Virus record (IMG/VR): IMGVR_UViG_3300031754_000001
Span: 75,584-139,583 of that record
Reading direction: 5' to 3' (one strand)
Length of the DNA: 64,000 nucleotides
DNA from: a virus
This document shows, piece by piece, positions 1 to 64,000 of the stretch. The stretch's first letter is position 1, and each line of letters starts with the position of its first letter. The notes under the pieces are model-generated. The model was given only the letters and a program-made list of their open reading frames with translations, did no database searches and was not told where the DNA came from. The position numbers and the translations under genes were made by a program.

Positions 1-2
1 TG

Positions 3-155
3 TGGGGCACCGTACGGGCGCCGTACCACGTGGAGATCGTGACGGCGTGGAGCGGATGGACATTCGGCGCTGAAACGTCAACATGGGCCGGCCGGGTGAC
101 ATGGCATTCCAGCGCGTGGTTCCCGCCGTCGTTCTACCTGCACATCCTCTGGTGA
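3..155 (+). CDS. 3' end of a truncated upstream gene (hypothetical)
   Basis: Open frame from window edge WGTVRAPYHVEIV...YLHILW*, followed by a GC hairpin at about 159-200. Confidence 0.4.
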   Translation, partial: WGTVRAPYHVEIVTAWSGWTFGAETSTWAGRVTWHSSAWFPPSFYLHILW

Positions 156-319
156 GCCGCGGAGTGCGGTCTGGCCCCCCGCTTACGGGCCGCGCTCCGC
201 ATCCAGTCGCGCGGTAGGCTGGCCGGGACACTATACAGAGTCCGGACCTGCCTAGCGCGGCAATGACAATGACGGAAGCCCCGTACCTCGGCCGGGTACG
301 GGGCTTTCGCCGTGCGCGG

Positions 320-1054
320 CTAGCCGACCAGGGTGATCAGGTCGGCGGCGATTTCCTCCGGGTCGGTCACCGAGTCGAACGAGACCACCTTGACGTGGCT
401 CTTGCCGAACTTGTCCTGGGCCTGGTTCTTCCTCGCGCCCTCCTGGTAGGCCGCCACGGTGGCGTCGTGCCTCTGCCCGTGCCCGACGATCGCGACCGCG
501 AACACGCACTTGGCGGTGGCCTTCTCCAGGACTGGCTCGAACTCCATCCAGTCGTCGGCCTCGCCGTCCGTGAGCACGACGACCTCCATGACGGGCTGCT
601 CGTCGGGGTCCCGGTCGCCGAACTCCTCGTCGTAGTCGGCGAGCGCCGCCTTCCAGGCCGGCATGATGTACGTCCGGCCGCCCCAGGCGATGGAGCTGAG
701 CCGGCGCTCCAGGTTCGCGGAGTTCAGGTCGCCGATCTCCACATGGGTGTTGGCGAACCCGTGCGTCATCAGGCCGCCGCGCTCGTCGCTGCCCTCCGCC
801 TGCTCGGCCGCCGCCTCGGAGTCCTCGGTCTCCAGGGAGCGCACGAGGATGCCGAGCGCGCCGATGACGATGGCCCGGCGGCTGCCCGGGTCCGGGAAAT
901 CGTGTCCGGCGTCGCTGGCGGCCGGCCAGTCCATGGACGTGGACAGGTCAAGCAGGAGAACGGGCTCCCTCTTGCGGTTAGCCGAGACGGCCGGGCCGAT
1001 CTCGCTGCGCGGGGTGCGGGCGGGACCGCCGGTCTCGGTACGCGGTGCAGTCAT
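320..1054 (-). CDS. von Willebrand factor A (vWA) domain protein
   Basis: MIDAS motif LLLDLSTSM, T in GGRTY, and VVVLTDGE. Start placed at ATG 1054 behind a GGAAAGGA RBS. Confidence 0.8.
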   Translation of the reverse strand: MTAPRTETGGPARTPRSEIGPAVSANRKREPVLLLDLSTSMDWPAASDAGHDFPDPGSRRAIVIGALGILVRSLETEDSEAAAEQAEGSDERGGLMTHGFANTHVEIGDLNSANLERRLSSIAWGGRTYIMPAWKAALADYDEEFGDRDPDEQPVMEVVVLTDGEADDWMEFEPVLEKATAKCVFAVAIVGHGQRHDATVAAYQEGARKNQAQDKFGKSHVKVVSFDSVTDPEEIAADLITLVG

Positions 1055-1192
1055 GATTCGTATCCTTTCCCCGGAGGACCGTCCTCCGGCACGTGCCAGC
1101 GTGGCCGTCCTGATCCGCGCTGGCACGTGCCGGGCTACGGTACCGCGGTGCGAGGCCCGTGCCAGTTCCGGCCAGGCACGGGCCTCGCGTCG

Positions 1193-1498
1193 TCATCCTG
1201 GCTGGTGCCCGTGCCGCCAGGCGGGGTGCCCGGGAACATCGAGCCCGGATTCGTACGCCTGTGCTGCCTGCTTCAGGTGGCCGGTGACACCCTCGGCAGC
1301 GCTAGGGACCGCATCGTATGCGCCGCCGAGCTGGATAGCGTACAGCGCCGCCTGACGGGCAGCTGAGACCACCACGTCGTCGTGCTCCCACCGGGTGAGC
1401 ACGACATTCCGGTCATCGACGGCGATGAGGTATGTCCAGTCCGTCCCATGAGCCACGGACCACCCGCCAGGATCATCCATCCAGTTCAGGGTGGTCAT
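1193..1498 (-). CDS. hypothetical protein
   Basis: ORF translationally coupled to the upstream gene. Confidence 0.6.
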   Translation of the reverse strand: MTTLNWMDDPGGWSVAHGTDWTYLIAVDDRNVVLTRWEHDDVVVSAARQAALYAIQLGGAYDAVPSAAEGVTGHLKQAAQAYESGLDVPGHPAWRHGHQPG

Positions 1499-1848
1499 CA
1501 GTCCGTCCCCGCCCGCACCCAGATCCGGCCTTCCGTGTCCGGGATGATGACCAGGCCACCGGACGGGATTAGCTCGATGGTGATGCCGTCCGCGTCGTTA
1601 GCCGAGGGGGTGACCTCGAACTTGCCCTGAAGGATCACGGTGCTGTCCTCCGGCAGCGCGATCTCGATGTCATCGGCCGACAGCCGGACATTAGTTTTCG
1701 TTTCCGCGTGCGTGCTGGCAGCCAGATCGAGCTGATCTCGCAATCTCCTGTTCCCCTCCGTCAGGTAGCGGTTATGCCGCTCCAGGCTGGCGATGTAATC
1801 CTTGACCCAGGCCTGGGAGATCTTCGCTATCCGCTCGGGCGTGACCAT
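1498..1848 (-). CDS. hypothetical coiled-coil protein
   Basis: Heptad pattern YIASLERHNRYLTEGNRRLRDQL; operon packing. Confidence 0.6.
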   Translation of the reverse strand: MVTPERIAKISQAWVKDYIASLERHNRYLTEGNRRLRDQLDLAASTHAETKTNVRLSADDIEIALPEDSTVILQGKFEVTPSANDADGITIELIPSGGLVIIPDTEGRIWVRAGTD

Positions 1849-1851
1849 TGA

Positions 1852-3756
1852 CTACGCCCCGGCCTTCACCAGCGGATGCTGGGCGTCGGCGAACGACTGG
1901 ACCTGCTGCTGGCTATTGCCGGCGGTCACCCTGAGCACCCTGAACGTGACGGCATCACCGGCCTTCGCCAGGACGATGGCCGGCCCGGCCGCGCTAGTGC
2001 CCGTGTAGACCCTGGTGTAGTCCGGCTTCCCGCCCGCACCGCACAGGGTGAGATAGTAGACGGTGTTGCCGCCGGAGGTGTCCGGGTCCTTCTCGCACAG
2101 TTTCCCGGTGACGATCACCTCGGCGGCCCCGGCTCCGGGTGCGTTGCCGTTGGCGTTTGCCTGGCCGGCCAGCTGGGTGAACAGGTTAGCCAGCGCCTGC
2201 GCCCGGGTGCTGCCGAAGACGGCGTTGGCCGCGGTCGCGGAGTAGGCGGGCACGAACCCGACCCCGGAGAAGGTGGGGTTGTCCGCCGGCGCCTCGCCGT
2301 TCCCGCACGGGTCACCGTTATCACCTTCCTGCTGGGTACTCGCATCGGCTTGCGCGCCGTTGTTCTTGGATGATTCGTAGCTGGCCATCCAGACCAGCGT
2401 GCCGTCGATGACGTGCAGGCTCATGTGCTCCGGGACCAGGTGGTTGGACCGGACGTTGCCTGCCCCGGTGCCCTGGGCGTTGCAGAAGGCCGACGCGACC
2501 GAGGTCTCGATACCCATCGGGCCGGCCGGGCGGTAGATCTGCATGGCCCCGGTGGCGGAGTTCATCTCCACGATCCGGTAGACGGACGTCTCGGAGTTGA
2601 ACGAGGTGAGCAGCATCCGCCAGGACGGGTTCTCGTTCCCGGTGTAGGTCAGGACGGGATCGCCGGAGACCTGGAACCGGTTGGCGTTGGTGCTGCCGAT
2701 GCCCGGCCAGCCGCCCTGCGCGTACAGGCCGTACCAGTTCGCGATCTGCGCGGCCATGGCCTGGCTGTAAACCCGGTCCACCCAGGGCGCGTGCGCCGAC
2801 AGCAGGTTGCTGCCGTGGCCCGGCAGGTCGTACCGGGCGATCACCCCGGTGTGCGCGTTGATCAGCAGCACGCCGACCGGCGCCATGAAGGTCTCGCCGA
2901 GCTGCGGCCGGAGCAGGGTGACCGTGAAGTACGGGTCGCCGGTCCCGTCCTGGATTTCCAGGGTCGGGTCGTCCAGGAGATACCCGGCGTAGCCGTGGTC
3001 ACGCGCGTAGCGCAGCGGCTCGGAGCCCTGCCCGCCGGCCAGGCTGACGATCATGGAGTACTGGCCGTCATAGCGCTCTACCGGTTCCGCATTCGGGTCC
3101 TCGGCCGAGATCATGATGTACCCGGGAACGATCCCGTGCAGCCGCTGCTTGTTGCCCGCGCCGTCGAACTCCAGCTGGAAGACGTACCACATCTTCCCGT
3201 CCACCCGCTGCAGGGTGGCCGGGCCGGGGTTCGTGTAGGTGGCGAAATTGCGGGTCGCCGCGATTCCCGAGGACATCGCCTGAGATGCCCGGGTCGCCGC
3301 CTCATCCGGGGTGACGGTCACCAGGTCGGCGGTAGAGCTGGCCGGCAGGGCATCGCCCGGTTCCTGGGTGACGGACACGATGCCGGACGCGGCCTTGTGC
3401 GCGTCATGCGGGCCGTTGACCCCGGCGACCCAGCCGGACCCGGAGGCGAGCACGGCCGCGAGCATGACGAACGGCGCCACGGACAGGCCGCCGGCAGCGC
3501 CATCGGCGATGGCCGCGATGACCAGGGCGAGCACCAGGTCAGCGAAAATCAGGGGCAGCACCCCGAAAAGGGTCGCGGTCGGCAGGGCGAACCCGACGAC
3601 CGGCCAGGTGACGATGAACCCGGTGATGATCAGGTTCCCGAAGAAATTGACGGCTGCTGCGGTGCCGCCGTCGCCTTTCGACCTGGCGAGCGAGGACACA
3701 GCGGTGATGATGCCGAGGACGAGCCCGGCGATCAGCCCCGCGACGATTGCTGGCAT
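1852..3756 (-). CDS. membrane protein with a large extracytoplasmic domain
   Basis: About 4 N-terminal hydrophobic helices, then about 500 aa of soluble beta-rich sequence; AGGAGA RBS. Confidence 0.75.
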   Translation of the reverse strand: MPAIVAGLIAGLVLGIITAVSSLARSKGDGGTAAAVNFFGNLIITGFIVTWPVVGFALPTATLFGVLPLIFADLVLALVIAAIADGAAGGLSVAPFVMLAAVLASGSGWVAGVNGPHDAHKAASGIVSVTQEPGDALPASSTADLVTVTPDEAATRASQAMSSGIAATRNFATYTNPGPATLQRVDGKMWYVFQLEFDGAGNKQRLHGIVPGYIMISAEDPNAEPVERYDGQYSMIVSLAGGQGSEPLRYARDHGYAGYLLDDPTLEIQDGTGDPYFTVTLLRPQLGETFMAPVGVLLINAHTGVIARYDLPGHGSNLLSAHAPWVDRVYSQAMAAQIANWYGLYAQGGWPGIGSTNANRFQVSGDPVLTYTGNENPSWRMLLTSFNSETSVYRIVEMNSATGAMQIYRPAGPMGIETSVASAFCNAQGTGAGNVRSNHLVPEHMSLHVIDGTLVWMASYESSKNNGAQADASTQQEGDNGDPCGNGEAPADNPTFSGVGFVPAYSATAANAVFGSTRAQALANLFTQLAGQANANGNAPGAGAAEVIVTGKLCEKDPDTSGGNTVYYLTLCGAGGKPDYTRVYTGTSAAGPAIVLAKAGDAVTFRVLRVTAGNSQQQVQSFADAQHPLVKAGA

Positions 3757-3780
3757 GAGCGTGTCTCCTGTTCGTGGGTT

Positions 3781-4644
3781 CTAGAACGGCTTGCGCACGG
3801 CGATCGCGTGCGGTCCGGGCATGGACTGGACGGTGGCATCGCGGAGGACGCGGAGTACCACCTGGGGATTGCCGGAAAGGACGAACGGCTGGCCGACGCT
3901 GACGGTCCAGGTAGTCCCGTCGCTGTCGGTCACGTCCGCCTGGCCGCCGCTGACGGTGGCGGTAACGCTGCCCGTGGTGTCAGCCGCCCAGCCGGGATCT
4001 CCGGCCGGGATCGCCCAGGGCGCCGGGTAGTACAGGCCGTCCTGAAGCAGCACGAGCTGCGCCTGGCTGGTCCCGGCTGACGGGCTCGCCGCGGCCGGGA
4101 CGTTCCAGTCGGCCCGGAACTGCTGCAGGCCGGTCAGCGGTCCCTGGGCCGGCTGCTGCGCCGGGTTCACCGGAGCCCCGGCCGCGGGCGGGCTGCCCTG
4201 ACTGGAACCTGCTATCGCATGCCAGATGAGCACGCTGGCGCACAGGCTGACCGCGATGACCGCGAGCGTGATGACGACCTGCACCGCATGGCGGGCCAGC
4301 CAGGTACCGGATGACGGATCCCGGCTAACTGAACTCTTCTCTAGCTGCCACCACTCACGGCCGTCCTGGAACCCGCCGATCACCGCGTCCAGCTCGGCGC
4401 GCTGGCTGTCCGTCAGCGGCGGGTTCGCCTCCCGGTACCCGATCAGCCAGAACCGCGCCCTGGCTTCCAGGTCCGCCGTGGCTCCCGGATGCGGGCCGCG
4501 GAACTGGGCGAGCAGCTGGCTCAGGGTCCTGCTGTCACTGTCCGGCAGGGCGACGGCCAGCCCGGCCGCCGTCCCGGTCTGATCCTGCTGCCACATCTCC
4601 ACGCGGCGCAGGAAATCCAGCGCGGGGGTAGGTGATGCGCTCAC
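3781..4644 (-). CDS. single-pass membrane protein
   Basis: Central TM segment VVITLAVIAVSLCASVLIW; GTGA overlap. Confidence 0.65.
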   Translation of the reverse strand: MSASPTPALDFLRRVEMWQQDQTGTAAGLAVALPDSDSRTLSQLLAQFRGPHPGATADLEARARFWLIGYREANPPLTDSQRAELDAVIGGFQDGREWWQLEKSSVSRDPSSGTWLARHAVQVVITLAVIAVSLCASVLIWHAIAGSSQGSPPAAGAPVNPAQQPAQGPLTGLQQFRADWNVPAAASPSAGTSQAQLVLLQDGLYYPAPWAIPAGDPGWAADTTGSVTATVSGGQADVTDSDGTTWTVSVGQPFVLSGNPQVVLRVLRDATVQSMPGPHAIAVRKPF

Positions 4645-4985
4645 CGGTTCCTCCGGTCATCTAGGTACGACAGGTCCACGTCATCGAGCCCGCCGGCACT
4701 CGCGGCGATGTCGTCGTGCAGCTTGGGCACCTCAGCTTCCAGGCTGGCTATCTCGGCTAGCAGGATCCCGATCTGGCCCTGGCGGAGATCATGGCCGTCC
4801 CAGTTCGGATGCTGGGTGACGGTGCGGCGCAGCGCGGTCAGCTGTTCCTGGTCGCTGGCCAGCAGCGCTTCCTTGCGGGCGATGGCCAGGCGCAGCGACA
4901 AGATGCGCTGCAGCCGGATCTCGGTACCCGCGACCGGGTGCGGCTCGCGCGGTGGCGGCGAAACCGGTTCTCTCTTGCGGAACAT
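4641..4985 (-). CDS. hypothetical coiled-coil protein
   Basis: ORF in coupled operon. Confidence 0.6.
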   Translation of the reverse strand: MFRKREPVSPPPREPHPVAGTEIRLQRILSLRLAIARKEALLASDQEQLTALRRTVTQHPNWDGHDLRQGQIGILLAEIASLEAEVPKLHDDIAASAGGLDDVDLSYLDDRRNR

Positions 4986-4998
4986 GAACGATTTCCCC

Positions 4999-5904
4999 CT
5001 AGTGCGGCCGAGCCGGGCCGGCCAGGTTCAGCCAGGCGCCCGCACCGGCCGCGGCCATGACCAGGAACCCGATGACGAGCAGCCCGCGGACCAGCCACGG
5101 GTTACGGGACGGCAGCCCGGCCAGGGTGACGTGATCAAGCAGCCAGTGCGTGCGGAACCGGTGCGCGGGAGTGCCGATCACCTTGTCGCCGCGCAGTGCG
5201 TTCAGGCCCTGGGTGCTACGGACCTTGGCGGCCGAGCGCTCGGCGAAGAACCACTGGATGTCATCGGCGATCCGCTGGACTACCTTCGTGGCCGCAAGGC
5301 CGCCGGCGATGCCCATGGCCACCGTGATCCAGGTCCCGGCGGCCACCCACCCGTTCGCCTCAGACGCCAGCACGCCGAACCGGGCGGGCACCTCCAGGCC
5401 GTGCTGCTGCAACCAGGCGACTTTCCAGGCCAGCACGCCGATCACGGCGATGGGAATCAGCGCAACGCCGATCGCCAGCGGGACGCGAGTCAGGTACGCC
5501 TTCAGGCCCGGGTTGTCGTCAGCCGGGTATTTCGGCTTGGCGAACAACAGCCGGACGATGATGGTGGCGATCACGGCGATACCGACGTCGCGGATGTCAT
5601 GCCGCCAGGCCACCCACCAGGCCGGAGCCGCCTGGCTGGCCCAGTGGTACCCGAGCAGGTTGGAGGCATGCACCGGCAGCCGGTCCCACGGGTCTTTCAG
5701 GTACAGGACCGTCCACAGCCCCTGGCCGTAGCCGACCGCGTACCGGACCTGGAAGGCGGCGAAATAGCCGAAGCTGACCGCCCATTTGATCAGGTGCGCG
5801 ATGACCACACTCCAGAGAACGGATTCCAGGCCCAGCCAGGACAGCAGGCGGATCTTCGGGATGTCCAGCCGGGTTTCCTGCTGGGTGACAGGGATGGCGG
5901 TCAT
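4999..5904 (-). CDS. multi-pass membrane protein
   Basis: About 5 hydrophobic segments. Confidence 0.7.
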   Translation of the reverse strand: MTAIPVTQQETRLDIPKIRLLSWLGLESVLWSVVIAHLIKWAVSFGYFAAFQVRYAVGYGQGLWTVLYLKDPWDRLPVHASNLLGYHWASQAAPAWWVAWRHDIRDVGIAVIATIIVRLLFAKPKYPADDNPGLKAYLTRVPLAIGVALIPIAVIGVLAWKVAWLQQHGLEVPARFGVLASEANGWVAAGTWITVAMGIAGGLAATKVVQRIADDIQWFFAERSAAKVRSTQGLNALRGDKVIGTPAHRFRTHWLLDHVTLAGLPSRNPWLVRGLLVIGFLVMAAAGAGAWLNLAGPARPH

Positions 5905-6449
5905 GAGATGATCTCCTGTTCCGTGTTATCCGCATGCTGCTCAGCTTCGCGCAGGGCAGCGATGACAGGACCGGATACGAAGCTGACGATCGCGGACCAT
6001 TCCTGCGGGTCCATGTCCTTGATCAGCTTGTGAATGACAACTGATTCCGGCGAATCCACGGCCTTGCGGAACGCGGTGTGGAAACCCTCGCCGATCATGG
6101 ACCGGATGTCCTCTTCGGTCACCCCGTGCAAGCCGCCGATCGCATGCAGCTGCTCGCGCAGGACCAGGATCTCGCTGATCAGGGCCAGGGTGCCAGCCGG
6201 GGAGGATAGCCCGTTCTCCGCGTGACGCCGGGCGCGGGCCAGGTCCTTGTCACTCATCCCGCCCGTCAGCGGCAGCGGTCCCGGCGGGGTGTCGGGGATG
6301 CTCGCGCCCAGTTCCCACAATGCCGCGTGCGCGGCCCGGACACGCCGGCGTCCGTCGTACCCGATAGGCCCGGACGCGTTCTCGTAGACGTCCTTGATTT
6401 CGGTTATGGCGGCCAGGAACTGCTGCCGCTGGGTCGGCTTCCCGTTCAT
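5901..6449 (-). CDS. hypothetical protein
   Basis: ATGA overlaps at both ends. Confidence 0.6.
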   Translation of the reverse strand: MNGKPTQRQQFLAAITEIKDVYENASGPIGYDGRRRVRAAHAALWELGASIPDTPPGPLPLTGGMSDKDLARARRHAENGLSSPAGTLALISEILVLREQLHAIGGLHGVTEEDIRSMIGEGFHTAFRKAVDSPESVVIHKLIKDMDPQEWSAIVSFVSGPVIAALREAEQHADNTEQEIIS

Positions 6450-6913
6450 GCCGGGCTCCCGGCCGTCGCACTCGGGCTTGCATTAGCCGCCAGGGCCGCG
6501 GTGTAAGCCGCCTGGGCGCACGGCTGCCAGCCGGACTGGCGGAGCGCGGCCACGCTGCCCAGCTTCTGGTAGGCGGCGGCCAGGCACTTGCCCAGGCTGA
6601 TCTCGATCGCGTGCCGGGCGTGCGCGTCCTGGACGGCCGGGATCTTGCCCTCGGCGCAGGACCTGGCCGTGGTCACCGGGTGCGGCTGCGCCATGGCCTG
6701 CTGGGTGAAGCACGGGCTGAAGATTTTCTCAGCCTGCCGCATGTCCGCCGATGCGGTGGGGTTGGCCATGGCCGAGCTGGCCCGCGCGGCGGCGGAACTG
6801 GCGTTACCGCCGGCCTGCCCGCTGTGCGAGGAGCCGCAGGCGGTCATCACCGCCAGGATTACCGCTGCGATAACGGCCGCCGTCAGCCTCGCGAGGATCT
6901 TCGTGCTCATCAT
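6446..6913 (-). CDS. lipoprotein
   Basis: Signal peptide with lipobox-like MTAC; AGGAGA RBS. Confidence 0.7.
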   Translation of the reverse strand: MMSTKILARLTAAVIAAVILAVMTACGSSHSGQAGGNASSAAARASSAMANPTASADMRQAEKIFSPCFTQQAMAQPHPVTTARSCAEGKIPAVQDAHARHAIEISLGKCLAAAYQKLGSVAALRQSGWQPCAQAAYTAALAANASPSATAGSPA

Positions 6914-7147
6914 GATCTCCTGTCTGATTCCGTGGTCTGGGATCTTAGGTGCCGGGTACCAGTACATGCGCGGGATTACCCTGGCCCGGCCGGCCGCGTG
7001 CCGCTAAGCTGTCAGCCGCTCTTTTCCCTGTCCTCGTATTTAGCGGCGTTCTTCCTGTCCTGGTCAACGCGGGCCTGCTGGGCCGTGTCCTTCCGGATCT
7101 GCTGCCGGGCCAGTTCCTTCGCCCTGTTCTTCACGGGTTCCCTCCTC

Positions 7148-8305
7148 TCAGGGATCGCTGCACACCTGCGTAAAGTGCGGTTTCCCGGCCATGGACGGAG
7201 CCAGGTGGCAGGTCGGCTGCGGGCTCATCGCCAGCCAGGTAATCAGGCCGGTCAGCACCCCGATGGCGAAAATGAGCAGCAGGCCGGCCCAGTCCCGGAT
7301 GAACCTCATGCCAGCGGGTTCCGTGCTTCCGTCCGCCGGAGCGTGACAGACTTCGGGCTGGTGTAATCGAGAAGCCACCGGAACAACCCCTCGAACGGAT
7401 TAATGATATTGAGTGATACCCGGACGGTCTCGCCTTCCATCTGGACGCCCTCCCCGATCTCCTCGTTGAGGAAACCCCACTCGCTCTCCGCCTGCTCGCG
7501 GCAGAACTTGTAGAATTCCGCGGCCTCGCCCAGGCCGCCCTCGTACATTCCCGCGTCGATGGTGTCCTGGACGGAATCGAATTCCGCGGTCATCAGCCAC
7601 CGCTCCTCCAATAGCCTGCTCATGCCGGGTCCTCCGCGGCTTGCGCTTTCAGGTGCTGGACGGCCATCCCGGCGATGAGCCCGTCAAGCCAGACCGCGGC
7701 GAGCTGAACTTCCCGGCGCTGAGTCCCCGGATTCCGGGCCATGCGCCTTACGGCGACGAGTGCCCGCTGGCCGGCCATGTAAGCAGCAGAATCCGGGTCC
7801 AGGTACCGGGCGATCATGTCCGTGACGGGCTGCCCGGATTCCGCCTGGGCGTCCTGGCGGATCAGCACCTGGGACAGCAGCCAGAAATCCGGGTGGTCCG
7901 GCCGTCCCGGGAACTCGCTCACGACAGCGCCGCCGTCAGCCGCCCGAGCGGGCTGTCTGGCGCGATTTCCGCCGGCATGCCCAGCGCGGCCCTGGCCCAG
8001 GGCTGGTTCAGGACCTCGATCAGCGGGGCCAGGTCCTCGCGGACGCCAGCCGGGATCTCGCCGGCATCCAGGACGGGTTCGCCGGCATCCAGTGCGGGTT
8101 CGCCGTCAGCGAGCGCATCGATCGTACCGAGGGCAATCCGCGCGTGCTCGTACTTGATGACGCTGGCCGTGAACCCGTCCCTGGGCACGTCGCCGGCTTC
8201 GAGGGCCGCCTGGTGCTCAGTGATGGCTTCCTGGATCAGCTTGAGGGACCGCTTCGCCGCGGTGAGATTCCGCGTTCGCCGGGTCCTGGCGGGATTTGCC
8301 GTCAT
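7148..8305 (-). other. four small coupled hypothetical genes (7148-7309 TM, 7306-7623, 7620-7922, 7919-8305)
   Basis: Consecutive ATGA/GTGA overlaps. Confidence 0.6.
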
Positions 8306-8318
8306 GATCGTGTTTCTC

Positions 8319-8621
8319 CTATCGGGGCAGCGAAGACAGGGTTCCGGTTACTGCCGGGCACCAGTCCTCGTGCAGCTTATTTTCCGGCTGGGCACAGCCA
8401 GCGCAAATGCGGTCGCGCACCAGGCTTCCGTAGCCGGGCCGGGCCGGGATTTCCAGGGCGCCGCCGAGAATGGCCAGCCCGACCGGGACGACCGCGGCCA
8501 CGGGCTCGCCGTCATCCGTCAGCCAGGTGATCCGGTCCTGGTTCCTGGCCAGGCCGATAGCCTCGCGCAAGGCCTGCTCGTTGTCGCCGAGACCGTACAG
8601 GCTGATGTCCAGCTCATTCAT
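8319..8621 (-). CDS. Phd/YefM antitoxin-like domain protein
   Basis: ITWLTDDGEPVAAVVPV resembles the Phd/YefM (I/V)TxxGxPVAxLVP signature; C-terminal Cys/His cluster. Confidence 0.5.
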   Translation of the reverse strand: MNELDISLYGLGDNEQALREAIGLARNQDRITWLTDDGEPVAAVVPVGLAILGGALEIPARPGYGSLVRDRICAGCAQPENKLHEDWCPAVTGTLSSLPR

Positions 8622-8776
8622 GACGGCCCCTCCGTCCGGGCTGAGGGCAGCGGGAGGTCATGGCTGGGTGCGTCGTAGCACACATCGGTCTGGCCGCAGA
8701 CCTCGCAGGGACCCGCGCTCCGGGTCATGGTTTCCGGCCAGCCGTTCTTCCTCTGGCACTCCGGGCAGTAGAACAT
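8618..8776 (-). CDS. small zinc-finger protein
   Basis: MFYCPEC...CEVC; AGGAGA RBS. Confidence 0.55.
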   Translation of the reverse strand: MFYCPECQRKNGWPETMTRSAGPCEVCGQTDVCYDAPSHDLPLPSARTEGPS

Positions 8777-8786
8777 CGTGTTTCTC

Positions 8787-11048
8787 CTATCGGCTGAGCC
8801 GGTGCAGGGTGCGGTCTTTCGACGGCTGCTTGAGCGGCAGCCAGGACGGCCCGCGGATGTGCCCCCGGACCGGGGTGATGCGGATCGTCTGCCCGTTGGC
8901 CAGGCACACCGCGCAGATGTCGTGGTCATCGTCATCGGCGTAACCGGTACGGCCGGCCGGGACTGCCTCGTGCCGCCGGCGCCTGCCCTCGCCGTCCTCG
9001 TCGGTGTAGGGATCGATATGCCGGTGAAAATCTGCCACCCACCACTTGCAGGTCCGGCTGACGTCGCGGTGGCCGGGCAGCTCGTCGCTGATATAGGTGA
9101 TCCGGCGCAGGGTGATAACGTGCACCTGGCTGCCGTGCTTGAGCGACTTCTGCGCCCGGCGCGCGGTGTGCGGGCTGGCCGCCGGAGTGCTCCGCGTCGC
9201 GGTCAGCTCCATCACCAGGTATGCCCACAGGATGTGGATAAGCGCGATCATGGCCTCGCCCTGCGCCTCGAACCCGGAGTTAACGGTGAACCGGCGGTCG
9301 AACGGGATCACCGAGATGTGCTGCGGGACGAGCTGCCCGGTCAGGCTGGCCGCCCGGTCCGCGCGCCGGGGATCATCCCAGCGGCCGAACGCCACATCGT
9401 CGCTGATCAGGGTCCACAGGATGACCCGGGCAGCATCGACGGAGGTCATCCGGCCATCCGGACCCGGATAGGCGACGGTGACTTTCTCCCAGGACAGCGC
9501 GCGGAACGGCATGAAGTACCCGGACGATTCCAGCATCACCCAGGGCCGGTCCAGCCAGGCGAACCCGGCGTGACCAGGCAGCTCGCCGGCGTCCAGGTAA
9601 GCGATGCCGAGCCCGATCCGGTCGAACACCTCCCGCATCCTGGCCACCATCGGGGCGGTCACCTGGTAGGTCCGCGCCTCGCGCAGGCTGTGCGCGATGA
9701 TCCCGGCGAACTGGGCGCCCTCATCCGGCCCGGCCGGGACCTGGCTCAGGTCGGCCGGCCAGAACATCAGGGCCGACCGGTCCGGGTCATCCCACTGAGC
9801 CTGGGAATCGCGGATCAGGTACCCGAGGTAGTCGGCCAGGTCACCGCTGCCTGAGGCGTAGTGCCGGGCCAGCCAGGCGTGCATGTCGAGTACCTGGTCC
9901 GCGGTCCAGCTCGTCCGCACCGGGATGGCCTGCGCCTGCGCGGCGTCGCGGATCAGATGGCGGGGGTCGGAATTGGCGATCAGCTGCCGGGCACGCTCGT
10001 GGCTGGCTTTCAGCGCTTCCTCACGGCGGTGCGCGGCAGTCAGCGCCCTGGCGATTTCCGGGGCCAGCCGGTTCAGTTCTTCCCTGCCAACGCCGGCGGC
10101 CAGCCGCGCGGTCAGGCCGGGGGAAGCCGCCTCCAGCACCCGGGCAAACCGGGCCGATTCCTCGCTGACGCCCTCCACCGTGACCTCGGAATAGCCCTTG
10201 TGCTCCTGCACCGTGACCTCATCAGGCAGCGGGACACCGGGAACGAGGCCGGCCCGGCCCCTGCGGAGAGCCGCCACGATATCGTCCTCATCCGCCCTGG
10301 CGGTGGCTCCGGCATGCCGGGCGGCCAGCTCCGGCGCGCCTGTCCCGGCTACGGCAGTCCGGGATTCGCCGAGCGTGCGCGGCAGGCCCAGGTCGATGTT
10401 CGCCCCGCGCAGGAGCGCATCGCTCTCCGCAGGGGTCTGCGGCCCGGTAGGCAGGCGGGTCCCGCCCCCGCGCTCGCCGAAAGCCTGGTTCGCGCCACTG
10501 GCGTACCTCGCGGGCAGCGGCTGGTCAGGGCGCCGGAACGCCGCGGGGATCTCCGGCAGGCGCCCTTTCCCGGTTTCCTCCGGGTCGCCGTGGACTATAT
10601 GCCCGCTGGGTCCCGGCTTGATGATCCGCGGATGCAGCTCGTCTTGCTCGCGGTACCCGACCGTGATTTCCCCGGCATCGAAATGCTCCTCGAAAGACAG
10701 CTGGTCCAGCTCGCCGGACGTGATGACCTGGCTCTCGCCAGACAGCCGGAGGTTCTGCCAGACTCTCGCCCCGGCCGCCACCGGGGTACCGTCCTCCATC
10801 ACCATGGGCCTGTTCAAGGTACCCAGCAGTGCCCCGGCGCCATCCGGCCTGCCCTCCTCCGTCGTGATGATCACGTCGATCTCCGCGTCAAGGTCCTTCC
10901 CGCGCAGCGACGGATGCAGGTTCTCCTCAGCCAGGGCGTTGCCCTTCAGCTCAGAGAGCGAGCCGAACCCGCCCTGGGCCAGGGCCGCCTGGCTGCCCGG
11001 GGATTTTTTCCCTTGCCGGCGATCCCGGCGCTTCCGGCCCTTGCTCAC
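8787..11048 (-). CDS. large hypothetical protein
   Basis: 753 aa ORF with GGAGG RBS; C-terminal WWV..FHRH...VRGHIRGP..PL pattern. Confidence 0.75.
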   Translation of the reverse strand: MSKGRKRRDRRQGKKSPGSQAALAQGGFGSLSELKGNALAEENLHPSLRGKDLDAEIDVIITTEEGRPDGAGALLGTLNRPMVMEDGTPVAAGARVWQNLRLSGESQVITSGELDQLSFEEHFDAGEITVGYREQDELHPRIIKPGPSGHIVHGDPEETGKGRLPEIPAAFRRPDQPLPARYASGANQAFGERGGGTRLPTGPQTPAESDALLRGANIDLGLPRTLGESRTAVAGTGAPELAARHAGATARADEDDIVAALRRGRAGLVPGVPLPDEVTVQEHKGYSEVTVEGVSEESARFARVLEAASPGLTARLAAGVGREELNRLAPEIARALTAAHRREEALKASHERARQLIANSDPRHLIRDAAQAQAIPVRTSWTADQVLDMHAWLARHYASGSGDLADYLGYLIRDSQAQWDDPDRSALMFWPADLSQVPAGPDEGAQFAGIIAHSLREARTYQVTAPMVARMREVFDRIGLGIAYLDAGELPGHAGFAWLDRPWVMLESSGYFMPFRALSWEKVTVAYPGPDGRMTSVDAARVILWTLISDDVAFGRWDDPRRADRAASLTGQLVPQHISVIPFDRRFTVNSGFEAQGEAMIALIHILWAYLVMELTATRSTPAASPHTARRAQKSLKHGSQVHVITLRRITYISDELPGHRDVSRTCKWWVADFHRHIDPYTDEDGEGRRRRHEAVPAGRTGYADDDDHDICAVCLANGQTIRITPVRGHIRGPSWLPLKQPSKDRTLHRLSR

Positions 11049-11153
11049 AGCTTCCTCCTCTCCTGGGCATCATCTGTGCTCACCGGCAAGCCGCGCTTCT
11101 CCCGGACCAGTACCCCCGGGCCGGCGCGGAATCGTACGCATCGCGGATCATGG

Positions 11154-11978
11154 CTAAGACCGCCCCCGGGATTCCGGGTACAGCGACTCTGGCGGCGCGA
11201 ACGGGTCCCGCTCATGCGGGTGGCCGTCATGCGCCGTCTCGCCGGCCGCGTGCTCGTGCTTATGCGCGTGCAGGAGACGGCGCCCGTCCGGTCCCGTGTG
11301 ATAGTGATACTGATCGTGCGAGACCAGCGGGTTGCCGTCCCGCTCCCGGGCGATCTCGTCACACCGGTCGGCCTGGGCATCCAGGATCTCGGCGGCCTGC
11401 TGCCGGCCGCTGTTGTGCACCCAGCCGCGAGCGCGACCGGCCCCGGCACGGAACACGCTGGCCAGGTCCGCCCAGTCTCGCGCGTCCGTCGGCATGGCCT
11501 CAGCCCTCCGGATTCTCCGCGGCCGGCATCTCTCCCCGCTCCAGCACGGCGAGGTCCGCGGGATCCGCGTAGTAGTCGTAGTCCAGCAGCTCGCCCAGCA
11601 CCGCGGCGAAGGCGGTCTCGCGCAGCTGCATCAGGTGCTCCTCCTGCGGGCTGGCCCCGGAATTAACGATCCCGGCGGTGGCGAACGGCAGCGGCATGGC
11701 CGCGCTGACGGCAAGGTACGCGTGCCGGACGCTCCTGGTCAGCTCGCCCAGGTCCTGGATCTCGCGGGCCATGGTCTCTCCTTCTCAATCGCTCAGAACA
11801 GCGGGTCTTTCAGCTGGCCGTTCTCATCCAGCAGGTCATCGCACAGCTTGTCAGCCAGCTCGCGGCGGGTCATTGTCACGATCCTGCCGCCTATGCTGAC
11901 TTCGATCTCTTCATCCCACCGCGGGCTGCTCCACAACGGAGAATCCCCGGCGAACCAGTCCTGCGGCCTCGCTGCCAT
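11154..11978 (-). other. three small hypothetical genes (11154-11495 His-rich, 11500-11772, 11793-11978)
   Basis: Each has a purine-rich RBS and tight spacing. Confidence 0.55.
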
Positions 11979-12057
11979 CAGGCCTTCCTTTCCTGCCGGT
12001 GGTCCGGCCCGCCGTCCCGGCTGGATCCCGGGACGGCGGGCTGGCGCTGGTGACGGC

Positions 12058-13377
12058 TCAGCGGGCCAGCCGGGCGGCGTGGGCCATCACGTCCAGCGCC
12101 CTGGCGTCCAGCTCGGCCGCGCGGTCGGCACTGTCCAGGGTCTGGCTGACGGAGGTGACGGCGTTGGCCACCCCGCCGGAGGTGTACGAGCCGCCGCGCA
12201 GGAAATGCGCCAGGATGTCAGCCGCCTCGCCCTGGGTGAACCCGGCTGCCTTGGACACGTCCCTGATAACCTCCTCGGGCTTGCCCACCGGGGCGCCGGC
12301 CAGCGCCTCGATCTCGGTCACCTTGCCGAAGAACCACTCGGGGGTGAGGAACTGCTGCACGGCGTCGGCGGCCTGGCTGGTGATCAGCTCCAGTTCCTTC
12401 TCCATGGTCTCCGCGGACCAGGCGATGATGCCCTCATCCTTGAGCGAGCCGAGGTGCACCGCGCGGTCAGCCGAGGCGGTGAGGGTAAGCCGGTTGCCGC
12501 AGATCTGCACGACGATCTCCGGCGCGATCGAGCGGGCGCCCTCGCCGACGTCGGAGTTGGTGACCTTCAGGCCGGCGAACACGACCGGCTCCTGGCCGGC
12601 CGGGTAGTCCTTGCCCTCGCGCTTAGCCGCGGCCAGCGCCCGCTGCAGGGCCTCGCCTCCGGCACCGAAGTGGCCGGCTTGCAGCTTCATGCCGGGGCGG
12701 TCGCCGTGGCCGGCCCGTCTGACGCCGCCGGGGCCGTCGAACGGGGACCGGTAGCCGTCTAGCAGTTTCGGGGCGTAGGCGGCGATCTCGGGCACTGAGA
12801 ACCGGACGTGCATCCGGCGGTCGGTCAGGTCGGACACGTCGGGAACGGCATTGACCCCGGCCTTGCGGAGCCCGTCCATGACCGCGAGCAGGACGTCCAG
12901 GTTATCGATGATCTTGTACCGGGGGGATAGCACGGCGCGCAGCACGCCGTCCGTTACCTCATCGCCCTTGAGCAGCCGGAGCAGGATCGCCCCGTCGAAC
13001 GGCGGGTAGTTCCGGTCCTCGCCGTCGATGGTCTCGCTGCCGCCGTGCAGGAAGCCGCTGACGTTGGCGTCCCACAGGTCGGTGCGGGCCGGGTCCAGGC
13101 GGCGGAGTTTCTTGAGGTAGCCCCCGTCGATGCCGAGCAGCCCGGCCAGGCCCTCGTCACCGACCGCGGTAGGCCGGTAGACGCCCGCGGCCGAGGTGAC
13201 GCCTTCCTCGCCGACCCACTGGGTGGACTCGCCCGCGGCGACGGTGATGTTCCCGCCGTAGGCATCGATCATGCCGTGGCGGACCACGACGTCCAGGCGC
13301 CGGGCGCGTTGCTCCTGCAGGATGGCGAGGATGTCGGGCAGTCCGGCGTTCCTGGCCTCGGTGACGATCGCTGGCAT
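12058..13377 (-). CDS. DUF932-family protein
   Basis: RAVLSPRYKIIDN, NSDVG.GA, VQICGN and HLG motifs. Confidence 0.75.
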   Translation of the reverse strand: MPAIVTEARNAGLPDILAILQEQRARRLDVVVRHGMIDAYGGNITVAAGESTQWVGEEGVTSAAGVYRPTAVGDEGLAGLLGIDGGYLKKLRRLDPARTDLWDANVSGFLHGGSETIDGEDRNYPPFDGAILLRLLKGDEVTDGVLRAVLSPRYKIIDNLDVLLAVMDGLRKAGVNAVPDVSDLTDRRMHVRFSVPEIAAYAPKLLDGYRSPFDGPGGVRRAGHGDRPGMKLQAGHFGAGGEALQRALAAAKREGKDYPAGQEPVVFAGLKVTNSDVGEGARSIAPEIVVQICGNRLTLTASADRAVHLGSLKDEGIIAWSAETMEKELELITSQAADAVQQFLTPEWFFGKVTEIEALAGAPVGKPEEVIRDVSKAAGFTQGEAADILAHFLRGGSYTSGGVANAVTSVSQTLDSADRAAELDARALDVMAHAARLAR

Positions 13378-13427
13378 GTGGTTCCCTCCGGTAGCGGACT
13401 GATCTCGTGTCTGTGGCTGTCCTATTC

Positions 13428-13457
13428 AGTATACATCTACAATAGCGTCCCTGTCAA
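13428..13457 (-). promoter_or_regulatory. housekeeping sigma (SigA/HrdB-type) promoter for DUF932
   Basis: TTGACA-N18-TATACT on the minus strand. Confidence 0.8.
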
Positions 13458-13497
13458 AACGAGCTGTGCAGCTAGTTTCTGGCAAGGCAGTAAAGAA

Positions 13498-13545
13498 CCC
13501 GGCCCAGGTCAGCGGGGATGCAACAGGAAAACTAACCTGGGCCGG
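13498..13545 (-). terminator. 12-bp inverted repeat, probable terminator
   Basis: CCCGGCCCAGGT...ACCTGGGCCGGG right after a stop codon, followed by T-rich sequence on the minus strand. Confidence 0.5.
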
Positions 13546-13551
13546 GCTGGT

Positions 13552-14559
13552 TCAGCGCCGGTAACGCAGCGTCGTGCATGACTTGTAGTGCTCGTGCAAG
13601 TCCGGGACCTGGCGGTGGCAGTACCCGCACGTGGTTTCCGGCGGGGTGTACTGCGGGCTCGGCGGGTACTTCGCCAGCATCAGCGGCAGCGTCTCGCAGA
13701 CCTCCGCGCCCGGGTACATCTGCTCCAGCCGGTCGCCGATCACCGCCATCCAGGCCTGCGCTGCGTCCTGCGCTGCCCGGATCTCCTCTGCGGAGGGTTC
13801 CGGCGGCTCCGGCGGGGGCGGAACATACCGGGGCGCGCCGCCCAGCGACGGGGGCACCGGGGGAGCGCCGGGGAAGCTGATGACCCTCCCGGTGAAACGG
13901 GGCGCCGGGCGCCAGGGCGAGAGCGGGGCGGACAGGGGCCGCCCGAACATCGCGTCATTGCCGTCCGTACGGGGCAGGTCGGGCTCGATCACGAGCGGCA
14001 GGTGCAGCGCCACGATCTCAGCCTTCTGCGCGCGGAAGCCGAGCGGGCCGGTCAGCACCTGGCCGGAGCCCTCGATCACGCCGACGACGGGCAGCGCGCC
14101 GTCCCGGCCCAGTTCGTGCGGCTGGACCTGCCAGTACGCCCAGAATCCGCAAGCGCACGAAATTTCCGGGATCTCGTCTCCGGTGTGCACCTCGTGCCCG
14201 TACACCGGCTTGCACACGGCCAGGTTCTCGCCTGGCTGCCAGTCACCCCTGGCTCCGCACAGCAGGCGGGGATGCCAGTCCTGCTCTGCGCGGGCCGGGC
14301 TGCGATCCAGCCGCGGGGCGTCCAGCGTCCACCACCGGTAGCCGAAAACGGTCCCGGCGATGAAGTCGGCCCCGTCGAACCCGGACATGCCCCGGACGCC
14401 CGGCTTAGGCCCCGGCGGCTTCAGCGCAAACTGCGGGGGCGGCCATGGCCGGTGCCCGGACACTGTAACGGCACCTCCCCGGGAATACCCGGCCCCGCTC
14501 ACCACGGTCGTGCCTGACGGCTTCTGCGGCGGCGCCCCGGTAAAGATCCAGAGCCGCAT
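13552..14559 (-). CDS. Cys/His-motif phage protein (start uncertain)
   Basis: GYRWW...W.PG...AVC...H...P...CACGFWAY...G.IEG.G...GFRAQKA; C-terminal CxxC..H...C finger. Confidence 0.65.
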   Translation of the reverse strand: MRLWIFTGAPPQKPSGTTVVSGAGYSRGGAVTVSGHRPWPPPQFALKPPGPKPGVRGMSGFDGADFIAGTVFGYRWWTLDAPRLDRSPARAEQDWHPRLLCGARGDWQPGENLAVCKPVYGHEVHTGDEIPEISCACGFWAYWQVQPHELGRDGALPVVGVIEGSGQVLTGPLGFRAQKAEIVALHLPLVIEPDLPRTDGNDAMFGRPLSAPLSPWRPAPRFTGRVISFPGAPPVPPSLGGAPRYVPPPPEPPEPSAEEIRAAQDAAQAWMAVIGDRLEQMYPGAEVCETLPLMLAKYPPSPQYTPPETTCGYCHRQVPDLHEHYKSCTTLRYRR

Positions 14560-14594
14560 GCTGTCAGCGCGGAGTACCGGGGGAAGCTGATGAC

Positions 14595-14732
14595 CTAGGC
14601 AGGGGCCGGGGCTGCAAGTGCAGGGTCCGGCATGACCTGCGGGCCGGGCGCTTCCACCTGGGTGTCCAGCTCGTCGGGCAGTCTCTCGCAGACGACCTTG
14701 CGGATCTGCTCTTTCTCGCCGATGTATCCCAT
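14595..14732 (-). CDS. 45-aa Pro-tailed peptide not in the ORF track
   Basis: GGAGGAG RBS, then MGYIGEKEQIRKVVCERLPDELDTQVEAPGPQVMPDPALAAPAPA*. Confidence 0.6.
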   Translation of the reverse strand: MGYIGEKEQIRKVVCERLPDELDTQVEAPGPQVMPDPALAAPAPA

Positions 14733-14841
14733 GACGTCTCCTCCATAGCAGGACGGCCCGGCGGTACCAGGCCGCGATGACGGTAATCCAGGTGATGACG
14801 AGCAGGACCCAGAGACCGGTTAGGACCGGGGCCATATCAGC

Positions 14842-15729
14842 CTACGACGCCAGGAGTTCCGTGCCGGTCCCGTCGCAGCCGCCCGCAAGCCCGGGAACGG
14901 TCTCGCCCGCGAGCGCGAACCCGGCCGCGGACAGCTGATCGCGGACCTCGGCCAGCGACGCCGGGCCGAAATTCCGGATGCGCCGGAGCGATTCCGCGTC
15001 GTGGGAGATCAGCTCCCCGATCGTGCGGATGCTGCCGGCGCCAGGCCGGCTGTCCGCGGAGAGGTCGCCCCGGAGCAGGGCGTTGTGCGTGCGGACGGTC
15101 AGGTCCAGCTCCCCGATCTCGTCGTCCCCGGTCAGGTCGCAGATCGGGGCGATCTCCTCTTCGTCCGCCTCGGCCGGGCGGGCGGCGACGGCCTCGGCGA
15201 TCGCGCCGCCGAGCACTTCGTCATCCGCGCCGGAGACCATCAGCTCGTACGCGTCCCTCAGCGGCCGGGAGTAGTACACGCGGCCGGACACCGGGTTCTT
15301 GTACCGGATGCCGTGCTCCCGGGCGAAAATCCGCAGGTCCCTGTTGTAATCCAGGCGGCTGCGGCGGGCGTTCTCGTTCTCGTGCGGGGGCAGCGGGGGA
15401 CCGCCGGGGAGCAGGTCACGCGGCGTGCACGGGTCACCCGGGCGGCTCAGCGCCGCGCAGTAGGCGCGCACGGTGCGGGCCTTCGGCTTGCGCCCGCCTG
15501 GCTGGGCTCCCGTCTCGTTCTTGGCGATGGCGTCCCGGCTGACGGTCAGCGGGGAGCCGTCGTCGTCCGTCAGGTTCAGCGCGGTGATCGCGTCCGCGAG
15601 ATCCTGGCGGGACCAGCCGCGGCTTTCCCGCCACCAGGTCAGCCGGTCAGGATCGATGGCGATGCCTGATACCGGCCGCTTCGGGGGCGCAGGCCGCTGC
15701 TCCTGCCTTTCCTGCGTCATGGCTGACAT
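14842..15729 (-). CDS. XRE-HTH + Lsr2-like DNA-binding domain + RNA polymerase alpha-CTD fusion regulator
   Basis: HTH RESRGWSRQDLA..SRDAIAKNETG; LRIFAREHGI..SGRV...AY; IGELDLTVRTHNAL..IRTIGELI..LRRIRNFGPASLAEV. Confidence 0.8.
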   Translation of the reverse strand: MSAMTQERQEQRPAPPKRPVSGIAIDPDRLTWWRESRGWSRQDLADAITALNLTDDDGSPLTVSRDAIAKNETGAQPGGRKPKARTVRAYCAALSRPGDPCTPRDLLPGGPPLPPHENENARRSRLDYNRDLRIFAREHGIRYKNPVSGRVYYSRPLRDAYELMVSGADDEVLGGAIAEAVAARPAEADEEEIAPICDLTGDDEIGELDLTVRTHNALLRGDLSADSRPGAGSIRTIGELISHDAESLRRIRNFGPASLAEVRDQLSAAGFALAGETVPGLAGGCDGTGTELLAS

Positions 15730-16061
15730 GGTATCGCTCCGTGGTTTGCGGGATAATACCCGATGATACGTCCTGATACAGGTAACACCCGGGGCGCAGG
15801 CAGTTGTTCCGGGACTCCTGGCTGGTCACCAGCGTCTGATGGCAATACATGAGGCTGCCCGTCACACGTGTGCACGCGATCAGCGAACGTGATCGTCACC
15901 GGACCGCCCGGCCAGGTCTCATCAGGCGGAAGCAGCCTGGTATCGATCACCTGGTAATACGGCCCGCACTCGTCCTCACCTACGAGAACGCGCCCGCAGC
16001 GGACGCACGTGCGATCCGGGGCAGGGCGGTACCTGCCGTCCCCGGTGAACAGCCTGCTCAT
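15717..16061 (-). CDS. hypothetical zinc-binding protein
   Basis: CVRC...HTC; ATGA overlap. Confidence 0.45.
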   Translation of the reverse strand: MSRLFTGDGRYRPAPDRTCVRCGRVLVGEDECGPYYQVIDTRLLPPDETWPGGPVTITFADRVHTCDGQPHVLPSDAGDQPGVPEQLPAPRVLPVSGRIIGYYPANHGAIPCQP

Positions 16062-16519
16062 ATCGCGTTCCCCGTCGCCGGGTCGTAGTCCGGCTGCAGC
16101 TTGTGCTCGGCGGTCAGCAGGTGATCTTCGCCGGCCAGGTGATGCGCGTACGCCCGCTTGGTCTTGGCCGGGGGATAGTATCCGCCTTTGACCAGCGCAG
16201 TAAGGTTGTACCCCATCGCCTTCGCCCACTCAATCCGGGCCTTGTTGAACTCCTGTACCTCCCGGTTCTTGCTAGCCCGGCTAGCGGCAGGCGTATCAGG
16301 CGTGCCCATCTCACCAGGCTCGTGGCTGGCGTCCAGGAACGGGGCCATTGCCTCGCGCAGGGCCTTGGCCCAGTCCCGCGTCAGGTCTAGCTCGCGGATG
16401 TCCAGCTTGTCCGGGTCCGGGCCGATCGCGAGATAAAGGGTTTCCTCGGCCGGGACGTGCCGGTCAGGCTCCGTGGCCCGGGTCATGTCGCAGCTGCAGA
16501 TGATCTGGATGAACTTCAC
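16058..16519 (-). CDS. Lsr2-like nucleoid-associated protein
   Basis: AEETLYL..RELDL..AKALREAMAPF (dimerisation domain) and IEWAKAMGY...AY (DNA-binding domain); GTG start behind GGAGG. Confidence 0.7.
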   Translation of the reverse strand: MKFIQIICSCDMTRATEPDRHVPAEETLYLAIGPDPDKLDIRELDLTRDWAKALREAMAPFLDASHEPGEMGTPDTPAASRASKNREVQEFNKARIEWAKAMGYNLTALVKGGYYPPAKTKRAYAHHLAGEDHLLTAEHKLQPDYDPATGNAI

Positions 16520-16683
16520 GGGATCCTCCACCCGCCGGGCACGGGCTCGGCCCAGTCCCGGTCGCTGGCCTCGCGCAGGAACACGCGGACGAAATGCTCG
16601 GTCTCGCCCGTCGCGGCGGCAACCTTCTCCGCGGTGACGACCTCGCCGACGTGCTCGTGCAGGTACCTGGTGATGCTGATCAC
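16516..16683 (-). CDS. small winged-HTH-like protein
   Basis: MISITRYLHEHVGEVVTAEKVAAATGETEHFVRVFL...GGWRIP*; GTGA overlaps at both ends. Confidence 0.5.
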   Translation of the reverse strand: MISITRYLHEHVGEVVTAEKVAAATGETEHFVRVFLREASDRDWAEPVPGGWRIP

Positions 16684-17664
16684 AGCACGCCGTCTTTCTG
16701 CTCGTAGCCGCGATTGCCCGTGTCACTGTTCCCGATGGGGATCTTACTGAGATCGAGACTGGGATCTGCACGCGTCATCAGCTCGTCCAGGAGTTCCTGC
16801 CGGTCCGTGGTCAGCGCCGTCAGCAGGCCGCGGGCGTACGCGTCCTCAGCCAGTTCCGCGATCTTCCGGTGGAGCTGCCGGACAGCCCGGTGGCTCATGA
16901 AAGGCCGGGTCTCCAGGTCCTCCAGCCGGGCTTGCAGGTCATCCGGAAGCGGCGGGCGCGGGGCGTTCATGACACGACCGTCCTCTCCTCGCAGAACCGG
17001 GACCGGCCGCTGAACTCGCGGATCTTGCGCATGTCCTCTTCCGAGGCGTACCACTCCGTGGCACCCGGATTAGTCAGCCAGCGCAAAACCGCGGATCCGT
17101 CGCTGAATACACAGGCCTCGGCCACGATCCCGGTAGGCCTGGTGACCTCTGACGGGCCGGGCACCTCACGTACCAGGCTGAGGATGCGGGCAGTCATGGC
17201 GCGATCCAGCGGATGCGCGGATGCCTGGCGTCGCCGTGATCCGCCGCTGCCTGGTTCTGGTGCGACAGGTCGTGGCTCACGTGCAGGAACTGCAGCCTGG
17301 CCGTAATGGACTGCCGGGCATCCCCGGAGTAGGGAGCCGTGTCCAGCAGGTAGAGCAGGCTGTTCCGGCAGAACCGGCAGGACCGCAGGCAGTTCCCGGT
17401 CCGGTAATCGGCCAGGGACTGCTCAGCCACGACCGCGACCAGGATGTCCAGAACTTCCGCGGGCGGAGTGCGGACTTCCGGCCGGGATGCCGGAGAGCCG
17501 AGGATGGCCACCTCTGCCAGGATCTCCTGGATGTCCGGCTCATCATCGGGCCGCAGCCGGAAATGGATGGCGACCTGTTTCGCGGTCAGGGGCTCGGCCA
17601 TGTTCAGCCGGATGAAGTCCCTGATCCTGCGGCGGGTGGAGTAGTCCAGGCCATGCCTGCTCAC
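16680..17664 (-). other. three coupled hypothetical genes (16680-16970, 16967-17197, 17194-17664)
   Basis: Overlapping start/stop codons; 16967-17197 has a GIVAE..FSDG...LRWL pattern. Confidence 0.6.
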
Positions 17665-18227
17665 AGCAGCGTCCCGTCGCCCAGCACCGGCTCGTCGGCG
17701 AACAGCTCGCCGGCCATCAAGACCGTGATGTAGTCGATGACGTCCAGCCGGGTGATCCGCGAGCCTTCCGGCCGGATCTCCCAGATGCTCATGTCGCGCT
17801 TGTACTGGCGGTGCCGGCCGCGCTCCATGAAGATGCCCTGCGCGCCCGTGTAGGTGGTGCGGACGGAGCCGCAGGTGCGCCCGGAGCCGTCCTCGTCGCG
17901 GGTGCAGGTCTCGGTGATCAGGAACGCGCCCTCCTGCTCCGGGGCCAGCACCGCCCGCCATCCCCGCGGCCGGCCGCGGCCCGGGATGAGAACCGGCCAG
18001 GTATGCCCGTAAGCCAGGCAGAGCAGCTGCTGCAGGGTCAGCTTGTCCAGGTAGGCGACGACGGCCGCGCCGAGCCGGGCGGTCAGCATCTTGCGGGTGG
18101 GCAGCCTGGTCTTGCGGCCCTTGCGGCGGGGCGTGCTCCCGGCCGCGGTGACCCGGGGCTCGGTGACCTTATCCGTTTCCGCGATGGCCCTGGCGATCTT
18201 ATCCCTGGCGGACGTGGCTGATGCCAT
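17661..18227 (-). CDS. basic Cys/His protein with an AT-hook-like motif
   Basis: C...GH.W, GRGRPRG, CTR...CGS; first gene after a promoter. Confidence 0.65.
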   Translation of the reverse strand: MASATSARDKIARAIAETDKVTEPRVTAAGSTPRRKGRKTRLPTRKMLTARLGAAVVAYLDKLTLQQLLCLAYGHTWPVLIPGRGRPRGWRAVLAPEQEGAFLITETCTRDEDGSGRTCGSVRTTYTGAQGIFMERGRHRQYKRDMSIWEIRPEGSRITRLDVIDYITVLMAGELFADEPVLGDGTLL

Positions 18228-18267
18228 CAGTTTTCTCCTGGTCTCGGTCTGGGATCTTTGGTATACG

Positions 18268-18284
18268 CTGTCCTATGCAGTCTA
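18268..18284 (-). promoter_or_regulatory. leftward promoter: -10 (TAGACT) plus ATAGGACAG element
   Basis: Same geometry as the 13.4-kb promoter. Confidence 0.55.
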
Positions 18285-18400
18285 CAAGACGCATGAACCA
18301 AGCTATCTATTCCTGCGGGTCACAGCAAGGCTGGCCTTCCGGCACTGCGAGCACGGATTGCGGTCCGGCGCATTCGGCCGGAAAGGCCAGGTGCTCACGG

Positions 18401-18949
18401 TTACATCGCCACGACCGGCTTGACAGCCCCGCGGAAAGCCGGGTCGTTCTCCGCGGCCTCGGCCAGCAGCTCGCGCATCGGCCCGGACACCGCCGCGCTA
18501 GACCCGCCGCCGGCCCCGCGGTGCCGGGCCACGGTAAGCCGCCGGATCACCGCGTCGTGAGTGGGCAGCGACCAGACCGTGTACTGCGGGTACTCGGTGA
18601 TCACCTCCGCCGGGATACGGCGCCGGGATTCCTCCAGCGTCATGGGCGGGCACTGCTCGCGGCCGGGCCGGGACGGCAGGACCCCGCAGTAGACCGTCTT
18701 CTCCGGCAGCTCATCCCGCGAGGTCCGGACCGGCTTGCGGACATGGGCAGCCCCGCCGGGCGCGTGCCACACCGTGCTGATGCTGGCCTGGACGAAGATG
18801 TACGTGCCGTCCGCCTTGCGGTAGAGGCTGGCGTCCATCCACCGGGCACGCTGCCGGTCTTTCGGGTCCAGCCTGGTGCTGACCGGCCCGGCGATGCGCT
18901 CTCCCTCGAACTCGTACACCACGGATTCGTCTTCGATGCGCACCTTCAT
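18401..18949 (-). CDS. hypothetical protein
   Basis: EFEGERI...RW....LYRKADGTY; RBS upstream. Confidence 0.65.
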   Translation of the reverse strand: MKVRIEDESVVYEFEGERIAGPVSTRLDPKDRQRARWMDASLYRKADGTYIFVQASISTVWHAPGGAAHVRKPVRTSRDELPEKTVYCGVLPSRPGREQCPPMTLEESRRRIPAEVITEYPQYTVWSLPTHDAVIRRLTVARHRGAGGGSSAAVSGPMRELLAEAAENDPAFRGAVKPVVAM

Positions 18950-19054
18950 GTCGTCGTTCTCCGTCTCTCCTGATCGTCGGCCTGCATCTGACAGCGTACC
19001 GGCGGCCGGGTTATCCTGGCAGGGCAGCACACGACCGACGATCAGGAGACCACG

Positions 19055-19435
19055 ATGAACGCGCACCCCGGCGGCATGCCCGTACCCCCGCAGCAGGCGC
19101 AGGAGCCAGCCCGGCTGGCGGTGACGCCCGTGCCCGGCAGCCTGCTGGATGACCTGCTCGGCCAGGAAGACGCCGCCGAGGCCGCCGCGCGGGAAGCCGC
19201 CGACCGGCTCCGGTCGCTGCGGGACCGGATCAAGGCCGAGCTGACCCAGGCCCATCCCGGCGTCGCGAAATTCGACATCGCGGGCACCCCGCACCGGCCG
19301 GCGAAAAGCATGACCTGGGTGGATACCGTCCGCCTGGACACCCGGGCGATGAAGGAGCGGGAGCCGGAAACCTACGTCCGGTACGCTGTCTTCGGCGGGC
19401 GGTGGGAACTGCGCACGGCCCGGGGCGGACTGTGA
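19055..19435 (+). CDS. hypothetical protein
   Basis: AGGAGA RBS; RLDTRAMKEREPETY motif; first gene of the rightward operon. Confidence 0.7.
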   Translation: MNAHPGGMPVPPQQAQEPARLAVTPVPGSLLDDLLGQEDAAEAAAREAADRLRSLRDRIKAELTQAHPGVAKFDIAGTPHRPAKSMTWVDTVRLDTRAMKEREPETYVRYAVFGGRWELRTARGGL

Positions 19436-19847
19436 TGAGCGCCCGCCGGGGCGGCATTCCCGGTCGCCGCTGGTCTGACCCGGAACCCTGCGGCACGCCC
19501 GCGGCTTACCGGCGGCACCTCCGGCACGGCGAGAATACCTGCCGGTCCTGCCGCCAGGCCGAGCAGCGCCGCCAGGCCGGACGGCCGAGGCCGCGGCGCC
19601 GGGCGCAGGAGCTGGCCGCGTGAACCGGGAACTGATGCCCTGCGGGACGCCGGGGGCGTACCGGCGGCACCAGCGCCGCCACGAGAAGATCTGCCGGGCG
19701 TGCAAGGACTGGTACAACGCGAGCCGGCCGCGGACCCGGAAGGACGGAACCGGCCACTTGGTCCTGCTTCCCGGCGTCATCGAGCCCGCCGGGCTGTGCG
19801 ACTGCCCGCTGAACGAGGCGCACTGGGCCGGCCAGGAGGCGTCATGA
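19435..19847 (+). other. two tandem small zinc-binding proteins (19435-19623, 19620-19847)
   Basis: Both carry PCGTP.AYRRH.R..E..C..C. Confidence 0.65.
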
Positions 19848-20028
19848 TCCCCGGCTGGCTGGGCTGGGGAATCGCCCTGTTTGCCGCGGGCCTCACTGCC
19901 GCCTGCCTGCTCCTGCCCCCGCTCCTGCGCCGCCATCCGGTCCTGGCGTGGCCGGAGGACTGGCGGGTGGCATGGCGGCTGCGGCGGGGCCGCCGGGGAA
20001 TGTCAGACCCCGGTGATAGGCATGAGTC

Positions 20029-20853
20029 ATGACGACTCCCCAGACCATGACCGCGGCTGCTTTCATGGGCACCGTGCCGGCGATGTCCGGCGGCAATACC
20101 CCGTTCGCCGCCCGGTACGCCCGCGAGCTGCGCGACGTGATCCTCCGCCAGGCAAGCCGCCAGCCCCGGAACCTGCAAGTGCACCTCGGCCCATCCGAAA
20201 TCGGGTCCGAATGCGATCGCCAGGTGGTCGGCAAGTTCGCCGGCGAGCCGCACACCAACCACGTTGGTGACCCGTGGGCCTCGATCGTGGGGACCGCAGT
20301 GCACGCCTGGCTGGCTGAGAAGTTCGGCCTGGAGAACAGCCTGAACGGGTACCTTCGCTGGATTACCGAACGGCAAGTCGCCCCGCACCCGGCTTACCCT
20401 GGGCACGCTGACCTGTATGACGGGATCGAGGAAGCCGTCGTTGACTGGAAGATCCTCGGCCCGACGTCGATGGCCAAGGTAATGTCCCCGGCTGGCCCGT
20501 CGCGGCGTTACCAGGTGCAGCTGCTGCTGTACGCGGCCGGCTACCGGAACCTGGGTGCCCCGGTAAAACGAGTAGTCCTGGCCGCGCTGCCCCGGACATC
20601 TCCCACCCTGGATTCCATGTACTGCTGGGAGCACCTGTGCTCGCCCGCGGACGACCAGCTCATCGCCGGCGTCCTGGACGAGACCGCGTTCCGCCGGGAG
20701 CTGGCTCGGCATGTCCTAGCAGGTCAGATCAATATCGGCGATGTTCCCGTTACCCCCGGTGATGAGTGCATATGGTGCCCCTTCTACCGCCCGGAATCAG
20801 CCCGGGACGGTGCCCCCGGCTGCCCCGGCCACTCGCCGAGGATAGCCGGATGA
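20029..20853 (+). CDS. Cas4-like PD-(D/E)XK exonuclease
   Basis: GPSEIG.EC.R, GTAVH, GHADLYD, VVDWK, QLLLY, C..CPF. Confidence 0.85.
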   Translation: MTTPQTMTAAAFMGTVPAMSGGNTPFAARYARELRDVILRQASRQPRNLQVHLGPSEIGSECDRQVVGKFAGEPHTNHVGDPWASIVGTAVHAWLAEKFGLENSLNGYLRWITERQVAPHPAYPGHADLYDGIEEAVVDWKILGPTSMAKVMSPAGPSRRYQVQLLLYAAGYRNLGAPVKRVVLAALPRTSPTLDSMYCWEHLCSPADDQLIAGVLDETAFRRELARHVLAGQINIGDVPVTPGDECIWCPFYRPESARDGAPGCPGHSPRIAG

Positions 20854-20987
20854 CGGCACATTGCCTGTCTCATGCCGTCTCGTGCTGTCTGAAATAACAC
20901 ATCAGTGGTGTAATGTGGGAACCCCCGGGTGCCACTGGCGCAGGGGCGACATTTCCAGTCTCAGTTCCCAGTCCGCAGGAGGAGCAC

Positions 20988-22148
20988 ATGACTTACCCCC
21001 AGCAGGGTTACGGCCAGGGCTACGACCCGGCCCAGCCTGGCTACGGCCCGGGTCCGGGCTACGGTCAGCCAGGCCCGGGTTACGCCCAGCCGCCCGCCCA
21101 GGGCTATGCCCAGCCAGCCCAGGGCTACGGGGCACCCCCGAACCAGGGCTACGGTCCCGGTTACGGGGTGCCCCAGGGTCCGCCGCCGCCCCGCGGCACC
21201 GTCACCGGTTTCTTCAGCCAGCCGGCCGCGTCCGGCGCGTCCCTGGCAAAGTTCTTCCAGAACCCCGGGCAGCAGATCGCCGGGATCGTCGCCCGCCCCA
21301 TCACCGACGCCGACATCCGCGTGCAGACCAACATGCAGTCCGGTCAGGTGCAGACCTGGCGGGACGGCAACGCCAAGTTCCACATGGTCGTCCCGCTCCT
21401 GGTGCAGCAGAGCCAGCTGTTCCCCGAGGGCAAGGCCGCCTGGTACGTCAAGGGCCAGGCGAAGGAGGAGCTGGCCAGGGCGATGGCCGAGGCCGGCGTC
21501 CCGCTCGGCGAGGACGGCCTGCCGCAGCCGCCAGAGATGGGGGCCTGGATCCAGATCACCTTCACCGGCCTGCGCCAGATCCCGGGCATGAACGCGGCCA
21601 AGCAGTTCGCCGTGGTCTACCGCCGCCCGGATGCCCGCGCGAACGGGCAGCACCCGGCCCAGGGGCAGGCCCTGCAGCAGGCAACCGCCCCGGAGATGTC
21701 TCAGCTGGCCCAGCAGCAGTTCGCCCAGGCCGGAGTCCCGCAAGGCTACCAGGACCGGGGAGCCCCGGGGAACTGGGACAGCCCGCAATACGAGTACCAG
21801 GTCCCGCCGCAAAACCAGCCAGGTCCGTCCCAGGGTCAAGGCTGGCAGCCGGCCGCTACCGGTTTCAGCGGGCAGCCGCTCGGCCAGGCTCCGCAAGATC
21901 CCGGTCAGCCGGCTTACCAGCAGCCCCCGGTCCAGGGGCAGGGAATGCAAGGTCCCGCCGCGCAGGTGGCCCAGGCTACCCAGGCCGCCACCCAGGCCGC
22001 CCAGCAGTACCAGCCGGCTTACCAGCAGCCCGCCGGCCAGGGCTGGCAGGGTCCGCCGCAGGGCGCTGACCCGGCGCAGATGTCACCCGAGCGGCAGGCA
22101 CTGCTGGCCCGGCTGACCCAGCAGGGCGCGCCACCGCAGCCGCAGTAG
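20988..22148 (+). CDS. putative single-stranded DNA-binding protein with Q/G/P/Y-rich tails
   Basis: Core F.NPG..I.G.V...TW.DG..K...YVKG...G..I.ITFTG; lies between exonuclease and helicase; GGAGGAG RBS. Confidence 0.6.
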   Translation: MTYPQQGYGQGYDPAQPGYGPGPGYGQPGPGYAQPPAQGYAQPAQGYGAPPNQGYGPGYGVPQGPPPPRGTVTGFFSQPAASGASLAKFFQNPGQQIAGIVARPITDADIRVQTNMQSGQVQTWRDGNAKFHMVVPLLVQQSQLFPEGKAAWYVKGQAKEELARAMAEAGVPLGEDGLPQPPEMGAWIQITFTGLRQIPGMNAAKQFAVVYRRPDARANGQHPAQGQALQQATAPEMSQLAQQQFAQAGVPQGYQDRGAPGNWDSPQYEYQVPPQNQPGPSQGQGWQPAATGFSGQPLGQAPQDPGQPAYQQPPVQGQGMQGPAAQVAQATQAATQAAQQYQPAYQQPAGQGWQGPPQGADPAQMSPERQALLARLTQQGAPPQPQ

Positions 22149-22157
22149 CAGGCCCGC

Positions 22158-22200
22158 GCTCCGGCCGGGGTCGCGGGTCATCCCGTGCCCCGGCCGGAGC
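22158..22200 (+). terminator. long GC hairpin after SSB
   Basis: GCTCCGGCCGGGG/CCCCGGCCGGAGC 13-bp arms plus an inner stem. Confidence 0.5.
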
Positions 22201-22254
22201 CATCTTCATACCCGCGAGTAACCCCGTGAGCCACTGCCAGCATCCGGAGTCCTG

Positions 22255-22864
22255 ATGGCGATCACTATTCCCCCCTGTGGCTCTCACTGCGGGATCACCG
22301 GCCCCCGCGAAGGCCACTGCGATTGCGAGCTGTGCCACGACGGCATGGCGCCTATCGTCATCACCCGCGGCGACCTGCTGACTATCGTGCCGCGGCAGCC
22401 GATGTGCGGTCGCTGGTACGAGCGCGCCGGAGAGTACCGTCCCTGGATGACCGGGAGCGACCCCGGCTGCCGGTGCGGGGTATCACCGCACGCGCTGCCG
22501 TACCAGCACGGCGGGCACTGCCCGGTCCGCCAGGACTACGACCGGAAGCGGCTGGGAGACCCGGACGGCGGATGGTGCCCGTGATCTGCGAGACCTGCCC
22601 GAAATACGTCAACGTCGCCCTGTACCGCTGCCCTCACTGCGATCTGCTCTTGTGCCCGCGCTGCCGCAGGTGGTTCACTCCGCCTGCCCGGATCAGGGGC
22701 GCAGCATGATCATTCCCTGCCCGGAATGCCCGAAGGTGTTCGAGGTCAGCGACGCGGACCCGGATGCCACGCTGTCCGACCTGTGGGAACACCTGTACGA
22801 GCACGCCCCGGACCACGACCGGCGGAAGCAGCTGTTCATCAAGGCCCAGGAGCAGGCGGCATGA
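22255..22864 (+). other. small Cys-rich genes (22255-22584, 22706-22864)
   Basis: CxxC/H motifs; overlaps with neighbours. Confidence 0.45.
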
Positions 22865-24699
22865 CGGCCCTTCAGTTCACGCCCCGGAACCAGTGGCAGC
22901 CGGCCGCCCCCGCCACAGTGTTCGGCGAGCTGACCGCGGACGGCACCCAGATCGTCCTGATCGGCCAGGGCAGTGACTGGGACCTGGACCAGATCGCCGC
23001 GCGGTTGCGGATGCTGACCGCGAATCCCGTGCTGGTACGCGACGCGGACGGCCGGGATACCGACGCCATGCTCGTACCCGCCAGCTGGGCGAGCGTGGTC
23101 CAGCTCGGCTTCTCGTTCAACGGCTTCCCCGGGTTCGCCTGGCTGCCGCAACCCCGGCTGAACGAGTGGATCATCGCCGAGACGGTCCGCCGGACCTCCC
23201 CGGTGCCGCCGCTGCCGGACGATCTCTGGCCGCCGTGGCTGGAACCGCGCCCGTACCAGCTGGACGGCGCCGCGCAGATCGCGGCCGAGGGGAAATTCCT
23301 GCTCCTGGACGATCCGGGCGTCGGGAAAACTATTTCAGCGATCCTCGGCCTGCTGGGACGCCAGCACGCGGGACACGAGATCTTCCCGCTGGTCATCGTC
23401 GTCCCGTCCTGGGAGGTCGGCCGGGCCTGGGCCGATGAGATCGCCGCGTGGGCACCGGGCTGGCCGGAACCGGTCATGCACAAGGGGCCGGACCGGTTCG
23501 GCAAGATCACCCGCAAGCGCGGCCAGCCGCCCGGTGACTCGGTGTTCATCACCACCTACGCCACCCTGCGGGCCGACGCCGCCAGCATGCGCGGCCCGCT
23601 AGTCCGGCTGGCGCCCGCCGCGATGGTAGCCGATGAGTTCCACCTGGCTAAGAACCCCCGGGCTCAGCAGAGCCTCGCGCTGCAGCGAGTCGCCCGGCAG
23701 GCCGGCACGTTCGTGGCCCTGTCCGGCACGCCCATTACCTACGACACAGGTGATGTGCAACCGGTGATGGAGGCTGCCTGGCCGGATGACTGGCCGAGCA
23801 AGAAACGGATGACCTCGCGGTACTGCGCGCGAATCGAAGAGGAGTACGGCGAGCGCATCGTGGGCCTGAACCCGGCTGCCGCGCCGGAATTCTTCGCGAT
23901 CATGGACCGGAACATGCGCCGGGTCGCCAAGGCCGACGTGCTGCCCTGGCTGCCGCCGAAAATCTGGTCGGTGCGCCGCCCGGACATCCCGGATGAGTGG
24001 ATGAAAGCGTACCGGACTATGGAGGAGGACATGCTGGCGCAGCTGCCGGACGGCTCCGAGCTGCCGGTGATGTCCGTCCTGGTCAAGATGATGCGGCTGA
24101 GCCAGCTCGCGTCCTGCGCGGCCGACGTGGAGCGCACCGAGGAATGGGACGAGAACCTGCAGGCGGTCGTGCCGAAGTACGCGGTCACGCTGAAGCCGCC
24201 CAGCTGGAAGGCGGACTCGCTGCTGGAAGTCATGGCCGAACGGCCCGGGGCACCCGTCGTCGCGTTCACCGCGTCCCGCCAGCTGGCCATGATCACCGGG
24301 CAGGCGTGCGAGCAGGCGGGGCACCGGACCGGGTACATCACCGGGATCGGCGACGGCATCACCAGCAGAACCCGGCAGAAGGCGATCGATGACTTCCAGG
24401 CCGGCAAGCTGGACGTGATCGTGGCCACCGCCAAGGCCGGCGGCACCGGGATCACGCTCACCCGCGCGGGCACCGCAGTGTTCCTGCAGCGGAACTGGGA
24501 GCTGTCCGCCGGGGTCCAGCCGGAAGACCGGCTTCATCGCATCGGCCAGGAGCACGAGTCCGTGGAGATCATCGACATTGTGGCCGAAAACACGGTCGAA
24601 AGCAGGGTAAGGCAGCGACTCAGGGAGAAGGCGGGCATGCTGGGTGAGCTAGTACGAGACCGGCGTATCGTGACTGAACTTCTCGGGGGGATCAGGTGA
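22861..24699 (+). CDS. SNF2-family DNA helicase
   Basis: DDPGVGKT, ADEFH, LSGTP, QPEDRLHRIGQ. Confidence 0.9.
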   Translation: MTALQFTPRNQWQPAAPATVFGELTADGTQIVLIGQGSDWDLDQIAARLRMLTANPVLVRDADGRDTDAMLVPASWASVVQLGFSFNGFPGFAWLPQPRLNEWIIAETVRRTSPVPPLPDDLWPPWLEPRPYQLDGAAQIAAEGKFLLLDDPGVGKTISAILGLLGRQHAGHEIFPLVIVVPSWEVGRAWADEIAAWAPGWPEPVMHKGPDRFGKITRKRGQPPGDSVFITTYATLRADAASMRGPLVRLAPAAMVADEFHLAKNPRAQQSLALQRVARQAGTFVALSGTPITYDTGDVQPVMEAAWPDDWPSKKRMTSRYCARIEEEYGERIVGLNPAAAPEFFAIMDRNMRRVAKADVLPWLPPKIWSVRRPDIPDEWMKAYRTMEEDMLAQLPDGSELPVMSVLVKMMRLSQLASCAADVERTEEWDENLQAVVPKYAVTLKPPSWKADSLLEVMAERPGAPVVAFTASRQLAMITGQACEQAGHRTGYITGIGDGITSRTRQKAIDDFQAGKLDVIVATAKAGGTGITLTRAGTAVFLQRNWELSAGVQPEDRLHRIGQEHESVEIIDIVAENTVESRVRQRLREKAGMLGELVRDRRIVTELLGGIR

Positions 24700-24950
24700 G
24701 CCGGCAACCCCGGGACCCTATCCCGCACCTGGCCGCGCTCATCGACGGGCTGCACCGGGCAGCTCTGCAGAATAACCGGGACGGCACGCTGCTGATCCTG
24801 GCTGACCTGCTAACCGGGCCGTACGCGGCATTGCGCGGCGGCCTGCTGCTGGACGAGCCGGGCTGGGAGAACATGAGTACCAAAGACGCCATCCGCGAGG
24901 CGCTAAACGCGAAAGCACGACAGGACCACGATCAGGAGGACACGACATGA
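24696..24950 (+). CDS. hypothetical protein
   Basis: Coupled ORF. Confidence 0.55.
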   Translation: MSRQPRDPIPHLAALIDGLHRAALQNNRDGTLLILADLLTGPYAALRGGLLLDEPGWENMSTKDAIREALNAKARQDHDQEDTT

Positions 24951-25513
24951 ACCAGCACACGCATTACCACGACGACCTCGCCGCCCTGCGAGAACTGGAC
25001 ATCACCGACGACAGGCTGGCTACCGCGGAAACCGTCCTCACCGTCATGCGGGAGTGCTTCCGGGCGGCGAGGGAACGTCAGCGGATCCGGGTCACCGAAG
25101 ACGGCCAGACGATCGCCTGGATCGTCCCGGCCCAGGAGCCTGACGGACCGGACCTGGAGATCGGCAGGGATCCGGGCGGGAACACCGATTTCGGCCAGTA
25201 CATCCTGCAGGCGATCCGCGCAGCCCGGGACGGCCGGCGAACCCGGATCGTCATGCACGGCACGCCCGTCGCCACGATCAGCCCGTACCGCCCGGACGGC
25301 CCGGACCTGCTGACAGCCCTCGTCTACGGCGACGGGATAGACGACCTGAAGACGGCGGCCCTGCGCAAGGCACAGCGGCTGTACGGAGACGCGGCCCCGC
25401 TGCAGATCATCCGGATCAGCACCCTGCGCACCTCATCTGGCAGCCAGGGAAAGTTCACGGCGGACATCACCGTCTGGTGCCGCCAGCTGCCCGCGGGGTG
25501 GGATGTCCCGTGA
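24947..25513 (+). CDS. tandem Phd/YefM-like domain protein
   Basis: RIRVTEDGQTIAWIVP and RTRIVMHGTPVATISP. Confidence 0.5.
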   Translation: MNQHTHYHDDLAALRELDITDDRLATAETVLTVMRECFRAARERQRIRVTEDGQTIAWIVPAQEPDGPDLEIGRDPGGNTDFGQYILQAIRAARDGRRTRIVMHGTPVATISPYRPDGPDLLTALVYGDGIDDLKTAALRKAQRLYGDAAPLQIIRISTLRTSSGSQGKFTADITVWCRQLPAGWDVP

Positions 25514-26169
25514 ACGGGACCGATACCATCATCGAGCTGACCAGGCGCGGGTACGGGAGCCTCATCGCCGCCGACGCGATACGCCAGGCCGCCGCGAGCG
25601 AGAACGGGACCTTCTCGCTGGACCGGCACCGGGTGTCCGTGGACGCGAACGGGAACTGGGCGATCACGCCGCTGCCATGGCCCGAGGGCGCGGCGCGGCT
25701 GCCGTCACAGGCAATCTGGCGCAGCAGCCATGGCGCGACAGCCCTCATCCCGCCGCCTCACGTCCATGATGATGACGGCACGGCAGAGGGCTGCCCCGGC
25801 TGCTTCACCGATCCCGCCGGGCTGGCCGACGTCCTGCACGTCATCGAGGCGGTCGACGCGTACCTGGATGACGCCGGCCCGCAGTGGGCGAAGGATTGCC
25901 CGGAGGCGAATATGCAGCGCCGGATCGGCAAGGCCCAGCTGGAAGCGGCTGAGGCCATGGAGGAACTGAGCCTGCTTACCGGGGAGAACCCGCGCAAGGG
26001 CCGGCACCCCGAGGCCCGGGAGCGGATGCTGGGCGAGCTGGGCGATACCGCGTGCGCCGCGCTGCTCGGCATCCAGTCGGTCACCAAGGACACAGGCGCC
26101 ACCTGGACGGTCTTCCTGGAGGCCCTGGAGAAGGCCTGGAGCCGGGTGCCGCCGGAGGCCCGGCTGTGA
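25510..26169 (+). CDS. MazG-like nucleotide pyrophosphohydrolase
   Basis: K..LEAAEA.E....TGENPRKG...ELGD in the C-terminal half. Confidence 0.65.
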   Translation: MNGTDTIIELTRRGYGSLIAADAIRQAAASENGTFSLDRHRVSVDANGNWAITPLPWPEGAARLPSQAIWRSSHGATALIPPPHVHDDDGTAEGCPGCFTDPAGLADVLHVIEAVDAYLDDAGPQWAKDCPEANMQRRIGKAQLEAAEAMEELSLLTGENPRKGRHPEARERMLGELGDTACAALLGIQSVTKDTGATWTVFLEALEKAWSRVPPEARL

Positions 26170-27210
26170 GCGGCTGGCAGGTGCAAGCCCGGCTGCCGGA
26201 CGGCGCGATCACGATGTTCGGCGTCTACGCGGACACCGGGCACGCCGCCACTGTCAAGGCCCTGCAGCAGCTGGCCGCCTTCCCGCAGCCCTGGCACGCC
26301 GCGGAGATTACCGTAACTGCCGCCAGGTCACCGGACCGGAGCCCGTCATGACCAGGCTGACGGCCGTGCTGGCTGATCCCTCGCTGCCGCACCAGGTCGT
26401 GCTCGGGACCTTCAGCGGGGCGATCACGGTGAGCTGCAACTGCCTGGCCCCGCGGAAGGGACCGCAAGCTGGCCGGGGCTGTCCGCGGGGGATCATCGAA
26501 TCCAGGGCCGGGGCCTTCCCGGCGGCTGAGGCGATCGCCGCCTGGCGAGCCTGGCACGCAGAGCGGAGGATCGGGCTATGACCACCTCATGGAATATCGA
26601 GCCGGCCACGTACGATCATGCGCCCGGATGCCGCTGCCCGTCGTGCACGGCCACGCGGACCCGGCTGGTGCCCGTCCTGCGGGCCTGCACCCGGGATAAC
26701 GGCAATTCCTGGCAGACGATGACCTGGCAGGCCATGCCCGGCGTCAGCGGTCCGGCTGGCTGCGAGGGCTGTCACGCACCACCCTCGGATGACCCGCGTG
26801 CCCATGCTGGCGATTGCCCCCGCCGCGCGGCACCGGAGAAAGCCGCTAGCGCGGTCAGCAAGCCGGAGCCGGATCCGGTGCGGGAGATCCTGGCCGTGAT
26901 CGGCGAGCCGCTGGGCCTGGATGACGCATCATTGCCGTCGTACGCCAGCGCGCCCTCCGGGACCTGCGGATCCTGTCATCGCGGGCCGCTGTCCCGGGGT
27001 AACCGGTGCACCTACTGCGCGGCGCTGGACGGCTTGCAGGCAGCTTCCGCCAGCCGGCGCCTGTCCGGGGCCGTCCCGCCGCGCGATCACGCGGAACGCG
27101 ACTGCGATTATCCCCGCACGGCCGGGCTGCGCCTGCTGACCGCCTGCGCGGCGGTCGCCGCCGTCCTGGCCGTGGTCCTGGCGATCCTGCAGAAGGTGCC
27201 GCTGCCATGA
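26166..27210 (+). other. three coupled hypothetical genes (26166-26351, 26348-26581, 26578-27210 Cys-rich with C-terminal TM)
   Basis: ATGA/GTGA overlaps. Confidence 0.55.
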
Positions 27211-27794
27211 CCGGATCCGGCAAGCTGCCCCGGGTTCCCACCGGGAACAGCGACACGGGAATGGCGGGCTACCGGCTGCGCGAGGTGCGGCGGCCGGAGC
27301 CCGTCGCGTTCGCCCTCGGCATCGACCCCGGCCCTATCCCGGGTATCGTGCTGCTGCACCTGGCCGGCGGCGGCAAGCTGGGCAAAACCGCGGAGATCTT
27401 CCAGTGCAACGCGGCGACGGCGCCGTGGCTGCTGCGCCAGCTGCTCGGGAAGGACGGCATCGCCGGCGGCCGGGCCAGATGCGGCATGGAGGCGTTCGCT
27501 CCCGGCCGAGGTCCCGGCGCCCGGATGCAGACGGGCAAGGTCACCCGGGATCAGGTGGAGGAGCTGGCCGGGATCTGCGCGGAGCATGACGTGCCCGTCT
27601 CGGCCCGGAACGCGGGCATGGTGAAGCCGTGGGCCGAGGGAAACGACTGGAAGCGACTGCGGGCCTGCGGGCTGTACGACCTGACTGCCGGGAGCACCCA
27701 CGCGAGATCTGCCGCCGCGCAGGCGCTGTACTGCGCTGTCTGGGACTGCGGTTACCCGGATCCGGTTTCCCGTCAGGGAGGTTCCGGGTCATGA
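27207..27794 (+). CDS. RuvC-like Holliday junction resolvase
   Basis: ALGIDPG..PG, E.F and HARSAA (canonical H..DA, here with Ser for Asp). Confidence 0.7.
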   Translation: MTGSGKLPRVPTGNSDTGMAGYRLREVRRPEPVAFALGIDPGPIPGIVLLHLAGGGKLGKTAEIFQCNAATAPWLLRQLLGKDGIAGGRARCGMEAFAPGRGPGARMQTGKVTRDQVEELAGICAEHDVPVSARNAGMVKPWAEGNDWKRLRACGLYDLTAGSTHARSAAAQALYCAVWDCGYPDPVSRQGGSGS

Positions 27795-28009
27795 CGGCCG
27801 GCGAGGAGGCACGCGATGCCGCGCGCGAGAAGCCCGGGTAGGCGGGCCGGGACCTGCAGCCACTGCCAATGGCGATCGATCACATTCCCGGCAGGTCCCG
27901 GCCGCCAGACAGACCGGGGTACCTTTCTCCCCCCGCGAGTGAACGTGTCGGGCGCTTACACGATACCCCGCGGGCTCGCCGGCTACTCCTGCCAGACCCA
28001 GGGGGACAG

Positions 28010-28504
28010 ATGAACAGCACGGAAATCAGCGGCACGTCATGCCCGCAGTGCGATGACGGCAACTGGAACGACCTTGGCTGCATGACGTGCGGCCTGGAAT
28101 TCTTCCCGCCGTCCGAGGCGTACCAGGCTGCGGTACCGGTAAGCCTGCGCATAAAACGACTTCGCGCAAGCTGGGCTCCGGCTCCGCGCCTGACCCCGGC
28201 TGAAGACTGTTTCTGGGGGGCTTGTCTCGCCCGGGGTTACCCGTGGACTGACGATGTACTGCCGCAGGCTCGCATCGGTGCCTACCGGGCGGATTTCCTG
28301 CTAGCCGGAGCCAGGATCGTTATCGAGATCGATGGCTTCAGCAATCACGCGAAAACCGCTGACATCACGCGCGACCGGCAGCGGCAGCGCTGGCTGCAAG
28401 GTCAGGGCTATCAGGTCATCCGGTTCAGTAACACCGAAATCCAGCAGGCCCCGGAACGATGCGCGGCTGAAACTGACGCGCTGATTCGCGGGATGCTGTC
28501 ATGA
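28010..28504 (+). CDS. DUF559/Vsr-like endonuclease
   Basis: TPAE..., Q.RIG.YRADF, IVIEIDG..H...D..R..WL..GY.VIRFSN. Confidence 0.85.
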   Translation: MNSTEISGTSCPQCDDGNWNDLGCMTCGLEFFPPSEAYQAAVPVSLRIKRLRASWAPAPRLTPAEDCFWGACLARGYPWTDDVLPQARIGAYRADFLLAGARIVIEIDGFSNHAKTADITRDRQRQRWLQGQGYQVIRFSNTEIQQAPERCAAETDALIRGMLS

Positions 28505-31500
28505 ACGCCCAGGTCCGGCAGGACGCGCCGGTCTACGCGTCGGCCTGCGCGGATTACTACCTGGCCGGGTGGACGTGCGTGATCCCGGTGCCGCCGGAAG
28601 CCAAGTTCCCTCCGCCCGGCGGGTTCACCGGGGCTGGCGGCCGGGACACCACCCCAGAGGACATCGCCGGCTGGGCGGAGCAGCTGCCCGGTTACTCGAT
28701 CGCGCTACGGATGCCGGACGGCGTGATCGGCATCGACGTCGATGAGTACGCCAAGGGCGAGACCGTCAAGCATGGCGCCGCGACCGTAACCGGGGCCGAG
28801 GGGGAATGGGGCGCGCTGCCGCCGACATGCTCATCGACTGCCCGCGGCCAGGATCAGCCGAGCCGCATCCTGTTCTACCGGGTGCCGGCCGGCCGGTACG
28901 CCAGCCAGCTCGGCCCGGATGTCGAGATCATCCAGCGGCATCACCGCTACGCCGTGGTCGCGCCGTCGCCGCACTCCGCTACCGGGACGCCGTATCAGTG
29001 GTACGGCCCGGACGGTTCCCCCCTGGGCGGGAAAGTCCCGGGACCGGGAGAACTGGCCGCTCTGCCGGAAGCGTGGATCCAGGGCCTGGCCGAGGGCGCC
29101 GCGGCAGCCAGCCCGATGGCAGCCAGTATCGGCGAGGCCGGGCAGCTGCTGGCCTGGCTGGAGGCTGAGACCGGGCAGGTGTGCACCGACATGGCGCACG
29201 CGACGGCGGCGATCCTGGCCGAGACCACGGCCGCGCACCCCGGCTCCCGGCATGACCTGATGACCAGGGGCATCTACGAGCTGGTCCAGCTGACCGCCGA
29301 GGGCCACGGCGGTTACGGCACGGTCATCGCCCAGCTGCGCGGGCTATGGGGCGAGCTGACCGCCGGGGAAGACCGGGACGCCGAGTTCGGCGACATGATC
29401 ACCACCGCGGCGCGCAAGGCCGTCACTGCCCACGGCCCGGTCCCGCAGGCAGCCGATCCGTGCCGGGTGTTCGGCCGCGGGCTGCCCCGGTTCGCCGCGC
29501 CCGCACCGGACGTGCCGCCGGGTGCGGGCCTAGATGATGACGAGCTGCCGCCGCCCGAGGCGCCGAGGTTCTGGTCGCCGTGGGGAGAAGACGGGATCGG
29601 CGTGCTGCCATTCGACCCGCCCGCCGGGCTGGACGGGATGCTGGCCCGCGACGTGCTGGGCCGTACCTGGCCGGTACTGCGGTACGCCCCGGACGCGGGC
29701 GCGTGGATCAGGCGCGGCCCGGACAAGTGGGACGTGATCAAGGGCGACTTGTCCAAATGGGCTGTCGACCTGGTGAGCGTGCTCATGCCGCCCGGTGACC
29801 CGGACGCCGCCCAGGGCAGCCCGGAACGGCTTCAGGCTGACCGGCGCAAGCGGTTCATGTCGAACTCCCCGGCCAACGCGATCGCCGGGAAGATGAACGC
29901 GCAGGTCGCCGCCGGGCAGCACCCGTCCGCAGTGGAACTGGCCGCGCTGGACACTGACCGGGAGATCCTGTGGGCCGGGGGCATGCCGTTCGACCTGCGG
30001 AACTCCGACGAGGCTCCGGCGATCTCGCGGTGGACCGACCCGGGCACCCCGCACCTGCACAGCGCGGGCGTGGTCCCGGAGCTGCGCCCCGTGCCGCGAT
30101 GGGACGCGTTCCTGGCCGCGGTCTGGCCGGACGAGGACGTGCGGGCCTGGGCACTGCGCATCCTGTCGATCTCGTTCACCGGCTACCCGGACAAGGCGCT
30201 GCCCATCCTGCTCGGCGACACCGACCGCGGTAAGACCTCGCTGATCATGCTGCTGATGTCCGTGCTGGGCAGTTACGCCCACGTGGCCGATGCCCGGCTG
30301 CTCGCCCCGGCTGACAAGTCACACGCCTCGATCGTGTACGCGCTGCGGGGCCGGCGGCTGTCGTTCATCGATGAGGCACCGCGCACCGGTCAGCTGGCTA
30401 CTGAACGGCTGAAGCAGATCACGGGCGGCGCGGACCTGACCGGCAACCGGATGGGCGAGAACCCCATCACGTTCCCCACCACTCACACGCTGATCCTGAC
30501 CGCCAACCCCGAGCACGAGCCGGTGCTGACCGACGCGGCCATTCGCCGCCGGGTCCGGCTGATCCCGTGCAACGGCGATCCCGCCGCGGTCATCGCGGCC
30601 AGGGCGGCGATCGGCGCGGAGCACGGTGCCGCGTGGCGGGCCGAGGCACCCGGCGTGCTGGCCCGGATGATGGCCGAGACAGCCCGCTGGCTGGCTGACC
30701 CGCACAGCTCCGGCAACGAGTCCGCGCCGGAAGCAGCGGCCCTGGCGGCGAGTGAGATCATGGCGAGCCAGGACCTCACGCTGCAGTGGCTGCGCGAGGA
30801 ATGCGAGGATTTCGAGCGCGGCACCAGGAGCCGTGATCTCTACCTGGCGTTCACGGAGAGTTGCCGGCGGATGGCGGTGAACCCGGCTACGATGCCGTCC
30901 GAAACACGGTGGGGACGGAGGCTGACCGAACTCGGCTACCCCCCATATAAGCGGACGGACGCCAACTACCGGACCCTCCGGATCAAGCCCCCGCAGGTTT
31001 TCATGCCCGGACCAGCGGCACTGAGCGGTCAGAGCGGCGGTTCCGCCCGGCCGCATGGAGGGTCTGAGCCTGAAAATGGAGGGTTCATGGAGGGTTCGGG
31101 GTCAGGGCCTCAACCCTCCATGAACGGAAACACAGCAGGTCAAACCCTCCATGAAACCATCCATATGGAGGGTATGGAGGGTCAGTCAACGTATATAGCA
31201 CACACACACGCGCGCACACGCGCGCACACGCAGGGGGGTAAAGACCAAACCCTCCATACCCTCCAACCTTCCATACCGCCCCCGGCGGACCCCCCCGCAG
31301 CGGAAAACCCCGGTTCGTCACCGGGCGTGACATCACCGGATGCCGCCAGGGCGGGCAAGCCCCGCAAGGCAGCCAGGCCCAGGGCCGTGAAGGTGCGGCC
31401 GGACCCGGTGCTGGAAGGCCCGGTGTACCAGCTGCCGGTCATCGTGGCGCGGAATCCGGACGGCGGCGAGCCGCTGGTGCTGTCGTGCTCGCCGGACGAC

Positions 31501-33288
31501 GCGAGGGCGGCGGCAGAGGGCGCGCTGGCCGGCATGCACGTGGACTGCGAGACCTCGGGGTACCCGCCTGGTCACGCGGATTTCGCGTTGCGTACCGTCC
31601 AGCTGGGTGATGAGCAGATGGCGGCGGTACTGGACCCGGCTGATCCGGAACAGGCGGCGGCAGTCACGGATCTGGTGGCGCGGGCGCGGGTACTGCACGC
31701 GCATTCGGCGGCGGCTGACCTGGTGCCGCTCGCCGCAGCCGGGCTCGGCGACGCCGAGGCGATGTGGGCGAAGATGACCGATTCGGTGCTGATCGCCAAG
31801 CTGGCCGATCCGTCGCTGGCCGGGTCGGATGAGAACGAGCTGAAAAAGCTGGCCCGCGATCTGCTGGGAGGCTATGCGGTCAGCCCTCCTGCGGAGAAGG
31901 CCCGCAGCGCCCTGTTCAAGTCCGGTGGCTGGCTGACCGATACCACGGCGCTGACCCCGCCGGAGAAATCCGGATGGGGCCAGGTCAAGTCCGGTTGCGA
32001 GGTCATGGCCCGGTACGCCGGGTCCGACGTGCTGGACCTGGCCGCGGTGCTGCGCGTGCTGCCGGAGCCCGACCAGGCCGTGCTGGCGCGCGAGCGCGAG
32101 TTCCAGCGGATGTGCGCCCGGGTGAGCCATGCCGGGTTCCGGCTGGACCCGGTGCACATCCGGGCCAAGATCGCCGAGTACACCGCAGCCCGCGAAGCTG
32201 CCCGCGAGCTGGTGGCCGGCCTGTGCCCGGATATCACCAACCCGTCCTCCACCAAGGACGTCCCGGCCGCCCTGCTGGGCATGGGCATCCCGCTCGGCCG
32301 CACGAAGGACGGCAACCCGAGCGCCGCCAAGGCCGTGCTGGAGCCGCTGGCGGCCGACGAGAGCTATGAGCATCACGAATTGCTGCGCGGCATCCTGGAC
32401 TACCGGCATGACGTGACCACGCTCGGGCTGCTGCTGGAGCCCCTGGGAAGGCTGTGCGAGCACGGCGACGGCCGGATGCGCCCGGTGGTCTACACGATCA
32501 ACGCCGACACCGGCCGGACCAGCTGCGTCCGTCCCAACGGGCAGCAGTTCTCCCGGCAGGGCGGCATCCGCGCGTGCGTCATCGCGGATGAGGGCATGGC
32601 CGGAGTCTCGGCTGACTTCTCTGGCGTGGAGATCCGGGTCGGCGCCGCGCTGTCCGGTGACAGGGACCTGCTCGCCGCGGAGCTGTCCACGTACTGCCTG
32701 GCGTGCGCGTCCGATCCGTGTGCCTGCGGGCAGGGCCAGACCGGGCTGCACTGGATGGCCGCGCGGATGGCGTTCGGCGCGGGCGCCACCAAGGAAGACC
32801 GTTACAACTCCAAGCGGATCATCTTCTCCAAGATGTTCGGCGGCGGCCCGAAGTCCGGTGCGGCCCAGGTGGGCGTGCCGGTGGAGGCGGCGTACGCGGT
32901 GCACAGCGCGTTCGAGCAGATCGCGCCTGCGTTCACCGAGTGGGATAAGCAGATGCGCGCCTACGCGGAGGCCGGCAACCGCGGTTTCCGGGCATATTCC
33001 GGCCGGGTCATCTGGCTGCCGCGCGGGCGCAGTCACGCGGCCGGCAATTACGCGATCCAGGGCTCGGCCCGGGAGCTGCTGGTGGACGGGTGCCTGCGCT
33101 GGCACCGGACCCGCTGGGGCCATCTGCCGCTGCTGCCGATCCATGACGAGATCCTGGTATGGGTTCCGGCTGAGGAGGCGCTGGAGGCCCGGGAGACGCT
33201 GAAGGCGTGCATGGCCGGCGAGCTGTACGGCGTGCCGATCGAGGCCAAGGCCGACGAGCCGTTCCTGGCCTGGCCGGATTCTTCGTGA
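28501..33288 (+). CDS. Prim-Pol primase / SF3 (D5-like) helicase / family A DNA polymerase fusion
   Basis: IGIDVD..VVAPS.H; Walker A GDTDRGKTS, Walker B FIDE, motif C LTAN; ExoI VDCETSG, ExoIII YAGSD; PolA DFSGVEIR, R.NSK.IIF..FG, IHDEI. Confidence 0.92.
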   Translation: MNAQVRQDAPVYASACADYYLAGWTCVIPVPPEAKFPPPGGFTGAGGRDTTPEDIAGWAEQLPGYSIALRMPDGVIGIDVDEYAKGETVKHGAATVTGAEGEWGALPPTCSSTARGQDQPSRILFYRVPAGRYASQLGPDVEIIQRHHRYAVVAPSPHSATGTPYQWYGPDGSPLGGKVPGPGELAALPEAWIQGLAEGAAAASPMAASIGEAGQLLAWLEAETGQVCTDMAHATAAILAETTAAHPGSRHDLMTRGIYELVQLTAEGHGGYGTVIAQLRGLWGELTAGEDRDAEFGDMITTAARKAVTAHGPVPQAADPCRVFGRGLPRFAAPAPDVPPGAGLDDDELPPPEAPRFWSPWGEDGIGVLPFDPPAGLDGMLARDVLGRTWPVLRYAPDAGAWIRRGPDKWDVIKGDLSKWAVDLVSVLMPPGDPDAAQGSPERLQADRRKRFMSNSPANAIAGKMNAQVAAGQHPSAVELAALDTDREILWAGGMPFDLRNSDEAPAISRWTDPGTPHLHSAGVVPELRPVPRWDAFLAAVWPDEDVRAWALRILSISFTGYPDKALPILLGDTDRGKTSLIMLLMSVLGSYAHVADARLLAPADKSHASIVYALRGRRLSFIDEAPRTGQLATERLKQITGGADLTGNRMGENPITFPTTHTLILTANPEHEPVLTDAAIRRRVRLIPCNGDPAAVIAARAAIGAEHGAAWRAEAPGVLARMMAETARWLADPHSSGNESAPEAAALAASEIMASQDLTLQWLREECEDFERGTRSRDLYLAFTESCRRMAVNPATMPSETRWGRRLTELGYPPYKRTDANYRTLRIKPPQVFMPGPAALSGQSGGSARPHGGSEPENGGFMEGSGSGPQPSMNGNTAGQTLHETIHMEGMEGQSTYIAHTHARTRAHTQGGKDQTLHTLQPSIPPPADPPAAENPGSSPGVTSPDAARAGKPRKAARPRAVKVRPDPVLEGPVYQLPVIVARNPDGGEPLVLSCSPDDARAAAEGALAGMHVDCETSGYPPGHADFALRTVQLGDEQMAAVLDPADPEQAAAVTDLVARARVLHAHSAAADLVPLAAAGLGDAEAMWAKMTDSVLIAKLADPSLAGSDENELKKLARDLLGGYAVSPPAEKARSALFKSGGWLTDTTALTPPEKSGWGQVKSGCEVMARYAGSDVLDLAAVLRVLPEPDQAVLAREREFQRMCARVSHAGFRLDPVHIRAKIAEYTAAREAARELVAGLCPDITNPSSTKDVPAALLGMGIPLGRTKDGNPSAAKAVLEPLAADESYEHHELLRGILDYRHDVTTLGLLLEPLGRLCEHGDGRMRPVVYTINADTGRTSCVRPNGQQFSRQGGIRACVIADEGMAGVSADFSGVEIRVGAALSGDRDLLAAELSTYCLACASDPCACGQGQTGLHWMAARMAFGAGATKEDRYNSKRIIFSKMFGGGPKSGAAQVGVPVEAAYAVHSAFEQIAPAFTEWDKQMRAYAEAGNRGFRAYSGRVIWLPRGRSHAAGNYAIQGSARELLVDGCLRWHRTRWGHLPLLPIHDEILVWVPAEEALEARETLKACMAGELYGVPIEAKADEPFLAWPDSS
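31055..31274. repeat. iteron array, putative replication origin inside the replicase gene
   Basis: About 11 copies of ATGGAGGGT/ACCCTCCAT in both orientations around GTATATAG and CA/CG repeats. Confidence 0.75.
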
Positions 33289-33309
33289 CAAGTGAATAGG
33301 AGGAACGAG

Positions 33310-33573
33310 ATGACGGAGGAGACGATCCTGGTCCTGGCCGGGGTGACCCGCGAGCAGCTCGGCCGGCAGGTCCGCCGGGAATGGGAGGCGTGGGCGCGGG
33401 AGCAGCCCGACGTGGCGGATCACCCGGCCTGGACGCGCCCCTGGCATGCCCTGGACGAGCGTGACCGGGAGGCGGACCGCCGGATCGGCGTGGCGTTGTT
33501 CCGCGCGGGCTGGCTGGCCGGGCACAGCCTGCACGGCGGGCTGCCGTCTTCCGGTCGACCGGAACGTTCATGA
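33310..33573 (+). CDS. RyR-domain-like small protein
   Basis: W.AW...HP...PW..L.E..RE.DR. Confidence 0.5.
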   Translation: MTEETILVLAGVTREQLGRQVRREWEAWAREQPDVADHPAWTRPWHALDERDREADRRIGVALFRAGWLAGHSLHGGLPSSGRPERS

Positions 33574-33806
33574 CCGCCGGCTGGGTCCCGGTCACCAGTT
33601 CCGCGTTCGCGCGGATGAGCCAGGCCCGGCGGAATGAGTCCCTGGCCTGCGCGATAGCCGAGCTGGCGGTCATCCAGGCCGCGGTGAAGACGGCGGGGCC
33701 GGGGCCGGGCGCCCTGCTGTACGCCATGCTCAGCGTGACCCGGTACGGCTGCGTCCGGGTTGACGGCGACGGGCGGCTGGCAGTCTGGGCGGGTGACCCG
33801 CGGTGA
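33570..33806 (+). CDS. hypothetical protein
   Basis: ATGA overlap. Confidence 0.45.
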   Translation: MTAGWVPVTSSAFARMSQARRNESLACAIAELAVIQAAVKTAGPGPGALLYAMLSVTRYGCVRVDGDGRLAVWAGDPR

Positions 33807-33936
33807 CCGGCACGCAGTGGGTGCCCGAGCTGGCGGACGACTGCGCCTGCCGGTGGACGTCGCCGTCCGGGCAGCCCGGCTGGATCCTGGAGAAGCGCCA
33901 CGACGGGTGCAGGTCCGCCGTGCACGGGAAGGGACC

Positions 33937-34431
33937 GTGACCCGCAGTGCGGTGATCAGCGGCGACCGGGTGTACCGGTACGTGCTGACCCGCCGCTGGT
34001 CCGCCGCCCCGGCCATGCCGTGGATGTGCCTGAACCCGTCGACCGCCGACGCGGATACCGACGATCCGTCGATCCGGCGGATGTGCGGGTTCGCCCGGCG
34101 CGAGGGCTGCGGAGGGATCTGCGTGCTCAACCTGTACGCCATGCGCTCCCCGGATCCGGGTGCGCTCCGGGACGGCGCCAGCCTGGACCCGGTAGGCCCG
34201 GATAATGACCGGTGGATCGCCGGCCTGCGGATCGAGTTCGCCGTCCGTGCGGTTGTCCCGGTCACGGTTGCCTGGGGCGCGAACCCGCTGGCGGCGGCCC
34301 GGGTTCCGCGGGTCATGGAACTGCTGGCCGGGCTGCCGGCGGTGTGCCTGGGCACGACCAGATCAGGTGCGCCCCGGCACCCGCTGTACGTCCGCGCCGA
34401 TGCTCCGCTCGTGCCGTGGGTGATGTCGTGA
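33937..34431 (+). CDS. DUF1643 family protein
   Basis: YRYVLTRRW, LNPSTAD..DDPSIRR, NLYA.RS.DP, AWG, G.PRHPLY. Confidence 0.9.
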   Translation: MTRSAVISGDRVYRYVLTRRWSAAPAMPWMCLNPSTADADTDDPSIRRMCGFARREGCGGICVLNLYAMRSPDPGALRDGASLDPVGPDNDRWIAGLRIEFAVRAVVPVTVAWGANPLAAARVPRVMELLAGLPAVCLGTTRSGAPRHPLYVRADAPLVPWVMS

Positions 34432-34625
34432 CGGGCGAGCGGCATCAGGAACGGGAACTCCGGGATGAGCCCTGCGGGTGCCAGCTCATCTGGTCTCGCG
34501 GGCGGTGGCACCCGGTCGTGACCTGCCGGGAGCACTGGCGCGGAGAGCCGGATGGCATCTGCTGGACCGGGAGTGATTCCCCGTGATTATCCTGTTGCTC
34601 GCTGGCATGCGGTAAACTGGTAACC

Positions 34626-34853
34626 GTGACGAGGGTACAGGTTCCGGGGGCTTACCGCATCCTGATCGGGCTGAAGGTGAGCCAGGACATGGCCGCGCGG
34701 ATCGACACTGTGCGCGGGGATGTCACCCGGGCAGACTGGCTGCGGGCGGCAGCGGATACCGCGCTGGCCGCGCAGCGTGCTGGAGAGGACTGGGAGCGCC
34801 GGGCGCGCGACGCCGAGGATCGCCTGGCCCTCGTAGCCAAGGCGCTGGCGTGA
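34626..34853 (+). CDS. ribbon-helix-helix DNA-binding protein
   Basis: ILIGLKVS.DM.ARID..RG..TRADWLR.A. Confidence 0.6.
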   Translation: MTRVQVPGAYRILIGLKVSQDMAARIDTVRGDVTRADWLRAAADTALAAQRAGEDWERRARDAEDRLALVAKALA

Positions 34854-34854
34854 T

Positions 34855-35118
34855 ATGCCTGGTCTTCTGCCTGCGGGTATGCGCTGTACGGCTTACTGGT
34901 TTGCACGAGCCCGGGGGTTGCCTCAGGACCTGGACTACCTGAAGGCGCTTGGCTTGACGGCGTACCGGATGGCTCGCTGGGAGGGCCTGGAGGAGTGGAG
35001 AGTTCCTGAAGGTCCCTATTTTTGCTGCATGTGGCCGGAGCGGATCTGGGATGCCGCCGCGAACGGCGTGGTGCGGGGGTACTCCGGTAATCTTTACGGC
35101 GCGAGCGGCGGGGCCTGA
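34855..35118 (+). CDS. hypothetical protein
   Basis: Follows the RHH gene by 1 bp. Confidence 0.45.
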   Translation: MPGLLPAGMRCTAYWFARARGLPQDLDYLKALGLTAYRMARWEGLEEWRVPEGPYFCCMWPERIWDAAANGVVRGYSGNLYGASGGA

Positions 35119-35507
35119 CCGTGAGCAGGCGCGGTGGCCCGGGAGGGCTCACGTCGGCGTGGCGGCTGCGGGAATGTCCCGCCTGCCAGGGTCCGCGGCC
35201 GGATCCGGTGATCGCGTATGGCGATGACTGGTACGGGAGGAATCCGTACGGCTGAGGCGGGTCCGGACGTTCCGATCGATCGGAAGTCCGGCCGTGCTGG
35301 GCTATCCTGCCGGTAAGAGCCCGCGGCCGGCGCCCCGGAGCCGGGGTCCCCCTCCCTACCCCCGGGGGAGGCCTGGCAGTGCCCGGGAATCTTCCTGCCA
35401 TTTCCCGCGCCGGCCGCGGCTCGGATGTGCTGGGTTAGGCTGAGCCTGTAAGCCTGCGGCCGTGTGCATGCGGAGCCAGGATCCTGACGTCACGAGGGAG
35501 CCCGGAT

Positions 35508-36344
35508 ATGCCGCTGCGGGACGCGGGCGCGCCGCCCGGTTACGTGATCGGGTACGACGCCATCCGGGTGAACGCCGCCAGCCTGCCGAAGGGCGCGCAG
35601 GCGTACGCGGGGTACTCCACCGGTTCCGGCGTCGTGCCGTGGCCGGATTCGCTGTTCGCCTCCTACGCCACTGCGCTCGGCCCGTGCCTGCGCATCGACC
35701 AGGACCCGGCCGCCTCGGATCCCACCGCGGACTACCTGGACGTGGAGCGCGGCGCGGCCACGGTCGCCGACTGCCCCGGCTGGGCCAGGCAGGCGATGGC
35801 TGACATCAGGGCGGTCCGGCGCAGGGGCCAGCGCTCCCCCGCCATCTACGCGTCCGCCTCGGCCGTCACCTCCGTGGTCAACGCGCTCCTCGCCGGCGGC
35901 ATCCCCTCCGGGGTCGGCCTGATCATCGCCGACTGGAACCTCACCGAGGTGACGGCGATCGCCGGCGTGCTGGCCGCGGCCGGGCCGTTCCCGGTGGTCG
36001 GCATCCAGTTCGCCGATCCCGGGCCGTACGACGTCAACATCTTCAGCCGGGCGTGGCTGGCCGGCCAGGCCGGGGGCGCGCCCGCGCCTGCCCCGGTTCC
36101 CGTCCCCGTCCCGGCCGCGGTGATCACGCTCTCGCTCACGCTGCCCGTCCTGGTCCTGGACGCCGCGGGCGAGGACGTGAAGTCGGCCCAGGGCCTGCTG
36201 AACGCCCGCGGCTACCCGGTGACCGTCGATGGGACGTACGGCCCGGCCACCAGGGCGGCGGTCACCGCGTTCCAGCATGCTGCCGGGCTGGCCGCGGACG
36301 GGATTACCGGGCACGACACCTGGCTGGGGCTGCACAAGCGCTGA
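35508..36344 (+). CDS. endolysin (GH25-like barrel + peptidoglycan-binding domain)
   Basis: LDVERG..T, PAIY.S, IADW, IQF..YD; Pro/Ala linker; G.DVK..Q..L...DG.YGP.T..AV..FQ...GL..DG..G..TW. Confidence 0.85.
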   Translation: MPLRDAGAPPGYVIGYDAIRVNAASLPKGAQAYAGYSTGSGVVPWPDSLFASYATALGPCLRIDQDPAASDPTADYLDVERGAATVADCPGWARQAMADIRAVRRRGQRSPAIYASASAVTSVVNALLAGGIPSGVGLIIADWNLTEVTAIAGVLAAAGPFPVVGIQFADPGPYDVNIFSRAWLAGQAGGAPAPAPVPVPVPAAVITLSLTLPVLVLDAAGEDVKSAQGLLNARGYPVTVDGTYGPATRAAVTAFQHAAGLAADGITGHDTWLGLHKR

Positions 36345-36374
36345 GGTGGCTGTCTCATCCGGTATTGTTGACAT

Positions 36375-36596
36375 ATGCCGAGAAGTGACTGCGGGGCCTG
36401 TAAGCGCTGGTTCAGCGGCGTGTCCGCGTTTGATCTTCACCAGGCTCTCGGTCCGGATGGCCTGGTGTGCCGGGATCCGGCAGTGCGAGGTCTCGAACTC
36501 GGGAATGACGGAATCTGGCGCTGGCCACGCCGTGGGGATGGCCCGGAAGCGCGGCGGGGCGATCACAGGGCTGTTTTCAGGGATGTCCTGGTGTGA
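36375..36596 (+). CDS. FDXHR-type zinc-binding protein
   Basis: CGAC...FSG..AFDLH...C.DP. Confidence 0.7.
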   Translation: MPRSDCGACKRWFSGVSAFDLHQALGPDGLVCRDPAVRGLELGNDGIWRWPRRGDGPEARRGDHRAVFRDVLV

Positions 36597-36634
36597 TGGG
36601 CTAGGGTCAGGGTTCCGGGTCCTTAGAATCGCGT

Positions 36635-37003
36635 ATGGGCACGCCGCACCCGAGGGGCCACCGCTGGGAGGCTTTCGCCCGCGCGGTCATCTCGCATTAC
36701 GGCGGCTTGTGCCACATCTGCGGGCACGGGGGAGCCCGGCAGCCGGACCACGTGATCAGCATCGCCGACCGGCCGGACCTGGCCTGGAAACTGGAGAACT
36801 GCCGGCCGGCCCACGGTGCGCCCGGGAACCCGTGCCCGGTCTGCACCGCGGAGTGCGGTCGGCGGGTGTTCTGTAATCAATTGCGCGGCGCCATGTCAGT
36901 GGGCAGGGCTCAGCGGATCATCGCGGAGTGGCGCGAGGCGAACCGCGGTGCCCGGCCGCCGGGCCGGCCAGAACCGGACACGGCGGCCGGGCGGCCGTGG
37001 TGA
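36635..37003 (+). CDS. HNH endonuclease
   Basis: CHICG..GA...DHV......N.RPAH...CN. Confidence 0.85.
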   Translation: MGTPHPRGHRWEAFARAVISHYGGLCHICGHGGARQPDHVISIADRPDLAWKLENCRPAHGAPGNPCPVCTAECGRRVFCNQLRGAMSVGRAQRIIAEWREANRGARPPGRPEPDTAAGRPW

Positions 37004-37231
37004 TCACCTGCTCCGCGAGGATCGTTCGCAGTCGCGGCAGAGATAGTCCCCGGCCGGGATCTCGTCTCCGCAATCGGCGCAGTAGTCAACCGCGTTTTCC
37101 AGCATGTCCTGTGACTGGTTGGCCTGGGGCGTGCGCGTTCTCCTGATGATTCCCACGATGGGCTGCACCTCCCTCCAGTTGAAGGCGGCCTGCTCGTCCG
37201 GTGGCCCGCCAGGTCCTGCCTGGGCTGCCAT
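37004..37231 (-). CDS. small C4 zinc-finger protein
   Basis: CADCGDEIP....CRDC; GGAGGA RBS. Confidence 0.55.
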   Translation of the reverse strand: MAAQAGPGGPPDEQAAFNWREVQPIVGIIRRTRTPQANQSQDMLENAVDYCADCGDEIPAGDYLCRDCERSSRSR

Positions 37232-37239
37232 GCGTCCTC

Positions 37240-38004
37240 CTAGGAGTCTTGCCCGGGTAACTCCCCCGGGTTCACGGTTTCGTGCCGTTCGTGCGGGGAA
37301 TCCGGGCACCGGACTGCTGCGTCGTACCCGTCTCGGGCCTCGGTTAGCCCGCGCACTATCACGTCCACCTGGTTGGCGGCCACGGTTACCGGCTGCCCGC
37401 ACCACTGGCAGGTGCTCGCGCCGGGTTCGGTGACAGGCTCGCCGCGTTTGCGCCGGGCAGCGGTCATCCCGGTTTCGAGGCTGACGATGACGGGCATGGC
37501 CGCCACTGCCAGCTCCCGGGCCGTGTTCTCGCCGAGCCCCCGCGCGGCCAGCGCGCTCTTGAGGTTCGCGACGTCGGTGGCGATGTTCTCGATCTCGCTG
37601 ATAGTCAGTGCCATGGTCAGTTTCCTGTCTCGATCAGGCTCGCCTGATCCGGGCGTTATCCCGGTGAAGTGCGCGCTGCTGCGAGCCCGGCCGGCTACCG
37701 CCGCCTTGATCTGGCTCTCGATCTCGCGTAGCGGCGTGTCCAGCCGCTCGATGCCCAGCGCGGCGCAGGCCGCCCGGCGGGCCTCTAGCACGGAAGCCGG
37801 CAGCTCCTTCCGGATTACGCTTAGCATGGCGTTCTGGTTCGCCTCGTGCAGCAGGGTGGCCAGCGCGGTGATCAGGGCCGGGTCCGGCTCGGCCAGGGCT
37901 ACGGTTTTGATCCAGTCCCTGGCGAGCGCCAGGACCGCTGTTCGCGCCTCTGCCGTAGTCCGTACGGCCGGGTCTGCCGGGCCGCCTTCGGCGAAGGCTT
38001 CCAT
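37240..38004 (-). CDS. hypothetical protein with a C-terminal zinc ribbon
   Basis: CQWC...C....H. Confidence 0.55.
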   Translation of the reverse strand: MEAFAEGGPADPAVRTTAEARTAVLALARDWIKTVALAEPDPALITALATLLHEANQNAMLSVIRKELPASVLEARRAACAALGIERLDTPLREIESQIKAAVAGRARSSAHFTGITPGSGEPDRDRKLTMALTISEIENIATDVANLKSALAARGLGENTARELAVAAMPVIVSLETGMTAARRKRGEPVTEPGASTCQWCGQPVTVAANQVDVIVRGLTEARDGYDAAVRCPDSPHERHETVNPGELPGQDS

Positions 38005-38380
38005 GATGTCGCCGGCCAGGGCTCGGCGGCGGCGGTGACCAGACCGGAATCCCCCCCGGGCTCGCGGTACCCGAGGAACCGGAGCATTCGCCCGGCCACG
38101 GTGTCGCTAGCGTAGATGATGACGCTGCCGCCCAGTCCGGGCTCGGCGCTGATCCCGGCGGCCAGGAAGCGGGTGGCCAGGCCCCGCGCGGTCTCCATCC
38201 AGGCTGCGGTCCCGGTCTTTCACGGGTTTCCCTCCAGGAGGGTCAGGTCAGATTCGGGCCAGCTCACCGGCTGGGCGGCGCAGTCAGCCAGCACTACCCA
38301 GCGCCCGGGGGCGGCGGCGGCCTTGCGGATGATGATGCCCTTGACCCCGAGCGGGCCGATGAGCACCTGGTCCCCGGTTT

Positions 38381-39163
38381 TCATACCGGGCTGTCACCCA
38401 GCAGGTCAGCAGCTTCGGACCGCCATTCGTCCATCTGGTCATCGGCCGGGTTATCCGGCGTGACTGTGCCAGCGCCCTTGCAGTTCTCGCAGTCCGGTGC
38501 GCTGGCCATCAGGTCATGGGTAGCCTTGCCGGTGCCCTCGCAGGATTCGCAATCCGTTTCCCCGGGCTCGGGCAGGTCCGGGACCACGGCGTTGCGGATC
38601 TCGTCAGCCCAGTCGCGCAGGCGCTCGGCGGCGTCCTTGAGATCCTGGGACTGCCCGGTCTCGTGCTGGAATCCCTCCTCCACGTTCTGGCCGGCCTCGT
38701 CCTTCTCGTCCGCGATCTCCTCGACCAGCCCGGCCGCGTCGGACAGCGCGTTCTCCACGTCCTCGGTGCAGGTGGCCGAGGAGATGTCCTCGCGGTAGAC
38801 GTGCTCGATCTCGGCCAGCCGAGCCCACAGCGCGCTGGTCAGTTCCCAGGGCTGCCAGCCGGGGCAGCTCGCGCAGCGGACCCGGCGCTGCCCGCCGTAC
38901 GGGCCGGACTTGGGCTGGACCCACTTGTACGGGTCACCGGGGTGTTCCGTGTTGCGCGGCCGGATGACTGCCTGGCAGCGCTCGCAGGTCTCCGGATCCA
39001 GCGGCTGGTTTTTATCAGCTGCGGTGATGGTCATGGTGACCGGCTGGCCGGTCTTGGTGGTCCGGGCAATCGGGGTGACTAGCGGCTCGCCGGTCGTCTC
39101 GTCCAGGACCGGTACGCGGGCGTAACGCGGCTGGGCGTGCCCGATGTGGTGAATTCTCGGCAT
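38381..39163 (-). CDS. zinc-finger/acidic coiled-coil protein
   Basis: Several CxxC pairs and a DnaJ-like CxxCxGxG repeat. Confidence 0.7.
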   Translation of the reverse strand: MPRIHHIGHAQPRYARVPVLDETTGEPLVTPIARTTKTGQPVTMTITAADKNQPLDPETCERCQAVIRPRNTEHPGDPYKWVQPKSGPYGGQRRVRCASCPGWQPWELTSALWARLAEIEHVYREDISSATCTEDVENALSDAAGLVEEIADEKDEAGQNVEEGFQHETGQSQDLKDAAERLRDWADEIRNAVVPDLPEPGETDCESCEGTGKATHDLMASAPDCENCKGAGTVTPDNPADDQMDEWRSEAADLLGDSPV

Positions 39164-39352
39164 CGTGATCTCCGGATCTTTGCTCTCAGGTTGTGCTGCA
39201 GGGCGGGCTATTCAGCTCGGCGGCCAGGATCTCGGCGTCACCCTCGTCCATCTCGTCCTGGCCGCCGTCCAGCTCCTCCCAGCGGAGCAGGTACCGGTCC
39301 CATACGCCGTGCCGGCCGTTCCGCTCGCGGATCTCGAACCGGGCGGTGCCGG

Positions 39353-40853
39353 TCATCGTGCTTCCTGCTTATCCAGGCCCAGCCGGAGCCGGTACACGTG
39401 CTCGATGTGGGCGACGTCGGCCCGGTAGCGGCGCGTCTCGGTCTCGATCCGGTCCAGGTGATCGTTCATCGCGTTCTGGAGCAGGACGTGACGTTCCTTC
39501 TCGGCCGCCTCGGCGGGGGTCAGGGGCAGGGCGTCATTCATGGCAGTCTCCGTTTTCAGGCCCCGTTGCAGGGCGGGTCATTCAGGCTCAGGCCGGGCCA
39601 GGACACCTGCTCGCGGACCCGGCGTCTCCGTCCGGCCAGTCCGGTGATCCCGGCGGCGGGCTCGGGCGGCGGCGGCGGGACGGCCGGGAGCAGTTCCGCG
39701 CCCGAGCGGAAGGTCTCCCGGCCATCGGCGTACTCCCGGACCGTCCTGGTCACGCGCCCGTCCGTCCGGGTGATCACCTGGGTGAAACCGCCGGCGGACA
39801 GCTGGACGGCGCGCTGGAGGGCGCCGTGCTTCCCGCACAGGCCGTCCAGGGTGGCCGGGAAGTACTCCGGCTCGCCCTGGCCGGGAGTGACCGCGTAGAA
39901 GCTACCCAGCCGGGTGACGGATGCGGTCATGACCAGCAGCCTCCTCGCGGGTTTCCGGCCGGATTTCAGCTGGCGGGTCGCAGGCCTTGCTCAGCTCCCG
40001 GTGGATCGTGACGAACTCGGAGTGCAGGGATCTCAGCGCCGGGTTCAGGTCGGCCCACAGGCCGAGCTGGCGGACCAGGTATTCCAGCCTGGACAGGGGC
40101 GGGCGGGTTCGCTGCAGCTCATTCGCATGACCGTAGCTGGTCATGTCAGTCCACCTCCGGGTTGGCGATTCCGTATACGTCCACCTGGTTGTCGCTGGTT
40201 GTGCCCGTTTCCGCCGGGCGGGCGCAGTCCTGGTTATGCCTGGCGGCCCGGATGCCGTTAGCCAGCGCGGTCTCGGAGGAGCCCCACATGTACCTGGATG
40301 CGTGCTCGCGCTTGTCCGGGCCGGTCAGGATGTAGCGCCACGTCTGCCGTCCGTCCGGGGCCTGCTGCGTGTCCAGCTCGTACCCGCGTGGCAGGCCGGG
40401 GATGGCGGGCCGTTCCTGGCCGTCCAGCAGGATCGCCAGCGCGGTCAGGACGTGCGCGATCGCCGACTGCGCCAGCCCGTGGTAAGCCGCCTCGCCGGGT
40501 GCGCGGGAGCGCAGGGTGCGCAGGTCAGCCTGCGCCTGCGTGATGTGCTGGGCGATGGTCACGGTCTCGGTCATTGGTCAGTTCTCCTTGCTTGTGCCCG
40601 CGCGGCCGGTCATCGGTTATCTTCCGCCGCGCAGGGTCCGGCGCTCATCTTCGCGGATTTCCCGCTCCCGGACCTTCTCGCGGACTTTGCGGTAGACGTT
40701 GTTGAGCGCCATGGTGGTCAGCCCCCACCCGCCGACCAGCAGCCACGTCGGCAGCGAGTTGTCCGGGGCCAGTGCCGCGCCGGCGAGAACCAGCCCGATC
40801 CCGGCCAGGATCAGGAGGCTCGTCCAGCCGGTGAGTTTTCCGTTGTCGTTCAT
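39353..40853 (-). other. small genes (39353-39541, 39556-39930, 39902-40144, 40146-40574 YegP/DUF1508-like C-terminus, 40617-40853 TM)
   Basis: Contiguous leftward ORFs; WRYILTG...AS...A..GI in 40146-40574. Confidence 0.55.
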
Positions 40854-40854
40854 G

Positions 40855-41859
40855 TCAGTGCTCCTCGTCATTATCGTCTTCTGGTTCGGCGTAGCCCTGG
40901 TCCCGCAGGTACGCCAGCACCTCGTCCCAGTTCTGGGTCAGGGCGCGGAGCTGCGCTTTCTCCCGTTCTTCGCGATCCAGCCGGGCCTGGCGCAGGGCCA
41001 GGTCCACGTGCCCCCGGATGGCCTCGTCTACCAGGGCGTCCAGCGCGGCGGGTTCGATCGCGTCCAGCTCCCAGCACCGGGCCTCGCCGGGCTCGTCCAC
41101 GTCCGGGTCGTGGAACCGGTCGATGTAGTCGGCGGCCCGGCTGTCGGTGATCTTGGCCGGGCTCGGCGGCGGGTTCAGCGCGAGCACCTGGTCCATGTTC
41201 AGCGCGATCCGGTCCACCGTCACGACGGCCCGGAACATCGCCAGCCGGTCCTCGATGTCCCGGGTCATGTCCAGCCCGGACGGGTCATGGTCGCCCAGGT
41301 GGATGATCGTGCACTTGCGGCCGTCCCGGGTCCGGCGGCGCAGCCGCAGTGCGGCGTCGTGCATCGCGGACTGGGAGACGTAGCCCTTGCAGGCGAACGT
41401 GGTCACGTCCCAGCGGCTAGCCGGGCGGCTGATGACTTCGGCCAGGGCTTCCTTCTCCACCCACGCCTCGACGTACTCGGGCTGGCCGTCCCAGTGCGTG
41501 ATGCCGTACTGGTCCGCGCTGGACTCCACGATGTCGCGCGGGCTGTCCCAGCCGGAGTCCCCGCCCGCCGGCCGGCGCCCGCGGTCGGTGAGGTGGCTCC
41601 AGTCGATCATCCCGGCGATCCGCCCGTTGGACACCAGGTCCCCGAGCCATTTGTAGTTCCGCTCGGTGTTCTTGGTGCCGGACACCGGGTCGGCCCGGCT
41701 GTCCGGGAAGGCATCCGTGGCGATGAAACGGTAATAAAGCTGCCTGAGTGTCAGCTGGTAACCCTGGTTCGCGTAGTCCTGGCAGATCCGCTCGGCCTCG
41801 GTGACGACATCACGGGCAGCGGCGGTGAACGTGCGCGGTTCGTACAGGACTTTGCTCAT
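40855..41859 (-). CDS. Spo11/TopoVI-A-like wHTH-TOPRIM protein
   Basis: LTLRQLYY, EAWVEKEAL, GDHDPSG, WELDA. Confidence 0.8.
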   Translation of the reverse strand: MSKVLYEPRTFTAAARDVVTEAERICQDYANQGYQLTLRQLYYRFIATDAFPDSRADPVSGTKNTERNYKWLGDLVSNGRIAGMIDWSHLTDRGRRPAGGDSGWDSPRDIVESSADQYGITHWDGQPEYVEAWVEKEALAEVISRPASRWDVTTFACKGYVSQSAMHDAALRLRRRTRDGRKCTIIHLGDHDPSGLDMTRDIEDRLAMFRAVVTVDRIALNMDQVLALNPPPSPAKITDSRAADYIDRFHDPDVDEPGEARCWELDAIEPAALDALVDEAIRGHVDLALRQARLDREEREKAQLRALTQNWDEVLAYLRDQGYAEPEDDNDEEH

Positions 41860-44800
41860 GTGTTTCTCCTGGTATCAGCCGGGGCCTGGTCGGGCAGCGT
41901 ATCCACGTAGGCTGCCTTGGTGCGCCAGCATCGCCCGCAGGTGCCGCATTCCACCAGCGAGTAATCGCTGTACGTCCAGTGGTAGCCGTTGAAGGCCGAG
42001 AAGTTGCATTTGCGGTTCACGACTGTCCAGGCGGCCCGGTGCTCGCGCATGCAGGTCACCGTGCGCTCGCGCTCCCGGGCGGACTGGCCGTACTGCGTCG
42101 GGAACGAGGCTGCCGGGATGAAGTGCGTCACGGGGCATCGTCTCCGTACCGGAGCCACCGGGCTATCTCGGCCGGGCTGCGCTGGGACATGCCCGCTGCA
42201 TCGCAGGTGATCCCCAGTGTGCGGATCAGTTCAGCCAGCCGGCGGGTCATGGCGGTCAGTTCCGGGGCCGGGTCCCGGCTCGTGGGCGCAGGCGGCGCGA
42301 ACCGGGCCAGGATGCCGGCCTTCGACGGGCCGGCGCCCGGTCCCTGGCGGATCTGGTCGCGCAGTGCGCGCAGTGCGGCCTGGGCCTGGATGATCCGCGT
42401 CACGATGTGATCCGGGCTGTTCAGGCCTTCCAGGATCATGCCGAGGGCCGTGTAGACGTCCGGCTGGTTCCGGTAGTCCAGTTCGGCGCGCAGGTTTGCG
42501 CTGGATGCGTTGACGACGGTGATGTCCGGGCTTACCGGGCTCTGCATGCCATCTGACCGGATTTCCCGGCTGATCACGTCTGGTTCCGGCCGGCCGGAAG
42601 TTCCGGGCTGGCCGGACAGTACCGCCGCGTCCAGGGCCTGGAGCCGGGTCAGGTCCCCGGCAGGGACGATCGCGGCGACGGTCCGGCCGCCGGATACGAC
42701 TGCGGTGCGCTGGTCCTGATCGGAAGCCAGGTCCAGTGCACCCTCCAGTTCCTCCAGGCGGATCTCGCTGTCGCTGATATCGGCGTTCAGGGTACGGATG
42801 CGGTCAGTCACCGGGTGTCTCCTCATCGATGTCGTTCTGGCTTGCGCCGTAGCGCGGGTACGGATCCTGGCCGCCTAGGTCATTCACCTGGTGTCCCATG
42901 ACCGCGTAGCTGATCGTCAGCCGGAGCAGCCAGTCTGCGGCAGGTTCGCCCGGCTCGCGGACTGCCCAGGCAGGCAGCTGGCCCGGGGCAGGTTCGCCGC
43001 AGGCCCGGACGGCCCGGTACGCTGGCTCCGCCCTGATCGCGGTGGTCACGGTGTCCTCCTGGGGCGGCAGCTGGCGCTGCTGCGGTACCCGGCAGGATCC
43101 CGGGCCGGACGGCGGGCGGCGGCGGGTCCTGGTGCTGGTTCTGGTGCCGGGGCGGGTGCGGCCGGCTCTGGCGCCGGGGCAGCCAGCGCGGCCGGCACCT
43201 GGCCGTCGCCGAACTGGGCGAGGACCCGCTTCCGGGACACGAGGCCCGCGGTTACCGCGACTGCTGCCCGGTCCGCGTGGATGAGCAGCGGCGGGTCCCG
43301 GTCCAGGCAGACCATCTCGGTCCAGGCCGGGTGATCCCGGTCGCAGCCGGTCCCGGCCCCGGCCTCGCAGACCGGGCAGGACGGCGAGAGCAGCCCCCGG
43401 ACCAGGCTGGCCCGCTGGCGCTCCCGGGCAGCGGCCTGCCAGCCGGGCGGCTGTTCCAGCCCGGTCAGCCGGGCGAGAAACCCCATGTCAGGTCTCCTGT
43501 TCCGCGGCGGCGGCCCGCGTGCACGGGCATTCGCCGTCGCATGAGATGATCGCGGCGGTCAGGGCAGCGGTGAATTCCGGCTGCATTGCCGCCAGCAGCT
43601 CGCGGACGATTGCGCAGTTACGCTCAGCCTGGCTGGCCGAGTCCGGGTAAGGGTGGCAATTCGGCCATTCGCCGAAGCAACGGGTTGAGCGCCCGTGATG
43701 CTGACAGCCGGTATCGGCGTCGCCGTCCGTGGCACGGTAACGGATTTCGTGTTCGCGTGTGCAGATTTCCCTGACCGTGCGGGGCTGGTGATCCTGGCTC
43801 ATTGGCAGTGGCTCCAGGGTTATCGGGTCTTACCGTTCCGGGCGCGGGAGTTCAGGCCCGGAACAGATAATGCAGGCGATCGCCCAGATCGCCAGGACTA
43901 TCGCGCCGGGCGCGGGCAGGACGCAGGCGGCGAGCAGGCTGACGGGGATCATGATGGGCGCTTTCGCACGGAGCTGAGGAACACGCTCACGCGCCGGCCG
44001 CTGGTTGAGAGCACGATGGCGTCACCGGACCGGTTCGGGTCGCCCGGGTTATCCACCGGGCTTTCGTAGGTGCCGTTGAACCAGCGCTGCTTCCCCAGTT
44101 CCTGGAACTGCACGGGCTCGCCCGGGACGAGCGGGATCAGCTGGTTCTCCAGGTCGCGGAACACGCTTTCGTCCAGTCGTCCTGATGGTCCCCAGCGTGC
44201 GCGGATCTTACCCAGGATGCGCAGTACTTCAGCGTGACTGATGCGGGTGCCTTCGGGCTTTTTCGCGATGCCAGGGCAGTTGAGGGTCAGTCCGCCGATG
44301 GGTGAGTGGAAGTGCTGGTCGTGCGGCCAGGTCATCCAGCAGTTGGGGGGTTCGCAGGCCTGCCGGTTTACTCCGGCGTTACCGGGACTTGGCATGTCAG
44401 TTCTTCCTGGCCCGGTCGTTGCGGTGCAGGATGGCGAGGGTGGCGTTCAGCATTTCGGCGGCCTGTGCCCAGTCGCCGGGGATATGCGTGATGGTGCGCG
44501 CGATCTGCTCCAGCGCCTCGCCGTCGTCCAGGTAGTCATCAGGCAGCGGCTCGAAGTCCTTCCCGAGTGTGTGGTACCGGACCGGGGTGGGCCGTGGCGA
44601 GAACTGGTCATCCATGGTCACGTCCACCCCGGACTGGGGCGGGAAGAATTCGTCGCCCGGGTGCTGCCAGGTGCCGGTGACACGCCCGGTTGTCCGGCTG
44701 TCCTGGCGGCGTACTCGTTGCCCAACGTTAAATCTCGGTTCGGTGGTCTTGTCGGTCATGATCGCGGTTCTCCCTGTTCGCAGTGCCCTGCTTGATCACC

Positions 44801-47800
44801 TGGTGTTCGCGAGGGCGGAGATCGCCGGGAAACGCTGCGGTCAGTCCACCCGTTCCGGTAGGCCGTGTGGACAGCCTGGGCAATTCCCTGCGCGCCCGGG
44901 TTCGCGGCGGCGGTCGCCTGCCACACCGGGTCAGAGCCCCCGGTTTCGACAATGGTGGGGATTGCGTTGCCGGGTCCGTAGTAGGCCCATGGCCCGCGCC
45001 CGTCTTCGTCCGGGCCGGCTGTGTCGTAGTGCACGCTGATGATCAGCTGGCCGTCCCGGGCGTAGGCGTACACCTGGATGCCGCCGTTGCCGTCTTCGTC
45101 GCCGGCCAGCACGATGCAGGGCAGCGCCTCGGCGTCATTGTTCCCGGTGGCCGGCTGGTACGGCAGGAACATCGCGTACTGGTTGATCTGCTTGTCGGTC
45201 AGGGTTCGGGCGGGGGCGTGCGCGTCAGTCATGATCGTGGCTCTCCTGTCTGGGATGTTCCGACTGGTCGGAAGGTCAGGGACTTGCGAGCCGGAACCGG
45301 GCCATCAGGCTGGCCGGCACGATCGCGGCTGGCGTCAGGCCTGCCTCGGTTCGGAACCAGATAATCATCCCGGACCCGATGACCTGGGCGATGTCGTAGT
45401 TCTGGCTGAATAGCCAGCTGAGCTGTTCGCCCGGCGGCAGGTCGGCCAGGCCGGGCGGCGGCAGGTCGCTGATCGCGACGGGGTGCCCGGCGGCGTAAAG
45501 CTGCCTGTTCAGTGCCGTGAACTCCTTGTTGGTCATGTCAGGCCCGGTGGCAGGCGTGGCCTTGGCCATTTCCGTGTAGCGGCGTACTGCGCGGGCCAGC
45601 GCGCGGGCCGCCGCGATCTCCTCGGCGGTCGTGCCCTCGATGGCGGCCTGGTCGAATGCGCTGAGTGCGCCGGACAGCGAGCCGGCAGCTGCGCCGTGCA
45701 CGGTCCCGGTGTCGATATCACGGAAGGCCGAGGCCAGCCGTTCAGAGGCGTCCCGGAGTTCGCCTGGGTCCAGGTCGGTGTCCAGGATCAGCGCTGCCTG
45801 ATCGCGCATGTGCGTCCAGGCATCGTCGCGGGTGACGTCGTTCATGATCGTTTCTCCTGATCGTCGGCCTGCACGGCGGTGACGGTGATCCGCCAGCGGA
45901 GCCGGCCCTTGGTTTCGTCCAGCACGGCGTCCCAGTCGGCGGTGATCAGGCCGGCTGCCTCCAGCGCCGTGATCTGGCTTGCGGCGCGGTAGTTGTACGT
46001 GCGTGGTCCTTCAGCGCGTACCCGGTCCAGCATCCGCTGCTGGGCTGGGGTGAGCTGGGTGGTCATGTCAGTCGTCCTTCCCGTCCCAGGCCAGCCAGTC
46101 GGTGCCCGAGGCAATTAGCCCGGACAGCTCACGGCGGCTGATGTTGTCTGCGATCGTGAGCCGGGTGGCAGGCTTTTCGTCTAGCCAGATCTGGCTCCGG
46201 CCGTCTCGCCGCTGCAGGTGGATTACGGTATCCAGGCGGAATTCCTGCGGCAGTTCGCCGTCGCTGGTGTTTACGGGCTGCCATTCCAGCTCGCGGTGGG
46301 TGCGGTGCTGGACAGCCATTGTCAGCCTTCCTCGCAGGTAATGTCCCGGCTCTCCAGGCGATGGAGCATGTTCGCCACCTGGGAGTACGCCTTGATGTTC
46401 TCGGGTCCTATCTGCAGGGCCGGGATCGCGCCCAGCAGGTCAGCCAGCTCGCGGTACCGGAGGACTACCCGGGCTTCGCGGCCGGTGCCGAGACCGGGGC
46501 CGGTGACATCGGTGAGCGTGGCGAACAACTGGAATGCGTGCTGGCCGTCAGGACGGCCGACGATTACCTGCGCCAGGGTTTTCGCGACGACCGGCTGTTT
46601 GCGGGTGCTCATGATGCTGTCTCCTGCCTATGTTCTGACTGGTCGGAAAGTCAGAGACCGGGATGTATCGGGCAGGGCAGCTCGTTCTGGCGCTCTCCCG
46701 GCTGGATGATGATCTCGCTGGGCTCCAGCGTGAGGATGTACTCAGCGAGTCCTCCGACGTGATCAGACGATGCGATGAGGCTGTCATCGCCGTAAGCGCC
46801 CGTGATGCCGTCGCCGCTGAACGCAGACCAGCCCCAGCGGGTGCGGCGGATGACCACGGCGTCCGGGGAGAAGGCGCGATCGGGTCCTGATGTCATGTCA
46901 GCTTCCCAGGTAACGGGTTTGTCGCCGAACCCGCGCGCCAGCTCGGCCTGTTGCGTTTCGGTTAGCTTCACGTGCGGGGAGTGGTGCTGGTATGGCGCTT
47001 TCATGATTGCGAGCCCTCGCGTTCGGTTTGCAGTTCAGTCAGGATGGCGGTGACCAGTTCTTCCGCTTCGGTGTCCGCCGGGGTTTCCGGCCGCTGGAGC
47101 GTGGTGACCCGGCCGGTCCGCCCGTGCTCGTCGTGCGGGTAGTGACTGTGGTTCCAGTCAGGCCGGGTCATGCTGTCCGGGGTCATGTACCGCTCGGGCA
47201 GTGCCAGGAACCACCGGCTGGCCGTGGCGGTCTGCCAGGACCAGATGAGTTCATGCGTCATGCAGATCGCCGCAGTGCGGCCGATTCCGAGCAGCCGGTG
47301 CTCCTCGTCCAGCCGGTCGTGCTGCGCCTGGCAGTTTGCGTGCCAGCGGTCCATCTCAGCCTGGCGCTCGGCGCGGGTCATGCCCTCGGTGATGACCGGC
47401 TCAGCGATCTGGCGGTTCAGTTGCGCCCGCCGGCTTTTCACGGTCATGTGCTCTCGTTACGGACTGTGGCCTGACTGTCTGCCCTGCGCCGCCTGGGCCG
47501 CGCGGAGACGGGTTCCTGGCCGAGCGCCACCCGGCGGAATAGCACCGGGTCGAAGATGTACGGCTGTCGCGAGCCTGAATCCTTGCTGTCCTGGGTGAAC
47601 TCGGCGGTGAACGCGGAGATGAGCCGGTTCAGGGCCGGGTTCAGGCCGTTCGCGGATCGCTCGGCCGCCAGGATCGCGGCGACGGCGCGGAAATGCTGCT
47701 GGGTCCAGCGGCGGCTCTGTCGTGCGGGCATGTCTCAGCCCTCCTGTCCGGGGGTCTTGGTGATGCGCCTGGCCAGTTCGTCCTGGATCTTGCGGGGAGG

Positions 47801-50800
47801 GATGAGCCGGGGTACGCGGTGCAGCAGATCCATGGGCGGGGCGAACTCGCTGCCGGATTCACTCCGGTGCCCGAACCGCATGATGCCGGGTCGCAGATCG
47901 CAGTCGTAGCTGTCATTGTTGCGGAACTGGCCGCGCGTGATCAGGCAGACACCGCCCATCGACCAGACGTGATCACCTTCGGCGATGTCCGCCCAGGTGA
48001 CCAGCTCGAATAGCTCGGGCACGGATGTCCAGGCCGGGCTGTCCCCGCGCGCCTCCAGCTCAGCCCGGCCCGCGTCAGTCAGCCGGTACGCGGCGCTGCC
48101 CGGCACGGGCTCGATCAGCCCGGCGTCTGCCAGGGTCGCGACTTCGGGCATCAGGGCGGTGGCGTCCCAGATTTTCGGCCCGCTGGCGTAGCTGCGGAGC
48201 AGGTCCGTATTCTGTCGTGCGGGCATTTTCTTAGCCCTCCTGTTCCGGGGTCGTGATGGAGGCTGCCCACTCGCGCATCCGGCGCAATTCCCCGGCCGTG
48301 TCCGCGGTGTGCTCGTAGGCTTTCAGGTAGGCGGACCGGACGTCGTGCTCAGCGGACCGGGCGGCAGCCAGCTTGGCTTCCAGCTGGGTGATGCGAGCCT
48401 GGGCGGCGGGCAGTGGTTCCAGGATGGTGACGCAGCTGACGTGCGCGGATTCGCTGCCGTCGTCCAGGCAGAGGAACAGGTCCCATTCCCCGATTGGCTT
48501 ACCGCAGTCGGTGCAGTCGTCCAGGCTCTCGCGGGGCTCGGTGTACGACGTCCGGGTCCATGCGATGTCCTGGAGAGGCTCGGTGCAGGTGCCGTCATCG
48601 TTCCTGGTCAGGATAATCATGAGGGTTTTTCCGATCGGTCGGAGGTTTCCGGGCGGCGGCTGTCCGTGGCGTGGCCGTCCGGGTGCGTGGTGACCGCGAA
48701 GTACCGGCCGTTGCGTAGCCAGCGCATCCGGTAGGCGGTCATTTTCCCGGTTTCGCTCACGGGGAACAGGGCAGGCCGGACGGCCAGCGACTCATCTTCG
48801 CGGTCCAGGATGAACAGCTCGATCTGGTCCCGGGTTTGCCGTATGACGGCGGCCGGGAAAGCGCAGGGCATGGTGGCCTCCTAGATTCCAGTGTATCATG
48901 CTGTATACATATCGCACAACTCCGGGCATGCCCGCTGGAGTATAATCCCAGGTCAGGAGCCGGTAGGTTGTGCCGTTACTATGTGTCGTTCGGCGGAATC
49001 CGCACGGCATCCCAGGTGGTTAGCCAGTCACGCCGGGCCTGGCCGCGCCCGTAGGCGGTCTTCACAGGATGCGTGTCCCGGCGTCCGGCCGGCATCCCGC
49101 GCCAGGCCCGGCGCTGGCTCTTGCGCCAGCACCGGGTCCGCCCGGCGGGCCGCATGTCAGGTCCCTTCCGCGTCAGGGGGCAGTACGGCCACGGCGTCCG
49201 AGAACGTCTCCATCTCGGCGTTGTCACTGTCGCGGATGACGGTGATATGGCGGTAAGCGCAACCGGGGTATGGCGGCTCGATCAGCTGGACAGTGCCTGT
49301 GTACCTGGCACCGTCCCACCAGGCTTCGACGCGGGTGCCAACGGCCAGCGGGCGCTTGTTCATGTCGGCGGGCTGCATGTCAGTACTCCGGTGGGCACGG
49401 GTGCCCGTTCAGGTAGGCCGTCCTGGCTCCCGTGTGGAATGGCGGCTCGCCGGGCGTGGACCCGTAGTAGCCCACGGTGTCGGCCATGTCCAGCCAGTAG
49501 CCCGTGATTCCCTGGGTGCGGTCCGGGTTCTCGGCCAGCCGGTTGCACGTCCAGGCCTTCCCGGTGGCCTTGAAGGTGACGATCCGGCCGTTGCGCCGGT
49601 TCAGCGCGACATCGGTCACCCAGAAGTCTCCTCCGGCCAGCCGGTCGGCGAACTGGCGGGCGTAGGCGTGGCACGGGAACTCGGCGGTGAATTCCCCGCG
49701 GCGCGCGGCGGCGACCTGCCCGGCGGTCGGTATTCCGGTGGTCATGATCGTGCTTCCTGTTCGTGAGATCTTTTGCCAGTTTTGGTAGTTACCTGGCCGG
49801 CGCGAAGGTCCATGACGATCTCCAGCAGTCTCCTGCCGATGACCGTAGATGTCGTTTTGTCCCATTCCAGCAGGCGGCTAGCTAGATACTCACTCGCGCT
49901 CTCGGTGCGCGGCGTACCATGTTCGCCATGCTGGATCTGGTACAGGGCGGAAGCGTCGGACCAGTAATGTTCGGGCATAATCGTGGTCCTTTCAGGTCAT
50001 CCGGGTTTCAGGCGCATCGGTGGTTACGCCAAGGATGTCCGCGACGATCTCGCGGATGCGGTAGAGCGCGTCGTGCTCGGCATCATTGGAGTCACCGCCC
50101 AGCGCCTCGTCCGCTTCGGCTAGCGCGGTGCAGAGCGCGTCCCGGGCGTCGGTCAGCGGCTCGGTGAAGGTCTGGTAGTCCTCCGCGGGTACGCTTTCGT
50201 CGTCGGGGCTGGCGCCTGCGAATGACGCTTTGCCGCGCGGCGTGACGACCGTCAGCTCGTAGGTGAGGCCGGGCGGGTCGTCTATGCCCTCGTCTACGGT
50301 GTTGTCGCGGACGTTGAATTCCATCAACCCCTCGGCGGCGCGGCGCGCGGTGAGGTAGTCAGGTGCTCCGATGTGGAATGTGGCGACAGCCACGATGTCG
50401 AATGTATACTCAGGCATGATCGTGTGTTTCCTGTCTCAGGTGCGGTTGCCGATGGCCAGCAGCGCGCCGCGCAGCGAGTGCGTGACGGTGATGTACCGGC
50501 CCCGGCTGTCATAGGCCTCGTAGGGCTGGGCGGCCTCGTTCCCAGGCATGATCTCGGATGGCTCGCCGCCGGCGTCGGCCCGGTTGTCGGTGATGTAACC
50601 CAGCGGGTGCGTGCTGCCGGCCGTGACGGCGATCCAGTCGGCTTGCACGGGCGCGGTGCTGCCTGGTACGCGGGCCGCGAACTCGGCGCGGGGCATGGCT
50701 TCCATCAGGCCGGCTCGCATGTGCTGGTAAGTGATTGGCATGATCATGGTCCTTTCAGGTGTTCCGGTTGGCCGGAAAGCCTCAGTGCTCGTACGGGTCT

Positions 50801-53800
50801 TCGGCCAGCTGGGGCTTGACGTAATCGATCTCGCGGTCGGTGTCGGGGCTCCAGCCTTCCAGCAGGTCAGGGCGCGCTTCGAGCAGGAGCCTCGCGAGGA
50901 TATGACCTAGCTGGGCGCGGAACATGTCGGCCAGGCCTTCGGTGTCCACGGTGTGCTCCGTGCGGGAGAACGGCTCCTCGCCGTGAACCTGCGAAGTGAC
51001 ATGGTGCCCGAGCAGGGGGTGAGCGGCCAGGGTCCACGGGTCGGTGTAGAGAATGCGCTGGTCCATGATCTCCAGGTACACCCGCGAGTTGCCTTTGTAG
51101 TTGTCGGCCTGCACGACCCGGATCTGGTCCAGGTCTATGGTCCGCTTCATTGGTGCCCTTTCAGATGTTCCGGTCGGTCGGAAGATCAGTACTGCGCCCA
51201 GCGGCGCACGTCCGGGCTGAAACTCTCCGGACCGCCGGCGGCCTCGATTAGCGTGATGACCAGCCGGGCCAGCGACTGGCTGCGCGAGAGGCAGCCCAGC
51301 CGCTCGCCGGGGCTGCTGAACGGGTCGGAGGAGTTGTCCATCCAGATGTCCCGGCTGGACGTGATCCGGTACAGCGCCCGGTCGCGTGCCTGCCGGGTGC
51401 CGGCGATGACCAGCCGGGCGCGGCGCTGGCGCCTGCCGGTGAATTCCAGCCGGCCCCAGTCCTCCTCGTCCGGGTGGTCGGCTGCGTCGATGTCCAGGCC
51501 ATGCTCGACTTCGCCGGCCTGGAACTCAGTCAGGGTCAGGATGATCTCGCCCATGGTCAGGCTCCGTCCGCGATGAACTGCGCCCAGCCGCCGTCGTAGT
51601 GGACCTGGATGCCCGCGCGTACCGCGTCATCGGACAGCTTGGCTACGTCGATGTCCCCGGCCCACTGGCAGTCAGCAATCCAGTCCCGTGCCGCGTTCAG
51701 CAGCCCGGCCTCGCGTGCTTTCCGCTCAGCTTCCTGGTTCCAGGCCAGCCAGCCGGGAAGATTGCGCGTTACGTGTTCGTTCTCGATACGCGGTTCTACG
51801 TGCGGGTAGCCGTGATTTGCTTCCAGCCAGCACTGGATGAGCATCAGGTCGCGGAAGATGTGCCCTTCACGTGAGTTACCGGGTTCTAGAGCATTGCGGT
51901 TGTAATCGGTTTCTTCATCGCGCCAGTTGTAGGCGACGAGACGACCGATGGCTGTGACCAGCGTGCTCGTATCTAGTTCGGTGTTAGTCATGGTCGTTGC
52001 TCCTTGTCGTTTGCGGGCGGGGTCCGGGTCTGCCTGTCCGCGCCGCATTCGGCGCACGCGTAGATGTGCAGGTCCTCGAAGCCGCCGTCCGCGGTGTGGC
52101 GGGTGTCGGTGCCCAGGTAGACCCGGCGGTGCCGGCGCCGGGCCTTGGGCAGGTCGGTCCGCAGCCCGCAGCTCACGGGCACGGGCTGGGGCAGCGGGAA
52201 GATGAATTCGGGCGGCAGGACGGCACCGGGCTCGCCGAGGATGATCGCGCGGAGCCGGGCCGCGCACGTTTCGCAGACGGTGCTCGGGCCGGCTACCCCG
52301 GTCACGGTGACCAGCGCGCCGCATTCGCACTCGCGGGTCCAGGTCTGGATTGTGCCGTGGAATCCGGCCATCGGCTTCTCCTGTCAGTGATCTGGGGGCC
52401 CAGGCCGGCCCTCGCGTTCGCGGGAGCCGGCCTGGCGGGGTATCAGCCGGCCTAGATGTCGCCGTTGGTGTCGCAGTCCTGCCGGGCATAGCCGGCGTCC
52501 TGCCGGAGGACGGCGGTCCGGGCGTGCCGGGCACGGTCGCCGGCCCACAGCCTGATATCCACGCGCAGGTAGGTGTCCGCGTGCCGGGCCAGCCGGGCCA
52601 TCCGCGTGAACTCCCGGCCGGACGGGTGCCGCTCGTATGCGCTGAACGCGCGGCACGTGGCCGTGTCATACCAGCCGGCGTCGTGCGCGGTCACCGCGCT
52701 GGCGTTCGCGGCTGCGGCCGGGAGGACCCCGGTTGCCAGGCCGGCTGCCCCGGTGAGGATGGCGCTGGCCGTCAGGATGCCTAGCGCGGTGCGGAACCGG
52801 CGGGCGATCGCCTGGAAGCGGTCACGGGTCATGGGTGTCTCCTGATCTCGGGTCTTGGTCCGGGTTGCCGTCTGGCCCCCGTGGCACGGCCAGGGTGCGG
52901 GGGTGCGCGCCGCTGGCCGGCCATGACGGGTCAGACGGTACGGGACACGGTGAACTCGCACCGAACCCGGTCGTACCGGATCAGCCAGGACACGCCGTCG
53001 CGCCGGGCCGTCGTGCTGGATCCCAGCGCCGCCGCGTTCATCAGCATGGTCCGGGCGCGGGCGCGGGGAACGCCGTTATCCACCAGCTGGCTGATGGCTG
53101 CGTCGCGGGTTTCGCGCATCCGCTCGCGCGTGGCCATTCCGGACGTGAAGCTGTCCAGTGCCATGAACACGCCGGCCCGGTCAGCCAGGCTGATCATGGC
53201 CAGCGCCCGGTTGTCCTGGTACCGGCCGCCGCTGTAGCTCAGCATCCCGCTCTCGCCCGCGCAGGCGGTCCAGGTGACGGTCATGCCGTTCTCGCCCTGC
53301 GCGGCGACGAACCAGGACGCCAACAGGCCGGGGCTCGCCGGCGCACCGGGCAGCACCGCGAACACGGTGTAGCCGTTGTTCCGGGTCACGCCGGGCACGG
53401 GCGGCGCCATCGTGCGCGCCGCGCGCCCGGCCTCGGCCGCCAGCTCGTCTGCGTCGCCGGCTGGGGATAGCTGGGCTCGCACGGCATCGGCCAGCGCGAC
53501 GAGTGCGCTGTAATGATTCTCGGTCTCGGTGTCGGCTAGCGCGAGCGCTTTCTCAACCGGAGTCCGGTTGCCGGGCTCGCGCTCTGCGTATCGCACGGTC
53601 AGGCCGTAACCACGGGCGTAATATTGCGGGCTGTACTGGTCATCTACCTGGATCAGGCCGTCAAGGCCGGGCTCGGTGACGCGGGTCGCGGCGTAGAAGA
53701 CGGCCGGCTTGCCCAGTGAGTTGGCGATGGTGTCGCCGGGGCGGACTTCGGTGCCGTCTTCGCGGTAGGCCTTCATGGCAGTCATGGGGTTCTCCTCAGA

Positions 53801-54880
53801 TGTCCTGGCTGGCGGGCTGGGCAGGCACGGGCACGGGCAGCGCGAGCGCGTCGCCGATCCTGGCGTGCAGCCGGGTTAGTTCCTCGCGTGTCCACCAGCC
53901 GTTAGCCACGCGGGAGACGTGCACGCGGAACTCGGGGTCTGCTCCGTTGTCTTCGGCGCGCAATTCTCCAGGGGTGACCTGGGTGATCCGGAATGTCTTG
54001 TCCCGGGTGTCGTATCGCATGGGGTTCTCCTCAGATGCCCCTGGACGGGGCTGTGGTGGCCGCTGGCGGCCTGACGGGTGCCGCTGCGGGTTACGGGCAT
54101 GGCTTTTCTTCTGATCGGTCGGAATTTCCGTGGACGGTGAGCGTGAATACGCTGACGTTCGGGCGGATGCCGCGATGCCGGCCGGTGATCATCAGGGCCA
54201 TGCCGTCGATCGTGATGCGCTGGCCGCGTTCCGGGATGGGCTCGAACCCGTGCAGCCAGGTCAGCCGGATGTCATGCGTGCCGGGCCGGCCGATCTGCGC
54301 GGTGACGTACATGCTGCCGTAACTGGTGTGCCTGCGCCGCACGCTGGTTACCGTGCCGGTGACTTCCACGGGTCAGCCACCGCCCCAGGCCAGCCACGCT
54401 TGCGGAGCGGTGTTCTCGGTGATGCGGATGACCTTCGGGGCGGTGCGCAGATCGCGCTCGATCGCGTCCGACCTGGAGCTGTGCGCCTGGCGGACAGCGG
54501 CCTTGGCTGCACGCAGGTTAGGCGCGAGCGCGATGATCATGCCCGCGGACCAGTCTGCCAGCGCGTCTTCCCACACGTACAGCTTGAACGGCTGCGTGAT
54601 CATGGTTGTCTCCTCAGATCTCCTCTTCGGCCAGGGCGCACACATCGGCGCGGTACTGGCCGTAGATGGTCCGCGCGGCATGCTCGGCCGCGTTCTGGGT
54701 GGCGTATGGCGTGGTCTCGGCCAGGTAGCCCGGGATCCGGGTCACCAGGTCTACGCCCGGATGGCCGTCCGCGCGGCGGATGCGGAACCAGCCGCGCACC
54801 AGCCGTACCTCGGCTACGGGCTGGCCGTTCTCGCCGGTAACCCGGTTGTCCAGGCCAGCCCGCGTCGTCTGGGTTGTCAC
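41856..54880 (-). other. array of about 30 small leftward hypothetical genes (early/host-takeover-type region)
   Basis: Tightly packed 60-280 aa ORFs with similar RBS/start contexts, e.g. 43046-43486, 43949-44395, 44397-44759, 44756-45232, 45276-45845, 46322-46612, 46651-47004, 47001-47447, 47735-48226, 48231-48620, 49380-49745, 49992-50417, 50782-51150, 51186-51554, 51557-51991, 52931-53785, 54614-54880. Confidence 0.7.
42128..42811 (-). CDS. protein with an N-terminal Phd/YefM-like segment
   Basis: RTAVVSGGRTVAAIVP.GDL..L. Confidence 0.5.
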   Translation of the reverse strand: MTDRIRTLNADISDSEIRLEELEGALDLASDQDQRTAVVSGGRTVAAIVPAGDLTRLQALDAAVLSGQPGTSGRPEPDVISREIRSDGMQSPVSPDITVVNASSANLRAELDYRNQPDVYTALGMILEGLNSPDHIVTRIIQAQAALRALRDQIRQGPGAGPSKAGILARFAPPAPTSRDPAPELTAMTRRLAELIRTLGITCDAAGMSQRSPAEIARWLRYGDDAP

Positions 54881-56685
54881 GATGACGCGCTCTCGTGCTC
54901 ATCTAGGGCATGCGAGGTGATCCCCGCCAGGTAGCGGTCGGCCGCCTTCTGGGATACCAGTCCGGCAGCGATTTCGCGTAGTGACGCTCCTGTCGTGTCT
55001 GGTCTTGTGTTCAGCTCGCGGCACAGCCCGCACAGGTCGCTCTCGCCGGCCAGGTGCGCCGCGATGGCGTGGATGGCGCCCGGGACGCAGCGCTCGCAGC
55101 CGGGGCAGTCCGATTCGGGGTGGATGTCCGTGCTGCTGACGGGGTGCGGCCAGCGCGCGGCGCAGCGCAGGCAGATGCGCGCCCAGGCCTGGCTAGGCTG
55201 GTGGCCGCTGACGTACAGGCCGTCCGCGCTCGTGCGGGTCCCCGCGTGCCAGCCCAGGTCGGCGTCCGGGAAGACAGCCGGCGGGCTGGCCGCGGATCTC
55301 GTGTTCTCCTCCCGCCATTCCGCGATGATCTGCTGAGTCCTGCTGACAGCGCCTGCCGGCTCGTGATTCCGGGATTTCCGGGGCTTAGTCCGACTGGTCG
55401 GAACCTCGGTCCGGTGCCCGGACCAGGGTGGCGCGATCGACGGGGAGCGTCGCGCCGGGATCAGCGGGCCAGGTCCGTCTTTGGCCATGGCCTCCTGATA
55501 GGCGTCCTCCCGCGCGGCGGCGTCCAGGGCGCAGGTGCACGCATCCAGGTCCTTGCCGCAGTCGGTGCATCCGGCGTCCCAGGGCAGCTTCACGGGCTGG
55601 CTGTCCGGGTCATTGTCGTAAGCGCATTCGCACCCGGCCACGTGGCGCGAGCAATTCGCGCACAGGACGTCATCGTAGAGTGATTTTCCCGGGCGCAGCG
55701 TGCAGTATTCGCCCCAGGTCATCTGCCGCCAGGCCTGGCTGGAAGTTGCCGGCGTGATCGCCAGGATCCTGGAGGCCTCGCCGCGGATGTGATCCGGCAC
55801 ATAGCACATGCAGCCCTTGTTCTCGATCTGGCCGCAGTCCTGGCACGCTCCGCACTCCAGGCAGTAGCCGGTGACCGAATCGACGGATTCTTCCGCGAAG
55901 CACACGTCGCAGTCGCCGTAGTAGTCGTCGTACCGGCTGTAGCCGGAGTATCGCTCCGGTTCGTGCGGCATGGCCGTCCCGGCGTTCTGCTCGTGGAACC
56001 GCAGGTATTTCGCCGTCATCGCGAACGTGTTGCCGAGGTAGGCGTAACCGCGTTCGGAGTGGTAGTCCCCCTGGTACCCGACGCCCCAGTTGAAGGCCTT
56101 GACGCCCAGGTGCTCCAGGTAGGCGATGTCGGAGTAGCTGCCGTGGCCCATGACCGCGCCGCTCGCCTCCACGGCCCGCCGGCTGGCCCGGTCCTCGTAC
56201 TGGTACATCACGACGTCCGTGCCGCCCCGGTCGAACTCGATCACCCAGTCGTAGTCCTTGCCCGGCTTGAAGTGCTCGGCTGTTGACTGGCCGGATTCCT
56301 CGCCCACGGTGAGCAGCCAGTCGCAGGTGACGCCTAGTTCCGGCAGCAGCTTGAGGATGACGTACGCGCCCAGCCGGTCGTCCAGGGCTCCCGAGACGAC
56401 GAGCGGCCCGCGCTCCGTGGCGCTGAAGCGCGGCGTGCGGCGGTCCCTGCGCACTACGGTGTCCAGGTGCGCGACCGCCAGCACGCTCGACCCGTTGTCG
56501 CGGAAGTGGTAGTAATCTTCCGGCCGATCGGAAGATCTCCAGGACGACCGCTGTTCGACGCGGACGGTCTGCATCCCGAAGGCGCGGCCGAACTTGCGCT
56601 CTGGCAGCGTGAGGATGCGCGCCAGCGTGTCCTGGTTGTACGCGCGCCGGACCTGGCGGGTGAATGAGTTCTTACCTGACATCAT
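54877..56685 (-). CDS. M28-like zinc peptidase domain + multiple CxxC zinc ribbons
   Basis: AHLDTV, GALDDRLG, GEESG, EFDR.G, GSYSDI, N.GVGY...HSE; Cys-rich C-terminal half. Confidence 0.8.
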   Translation of the reverse strand: MMSGKNSFTRQVRRAYNQDTLARILTLPERKFGRAFGMQTVRVEQRSSWRSSDRPEDYYHFRDNGSSVLAVAHLDTVVRRDRRTPRFSATERGPLVVSGALDDRLGAYVILKLLPELGVTCDWLLTVGEESGQSTAEHFKPGKDYDWVIEFDRGGTDVVMYQYEDRASRRAVEASGAVMGHGSYSDIAYLEHLGVKAFNWGVGYQGDYHSERGYAYLGNTFAMTAKYLRFHEQNAGTAMPHEPERYSGYSRYDDYYGDCDVCFAEESVDSVTGYCLECGACQDCGQIENKGCMCYVPDHIRGEASRILAITPATSSQAWRQMTWGEYCTLRPGKSLYDDVLCANCSRHVAGCECAYDNDPDSQPVKLPWDAGCTDCGKDLDACTCALDAAAREDAYQEAMAKDGPGPLIPARRSPSIAPPWSGHRTEVPTSRTKPRKSRNHEPAGAVSRTQQIIAEWREENTRSAASPPAVFPDADLGWHAGTRTSADGLYVSGHQPSQAWARICLRCAARWPHPVSSTDIHPESDCPGCERCVPGAIHAIAAHLAGESDLCGLCRELNTRPDTTGASLREIAAGLVSQKAADRYLAGITSHALDEHESASS

Positions 56686-56862
56686 TTCTCTTTTCCAGCA
56701 ATGCGGTGAGTGCTTCATGCAGTGCCTGGTCGCTATCGGTGATGTTGTTCTGACCGGCCGGAACTTTGCCTTGCTGGCGCTGGCGTTCCAGGGCCACGGC
56801 CAGCAGCCCGCGCACCGTGTAGCCAGCCGCGAAGCTGATCAGGGCCGTGATGAGGACGGTGG

Positions 56863-58551
56863 TCAGCATGAGATCAGCTCTCTTTCGAACAGGTTTGAGT
56901 GCTGGCTGATGTCCAGGTCCAGGCTCCCGTCCGTGTATTGCTCCGCGATGTCCTCGGGCGCCACGAGGTAGCCGCCGGCGTTGACGTACATCGGCTCGGC
57001 GCTGAAGCCGATTTTCCGGTAGGTCCAGCCCGCCATGTGCGCGAGGATCCGGGGCGCGGCGTAGCCGCTCAGGTCGCCGTACCCGTTGAACACCACGAAG
57101 GCGTCCGGTGTCATGGTGTCGAACGTCGGGACCAGCTTCCCGCGCTCGTCCCGTCGCAGCGGCAGCACCCAGGCCCGGCCGGACACGTTGCCGTAGCCGT
57201 CGAATGACCGCAGCCCGAGGCCGCCGTTGGTTTTCAGCGCGCAGCGGCTCTCGCCGTAGCTGCCCCACCAGCACGAGTCCTCGTGATAGAACTCCGAGGC
57301 GCCCATGTTCAGGTCCCGGGTGACCTCGATGGCGACGCTGACCTGCGTGCTGTGGTCTCGCGCGATGACGCCGACCTGCGACATGACATCTTGCGTGACC
57401 TTGATCTGGTGATCCTGGTAGGCGTGGCGGCTGAGCCGCCGGGTGAAGTTCCCGGTCCTGGTTTGCCACTGGTCGCCCAGCTTGTCCAGGTCGTAGGCCA
57501 GGTTCGTGTACTGGTGGAGGTACTCGCCGTTTTCGCGATGGCGCTGGCACAGCAGGTAATTGCGGATAGCGGCCAGGCCCTCGGCGGAAATGGTGCCGGC
57601 CGGCAGCGTGACCGTGATCCGCGTGTCGTTCGCCAGCGGCTCGCAGCCGTCGTTGCGGACCGCGAACTTCAGCTGCGGTGACGTGCAGCAGCCGTAGCCG
57701 TCATTGTGGCTGTGGTCGGATGAGTTCTCGTCGTGGTACCAGCCCTCGCACTCCTTGCAGTACGAGTAGCAGTTATCGCGGCAGCTATCGCAGATGTCTG
57801 ACCCGCTCAGCGTTTCCGTCAGGTCGCCGGCCGGGTACCGCTCCTCGCAGCTGGCGCAGGTCGCCCAGTCGTCCCAGCACGATCCGCAGATGCTGACCGA
57901 GCCGTCCTGGGCTGAGGACATGTTCCCGTCCCACTCGGGCTCGTTGCAGTTGTCGCAGAACGCGAGGTTGTCGATTTCGTCAGGGTCGCGGACGATCTCC
58001 CGCAGGTGCTGCCGGAACTCTGCCTGGCGGGTGCTGGTCGACCAGGTGCTGAACGTGAACCCGGTCCACAGCTCGCTCAGGTCCAGGTCGCTGGCGGTCG
58101 CGTCCCGGTCGTAGCCCTCGCGGTTGTAGCCGTCCTTGTCGTAGCCGTAGCGGTCGTAACCGTCTGCGCCGAGGCCGTCCTCGTCGTAGCCGTCCGCGTC
58201 GTAGCCCCGGGCATTGAAGCCGTTCCGGTCGTAGCCGTCCGCGTCGTAGCCGCGCGAGTCGTAGCCATCTTCCGACTGGTCGGACAATGACGGCACCGGC
58301 TGGCCCGGGACCGGGGGGTCGTCGCTGCGGATGTTGGGGCAGCCGTCCGGCGTGTGGAAGTCGCCGGCGTTGGCGTCCAGGATGTGATAGCACCGGATAA
58401 GGCCGTCTTCGCCGTCATGTTCGACCGGGATGATGAACTGCCCGGCCAGGCCGAGGTTCGTCTGGCCGGCCCGGTGCCATACGGTGCACGGCAGCCCGTC
58501 GTGCGAGATGTGAAATTCGGTTGCCGCGAACGCCTGCTCGTAAGTGATCAT
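56863..58551 (-). CDS. GYD-repeat / CxxC-repeat protein with an uncharacterised C-terminal domain
   Basis: About 11 GYDxx pentapeptides, five CxxC pairs, then SCWWG...GRAWV...FNGYG. Confidence 0.8.
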   Translation of the reverse strand: MITYEQAFAATEFHISHDGLPCTVWHRAGQTNLGLAGQFIIPVEHDGEDGLIRCYHILDANAGDFHTPDGCPNIRSDDPPVPGQPVPSLSDQSEDGYDSRGYDADGYDRNGFNARGYDADGYDEDGLGADGYDRYGYDKDGYNREGYDRDATASDLDLSELWTGFTFSTWSTSTRQAEFRQHLREIVRDPDEIDNLAFCDNCNEPEWDGNMSSAQDGSVSICGSCWDDWATCASCEERYPAGDLTETLSGSDICDSCRDNCYSYCKECEGWYHDENSSDHSHNDGYGCCTSPQLKFAVRNDGCEPLANDTRITVTLPAGTISAEGLAAIRNYLLCQRHRENGEYLHQYTNLAYDLDKLGDQWQTRTGNFTRRLSRHAYQDHQIKVTQDVMSQVGVIARDHSTQVSVAIEVTRDLNMGASEFYHEDSCWWGSYGESRCALKTNGGLGLRSFDGYGNVSGRAWVLPLRRDERGKLVPTFDTMTPDAFVVFNGYGDLSGYAAPRILAHMAGWTYRKIGFSAEPMYVNAGGYLVAPEDIAEQYTDGSLDLDISQHSNLFERELISC

Positions 58552-58906
58552 GGCATGTCTCCTGGTCCTGGGTCTGTGATCGTCGGGTCTGTGGTCGTGG
58601 GTCTGGGGTCTGGTTATTCCGACTGATCGGAATGGCGAGGGCTAAGTTTTTCCGGAACCGGGCTAGGGTTGCCCTGTCTAGTTCGGCTGCTAGCTCAGCC
58701 CGGCTGCGCAGACCTGGTGTGGTCGGCCAGTGCTGCCAGCCGTAGCGTACGTACAGGCGGTTACGCCAGAAGTTCAGCCAGCTTGCGCGGGTCGGCCAGG
58801 CGGATAGGCGCCAGCGTGCACGGTACATCTGTGGCTTGCTCATGATTGGTCCTCCCATGGGTGGTTACGGGCCGGGTAATTCCGGTCGGTCGGAAAATCA
58901 GGCCGG

Positions 58907-59329
58907 CTAGTCGGTGTGCATGGGCGCCTGGTCGCGGCGTTGCCGCCTGGTCAGCCGCGCGGGGTGCTGGTCACTGCCGAACGCGAACCTGATTTCGGCG
59001 AGGTAGGCCAGCGGGCCGAGATTGTCATAGGTCCTGGCTGCGCGGCGCGCGAGGATGATCATGCGCATGTCGCAGATCAGGAACAGCCCGGCTGAGACGG
59101 AGCCGGCCAGCATGGCGGGCATCGGCAGGAGGCTAGTTGTCCAGAGCCCGGTAAAGAGCCCGATGTACGCGGCCTGGAGCCCGGCCAGGGTTAGCCAGTC
59201 ACGGACGGCCCGGTGGATCGTGCCGTGCAGGCTGGCTGGCTTGCGGGCATTCAGGCGCTTTGATGCCATGATGGATCCGGCAATCATGACGGCATATAGC
59301 AGGTAAGGGATCTGGCGGGCGAGGTTCAT
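58907..59329 (-). CDS. membrane protein
   Basis: 3 hydrophobic segments; GAGGA RBS. Confidence 0.6.
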   Translation of the reverse strand: MNLARQIPYLLYAVMIAGSIMASKRLNARKPASLHGTIHRAVRDWLTLAGLQAAYIGLFTGLWTTSLLPMPAMLAGSVSAGLFLICDMRMIILARRAARTYDNLGPLAYLAEIRFAFGSDQHPARLTRRQRRDQAPMHTD

Positions 59330-59827
59330 GATCGTTTGTCCTCTGGTCTGGGGTCTGGCTGGCTGGCCTGGTCGGTATCTCAACGAGGACGCATTCCCGG
59401 CAGGTAACCATTGAAAGCCTGTGCGTGACGGACGTCCAGAAACGCTTTCTCTTCCCGCACGCTGTCAGCTCGGTGCTTTCCTCCATGTAATGCGTCATCC
59501 CCGGTCGCAGTCGGTGACGGGCGGCAGCTGCATGTCCCGCCGGAGGTCATTAAGTGCCCCGGTGAGCGCTTGCAAGACGTTGACGTGGGGATTGTCGCTG
59601 GTCACGCGGACGGGCCGGCGTTCAACGACCAGCCCGTAATCGGTGGTGACGCTAACCGTGTACGTGGTCACGTGAACCACTTCCGGGCGATCGCCGTGCT
59701 GACGGTCGGGGCGTCGGCAGGTGCCGGATCCGGGCGCGGCCGGCGGGTGACCTGTATCTGAATTTGCTTGCTCATGATCATGTTCTCCAGTTCTGTGATC
59801 GGTGATCGTTGCCCGGGTATCTGCCAC

Positions 59828-59869
59828 GGTGCGCGGAAGATTCCGGTTAGCGGGAACCTTCCGCGCACC
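59828..59869. other. 12-bp-arm inverted repeat enclosing a 16-bp palindrome variant
   Basis: GGTGCGCGGAAG-A-TTCCGGTTAGCGGGAA-C-CTTCCGCGCACC. Confidence 0.7.
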
Positions 59870-60372
59870 ATGGGTGGCTGGCCGGGGTGACCCGCCGTTA
59901 TCCGCCGGCGGCAGCGTAGCGCTTGGTTCTCAGTTGCTGCATAAAGGCCAGGTCATGTGCGCGTCTCCGTTCTGAAGTCAGGTTCCGGTCGGTCGGAAGA
60001 TCAGTCGTCGGCGTCGGACAGGACGTCCGTCATGCCGTGACCGCGCAGTGTCGCCGCGAAATCGCGGGCATCCTGCTTGTGCTCGAATGTGCGTATCTCC
60101 GGTTCGGGGGACGGGGAGAACCGGCTGGAGTAGATCACCGTGAACATGGCTAGTTCTGGTTCCGGCGGTTGGCCTGCGCGGCCAGCTCTGCGCGGGTAAG
60201 CGGCCCGCGATAGCCGTTACGGGCAGCATCGCGGCGGCGCGCGGCCAGGTAGCGGTGTTCCGCGTCGGCCTGGCTGATCCGGCGCATGGTGGCGAGGCGG
60301 GCAATGGCAGTTGGCGTGCTGGTCATGATCGTGTCTCCGGTTCTGTGATCGGTTATCGGTTCGGGAGGTCAG

Positions 60373-60437
60373 TGGCAAACGCCGGAATCGAACCGGCATC
60401 GGGCTATCATCCGCCGGCTGCCATGCCGGGCACTGCC
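60373..60437 (-). ncRNA. degenerate tRNA-like element
   Basis: Perfect T-arm GCCGG-TTCGATT-CCGGC, partial acceptor stem and D-like hairpin; no CCA. Confidence 0.35.
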
Positions 60438-61034
60438 AGGGGGCCGCGCGCCTTCAGCTGGTAAGGCGCGCGGCAGGTAATGTTCCGGTTGGTCGGAAAT
60501 TGCCAGGAAGCGGACCCGTCATCCGGTACTGTGACGGGTGATCCGGCCATCCGACCACTTGACCGTGATCCAGCCATTACGGCGCGCGATAATCGTGTAG
60601 TTCATGATCAGTGCTCCCTGGTCTGAGGTCTGGTGATTGTTCCGGCTAGCGGTGGATGGCCCGGTTACCCGTGTTGCCACGGGCCGGATTGTCCCTTAGC
60701 CCGGCATTGGCGCGGTTCGAACCATGACGCCGATCGGCCCGTTATCCCTTGTGACTGCCAGCTAGTTTCAGCTGGCCGGCCTATCGCTGCCGCGCGTACG
60801 TGAGCTGTATGGCCGGGAGCCTGCCTTTCTGCCGTTCCCGTCATGGCGTCAGATTCCGGGCACCCTAGCGCGACCACACGGGAACTTCGCGCTTGCCTGG
60901 CTTGCCAGCCGTTGCCCTACGTCGCAGGGAGTCTCTAGCATGCTGGCCGTACTGGTGATCACGTGCCGCTTCGCGCGGTACATCCGGACAGACTGTCGCG
61001 TGATCCTGGCTAGGTTCCGGTCGGCCGGAAGGTC

Positions 61035-61676
61035 TCAGACAATCGCCATGGTGGGTACGGTGGACCAGCCCTGGATGACCTGGGTAACGGTCCGCCAGCG
61101 TGCCTGGCCTTCGCGTCGCTGTTCCATGCGGGTAATGCGCTTGCGCGTACCGTGACCTTCCATAGTCACGCGGACGGTCCAGCGTATGCCGGTTTCGTGC
61201 TGAGTTACGGTATGGGTCCACACTTGGATAGTCATGGTCATATCCCCGATTCCGATCGGTCGGAAGGTTGACGGTCACTGTTCGGTGGTCTGGTGGCCGG
61301 AATCGTCCGACCGGTCGGAAGTTGGCACGCGGTTAGGGTGAGCGGTGACGCGTCACGCACGCCGGCCTGTTTCGGTGATGCGGCCAGGATCGGCCGGCAT
61401 GACGGTGGCGGCGCGATGTGTCCGGATAGCGGCAGGTTTGACGAACGTCCGCATGTCCGCTAGCCCGTCGCTGGGCGCGTATGCGGTATCCCGCCACCAG
61501 TCCGGAAACGGTGCGCTGTCAGAAAGTCCGGCGAGGTCACATGCCGCACCGGGCCGGCGGCTACGGCGTGCGCGGCTACGGCGCGGCCGGACGGGTTCCG
61601 GGGTGACTTCTACCGTTACTGTCTCCCACTCCCCGGCCAGCGGATTCCAGTGCTGGCATGTCTCGGTCATGATCAT
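61035..61676 (-). other. two small hypothetical genes (61035-61241, 61353-61676)
   Basis: RBS-preceded ORFs next to 16-bp sites. Confidence 0.55.
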
Positions 61677-61696
61677 GTGCGCATGTCTCCTATTGG

Positions 61697-61730
61697 GCCG
61701 GCGCGCCCTTACTCAGCAGGGCGCGCCGGC
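61697..61730 (-). terminator. 13-bp hairpin downstream of the HTH gene
   Basis: GCCGGCGCGCCCT/AGGGCGCGCCGGC. Confidence 0.45.
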
Positions 61731-61760
61731 GGGTGACGTTCTGGCTGGCCGGGCGGGAAA

Positions 61761-62480
61761 TCAGGCAGTCACGCGGGTACGGCTACGGCGCGGTGACGGC
61801 ATGGGGGTGATGCCGGCCTTCTTGCATAGGGGGCAGTCCGTGCGAGGTTCGGAAGTGGCGTGTGACGGGACACCCTTAACGGCGTGGAGGGTAGCGGGCT
61901 TGGCGGCGCGGTCTGCCTTGATTTTCGCGACCTTGGCGCGTGCTTTGGCTAGCTCGCCTTCAAGGCGCATAACCTCGGCTTCAGCTAGCGCTAGCTCATC
62001 CGCTGGCTCACCGGTCTCGTCGCTGGCTTCGTCGCTGGCTTCGTCGCTGGTCTCGTCGCCAGCCGGCGCGCGGCGCGACTTGACCTCTGCCCTAGCGTCG
62101 GCGACCGACCACGTACGTGACGCGATTAGCTCATTGCGGTCATCTTCCCGGCTGAACACCTGATGGACGGTCCATGAATTGGAGTCCGACCGGTCGGAAG
62201 GTGCGTACGCGCCGGCCACGAAACGAAGATCCAGCACGGTGCGGTAGGCGACATTGATGTCATCGGAGAATTTCTGGACAGTCTTCTTGCCGTATGTGGT
62301 TTCGACAGTCAGTGCTGCGTCTCCGATTATCCAGTTGGCTTTGCCCTGACTGGCAGCAGCAGACTTTCCGGCGCGAACGGCAGCGTTGTACTTGACCATG
62401 CTGACTTTCTTGGGAGCGGTCTTGGGCGCGGTCTTGGGCGCGGTCTTGGGCGCGGTCTTGGGAGCGGTCTTGACAGACAT
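61761..62480 (-). CDS. LmbU/DUF6192-like HTH DNA-binding protein with N-terminal KTAP repeats
   Basis: W.IGD.AL...YG...FSDDI.V.Y.T....R.VA.....R....SW.VH...R.....WSV..AR; (KTAP)x5; AAGGAGA RBS. Confidence 0.65.
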   Translation of the reverse strand: MSVKTAPKTAPKTAPKTAPKTAPKKVSMVKYNAAVRAGKSAAASQGKANWIIGDAALTVETTYGKKTVQKFSDDINVAYRTVLDLRFVAGAYAPSDRSDSNSWTVHQVFSREDDRNELIASRTWSVADARAEVKSRRAPAGDETSDEASDEASDETGEPADELALAEAEVMRLEGELAKARAKVAKIKADRAAKPATLHAVKGVPSHATSEPRTDCPLCKKAGITPMPSPRRSRTRVTA

Positions 62481-63345
62481 GATGTCTCCTTCTGGTGATG
62501 ATTCTGGTTTGGCTGGGTCGGGTTAGTGCGGAAGATGGCAAGCGGACCGGTCGTGGGCCTGGCCGGCTAGGTGCAAGGCGTTCGCGGTGTTCTGGTGCGT
62601 GGCGTGCCAGTAAGCGGTGAGGTAGGCGTAGATTCCGGAGATTGCGCGGTTGTCCATGGTCTGGTTACCTCACTTCGATGTTGCTGCCACGGCATTCCGG
62701 GCAGTGGATCCACGCGCCGGCCACGATTGACTGAGCCTTGCACTGTGATTCATGGCAGGTAATGACAGACTGGATAACCGTCATGGTGGCTCCTTCTGGT
62801 AGACCGGTTTGGCCGTTCGGCCACGGCCGGCCATGGTGCGCGGTATGCGGGTAAGTGACCAGCCAGGCAAGCACTGAAGTTGTCCCGGTCACGGAATCGT
62901 CATGATGCGCGCCATGGCCCGCCATGGTGGAACGAACATGAATATCAGTTGCCGCATCCGGTAGTTGCTAGATACCGGCCGGCATGCGAGCTAGGTTCGC
63001 GATGCGTTGCTAGCTCTAAGGCAGACTCACCTTAAAAGTTGCCACGTGGTTCGGATCGTAGGGTCGGCCGACCGTGAATCGCTGTAACGAAACCTGCTGT
63101 CGGATCTTGGCAGTCTGTGAACCGTGCTCGCCTACCCGCCTACGTGGCGTGTCCTCAATTCTGGAGTTATCCGGCCAACTCGGAGGTCCCGTCACCTGGG
63201 AGCGGTTGGCTCGGTACTGATATTTGATTGAGCCCTAACAGTCGCACACTGTCCTATGGAGTAGCAAGTGACAATCCTCCGACCGATCGGTAAATGATCT
63301 TGAAAGCATGGTCAACATGCCTGTGACCTGCGATAATAGAATAAA

Positions 63346-63361
63346 TGTGATCTCCGTCACA
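63346..63361. promoter_or_regulatory. CRP/GlxR-type site
   Basis: AAA-TGTGA-TCTCCG-TCACA-TT, a perfect TGTGA-N6-TCACA. Confidence 0.65.
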
Positions 63362-63873
63362 TTAGGGCTACATGGTGTGCTACATAAGGTATTCGACGTG
63401 TCACCTCATGACTGAGGGCATGGCCGGGGCGCGGTCGGCGCGGTGCTGGCCATGGATCACGGCAGGATAGGCGTCACTTGCGCTTAGGCAAGTATTGTTA
63501 CCGGGCGGTAATCATGCTGTGACCTGCAATGTTCTACTGGTTCGAACGTTAGGTTAGCTAAAGGCTAGTTATTTCGAATTTTCCAAGATCCTTTACGGGG
63601 CAGAGTTTGTCCTGACAAACGACCTGGCAAAACGTCGCGCGGGGTTGACTGGAGTGCCCGGAACATGCCCTCTCACCAGCCATGATGCCCGCAGGGACGA
63701 TTTAAGCGTGCCGGCGCATAGCGGTATGGGTCATTCGAACAAACCCGGGAGATTTGATTTGAGGGCTCCCGTTCGAACACCCGTCACGTACTTGTTAGAA
63801 CGGCTAATCGTTAAAGGCCAGCACACAGGGTGATGTCCGTTATGTCTGGTTTGGCTGGCTGTTCCGCTGGCCG

Positions 63874-63887
63874 CGAACGGTTGTTCG
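63874..63887. promoter_or_regulatory. LexA SOS-box-like site
   Basis: CGAAC-GGTT-GTTCG. Confidence 0.5.
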
Positions 63888-63902
63888 CTAGGCGCACATG
63901 CC

Positions 63903-64000
63903 GGCCTGGTGGCTCGGCCTGGTGGCTCGGCCTGGTGGCTCGGCCTGGTGGCTCGGCCTGGTGGCTCGGCCTGGTGGCTCGGCCTGGTGGCTCGGCCTGG
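63903..64000. repeat. 13-bp tandem repeat GGCCTGGTGGCTC (7.5 copies, runs off the window)
   Basis: Direct reading; copies identical, no spacers. Confidence 0.95.

Follow-up and report, generated by a model that had tools for sequence, protein, structure and literature searches.

Primase, helicase, exonuclease and DNA polymerase share a single reading frame in the replicase gene of a large tailed phage whose hosts are soil actinobacteria. We consider it probable that this gene contains its own iteron origin, which is translated in frame with the rest of the protein; origin function, iteron binding and helicase loading are computational predictions. Since the DNA coding for the linker inside the replicase is an origin-like iteron array, the meaning of the word “linker” changes for this protein.

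The gene lies in a 64,000-nt stretch of viral DNA (hereafter the window), which represents positions 75,584 to 139,583 of the IMG/VR record IMGVR_UViG_3300031754_000001. The record is that of a tailed phage, in which portal, protease, HK97 capsid and tape measure are present. It is estimated to be 66% complete, and the remainder of the genome might contain a further origin or polymerase; within the available 66%, no Pfam match was obtained for another PolA, PolB, Pol III alpha, DnaB or SSB. The adenylosuccinate synthetase of the phage was considered as a possible PurZ; among PDB sequences it matches cellular PurA best, with no indication of PurZ.

Domain content and distribution of the fused replicase

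The original prediction, made from the nucleotide sequence, described an uninterrupted 1595-aa ORF uniting Prim-Pol, SF3 helicase, 3'-5' exonuclease and PolA. This ORF is indeed present at window positions 28501-33288 (+ strand), running from ATG to TGA with an unbroken frame, and its ATG overlaps the stop codon of the upstream DUF559 endonuclease gene as ATGA. Matches to Pfam, PHROGs and PDB sequences, together with invariant residues, place all four activities in this frame, and the Pfam search of the domain architecture returned Prim-Pol, DUF5906 and DNA_pol_A. The following parts were distinguished:

28552-29067, + strand: AEP Prim-Pol domain (residues 18-189, Pfam PF09250)
30088-30732, + strand: SF3 (D5-like) helicase ATPase core (residues 530-744; Pfam, PDB sequences, alignment and predicted fold)
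30733-30987, + strand: helicase C-terminal domain (residues 745-829; helices and a beta-hairpin “wing” in the secondary structure of the model)
30988-31416, + strand: linker-coding stretch (residues 830-972), unconserved as protein
31534-32070, + strand: 3'-5' exonuclease domain (residues 1012-1190; PHROGs and invariant residues)
32092-33258, + strand: family A polymerase domain (residues 1198-1586), in which motifs A, B and C are preserved

Invariance was judged on an alignment of 25 full-length relatives, and the motif names attached to the invariant residues below are those which we presume to apply. The Prim-Pol domain was matched by PF09250 with 73.6 bits against a curated cut-off of 22.8 (E 3e-20, residues 18-189). 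Its residues D79/D81 and H147/H148, which we take to be the acidic pair of motif I and the histidine of motif II, are invariant in 25 of 25 sequences; the motif III candidate, D171, is the majority residue only. In the helicase, DUF5906 (the P-loop of D5-like helicases) was matched at residues 572-678 (E 6e-7) and the ASFV primase C962R over residues 538-686 (PDB sequences). Walker A (G577-K578-T579), Walker B (D624-E625), motif C (N669) and the arginine finger (R684/R686) are invariant or nearly so, with G577-K578, D624-E625, N669 and R684/R686 being invariant. The Exo I-III residues of the exonuclease (D1015/E1017, D1073, Y1172/D1176) and the polymerase residues D1372/E1377/R1379, R1434/K1438/F1442 and H1548-D1549-E1550 are invariant as well. 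DNA_pol_A was matched at residues 1241-1583 (E 1e-32, 113.9 bits against 34.3) and Taq/Klenow over residues 1198-1583 (PDB sequences, E 1e-16); DNA_pol_A_exo1 stays above E 0.01 in the replicase itself and is matched in its relatives. PHROGs assigns residues 8-824 to the DNA primase phrog_1156 (E 1e-94) and residues 1012-1586 to the DNA polymerase phrog_17 (E 9e-73). Judged from this alignment, the catalytic residues of the replicase are all intact.

The predicted model of residues 520-832, comprising the helicase and its C-terminal domain, has a pLDDT of 87.3. It superimposes on ASFV PrimPol over its whole length (Z 23.1, rmsd 2.9 Å over 297 residues) and on residues 455-765 of SaPI5 PriRep5 (Z 20.9, rmsd 3.5 Å over 277 residues), the latter match reaching the end of the model; the Z values for structure entries 8ww7 (23.1), 7ola (20.9) and 8xj7 (19.8) refer to model residues 1-313 or 1-238. 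According to this model, the ATPase core and the C-terminal domain share the D5-like SF3 fold.

Continuity of the frame across the linker, which the original prediction had singled out for checking, is seen in a 30.5-kb Logan contig that is identical to the window over 30600-31800 (0 differences, 0 gaps), with no stop or frameshift. The contig comes from the single public run containing this DNA; this run is probably the source sample, and the contig thus represents a second assembler and not independent data. No RNA dataset is listed as containing the stretch. Using an alignment of relatives as the query (a query with the single protein gave no loci), we collected 48 distinct related loci, and the frame is open from helicase to exonuclease in 47 of them. 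The linker itself is open in the coding frame in 47/47 loci and in the other two frames in 1 and 0, while about 1.3 open loci would be expected from shuffled linkers. The origins of the fused loci are diverse, including numerous samples as well as isolate genomes (Micromonospora, Nocardioides, Kribbella, Labedaea), and 115 of the 119 relatives listed are at least 1500 aa long. Comparison of these sequences indicates that the four activities occupy a single conserved reading frame maintained by selection. The addition of PolA, which had been called unusual, is thus less exceptional than stated, given the lengths of the listed relatives, the 47/48 fused loci and the phage triple fusions and AEP-PolA fusions already in print. 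An unconserved linker exists as predicted, its length being about 143 aa (residues about 830-972) instead of about 130 aa; in most related loci the linker measures 336-654 nt, typically roughly 450 bp.

Among cultured phages the arrangement is different. Of 50,697 phage records searched by tblastn, 2402 were matched in part, but a match to 80% of the protein was never reached, and the fusion is therefore absent from the cultured phages of this collection; megablast of window positions 20000-44000 against cultured phages gave no match. Cultured Streptomyces phages have primase and PolA as adjacent, separate genes. In the cultured relative Attoomi, the 96-bp gap between the separate primase and PolA genes is without an iteron array, and it was ruled out as an unfused ancestor of the origin.

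Iteron array in the linker-coding DNA

The array in the linker-coding DNA, which the original prediction had missed, consists of the following elements:

31054-31277: iteron array, clustered 9-mer copies
31055, 31076, 31087, 31165 and 31174, + strand: exact copies of ATGGAGGGT
31113, 31144 and 31249, opposite orientation: exact copies, reading ACCCTCCAT
31156, 31258 and 31266: iteron copies with one mismatch
31135-31142, + strand: oriented box GCAGGTCA, with pattern matches in related linkers
31183-31248: 66-nt spacer between perfect 17-nt inverted arms (31166-31182 and 31249-31265)

Throughout the 139,583-bp record, ATGGAGGGT/ACCCTCCAT occurs in 8 exact copies, every one of them inside the same 203 bp of linker DNA. 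One-mismatch copies at window 61-62 kb were considered as a second iteron site of the P4 crr type; they have no extended shared consensus, and this site was therefore rejected. The spacer contains TATATAGC and an alternating purine–pyrimidine tract of (CA)n/(CG)n. Its GC content is 0.52-0.55 in 100-nt windows, and in a comparison within the 16.8-kb locus (spacer GC 0.50-0.55) no other 100-bp window was lower; over the record as a whole it does not rank with the 15 lowest-GC 200-bp windows, being AT-rich only in a relative sense. We regard it as a candidate unwinding element. Codon usage changes over the same region: GC3 is 0.65 over codons 830-972 and 0.55 in codons 852-926, as against 0.89 in both flanks.

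Clustering of repeats in the linker is seen in most of the related loci. The most repeat-dense 300-bp window of the 7-18-kb locus overlaps the linker in 41 of the 48 loci, and after merging of near-duplicates in 39 of 46, where 3.6 would be expected (binomial tail 1.5e-22). The top window lies elsewhere in 7/48 loci, including the two closest relatives, L001 and L002, in both of which the array is still visible. In 42/48 loci the top 10-mer is absent from the rest of the locus, and in 46/48 it occurs in both orientations; the linker holds the lowest-GC 100-bp window of the locus in 31/48. Iteron copies are found in every reading frame in either orientation (66/76/63 and 93/68/91), and they are therefore not a peptide repeat.

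The layout kept across loci comprises a direct set, an inverted copy, the oriented box, a tandem pair, the spacer and an inverted tandem pair; of 44 related linkers, 30 have the box pattern [GC]CAG[GC]TCA on their coding strand. The iteron core varies by lineage: CCCTCCA in 11 loci, CCCGTCA in 21, CCCTTCA in 3, CCCTGCA in 3 and others in the remainder, with no clear iteron in 4-5 loci. By this comparison the array is conserved in layout and not in sequence.

Variation of the iterons is accompanied by variation of the helicase. The two protein columns of residues 520-832 that covary most strongly with the iterons are 822 and 817, both located in the predicted wing, the strands of which comprise residues 815-816 and 822-828 of the model. 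Residue 822 varies with iteron position 6 (N with T, K with G; nMI 0.71) and residue 817 with position 7 (K/R with C/G, H with T; nMI 0.62), these values being computed on 39 of the 46 sequences and confounded by shared descent; the CCCTGCA class breaks the rule for residue 822. The wing in the model, the alignment with PriRep5 and the covariation of residues 817 and 822 together suggest that the C-terminal domain (745-829) binds the iterons.

Proposed mechanism and alternative explanations

We suppose that the replicase works as one polypeptide, in which the AEP Prim-Pol is followed by the D5-like SF3 helicase with its winged C-terminal domain, the variable linker, the 3'-5' exonuclease and the family A polymerase. 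The linker DNA would serve as the phage replication origin, two opposed sets of 9-10-bp iterons flanking an easily distorted low-GC spacer. The iterons would be read by the helicase wing, and by analogy with SaPI Rep proteins the hexamers may load themselves on both sides of the spacer. To judge from the domain content, the first primers would be made by the Prim-Pol and extended by the tethered proofreading polymerase. Transcription and translation would pass straight through the origin, which stays free of stop codons. Counting against such an origin are a GC-skew minimum away from the array, the only relatively low GC of the spacer, the 7/48 loci with their top repeat window elsewhere, the 4-5 loci without a clear iteron, the confounding of the covariation by descent, and the array-free gap of Attoomi.

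The working form is probably the full-length chain. A less likely alternative is that this chain is a precursor only and that the working enzymes are a separate primase-helicase and exonuclease-polymerase, released by proteolysis in the linker or made from an internal start. Such processing would suit a linker which is unconserved and variable in length, as well as the primase and PolA genes kept as separate neighbours in the cultured Streptomyces phages; moreover, three of the five + strand iteron copies supply in-frame ATGs, two of them (M863 and M892) with GGAGG just upstream. It was also argued along with the original prediction that a hexameric helicase would have to carry six polymerases. 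However, D5-type enzymes normally have six primases tethered to each hexamer, to judge from the listed structures, and neither a conserved cleavage site nor a conserved internal start is seen in the alignment and the related linkers. A linker frame open in 47/47 loci, against about 1.3 expected, would be difficult to account for if read-through translation were of no importance. The precursor explanation is compatible with an origin in the linker; under it there would be no “single-polypeptide replisome” as such.

Quite improbable, in our opinion, is a purely regulatory role of the array, the repeats being either operators for a phage repressor or for autoregulation of the replicase, or mRNA/DNA hairpins which slow the ribosome and so set the ratio of primase-helicase to full-length product. 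An operator or a translational attenuator would likewise yield clustered inverted repeats. As single-stranded DNA, the inverted copies form two long hairpins (-64 kcal/mol, z -7.66), the in-frame ATGs of the iterons could also serve regulation, and the record reaches its cumulative GC-skew minimum 7-9 kb upstream of the array (window 22-24 kb), with the skew being weak and the record incomplete. Against regulation, there is no stop codon which would release a truncated product, and the iterons of the relatives differ and are without the Shine-Dalgarno/ATG pair, which indicates that conservation does not concern an internal start. Described iteron origins have a matching layout, with opposed sets around a low-GC spacer directly after the DNA-binding domain of the initiator-helicase, and the covarying residues are located in the replicase's own wing.

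An artefactual fusion, whether due to misassembly, to a frameshift error or to pseudo-fusion of adjoining genes, is hardly credible: the inverted repeats and the dinucleotide tract of the linker could mislead assemblers, and in two relatives the frame changes at other points of the gene (near residue 1190 in L001, near residue 1085 in L076), but the contig of the second assembler agrees base for base across the linker and the in-frame fusion recurs in 47/48 loci from many samples and isolate genomes.

An in-frame origin may have broader consequences, which we propose tentatively and with slightly more doubt than confidence. One gene could represent a complete portable replicon, comprising initiator, helicase, primase, proofreading polymerase and its own linker-coded origin, with residues 817/822 and iteron bases 7/6 forming a specificity code and the family constituting a set of mutually orthogonal one-gene systems for high-GC bacteria. 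If so, a gene of about 4.8 kb would suffice to start and carry out replication, save for nucleotides and perhaps a single-strand binding protein, which, among double-stranded DNA phages, would be about the most compact replicon layout known and an obvious basis for building orthogonal replication systems for Streptomyces-like hosts. The same bases would be both origin and translated linker, stop-free in 47/47 lineages, a natural case of a DNA element and a protein linker under selection in the same bases; the pairing of the winged domain with the iterons would be a testable recognition code. The layout is common to dozens of related phages, and it would advise caution in annotation: “disordered linkers” of replication proteins can be DNA elements.

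Comparison with known systems

The apicoplast PREX protein resembles the replicase in having primase, helicase, exonuclease and PolA in a single chain, but it belongs to a eukaryotic organelle and has a TOPRIM primase and a helicase of a different class. It had been named as an analogue, which agrees with the weak match of its polymerase part (E 1e-3). A PREX-type replicase was rejected, Pfam giving no TOPRIM or Twinkle-type helicase match and the helicase being SF3 by predicted fold. In structure, the replicase is matched best by ASFV C962R PrimPol, poxvirus D5/E5 and the NrS-1 primase-polymerase (Z 23.1 to 18), which share the AEP primase and D5-type SF3 helicase and form hexamers and double hexamers according to the titles of the structure entries. 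To our knowledge, none of them has a fused PolA or an origin inside its own gene.

Phage primase-helicase-polymerase fusions have been published (Kazlauskas, Krupovic, Venclovas 2016, PMC4889955). The available text describes Pas55 of the Actinoplanes phage phiAsp2 (SF3 helicase, DnaG-type primase and PolA) and gp55 of the Lactococcus phage 1706 (SF3, AEP and PolB); the combination of AEP, SF3 and PolA is absent from these two cases, and a linker origin is not described for them in this text. Pas55 is likewise an actinophage polypeptide with primase, SF3 helicase and C-terminal PolA (PMC4889955), but it has DUF3854 (Toprim-like) where the replicase has Prim-Pol, and only the polymerases align (31% over 280 residues). 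A Pas55-type fusion was rejected, the N-terminal primase of the replicase being Prim-Pol and not of the DnaG/TOPRIM type. Czernecki et al. (2023, PMC10201439) reported viral helicase-PolA polyproteins and, in Verrucomicrobia, Planctomycetota and Nitrospirae, AEP primase-polymerases fused to the “Hot Spring 1” PolA (cluster 8). The latter share with the replicase an N-terminal AEP and a family A polymerase, in their case with an active exonuclease, but they belong to other phyla and presumably to another PolA cluster than the actinobacterial family, which is unmentioned in the available part of that paper (“Micromonospora” occurs 0 times). The accessible text of the review of actinomycete elements by te Poele (2008, PMC2440964) has Prim-pol proteins only without helicase or PolA. 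In the literature searched, neither the family nor an origin in its linker was found described.

The closest parallels to the layout are found in phage lambda and in the SaPI elements. Lambda O is unrelated to the replicase in sequence and fold; it is a small initiator that has no helicase, primase or polymerase part and brings in the host DnaB through P. Lambda ori codes for the inter-domain link of O. As proposed for the replicase gene, an iteron origin lies within the coding sequence of the initiator and is transcribed through, ori inside gene O being activated by transcription (PMC5043065, in its available part).

In SaPI5, PriRep5 unites a primase with an SF3-type helicase that loads itself and recognises the iterons by its C-terminal winged domain, as we predict for the phage protein, and the ori, with opposed iterons around an AT-rich centre, begins directly after the helicase-coding part of rep (Qiao et al. 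2022, PMC9371898, in the text available). Sequence identity of the two helicases is only about 15%. The SaPI iterons are described as 5-6 bp long and the SaPI ori lies downstream of the stop codon (PMC9371898), whereas the phage iterons measure 9-10 bp and the phage array is translated in frame. The phage chain then goes on into exonuclease and PolA, which SaPI obtains from its host or helper. In our reading, the phage layout may be seen as combining features of the lambda ori-in-O arrangement with those of the SaPI PriRep/ori module.

The replicase and its relatives

The replicase is encoded by one uninterrupted open reading frame (window 28501-33288, + strand, 1595 codons) with the following matches:

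residues 18-189, replicase: Prim-Pol (Pfam)
residues 572-678, replicase: DUF5906, D5-like helicase P-loop module (Pfam)
residues 1241-1583, replicase: DNA_pol_A (Pfam)
residues 8-824: 'DNA primase' half (PHROGs, E 1e-94)
residues 1012-1586: 'DNA polymerase' half (PHROGs, E 9e-73)

PDB sequence matches relate the polymerase to Taq/Klenow and the helicase to the ASFV primase C962R. All catalytic residues checked are invariant across 25 aligned full-length relatives: D79/D81, H147/H148, K578, D624/E625 and N669 in the N-terminal half, D1015/E1017, D1073 and Y1172/D1176 in the exonuclease, and D1372/E1377, R1434/K1438/F1442 and H1548-D1549-E1550 in the polymerase. The same alignment has no conserved positions in the linker (residues ~830-972). 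Pfam, PHROGs, PDB and the alignment thus bear out both the place and the content of the original prediction of primase, helicase, exonuclease and PolA motifs in a single 1595-aa frame. A second assembler's contig agrees throughout window 30600-31800 with 0 differences; this contig comes from the sole public run containing this DNA, which is probably the source sample.

A word-index protein search (7999 candidates scored) returned 314 relatives at E <= 0.001, with source names including Micromonospora, Nocardioides, Jatrophihabitans, Prauserella and Labedaea. Among the matches listed, query excluded, 115 of 119 relatives have at least 1500 aa and 99 of 119 are covered to at least 95% by a single local alignment. 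With the alignment as query, we fetched 60 viral and 25 genome loci, carried either by 110-210-kb phage contigs resembling the window's or by 37-47-kb phages and prophages in isolate genomes. Distinct linkers with both halves placeable were found in 48 loci, and the frame is open from helicase to exonuclease in 47 of them (in the exception, L019, 2.6 kb separate the halves). The linker is stop-free in the coding frame in 47/47 loci and in the other frames in 1 and 0; shuffling predicts 1.3. Since the halves are fused almost throughout and the coding frame is kept stop-free, the fusion is real, old and under selection, and calling it "unusual", as was done originally, was too strong. The fusion is absent from the cultured phages of a 50,697-record collection, where none of the 2402 matching records reaches 80% cover; in Streptomyces phages such as Attoomi, primase and PolA are neighbouring genes.

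Several relatives depart from the common form. In those with 1856-2005 aa, the polymerase domain is interrupted in frame by insertions of ~0.6-1.0 kb, at conserved motifs (query residues ~1434-1442, 1519 and 1346); these are very likely inteins and are absent from the window's replicase gene:

L002:10293-11308, polymerase-domain insertion
L003:10611-11386, polymerase-domain insertion
L051:10002-10711, polymerase-domain insertion
L058:9999-10585, polymerase-domain insertion

Frame changes occur in the closest relative L001 (78% identity, 210-kb contig; 9567-9605, at the exonuclease/polymerase junction near residue 1190) and in L076, an Actinophytocola genome copy (9333-9338, near residue 1085); sequencing errors, decay and recoding are all conceivable causes. 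In eight loci (L025, L029, L031, L033, L035, L039, L047 and L060) the match starts only at residue 337-371; the two scanned, L025 and L033, have no N-terminal Prim-Pol Pfam match while keeping D5_N, DUF5906, exonuclease, PolA and the iteron linker, and their N-terminal module may be different. L074 and L075 are identical replicase loci 46.9 kb apart on a single 101,680-bp Nocardioides MAG contig, probably a ~47-kb phage genome assembled as a concatemer.

The phage genome

The window covers the rightmost 64 kb of a linear 139,583-bp IMG/VR virus record (G+C ~69%, estimated completeness 66%). The phage is tailed, with genes for portal, S78 protease, HK97-type capsid, connector and a 1967-aa tape measure. 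The replicase's rightward module includes a PD-(D/E)XK exonuclease, an SNF2 helicase, DUF559 and HNH endonucleases, DUF1643 and an endolysin-like protein. Pfam gave no match to a second PolA, or to any PolB, Pol III alpha, DnaB or SSB, in the record, from which a third of the genome is perhaps missing. Other features were observed in the record (G000:C1, whole-record coordinates):

G000:C1:2532-3782 (+): adenylosuccinate synthetase homologue (Pfam E 8e-59), best PDB sequence matches cellular PurA, with nothing pointing to a PurZ-type enzyme as in 2-aminoadenine genomes
G000:C1:26370-28577 (+): glycosyltransferase with LAGLIDADG domain, apparent intein
G000:C1:30580-32235 (-): phage-encoded Ro60/TROVE + vWA protein
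G000:C1:55579-57585 (+): 668-aa protein with Hint/intein-splicing domains, apparent intein
window 14842-15729 (-): 295-aa protein with a segment like the RNA polymerase alpha C-terminal domain (Pfam E 1.6e-10)
window 27869-28504 (+): DUF559/Vsr-like endonuclease gene ending in ATGA, its stop sharing bases with the replicase start codon; perhaps a nuclease of the homing type that is coupled to the replicase
window 45266, 51176, 59991, 61258, 61313, 62192 and G000:C1:64788 (+): the seven copies of the 9-mer GGTCGGAAG
window 63908-64000 (end of record): at least 7 tandem copies of the 13-nt unit GGTGGCTCGGCCT, in which the assembly probably broke

The 9-mer never occurs as its complement and lies mostly between leftward genes; it may be a promoter, an operator or a motif associated with terminators.

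Iterons in the linker-coding DNA

The DNA coding for the linker contains an array of iterons:

window 31054-31277, both strands: iteron array, exact and one-mismatch repeats

ATGGAGGGT has five copies on the + strand, and its complement has three exact and three one-mismatch copies; the eight exact copies in the whole record all lie inside the array. A direct set comes first, then inverted copies and a tandem pair; a 66-nt spacer separates this tandem pair from a second, inverted one. The spacer comprises TATATAGC and a (CA)n/(CG)n tract, with G+C down to 0.52-0.55, and GC3 is 0.55 in codons 852-926 versus 0.89 in both flanking domains. Folding of the single strand predicts two long hairpins (z -7.66).

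The array is conserved. When each 7-18-kb locus was scanned without bias for its most repeat-dense 300-bp window, this lay on the ~450-bp linker in 41 of the 48 and, with near-duplicates merged, in 39 of 46 (expected 3.6; binomial tail 1.5e-22). The seven loci with the densest window elsewhere include the two closest relatives, L001 and L002, in both of which the array is visible when drawn. The top 10-mer is absent from the rest of the locus in 42/48 loci and present in both orientations in 46/48, and the locus's lowest-GC 100-bp window falls inside the linker in 31/48. Iteron copies are spread evenly across three reading frames and both orientations, and each of the 44 loci whose iteron is clear uses at least three such combinations, from which we conclude that selection acts on the repeat as DNA and not on the peptide it encodes. 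The oriented box [GC]CAG[GC]TCA has a fixed place in 30 of these 44 linkers. Among related loci the layout is constant and the iteron core varies by lineage: AACCCTCCA in the window's phage and 10 other loci, AACCCGTCA in 21, AACCCTTCA and AACCCTGCA in 3 each, and rarer forms besides. Such a combination is what would be expected of initiator-binding sites.

The original prediction raised cleavage of the linker or an internal start, since a hexameric helicase would otherwise carry six polymerases. In the window's phage, two in-frame ATGs of the array (M863 and M892) are closely preceded by GGAGG; relatives with other iterons lack this arrangement, so the GGAGG/ATG pair is not the conserved feature. 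The strictly maintained open frame argues that read-through translation of the linker matters.

A candidate reader and the proposed origin

Directly upstream of the array are coded residues 520-832. Their confident predicted fold (pLDDT 87.3) matches ASFV PrimPol (Z 23.1) over its full length, and likewise SaPI5 PriRep5 (Z 20.9; chain residues 455-765, including the C-terminal domain). The model ends in a beta-hairpin (strands 815-816 and 822-828). In the five main iteron classes (39/46 sequences), the best predictors of class are columns 822 and 817, both in this predicted hairpin. Column 822 follows iteron base 6 (N where the base is T, K where it is G), and column 817 follows base 7 (K/R where it is C or G, H where it is T). 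The CCCTTCA class (N822, H817) fits the rule, while the CCCTGCA class violates it at 822. Mean normalised information is 0.245 for residues 745-832 versus 0.119 for the ATPase core. The matching of wing residues 817/822 to bases 7/6 in this pattern is suggestive, not proven, since common descent also gives relatives both traits together.

We infer from the array and the predicted wing that the array may serve as an origin. The C-terminal wing of the replicase would bind the iterons in the replicase's own gene, the protein would load as hexamers flanking the spacer on either side, the Prim-Pol domain would prime and the tethered proofreading PolA would extend. The origin would be traversed by transcription of the replicase gene, in the manner of lambda ori in gene O. 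Against this origin reading, the GC-skew minimum lies 7-9 kb from the array, the spacer is AT-rich in relative terms only, and the record is incomplete.

In the literature searched, we found no published account of this actinobacterial AEP + SF3 + exonuclease/PolA family, nor of an origin that doubles as the in-frame translated linker of such a fusion. Phage triple primase-helicase-polymerase fusions are already published (Kazlauskas 2016, PMC4889955): Pas55 of phiAsp2 has a Toprim-like primase and matches the window's replicase in the polymerase only, and the other published fusion carries PolB. AEP-PolA fusions with another PolA cluster were noted in other phyla (Czernecki 2023, PMC10201439). 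SaPI Reps are self-loading initiator-helicases; through a C-terminal winged helix they recognise oppositely directed iterons on either side of an AT-rich centre immediately after rep (PMC9371898); lambda ori lies inside gene O and is activated by transcription (PMC5043065). Both an origin within an initiator gene (lambda) and iterons following PriRep (SaPI) have precedent.

Follow-up and report, generated by a model that had tools for sequence, protein, structure and literature searches.

A ParB-type helix-turn-helix protein at the head of a phage genome arm as the probable reader of the arm's palindromic sites

The leftward arm of a large uncultured soil phage carries about 20 copies of a 16-bp palindrome, and these sites are probably bound by the product of a gene near the head of the same arm. 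The encoded protein is predicted to contain a ParB-type helix-turn-helix (HTH) DNA-binding domain and to form a symmetric dimer, and its homologues recur at the head of such sites in related phages. We favour the reading that the protein regulates the early arm as a dimer acting at many operators, with a multi-site block or silencing of transcription as the most likely effect of binding, and give this reading about an even chance of being right. The window referred to throughout is the whole stretch of DNA that was analysed, namely 64,000 nucleotides at positions 75,584 to 139,583 of the IMG/VR record IMGVR_UViG_3300031754_000001 (G000), and all coordinates are those of the window unless another genome is named.

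The focal gene starts with an ATG that has AGGAG 5 nt upstream. Its GC content by codon position is 0.62/0.55/0.71, a third-position bias weaker than that of most genes in the window. Its features, in the order of translation, are:

62486-62490, minus strand: Shine-Dalgarno AGGAG, read from the upstream sequence
61761-62480, minus strand: focal gene, 239 aa, with ParB/LmbU-type HTH, coiled coil and HHCC motif (open reading frame and translation)
62408-62472, minus strand: 12-bp tandem repeat, 5.4 copies, encoding (KTAP)5, the basic N-terminal tail (Tandem Repeats Finder)
62061-62399, minus strand: core domain, residues 28-140, with a long helix (28-58), a ParB-type HTH (helices 67-75 and 79-91) and three more helices
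62184-62199, no strand assigned: 16-bp array site within the focal ORF, TCCGACCGGTCGGA at 62185-62198, overlapping the P-S-D-R-S-D codons
62017-62059, minus strand: 12-bp tandem repeat, 3.6 copies, encoding the acidic SDEA/SDET linker (Tandem Repeats Finder)
61902-61997, minus strand: coiled-coil helix, residues 162-193 (predicted model)
61824-61886, minus strand: H199-x7-H207-x8-C216-x2-C219 motif, a putative zinc site (sequence motif)
61764-61799, minus strand: basic C-terminal tail PSPRRSRTRVTA (translation)

The open reading frame with its five KTAP repeats, helical core, acidic linker, coiled coil, H-H-C-C motif, basic tail and internal 16-bp site had all been described in the original prediction, and each was confirmed here. 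The protein begins MSV(KTAP)x5KK; residues 1-27, which make up the basic tail, contain seven K+R and no D+E, and the acidic linker (residues 141-165) contains 11 D+E and no K+R, with pLDDT <50 at residues 147-157 in a structure model of mean pLDDT 85.4. Searches for relatives returned 465 representatives at E≤1e-3. The C-terminal half (acidic linker, coiled coil, HHCC and basic tail) is particular to the phage subfamily. Of 27 close homologues, 23 have the HHCC motif, as do 29 of the 152 proteins of the homologue set, and P228, P230, R231, R234 and R236 of the C-terminal tail are invariant in the five close homologues compared. As far as the aligned sequences tell, the KTAP tail is a low-complexity expansion and varies in sequence and length among homologues: (KTAP)5 in G000, TSKPN repeats in G001, KPSNA repeats in L020, and a short non-basic stretch in L015-L018. 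A conserved compaction tail was not supported, the tail being absent from several close homologues, and such a tail and the 'phage chromatin' built on it are speculation for the same reason.

The core is modelled with pLDDT mostly >90, and W50, G53, D54, A56, Y63 and R86 are nearly invariant within it. Comparison with the ParB HTH, which the original prediction had suggested, yielded matches to ParB-type domains. VIA-align superposed the core on ParB (6t1f_B) with Z 9.3 and an rmsd of 2.9 over 89 aligned positions, on Noc-NBS (7ol9_A) with Z 9.1, and on KorB-operator (1r71_A) with Z 6.5, values to be read in the light of the tool's note that Z 8-9 is moderate for helical models and that Z below ~13 can arise by chance. 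In a second-look alignment of residues 46-141, the best 20 PDB entries were all ParB/Noc/Spo0J/KorB/VirB/SopB DNA-binding domains (Z 9.3-4.5), and the first unrelated entry followed at Z 3.0. A Foldseek-independent scan of 48,161 chains likewise ranked ParB, Spo0J and KorB first (Z 8.1, 7.5, 7.0 and 6.5; KorB 8qa8_A 7.0). Foldseek alone gave no match in the PDB at E≤0.001, and when PDB sequences were searched with the profile of the family, coiled-coil or designed proteins were all that matched. On the evidence of the model, the core (residues ~46-141) is a ParB/Noc/KorB-type HTH DNA-binding fold.

The original prediction had described the domain as LmbU/DUF6192-like; the relationship of the HTH core stands, and membership of either family does not. 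No threshold was reached by the focal protein in Pfam, PHROGs or NCBIfam, and it is therefore not a member of LmbU or DUF6192; PF19691 (DUF6192; gathering cut-off 27 bits) and NF038070 (LmbU_fam_TF; cut-off 125 bits) both failed to match it at E≤1. Among its homologues, three of the 98 scanned, proteins that match the core at phmmer E ~1e-10, were above the DUF6192 cut-off and six matched it weakly, and 16 of 26 matched LmbU_fam_TF below threshold (17.8-48.8 bits, best E 7.6e-13). As a lead only, a structure search of the ESM Atlas brought up LmbU-family and DUF6192 clusters at TM 0.77-0.78. Judged by these profile matches, the focal protein is a remote relative of the LmbU and DUF6192 proteins that lies below both family cut-offs.

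A symmetric homodimer was predicted with a score of 0.74, as compared with 0.00 for the best of three controls. Of the proteins solved as same-chain pairs, 20 of 30 reach the mark used for this score, as against 1 of 23 among those solved as single chains; these counts apply only roughly here because our own alignment was used for the prediction. The runs agreed in at least 77% of contacts, with a partner pLDDT of at least 76, and the predicted interface includes the coiled coil, with heptad-like contacts over residues 162-191. The protein is accordingly modelled as a dimer in which the long N-terminal helix and the C-terminal coiled coil join the subunits.

The palindromes and the arm head from which they extend are located as follows:

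42584-63292, no strand assigned: array of ~20 TTCCG-N6-CGGAA palindromes in the leftward arm
14-mer starts, first ten: 42585, 45259, 46634, 48630, 50763, 51169, 54110, 55389, 56519, 56749
14-mer starts, last ten: 58271, 58618, 58881, 59984, 60484, 61016, 61251, 61306, 62185, 63278
63150-63400, minus strand: conserved non-coding arm head with a TGTGA-N6-TCACA palindrome, a promoter-like element and the first array site (three phages aligned)
63360-63333, minus strand: promoter-like GTGACG-16-TATTAT in the arm head
63274-63295, no strand assigned: first array site, in the arm head

Allowing up to two mismatches, the 14-mer occurs 20 times, against 0.83 expected and at most four in 100 shuffles. 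In the whole 139,583-bp record there are 21 occurrences of the degenerate form TCYGRYYRRYCRGA, every one of them in the arm, at window positions 33550-62185. Counted per 5 kb from the arm head, the sites number 9, 5, 3, 2 and 1; density climbs towards the focal gene and, as had been claimed, is highest by the arm head. Thirteen of the 20 arm sites lie entirely outside crude ORFs (3.9 expected; maximum of 10 in 2000 random placements). The site within the focal ORF has a counterpart in L015 and L018 (peptide SDRSE), and none in L017 and L020. A reading of the sites as sigma-70-type or ECF-type promoters was rejected because the gaps between G000 genes are too short.

The co-occurrence of the gene with arm palindromes, which the original prediction had asked about, recurs in seven related loci (G001, G002/L003, L015, L016, L017, L018 and L020), all found through the protein, and together with G000 the homologue is at the head of the array in 8/8 loci. 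One further sequence, L019, matched weakly to the coiled coil only (E 8e-4), has no array and was left out of all counts. In G001, 24 of 25 PWM matches lie at 140.4-171.9 kb, and the homologue gene is at 141.3 kb. In G002/L003 there are 24 TCCCA-N4-TGGGA sites, densest directly after the gene, versus none for a reversed-pattern control. L017 has 17 sites in 10.4 kb, with nearly all gaps bearing one, and L020 has 15 where 0.38 would be expected, with 14 lying downstream of its homologue gene; L015 and L018 each have five, and L016 has one, directly upstream of the gene. With a pattern that does not depend on the locus, 14, 16, 15, 5 and 4 sites were counted, the resample means being 0.6, 0.5, 1.0, 0.8 and 0.2. 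As all seven loci were found through the protein, arrays without the gene are undetectable by way of them. A motif-first scan of viral contigs with GTTCCGRYCGRYCGGAAC returned 13 contigs with one site each and no homologue within 2 kb on either side, and thus no array at all, with or without the gene. Among cultured phages (INPHARED), no relative was found by megablast of 61000-63500 or by tblastn with the focal protein, P0008 and P0139. Among sequencing data sets, the stretch turned up solely in its probable source, a soil metagenome, and no RNA data set was listed as containing it.

The type of half-site seems to go together with the type of recognition helix, the change being from TCCG to TCCC. 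Phages with the type-1 helix AY[KR]T (G000, L015-L018 and L020) have G at half-site position 4 (49/54, 10/10, 32/32 and 12/12 half-sites), and L003, with the helix xxx[ST]VRN, has C (14/14). G001, which also has the xxx[ST]VRN helix, carries both half-site types with a single protein: position 4 is C in 17 and G in 31 half-sites, and 15 of its 24 sites are hybrids. L020 has a type-1 helix yet a different inner site (GGGCGCCC). The correspondence is confounded by descent, since it rests on two or three related phage lineages. These natural pairs of helix and half-site (G versus C at position 4) are a ready test of a specificity switch.

That the focal protein might be the reader of the array, as first proposed, has gained circumstantial support from its position at the head of the array, from the helix type tracking the half-site, and from the predicted symmetry of the dimer. 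We propose the following mechanism. The focal gene would be among the first to be transcribed from the conserved promoter region that heads an arm of ~50 small genes, and its product would be a sequence-specific, double-stranded DNA-binding homodimer with one HTH domain per subunit and no CTPase domain. The two HTH domains of the dimer would read the two TTCCG half-sites of the palindrome. The product would then bind in the 5' leader of the arm, within the focal gene itself and in most of the arm's intergenic gaps, and the occupied sites would block or silence arm transcription, resulting in a self-limiting shut-off of early genes like that by stoperator repressors or KorB. The basic tails and the HHCC motif may add non-specific DNA contacts or contacts with partners. 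A bolder version, which we consider rather unlikely, is that this CTPase-less ParB-fold protein nucleates at nearly every gene boundary of the 25-30 kb early arm and, via its coiled coil, basic tails and zinc motif, coats and silences or insulates the whole arm; this would amount to a site-programmed 'chromatin' with a specificity that co-evolves with its sites (TCCG to TCCC).

The same dimer on the same intergenic sites might instead activate or sustain transcription, either as a per-gene activator or as an anti-pausing factor. LmbU, the characterised distant relative, is described as regulating positively and as using its HTH for binding (PMC6510168), and each G001 site has after it a conserved element similar to the sequence around the promoter-like -10 at the arm head (GATGAT-GC-CAGGTCAC vs TATTAT-CG-CAGGTCAC) and could be a non-canonical promoter. 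In G000, however, where many gaps are ~35-45 nt, there is no space for a promoter downstream of the sites because these end 9-30 nt before the next start codon, and a sigma-70-type scan of 62400-64000 found promoter-like sites at the arm head only. We therefore regard activation as unlikely. Somewhat less likely still is that the focal protein binds DNA while the array is read by a host regulator or by another phage protein, the arm-head position of the focal gene being conserved synteny. All loci are from one clade of related phages (the structural genes of G000 and G001 share 70-80% amino-acid identity), and the co-occurrence of gene and array can thus be inherited; in addition, other arm-head ORFs are partly conserved (61353-61676 in 4/6 and 60519-60680 in 3/6 related sequences). 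Nevertheless, when the G000 arm ORFs were compared with the six related sequences by tblastn, the focal ORF was the only one to match in 6/6, and a Pfam scan of the 51 other arm ORFs matched no family. Moreover, the site type shifts among phages with the helix type of the focal protein, a pattern that would be left unexplained by a conserved host factor.

A structural role in the manner of ParB, in which the protein would nucleate on the palindromes and thereby segregate, bridge, compact or mark the DNA of the phage (as a centromere, 'phage chromatin', or a packaging or injection signal), would fit the ParB/Noc-type fold, the many dispersed 16-bp sites, as for Noc and KorB, and the Lys/Pro-rich tails, and the homologue P0011 weakly resembles the histone H1-like HC2 family by composition (E 0.0033, below cut-off). 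We nonetheless consider it very unlikely. PF02195 (ParB_N, CTPase/Srx-like) had no match at E≤0.001 in G000, G001 and G002, and upstream of the core the focal protein has a low-complexity tail only; ParA-type ATPases (PF13614 AAA_31 and PF01656 CbiA) had no match in G000, G002 and the complete relative G001, and neither a tyrosine integrase nor a resolvase-type recombinase was found in G000-G002. A partition system was judged unlikely on account of the missing ParA and ParB_N. Furthermore, the close homologues of L015-L018 have no N-terminal tail yet still have arrays, and the sites sit precisely at gene boundaries. The palindromes might also act in RNA, as intercistronic hairpins in mRNA stability, processing or translational coupling, with a focal protein that is unrelated or binds RNA: 7 of the 13 intergenic sites start 3-12 nt past the upstream stop codon, near the next ribosome-binding site, and some sites cap longer stems. 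Against this, the stem sequence TTCCG itself is conserved, and not just the pairing. Across 98 sites, 503 of 588 outer position pairs are complementary, and the 85 deviating pairs comprise 23 of sense-strand G-U type, 29 of A-C type and 33 others; the absence of a bias to preserve an RNA stem appears to favour DNA over RNA. The hybrid C/G sites of G001 would place a C-C mismatch within the stem, and Rfam gave nothing above threshold; its only match, to a miRNA family at the site pair 61253-61317, fell below threshold and is put down to chance. Of the alternatives weighed here, a purely RNA-borne function is the one to which we assign the lowest probability. Having said so, we would note that the sites may have RNA-level or promoter roles, since some L017 sites are at the tip of longer inverted repeats and the G001 gaps hold a further conserved element with a covarying stem.

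If the favoured reading of a multi-operator regulator is true, the phage would provide a third, structurally different example of how many sites can control an entire genome arm, the other two being stoperator repressors and KorB. Plasmid RK2 has 12 KorB operators (OB). KorB is described as a ParB-family global repressor that controls many operons of this plasmid (PMC11790492, PMC13768133), and it shares with the phage protein the ParB-type HTH domain (1r71_A and 8qa8_A above), a dimeric state, predicted in the phage case, and a short palindrome in many copies across one replicon. KorB differs from the phage protein, which is without ParB_N and for which no ParA was found, in its N-terminal CTPase domain and in acting as a sliding clamp with KorA and the ParA partner IncC. 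The phage protein, in turn, has a predicted dimerisation through coiled coil and N-terminal helix and an extra HHCC motif, and its sites are in nearly every intergenic gap of one arm.

The stoperators of Cluster A mycobacteriophages (L5 gp71; TipsytheTRex repressor) are reported as >20 sites in promoter regions and short intergenic spaces, and their repressors are proposed to stop both initiation and elongation (PMC9283540). The phage arm is similar in having ~20 copies of one site, most of them intergenic among co-directional genes and one in the arm leader. It differs in that the stoperators are asymmetric 13-mers read in an orientation-dependent manner by a two-domain monomer in temperate phages, whereas the present sites are 16-bp palindromes, the protein is a predicted dimer of ParB-type fold, and no integrase was found. 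The ParB-parS and Noc-NBS systems include the best structural matches to the core, and their 16-bp palindromic sites, such as the NBS described for Noc (PMC8429893), have the size and symmetry of the array sites; those of Noc are also many and dispersed. In contrast to them, the phage protein has no CTPase domain, membrane-targeting helix or ParA partner, and its sites are tied to the gene boundaries of the arm rather than to an origin or chromosome.

Should the reading hold, it would also mean that large uncultured soil phages of ~68% G+C have coupled a CTPase-less ParB-type domain with a coiled coil, and the 16-bp operator and its reader might be put to use in high-GC hosts as an orthogonal roadblock or insulator. 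It would further provide a first way into the function of the widespread superfamily of HTH proteins to which LmbU, DUF6192 and DUF3102 belong; in the literature searched, DUF6192 was not mentioned and DUF3102 appeared in unrelated contexts only. LmbU is described as a homodimer that binds DNA by its HTH with a key arginine (PMC6510168). In its cellular setting it activates a biosynthetic gene cluster, with no phage and no array involved, and what the focal protein has in common with it and with the DUF6192 proteins of Actinomycetota is the remotely homologous HTH core.

The minus-strand ORF at 61761-62480 is confirmed: it encodes 239 aa behind an AGGAG ribosome-binding site placed 5 nt ahead of the ATG, and it bears every feature listed in the original prediction, including a perfect array site (TCCGACCGGTCGGA, 62185-62198) within the coding sequence. 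Its segments are:

62408-62472 (-), N-terminal MSV(KTAP)5KK, a 12-bp tandem repeat x5.4
Helical core, with a long helix at residues 162-193
62017-62059 (-), acidic SDEA/SDET linker, a second 12-bp repeat x3.6
H199, H207, C216 and C219
Basic C-terminal tail

Of 27 close homologues, 23 share the H-H-C-x2-C motif; across the full set of 152 proteins collected the figure is 29. On sequence comparison, the C-terminal half is confined to the phage subfamily.

Pfam, PHROGs and NCBIfam scans of the window protein gave no match, and no relative was found among cultured phages. In an exhaustive phmmer search, 465 cluster representatives passed E<=1e-3, of which 117 also passed E<=1e-10 and 24 E<=1e-30; for most, the similarity is confined to residues ~28-142. 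A Pfam scan covering 98 of the 465 placed DUF6192 above cut-off in three and weakly in six more, with weak matches to DUF1016_N in three and to a SprT-like domain beside the core in two. Among the same 98, the core is fused to DUF5131 (three), Dam (one), the DNA polymerase III beta clamp (one) and GP88 (one), and since its partners are so varied, it would seem to be a mobile, general DNA-targeting module. Fusion proteins with DUF5131, beta clamp, Dam methylase or GP88 (P0080, P0082, P0120, P0125, P0140, P0151) come from other phages and bacteria; additional fusions, to MT-A70 and to a 5'-3' exonuclease, were seen in the ESM Atlas.

NCBIfam matched 16 of 26 homologues to LmbU_fam_TF (E 2.6e-3 to 7.6e-13), all far under the 125-bit cut-off, and an ESM Atlas structure search with residues 33-142, taken as a lead only, found an LmbU-family cluster at TM 0.77 and a DUF6192 cluster at TM 0.78. 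The AlphaFold2 model, for which 105 of the 152 collected proteins served as input, has a mean pLDDT of 85.4, with residues 40-140 mostly above 90. Foldseek alone gave nothing in the PDB at E<=0.001, its top rows being SopB, Spo0J and ParB; the first ranks of a Foldseek-independent VIA scan were ParB-parS (Z 8.1), Spo0J (Z 7.5, rmsd 2.4, 82 residues) and KorB (Z 7.0 and 6.5). In a second-look alignment the best 20 entries were all ParB-family DNA-binding domains, with 6t1f_B (Z 9.3) and Noc-NBS 7ol9_A (Z 9.1) at the top, after which Z falls to 3.0. Matches in BFVD were uncharacterised phage proteins and DUF3102 proteins. By its modelled fold, the core is a ParB/Noc/KorB-type HTH domain and a remote homologue of LmbU and DUF6192 proteins. 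Thus, of the LmbU/DUF6192-like HTH originally proposed, the fold and the distant kinship hold, but the protein belongs to neither family. The ParB CTPase domain is absent from it. LmbU binds DNA through an HTH that has a key arginine, and it forms homodimers (PMC6510168); R86, which closes the recognition helix, hardly varies among the focal homologues.

The 16-bp array unit is TTCCG-N6-CGGAA with A/T-rich flanks. The window has 20 matches to its 14-mer at up to two mismatches, versus 0.83 expected, and all 21 copies of a degenerate site in the whole record fall at window 33550-62185. Density drops away from the focal gene (9, 5, 3, 2 and 1 per 5 kb). Of the 20 arm sites, 13 are wholly outside crude minus-strand ORFs (random placement: mean 3.9, maximum 10 in 2000 trials), and seven of these intergenic sites start 3-12 nt past the upstream stop codon. 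A promoter-like GTGACG-16-TATTAT precedes a conserved leader, and one array site falls within that leader.

Conservation of the non-coding stretch at the arm head extends over three phages:

63150-63400 (-) of the window
L011:380-620, in the complete relative G001
L017:290-520, in a further related phage

A perfect TGTGA-N6-TCACA palindrome, presumably CRP/GlxR-like, overlaps the -35 of the promoter-like element. Behind that element follow CAGGTCA, CATGTTGA(C/T)CATG, the first array site and the conserved ATTGTCACTTG..CCATAGGAC..GTGTGCGAC..CTCAATCAAAT.

G001 (210,383 bp, direct terminal repeats) is syntenic with the present record, protein identity being ~70-80% for structural and replication genes and ~40-60% for arm genes. 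Placing the gene at the head of the arm was correct, because the G001 homologue (141.3 kb) adjoins the gene divergence point (~140 kb). In 7 of 7 related loci (G001, G002/L003, L015-L018 and L020), all retrieved through the focal protein, the homologue stands at the upstream end of an array; L019, a weak match in the coiled coil only, was left out. The arrays are:

G001: 24 of 25 PWM hits at 140.4-171.9 kb
G002: 24 TCCCA-N4-TGGGA sites (reversed-pattern control 0), 19 of them within 2.5-34.3 kb
L017: 17 sites in 10.4 kb, nearly every gap occupied
L020: 15 sites versus 0.38 expected, 1 in 9.9 kb upstream and 14 in 10 kb downstream of the gene
L015, L016, L018: 5, 1 and 5 sites respectively, on short flanks

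The G002 array begins 147 bp ahead of the homologue. A locus-independent [TC]TCC-N8-GGA[AG] was 6- to 30-fold enriched over resampled sequence in each of five loci tested, and in a tblastn search with the arm ORFs the focal ORF alone was matched in all six related sequences tested. A motif-first search for arrays gave 13 isolated sites and not one array.

Site sequence also shifts with the type of recognition helix. AY[KR]T accompanies TTCCG half-sites; xxx[ST]VRN accompanies TCCCA in L003 (14 of 14 half-sites) and mixed half-sites in G001 (17 C, 31 G; 15 of 24 sites hybrid), and L020 has a helix of the AY[KR]T type yet a differing inner site. This pairing and the changing site favour the gene as the proposed array reader, but since the phages are related, both co-occurrence and helix/site correspondence may be inherited by descent and amount to two or three lineages. 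On balance, we consider it likely that the focal protein reads these sites. Two copies of residues 28-239, run with an alignment of 27 rows, gave a dimer score of 0.74 (best of three controls, 0.00), a mark that 20 of the 30 proteins solved as one-chain pairs attain, as does 1 of 23 solved as single chains; with the custom alignment used, these counts are a rough guide. Contact agreement between runs was at least 77% and partner pLDDT at least 76, and the predicted interface is symmetric, involving helix 30-59, part of the HTH region and the coiled coil 162-191. The prediction supports self-association, in keeping with a palindromic target.

Whether the sites act as DNA or as RNA stems can be weighed from their deviations. 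Across 98 sites, 503 of 588 outer position pairs are complementary, and the 85 others (23 of G-U type on the sense strand, 29 of A-C type, 33 other) show no bias to preserving an RNA stem. Since, in addition, the G001 hybrid sites would place a C-C mismatch inside the stem, and the stem sequence itself is kept between phages, we favour double-stranded protein-binding sites whose two half-sites are spaced by about one helical turn. Pointing away from a DNA-only role, several sites in L017:3700-9600 occupy the apex of longer inverted repeats (gtgcacgTTCCGG....CCGGAAcgtgcac) that would form 14-16 bp stems, and the G001 gaps contain a further conserved element, whose stem covaries. This post-site repeat (143.5-164.2 kb; L011, L012) reads ..GGAACGT-ccgcggga-GCTGACC-tccccgcgc-TGATGATGCCAGGTCAC..AGGAG and covaries around GCTGACC. 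Since its segment GATGAT-GC-CAGGTCAC resembles TATTAT-CG-CAGGTCAC of the arm head, it might serve as a non-canonical promoter, or else as an RNA element.

For protein-bound DNA sites, the simplest model has a dimeric regulator acting at multiple operators, and to this model in full we give about an even chance. The protein would be made early from the arm-head promoter, its dimer would sit on the site in the leader, the one inside its own gene and those at gene boundaries, and this occupancy would limit arm transcription as repressor or roadblock; the chief alternative form of the model has binding at these sites activate transcription instead. Neither partition nor classical lysogenic immunity is likely, because no ParA-type ATPase, ParB_N, tyrosine integrase or resolvase was found in the complete relative. 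Nor does the suggested "phage chromatin" role find support past tail composition. The KTAP repeat exists and is histone-H1-like in composition, but the N-terminal tail differs between homologues (TSKPN repeats in G001, KPSNA in L020) and is missing from L015-L018, which have arrays nonetheless; what the family conserves is a basic tail at the C-terminus, PxPRRSRxR. The multi-site logic would be shared with stoperators (as described in part of PMC9283540) and KorB (parts of PMC11790492 and PMC13768133), whereas the protein architecture differs from both. Multi-operator control of a replicon arm is in itself of a known kind. The literature searched held no description of DUF6192 or of such arrays in actinophages, and only passing mentions of DUF3102 in unrelated papers.

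The window (G+C ~68%) is the final 64 kb of a linear 139,583-bp IMG/VR virus record estimated as 66% complete; among its ORFs are a PrimPol-DUF5906-PolA fusion, an SNF2 helicase and numerous others without a family. The contig terminates at the arm head within a 13-bp tandem repeat, which probably explains the assembly stop. A Pfam scan of 51 other arm ORFs assigned none to a family. Further features are:

63902-64000, 13-bp tandem repeat (CGGCCTGGTGGCT) x7.6, 100% identity, reaching the contig end
62665-62925 (-), conserved arm-head neighbour, 86 aa, two CxxC-like pairs, match in G001, no family
61353-61676 (-), conserved arm-head neighbour, 107 aa, Arg-rich, matches in G001, L015, L017 and L018, no family
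28501-33288 (+), 1595-aa PrimPol + DUF5906 + family A DNA polymerase fusion, 78% identity to the G001 counterpart
14842-15729 (-), HTH_31 domain + RNA polymerase alpha C-terminal domain (E 1.6e-10)

The last of these is kept in G001 at 57% identity and, from its domains, may imitate or recruit the alpha subunit of the host RNA polymerase.
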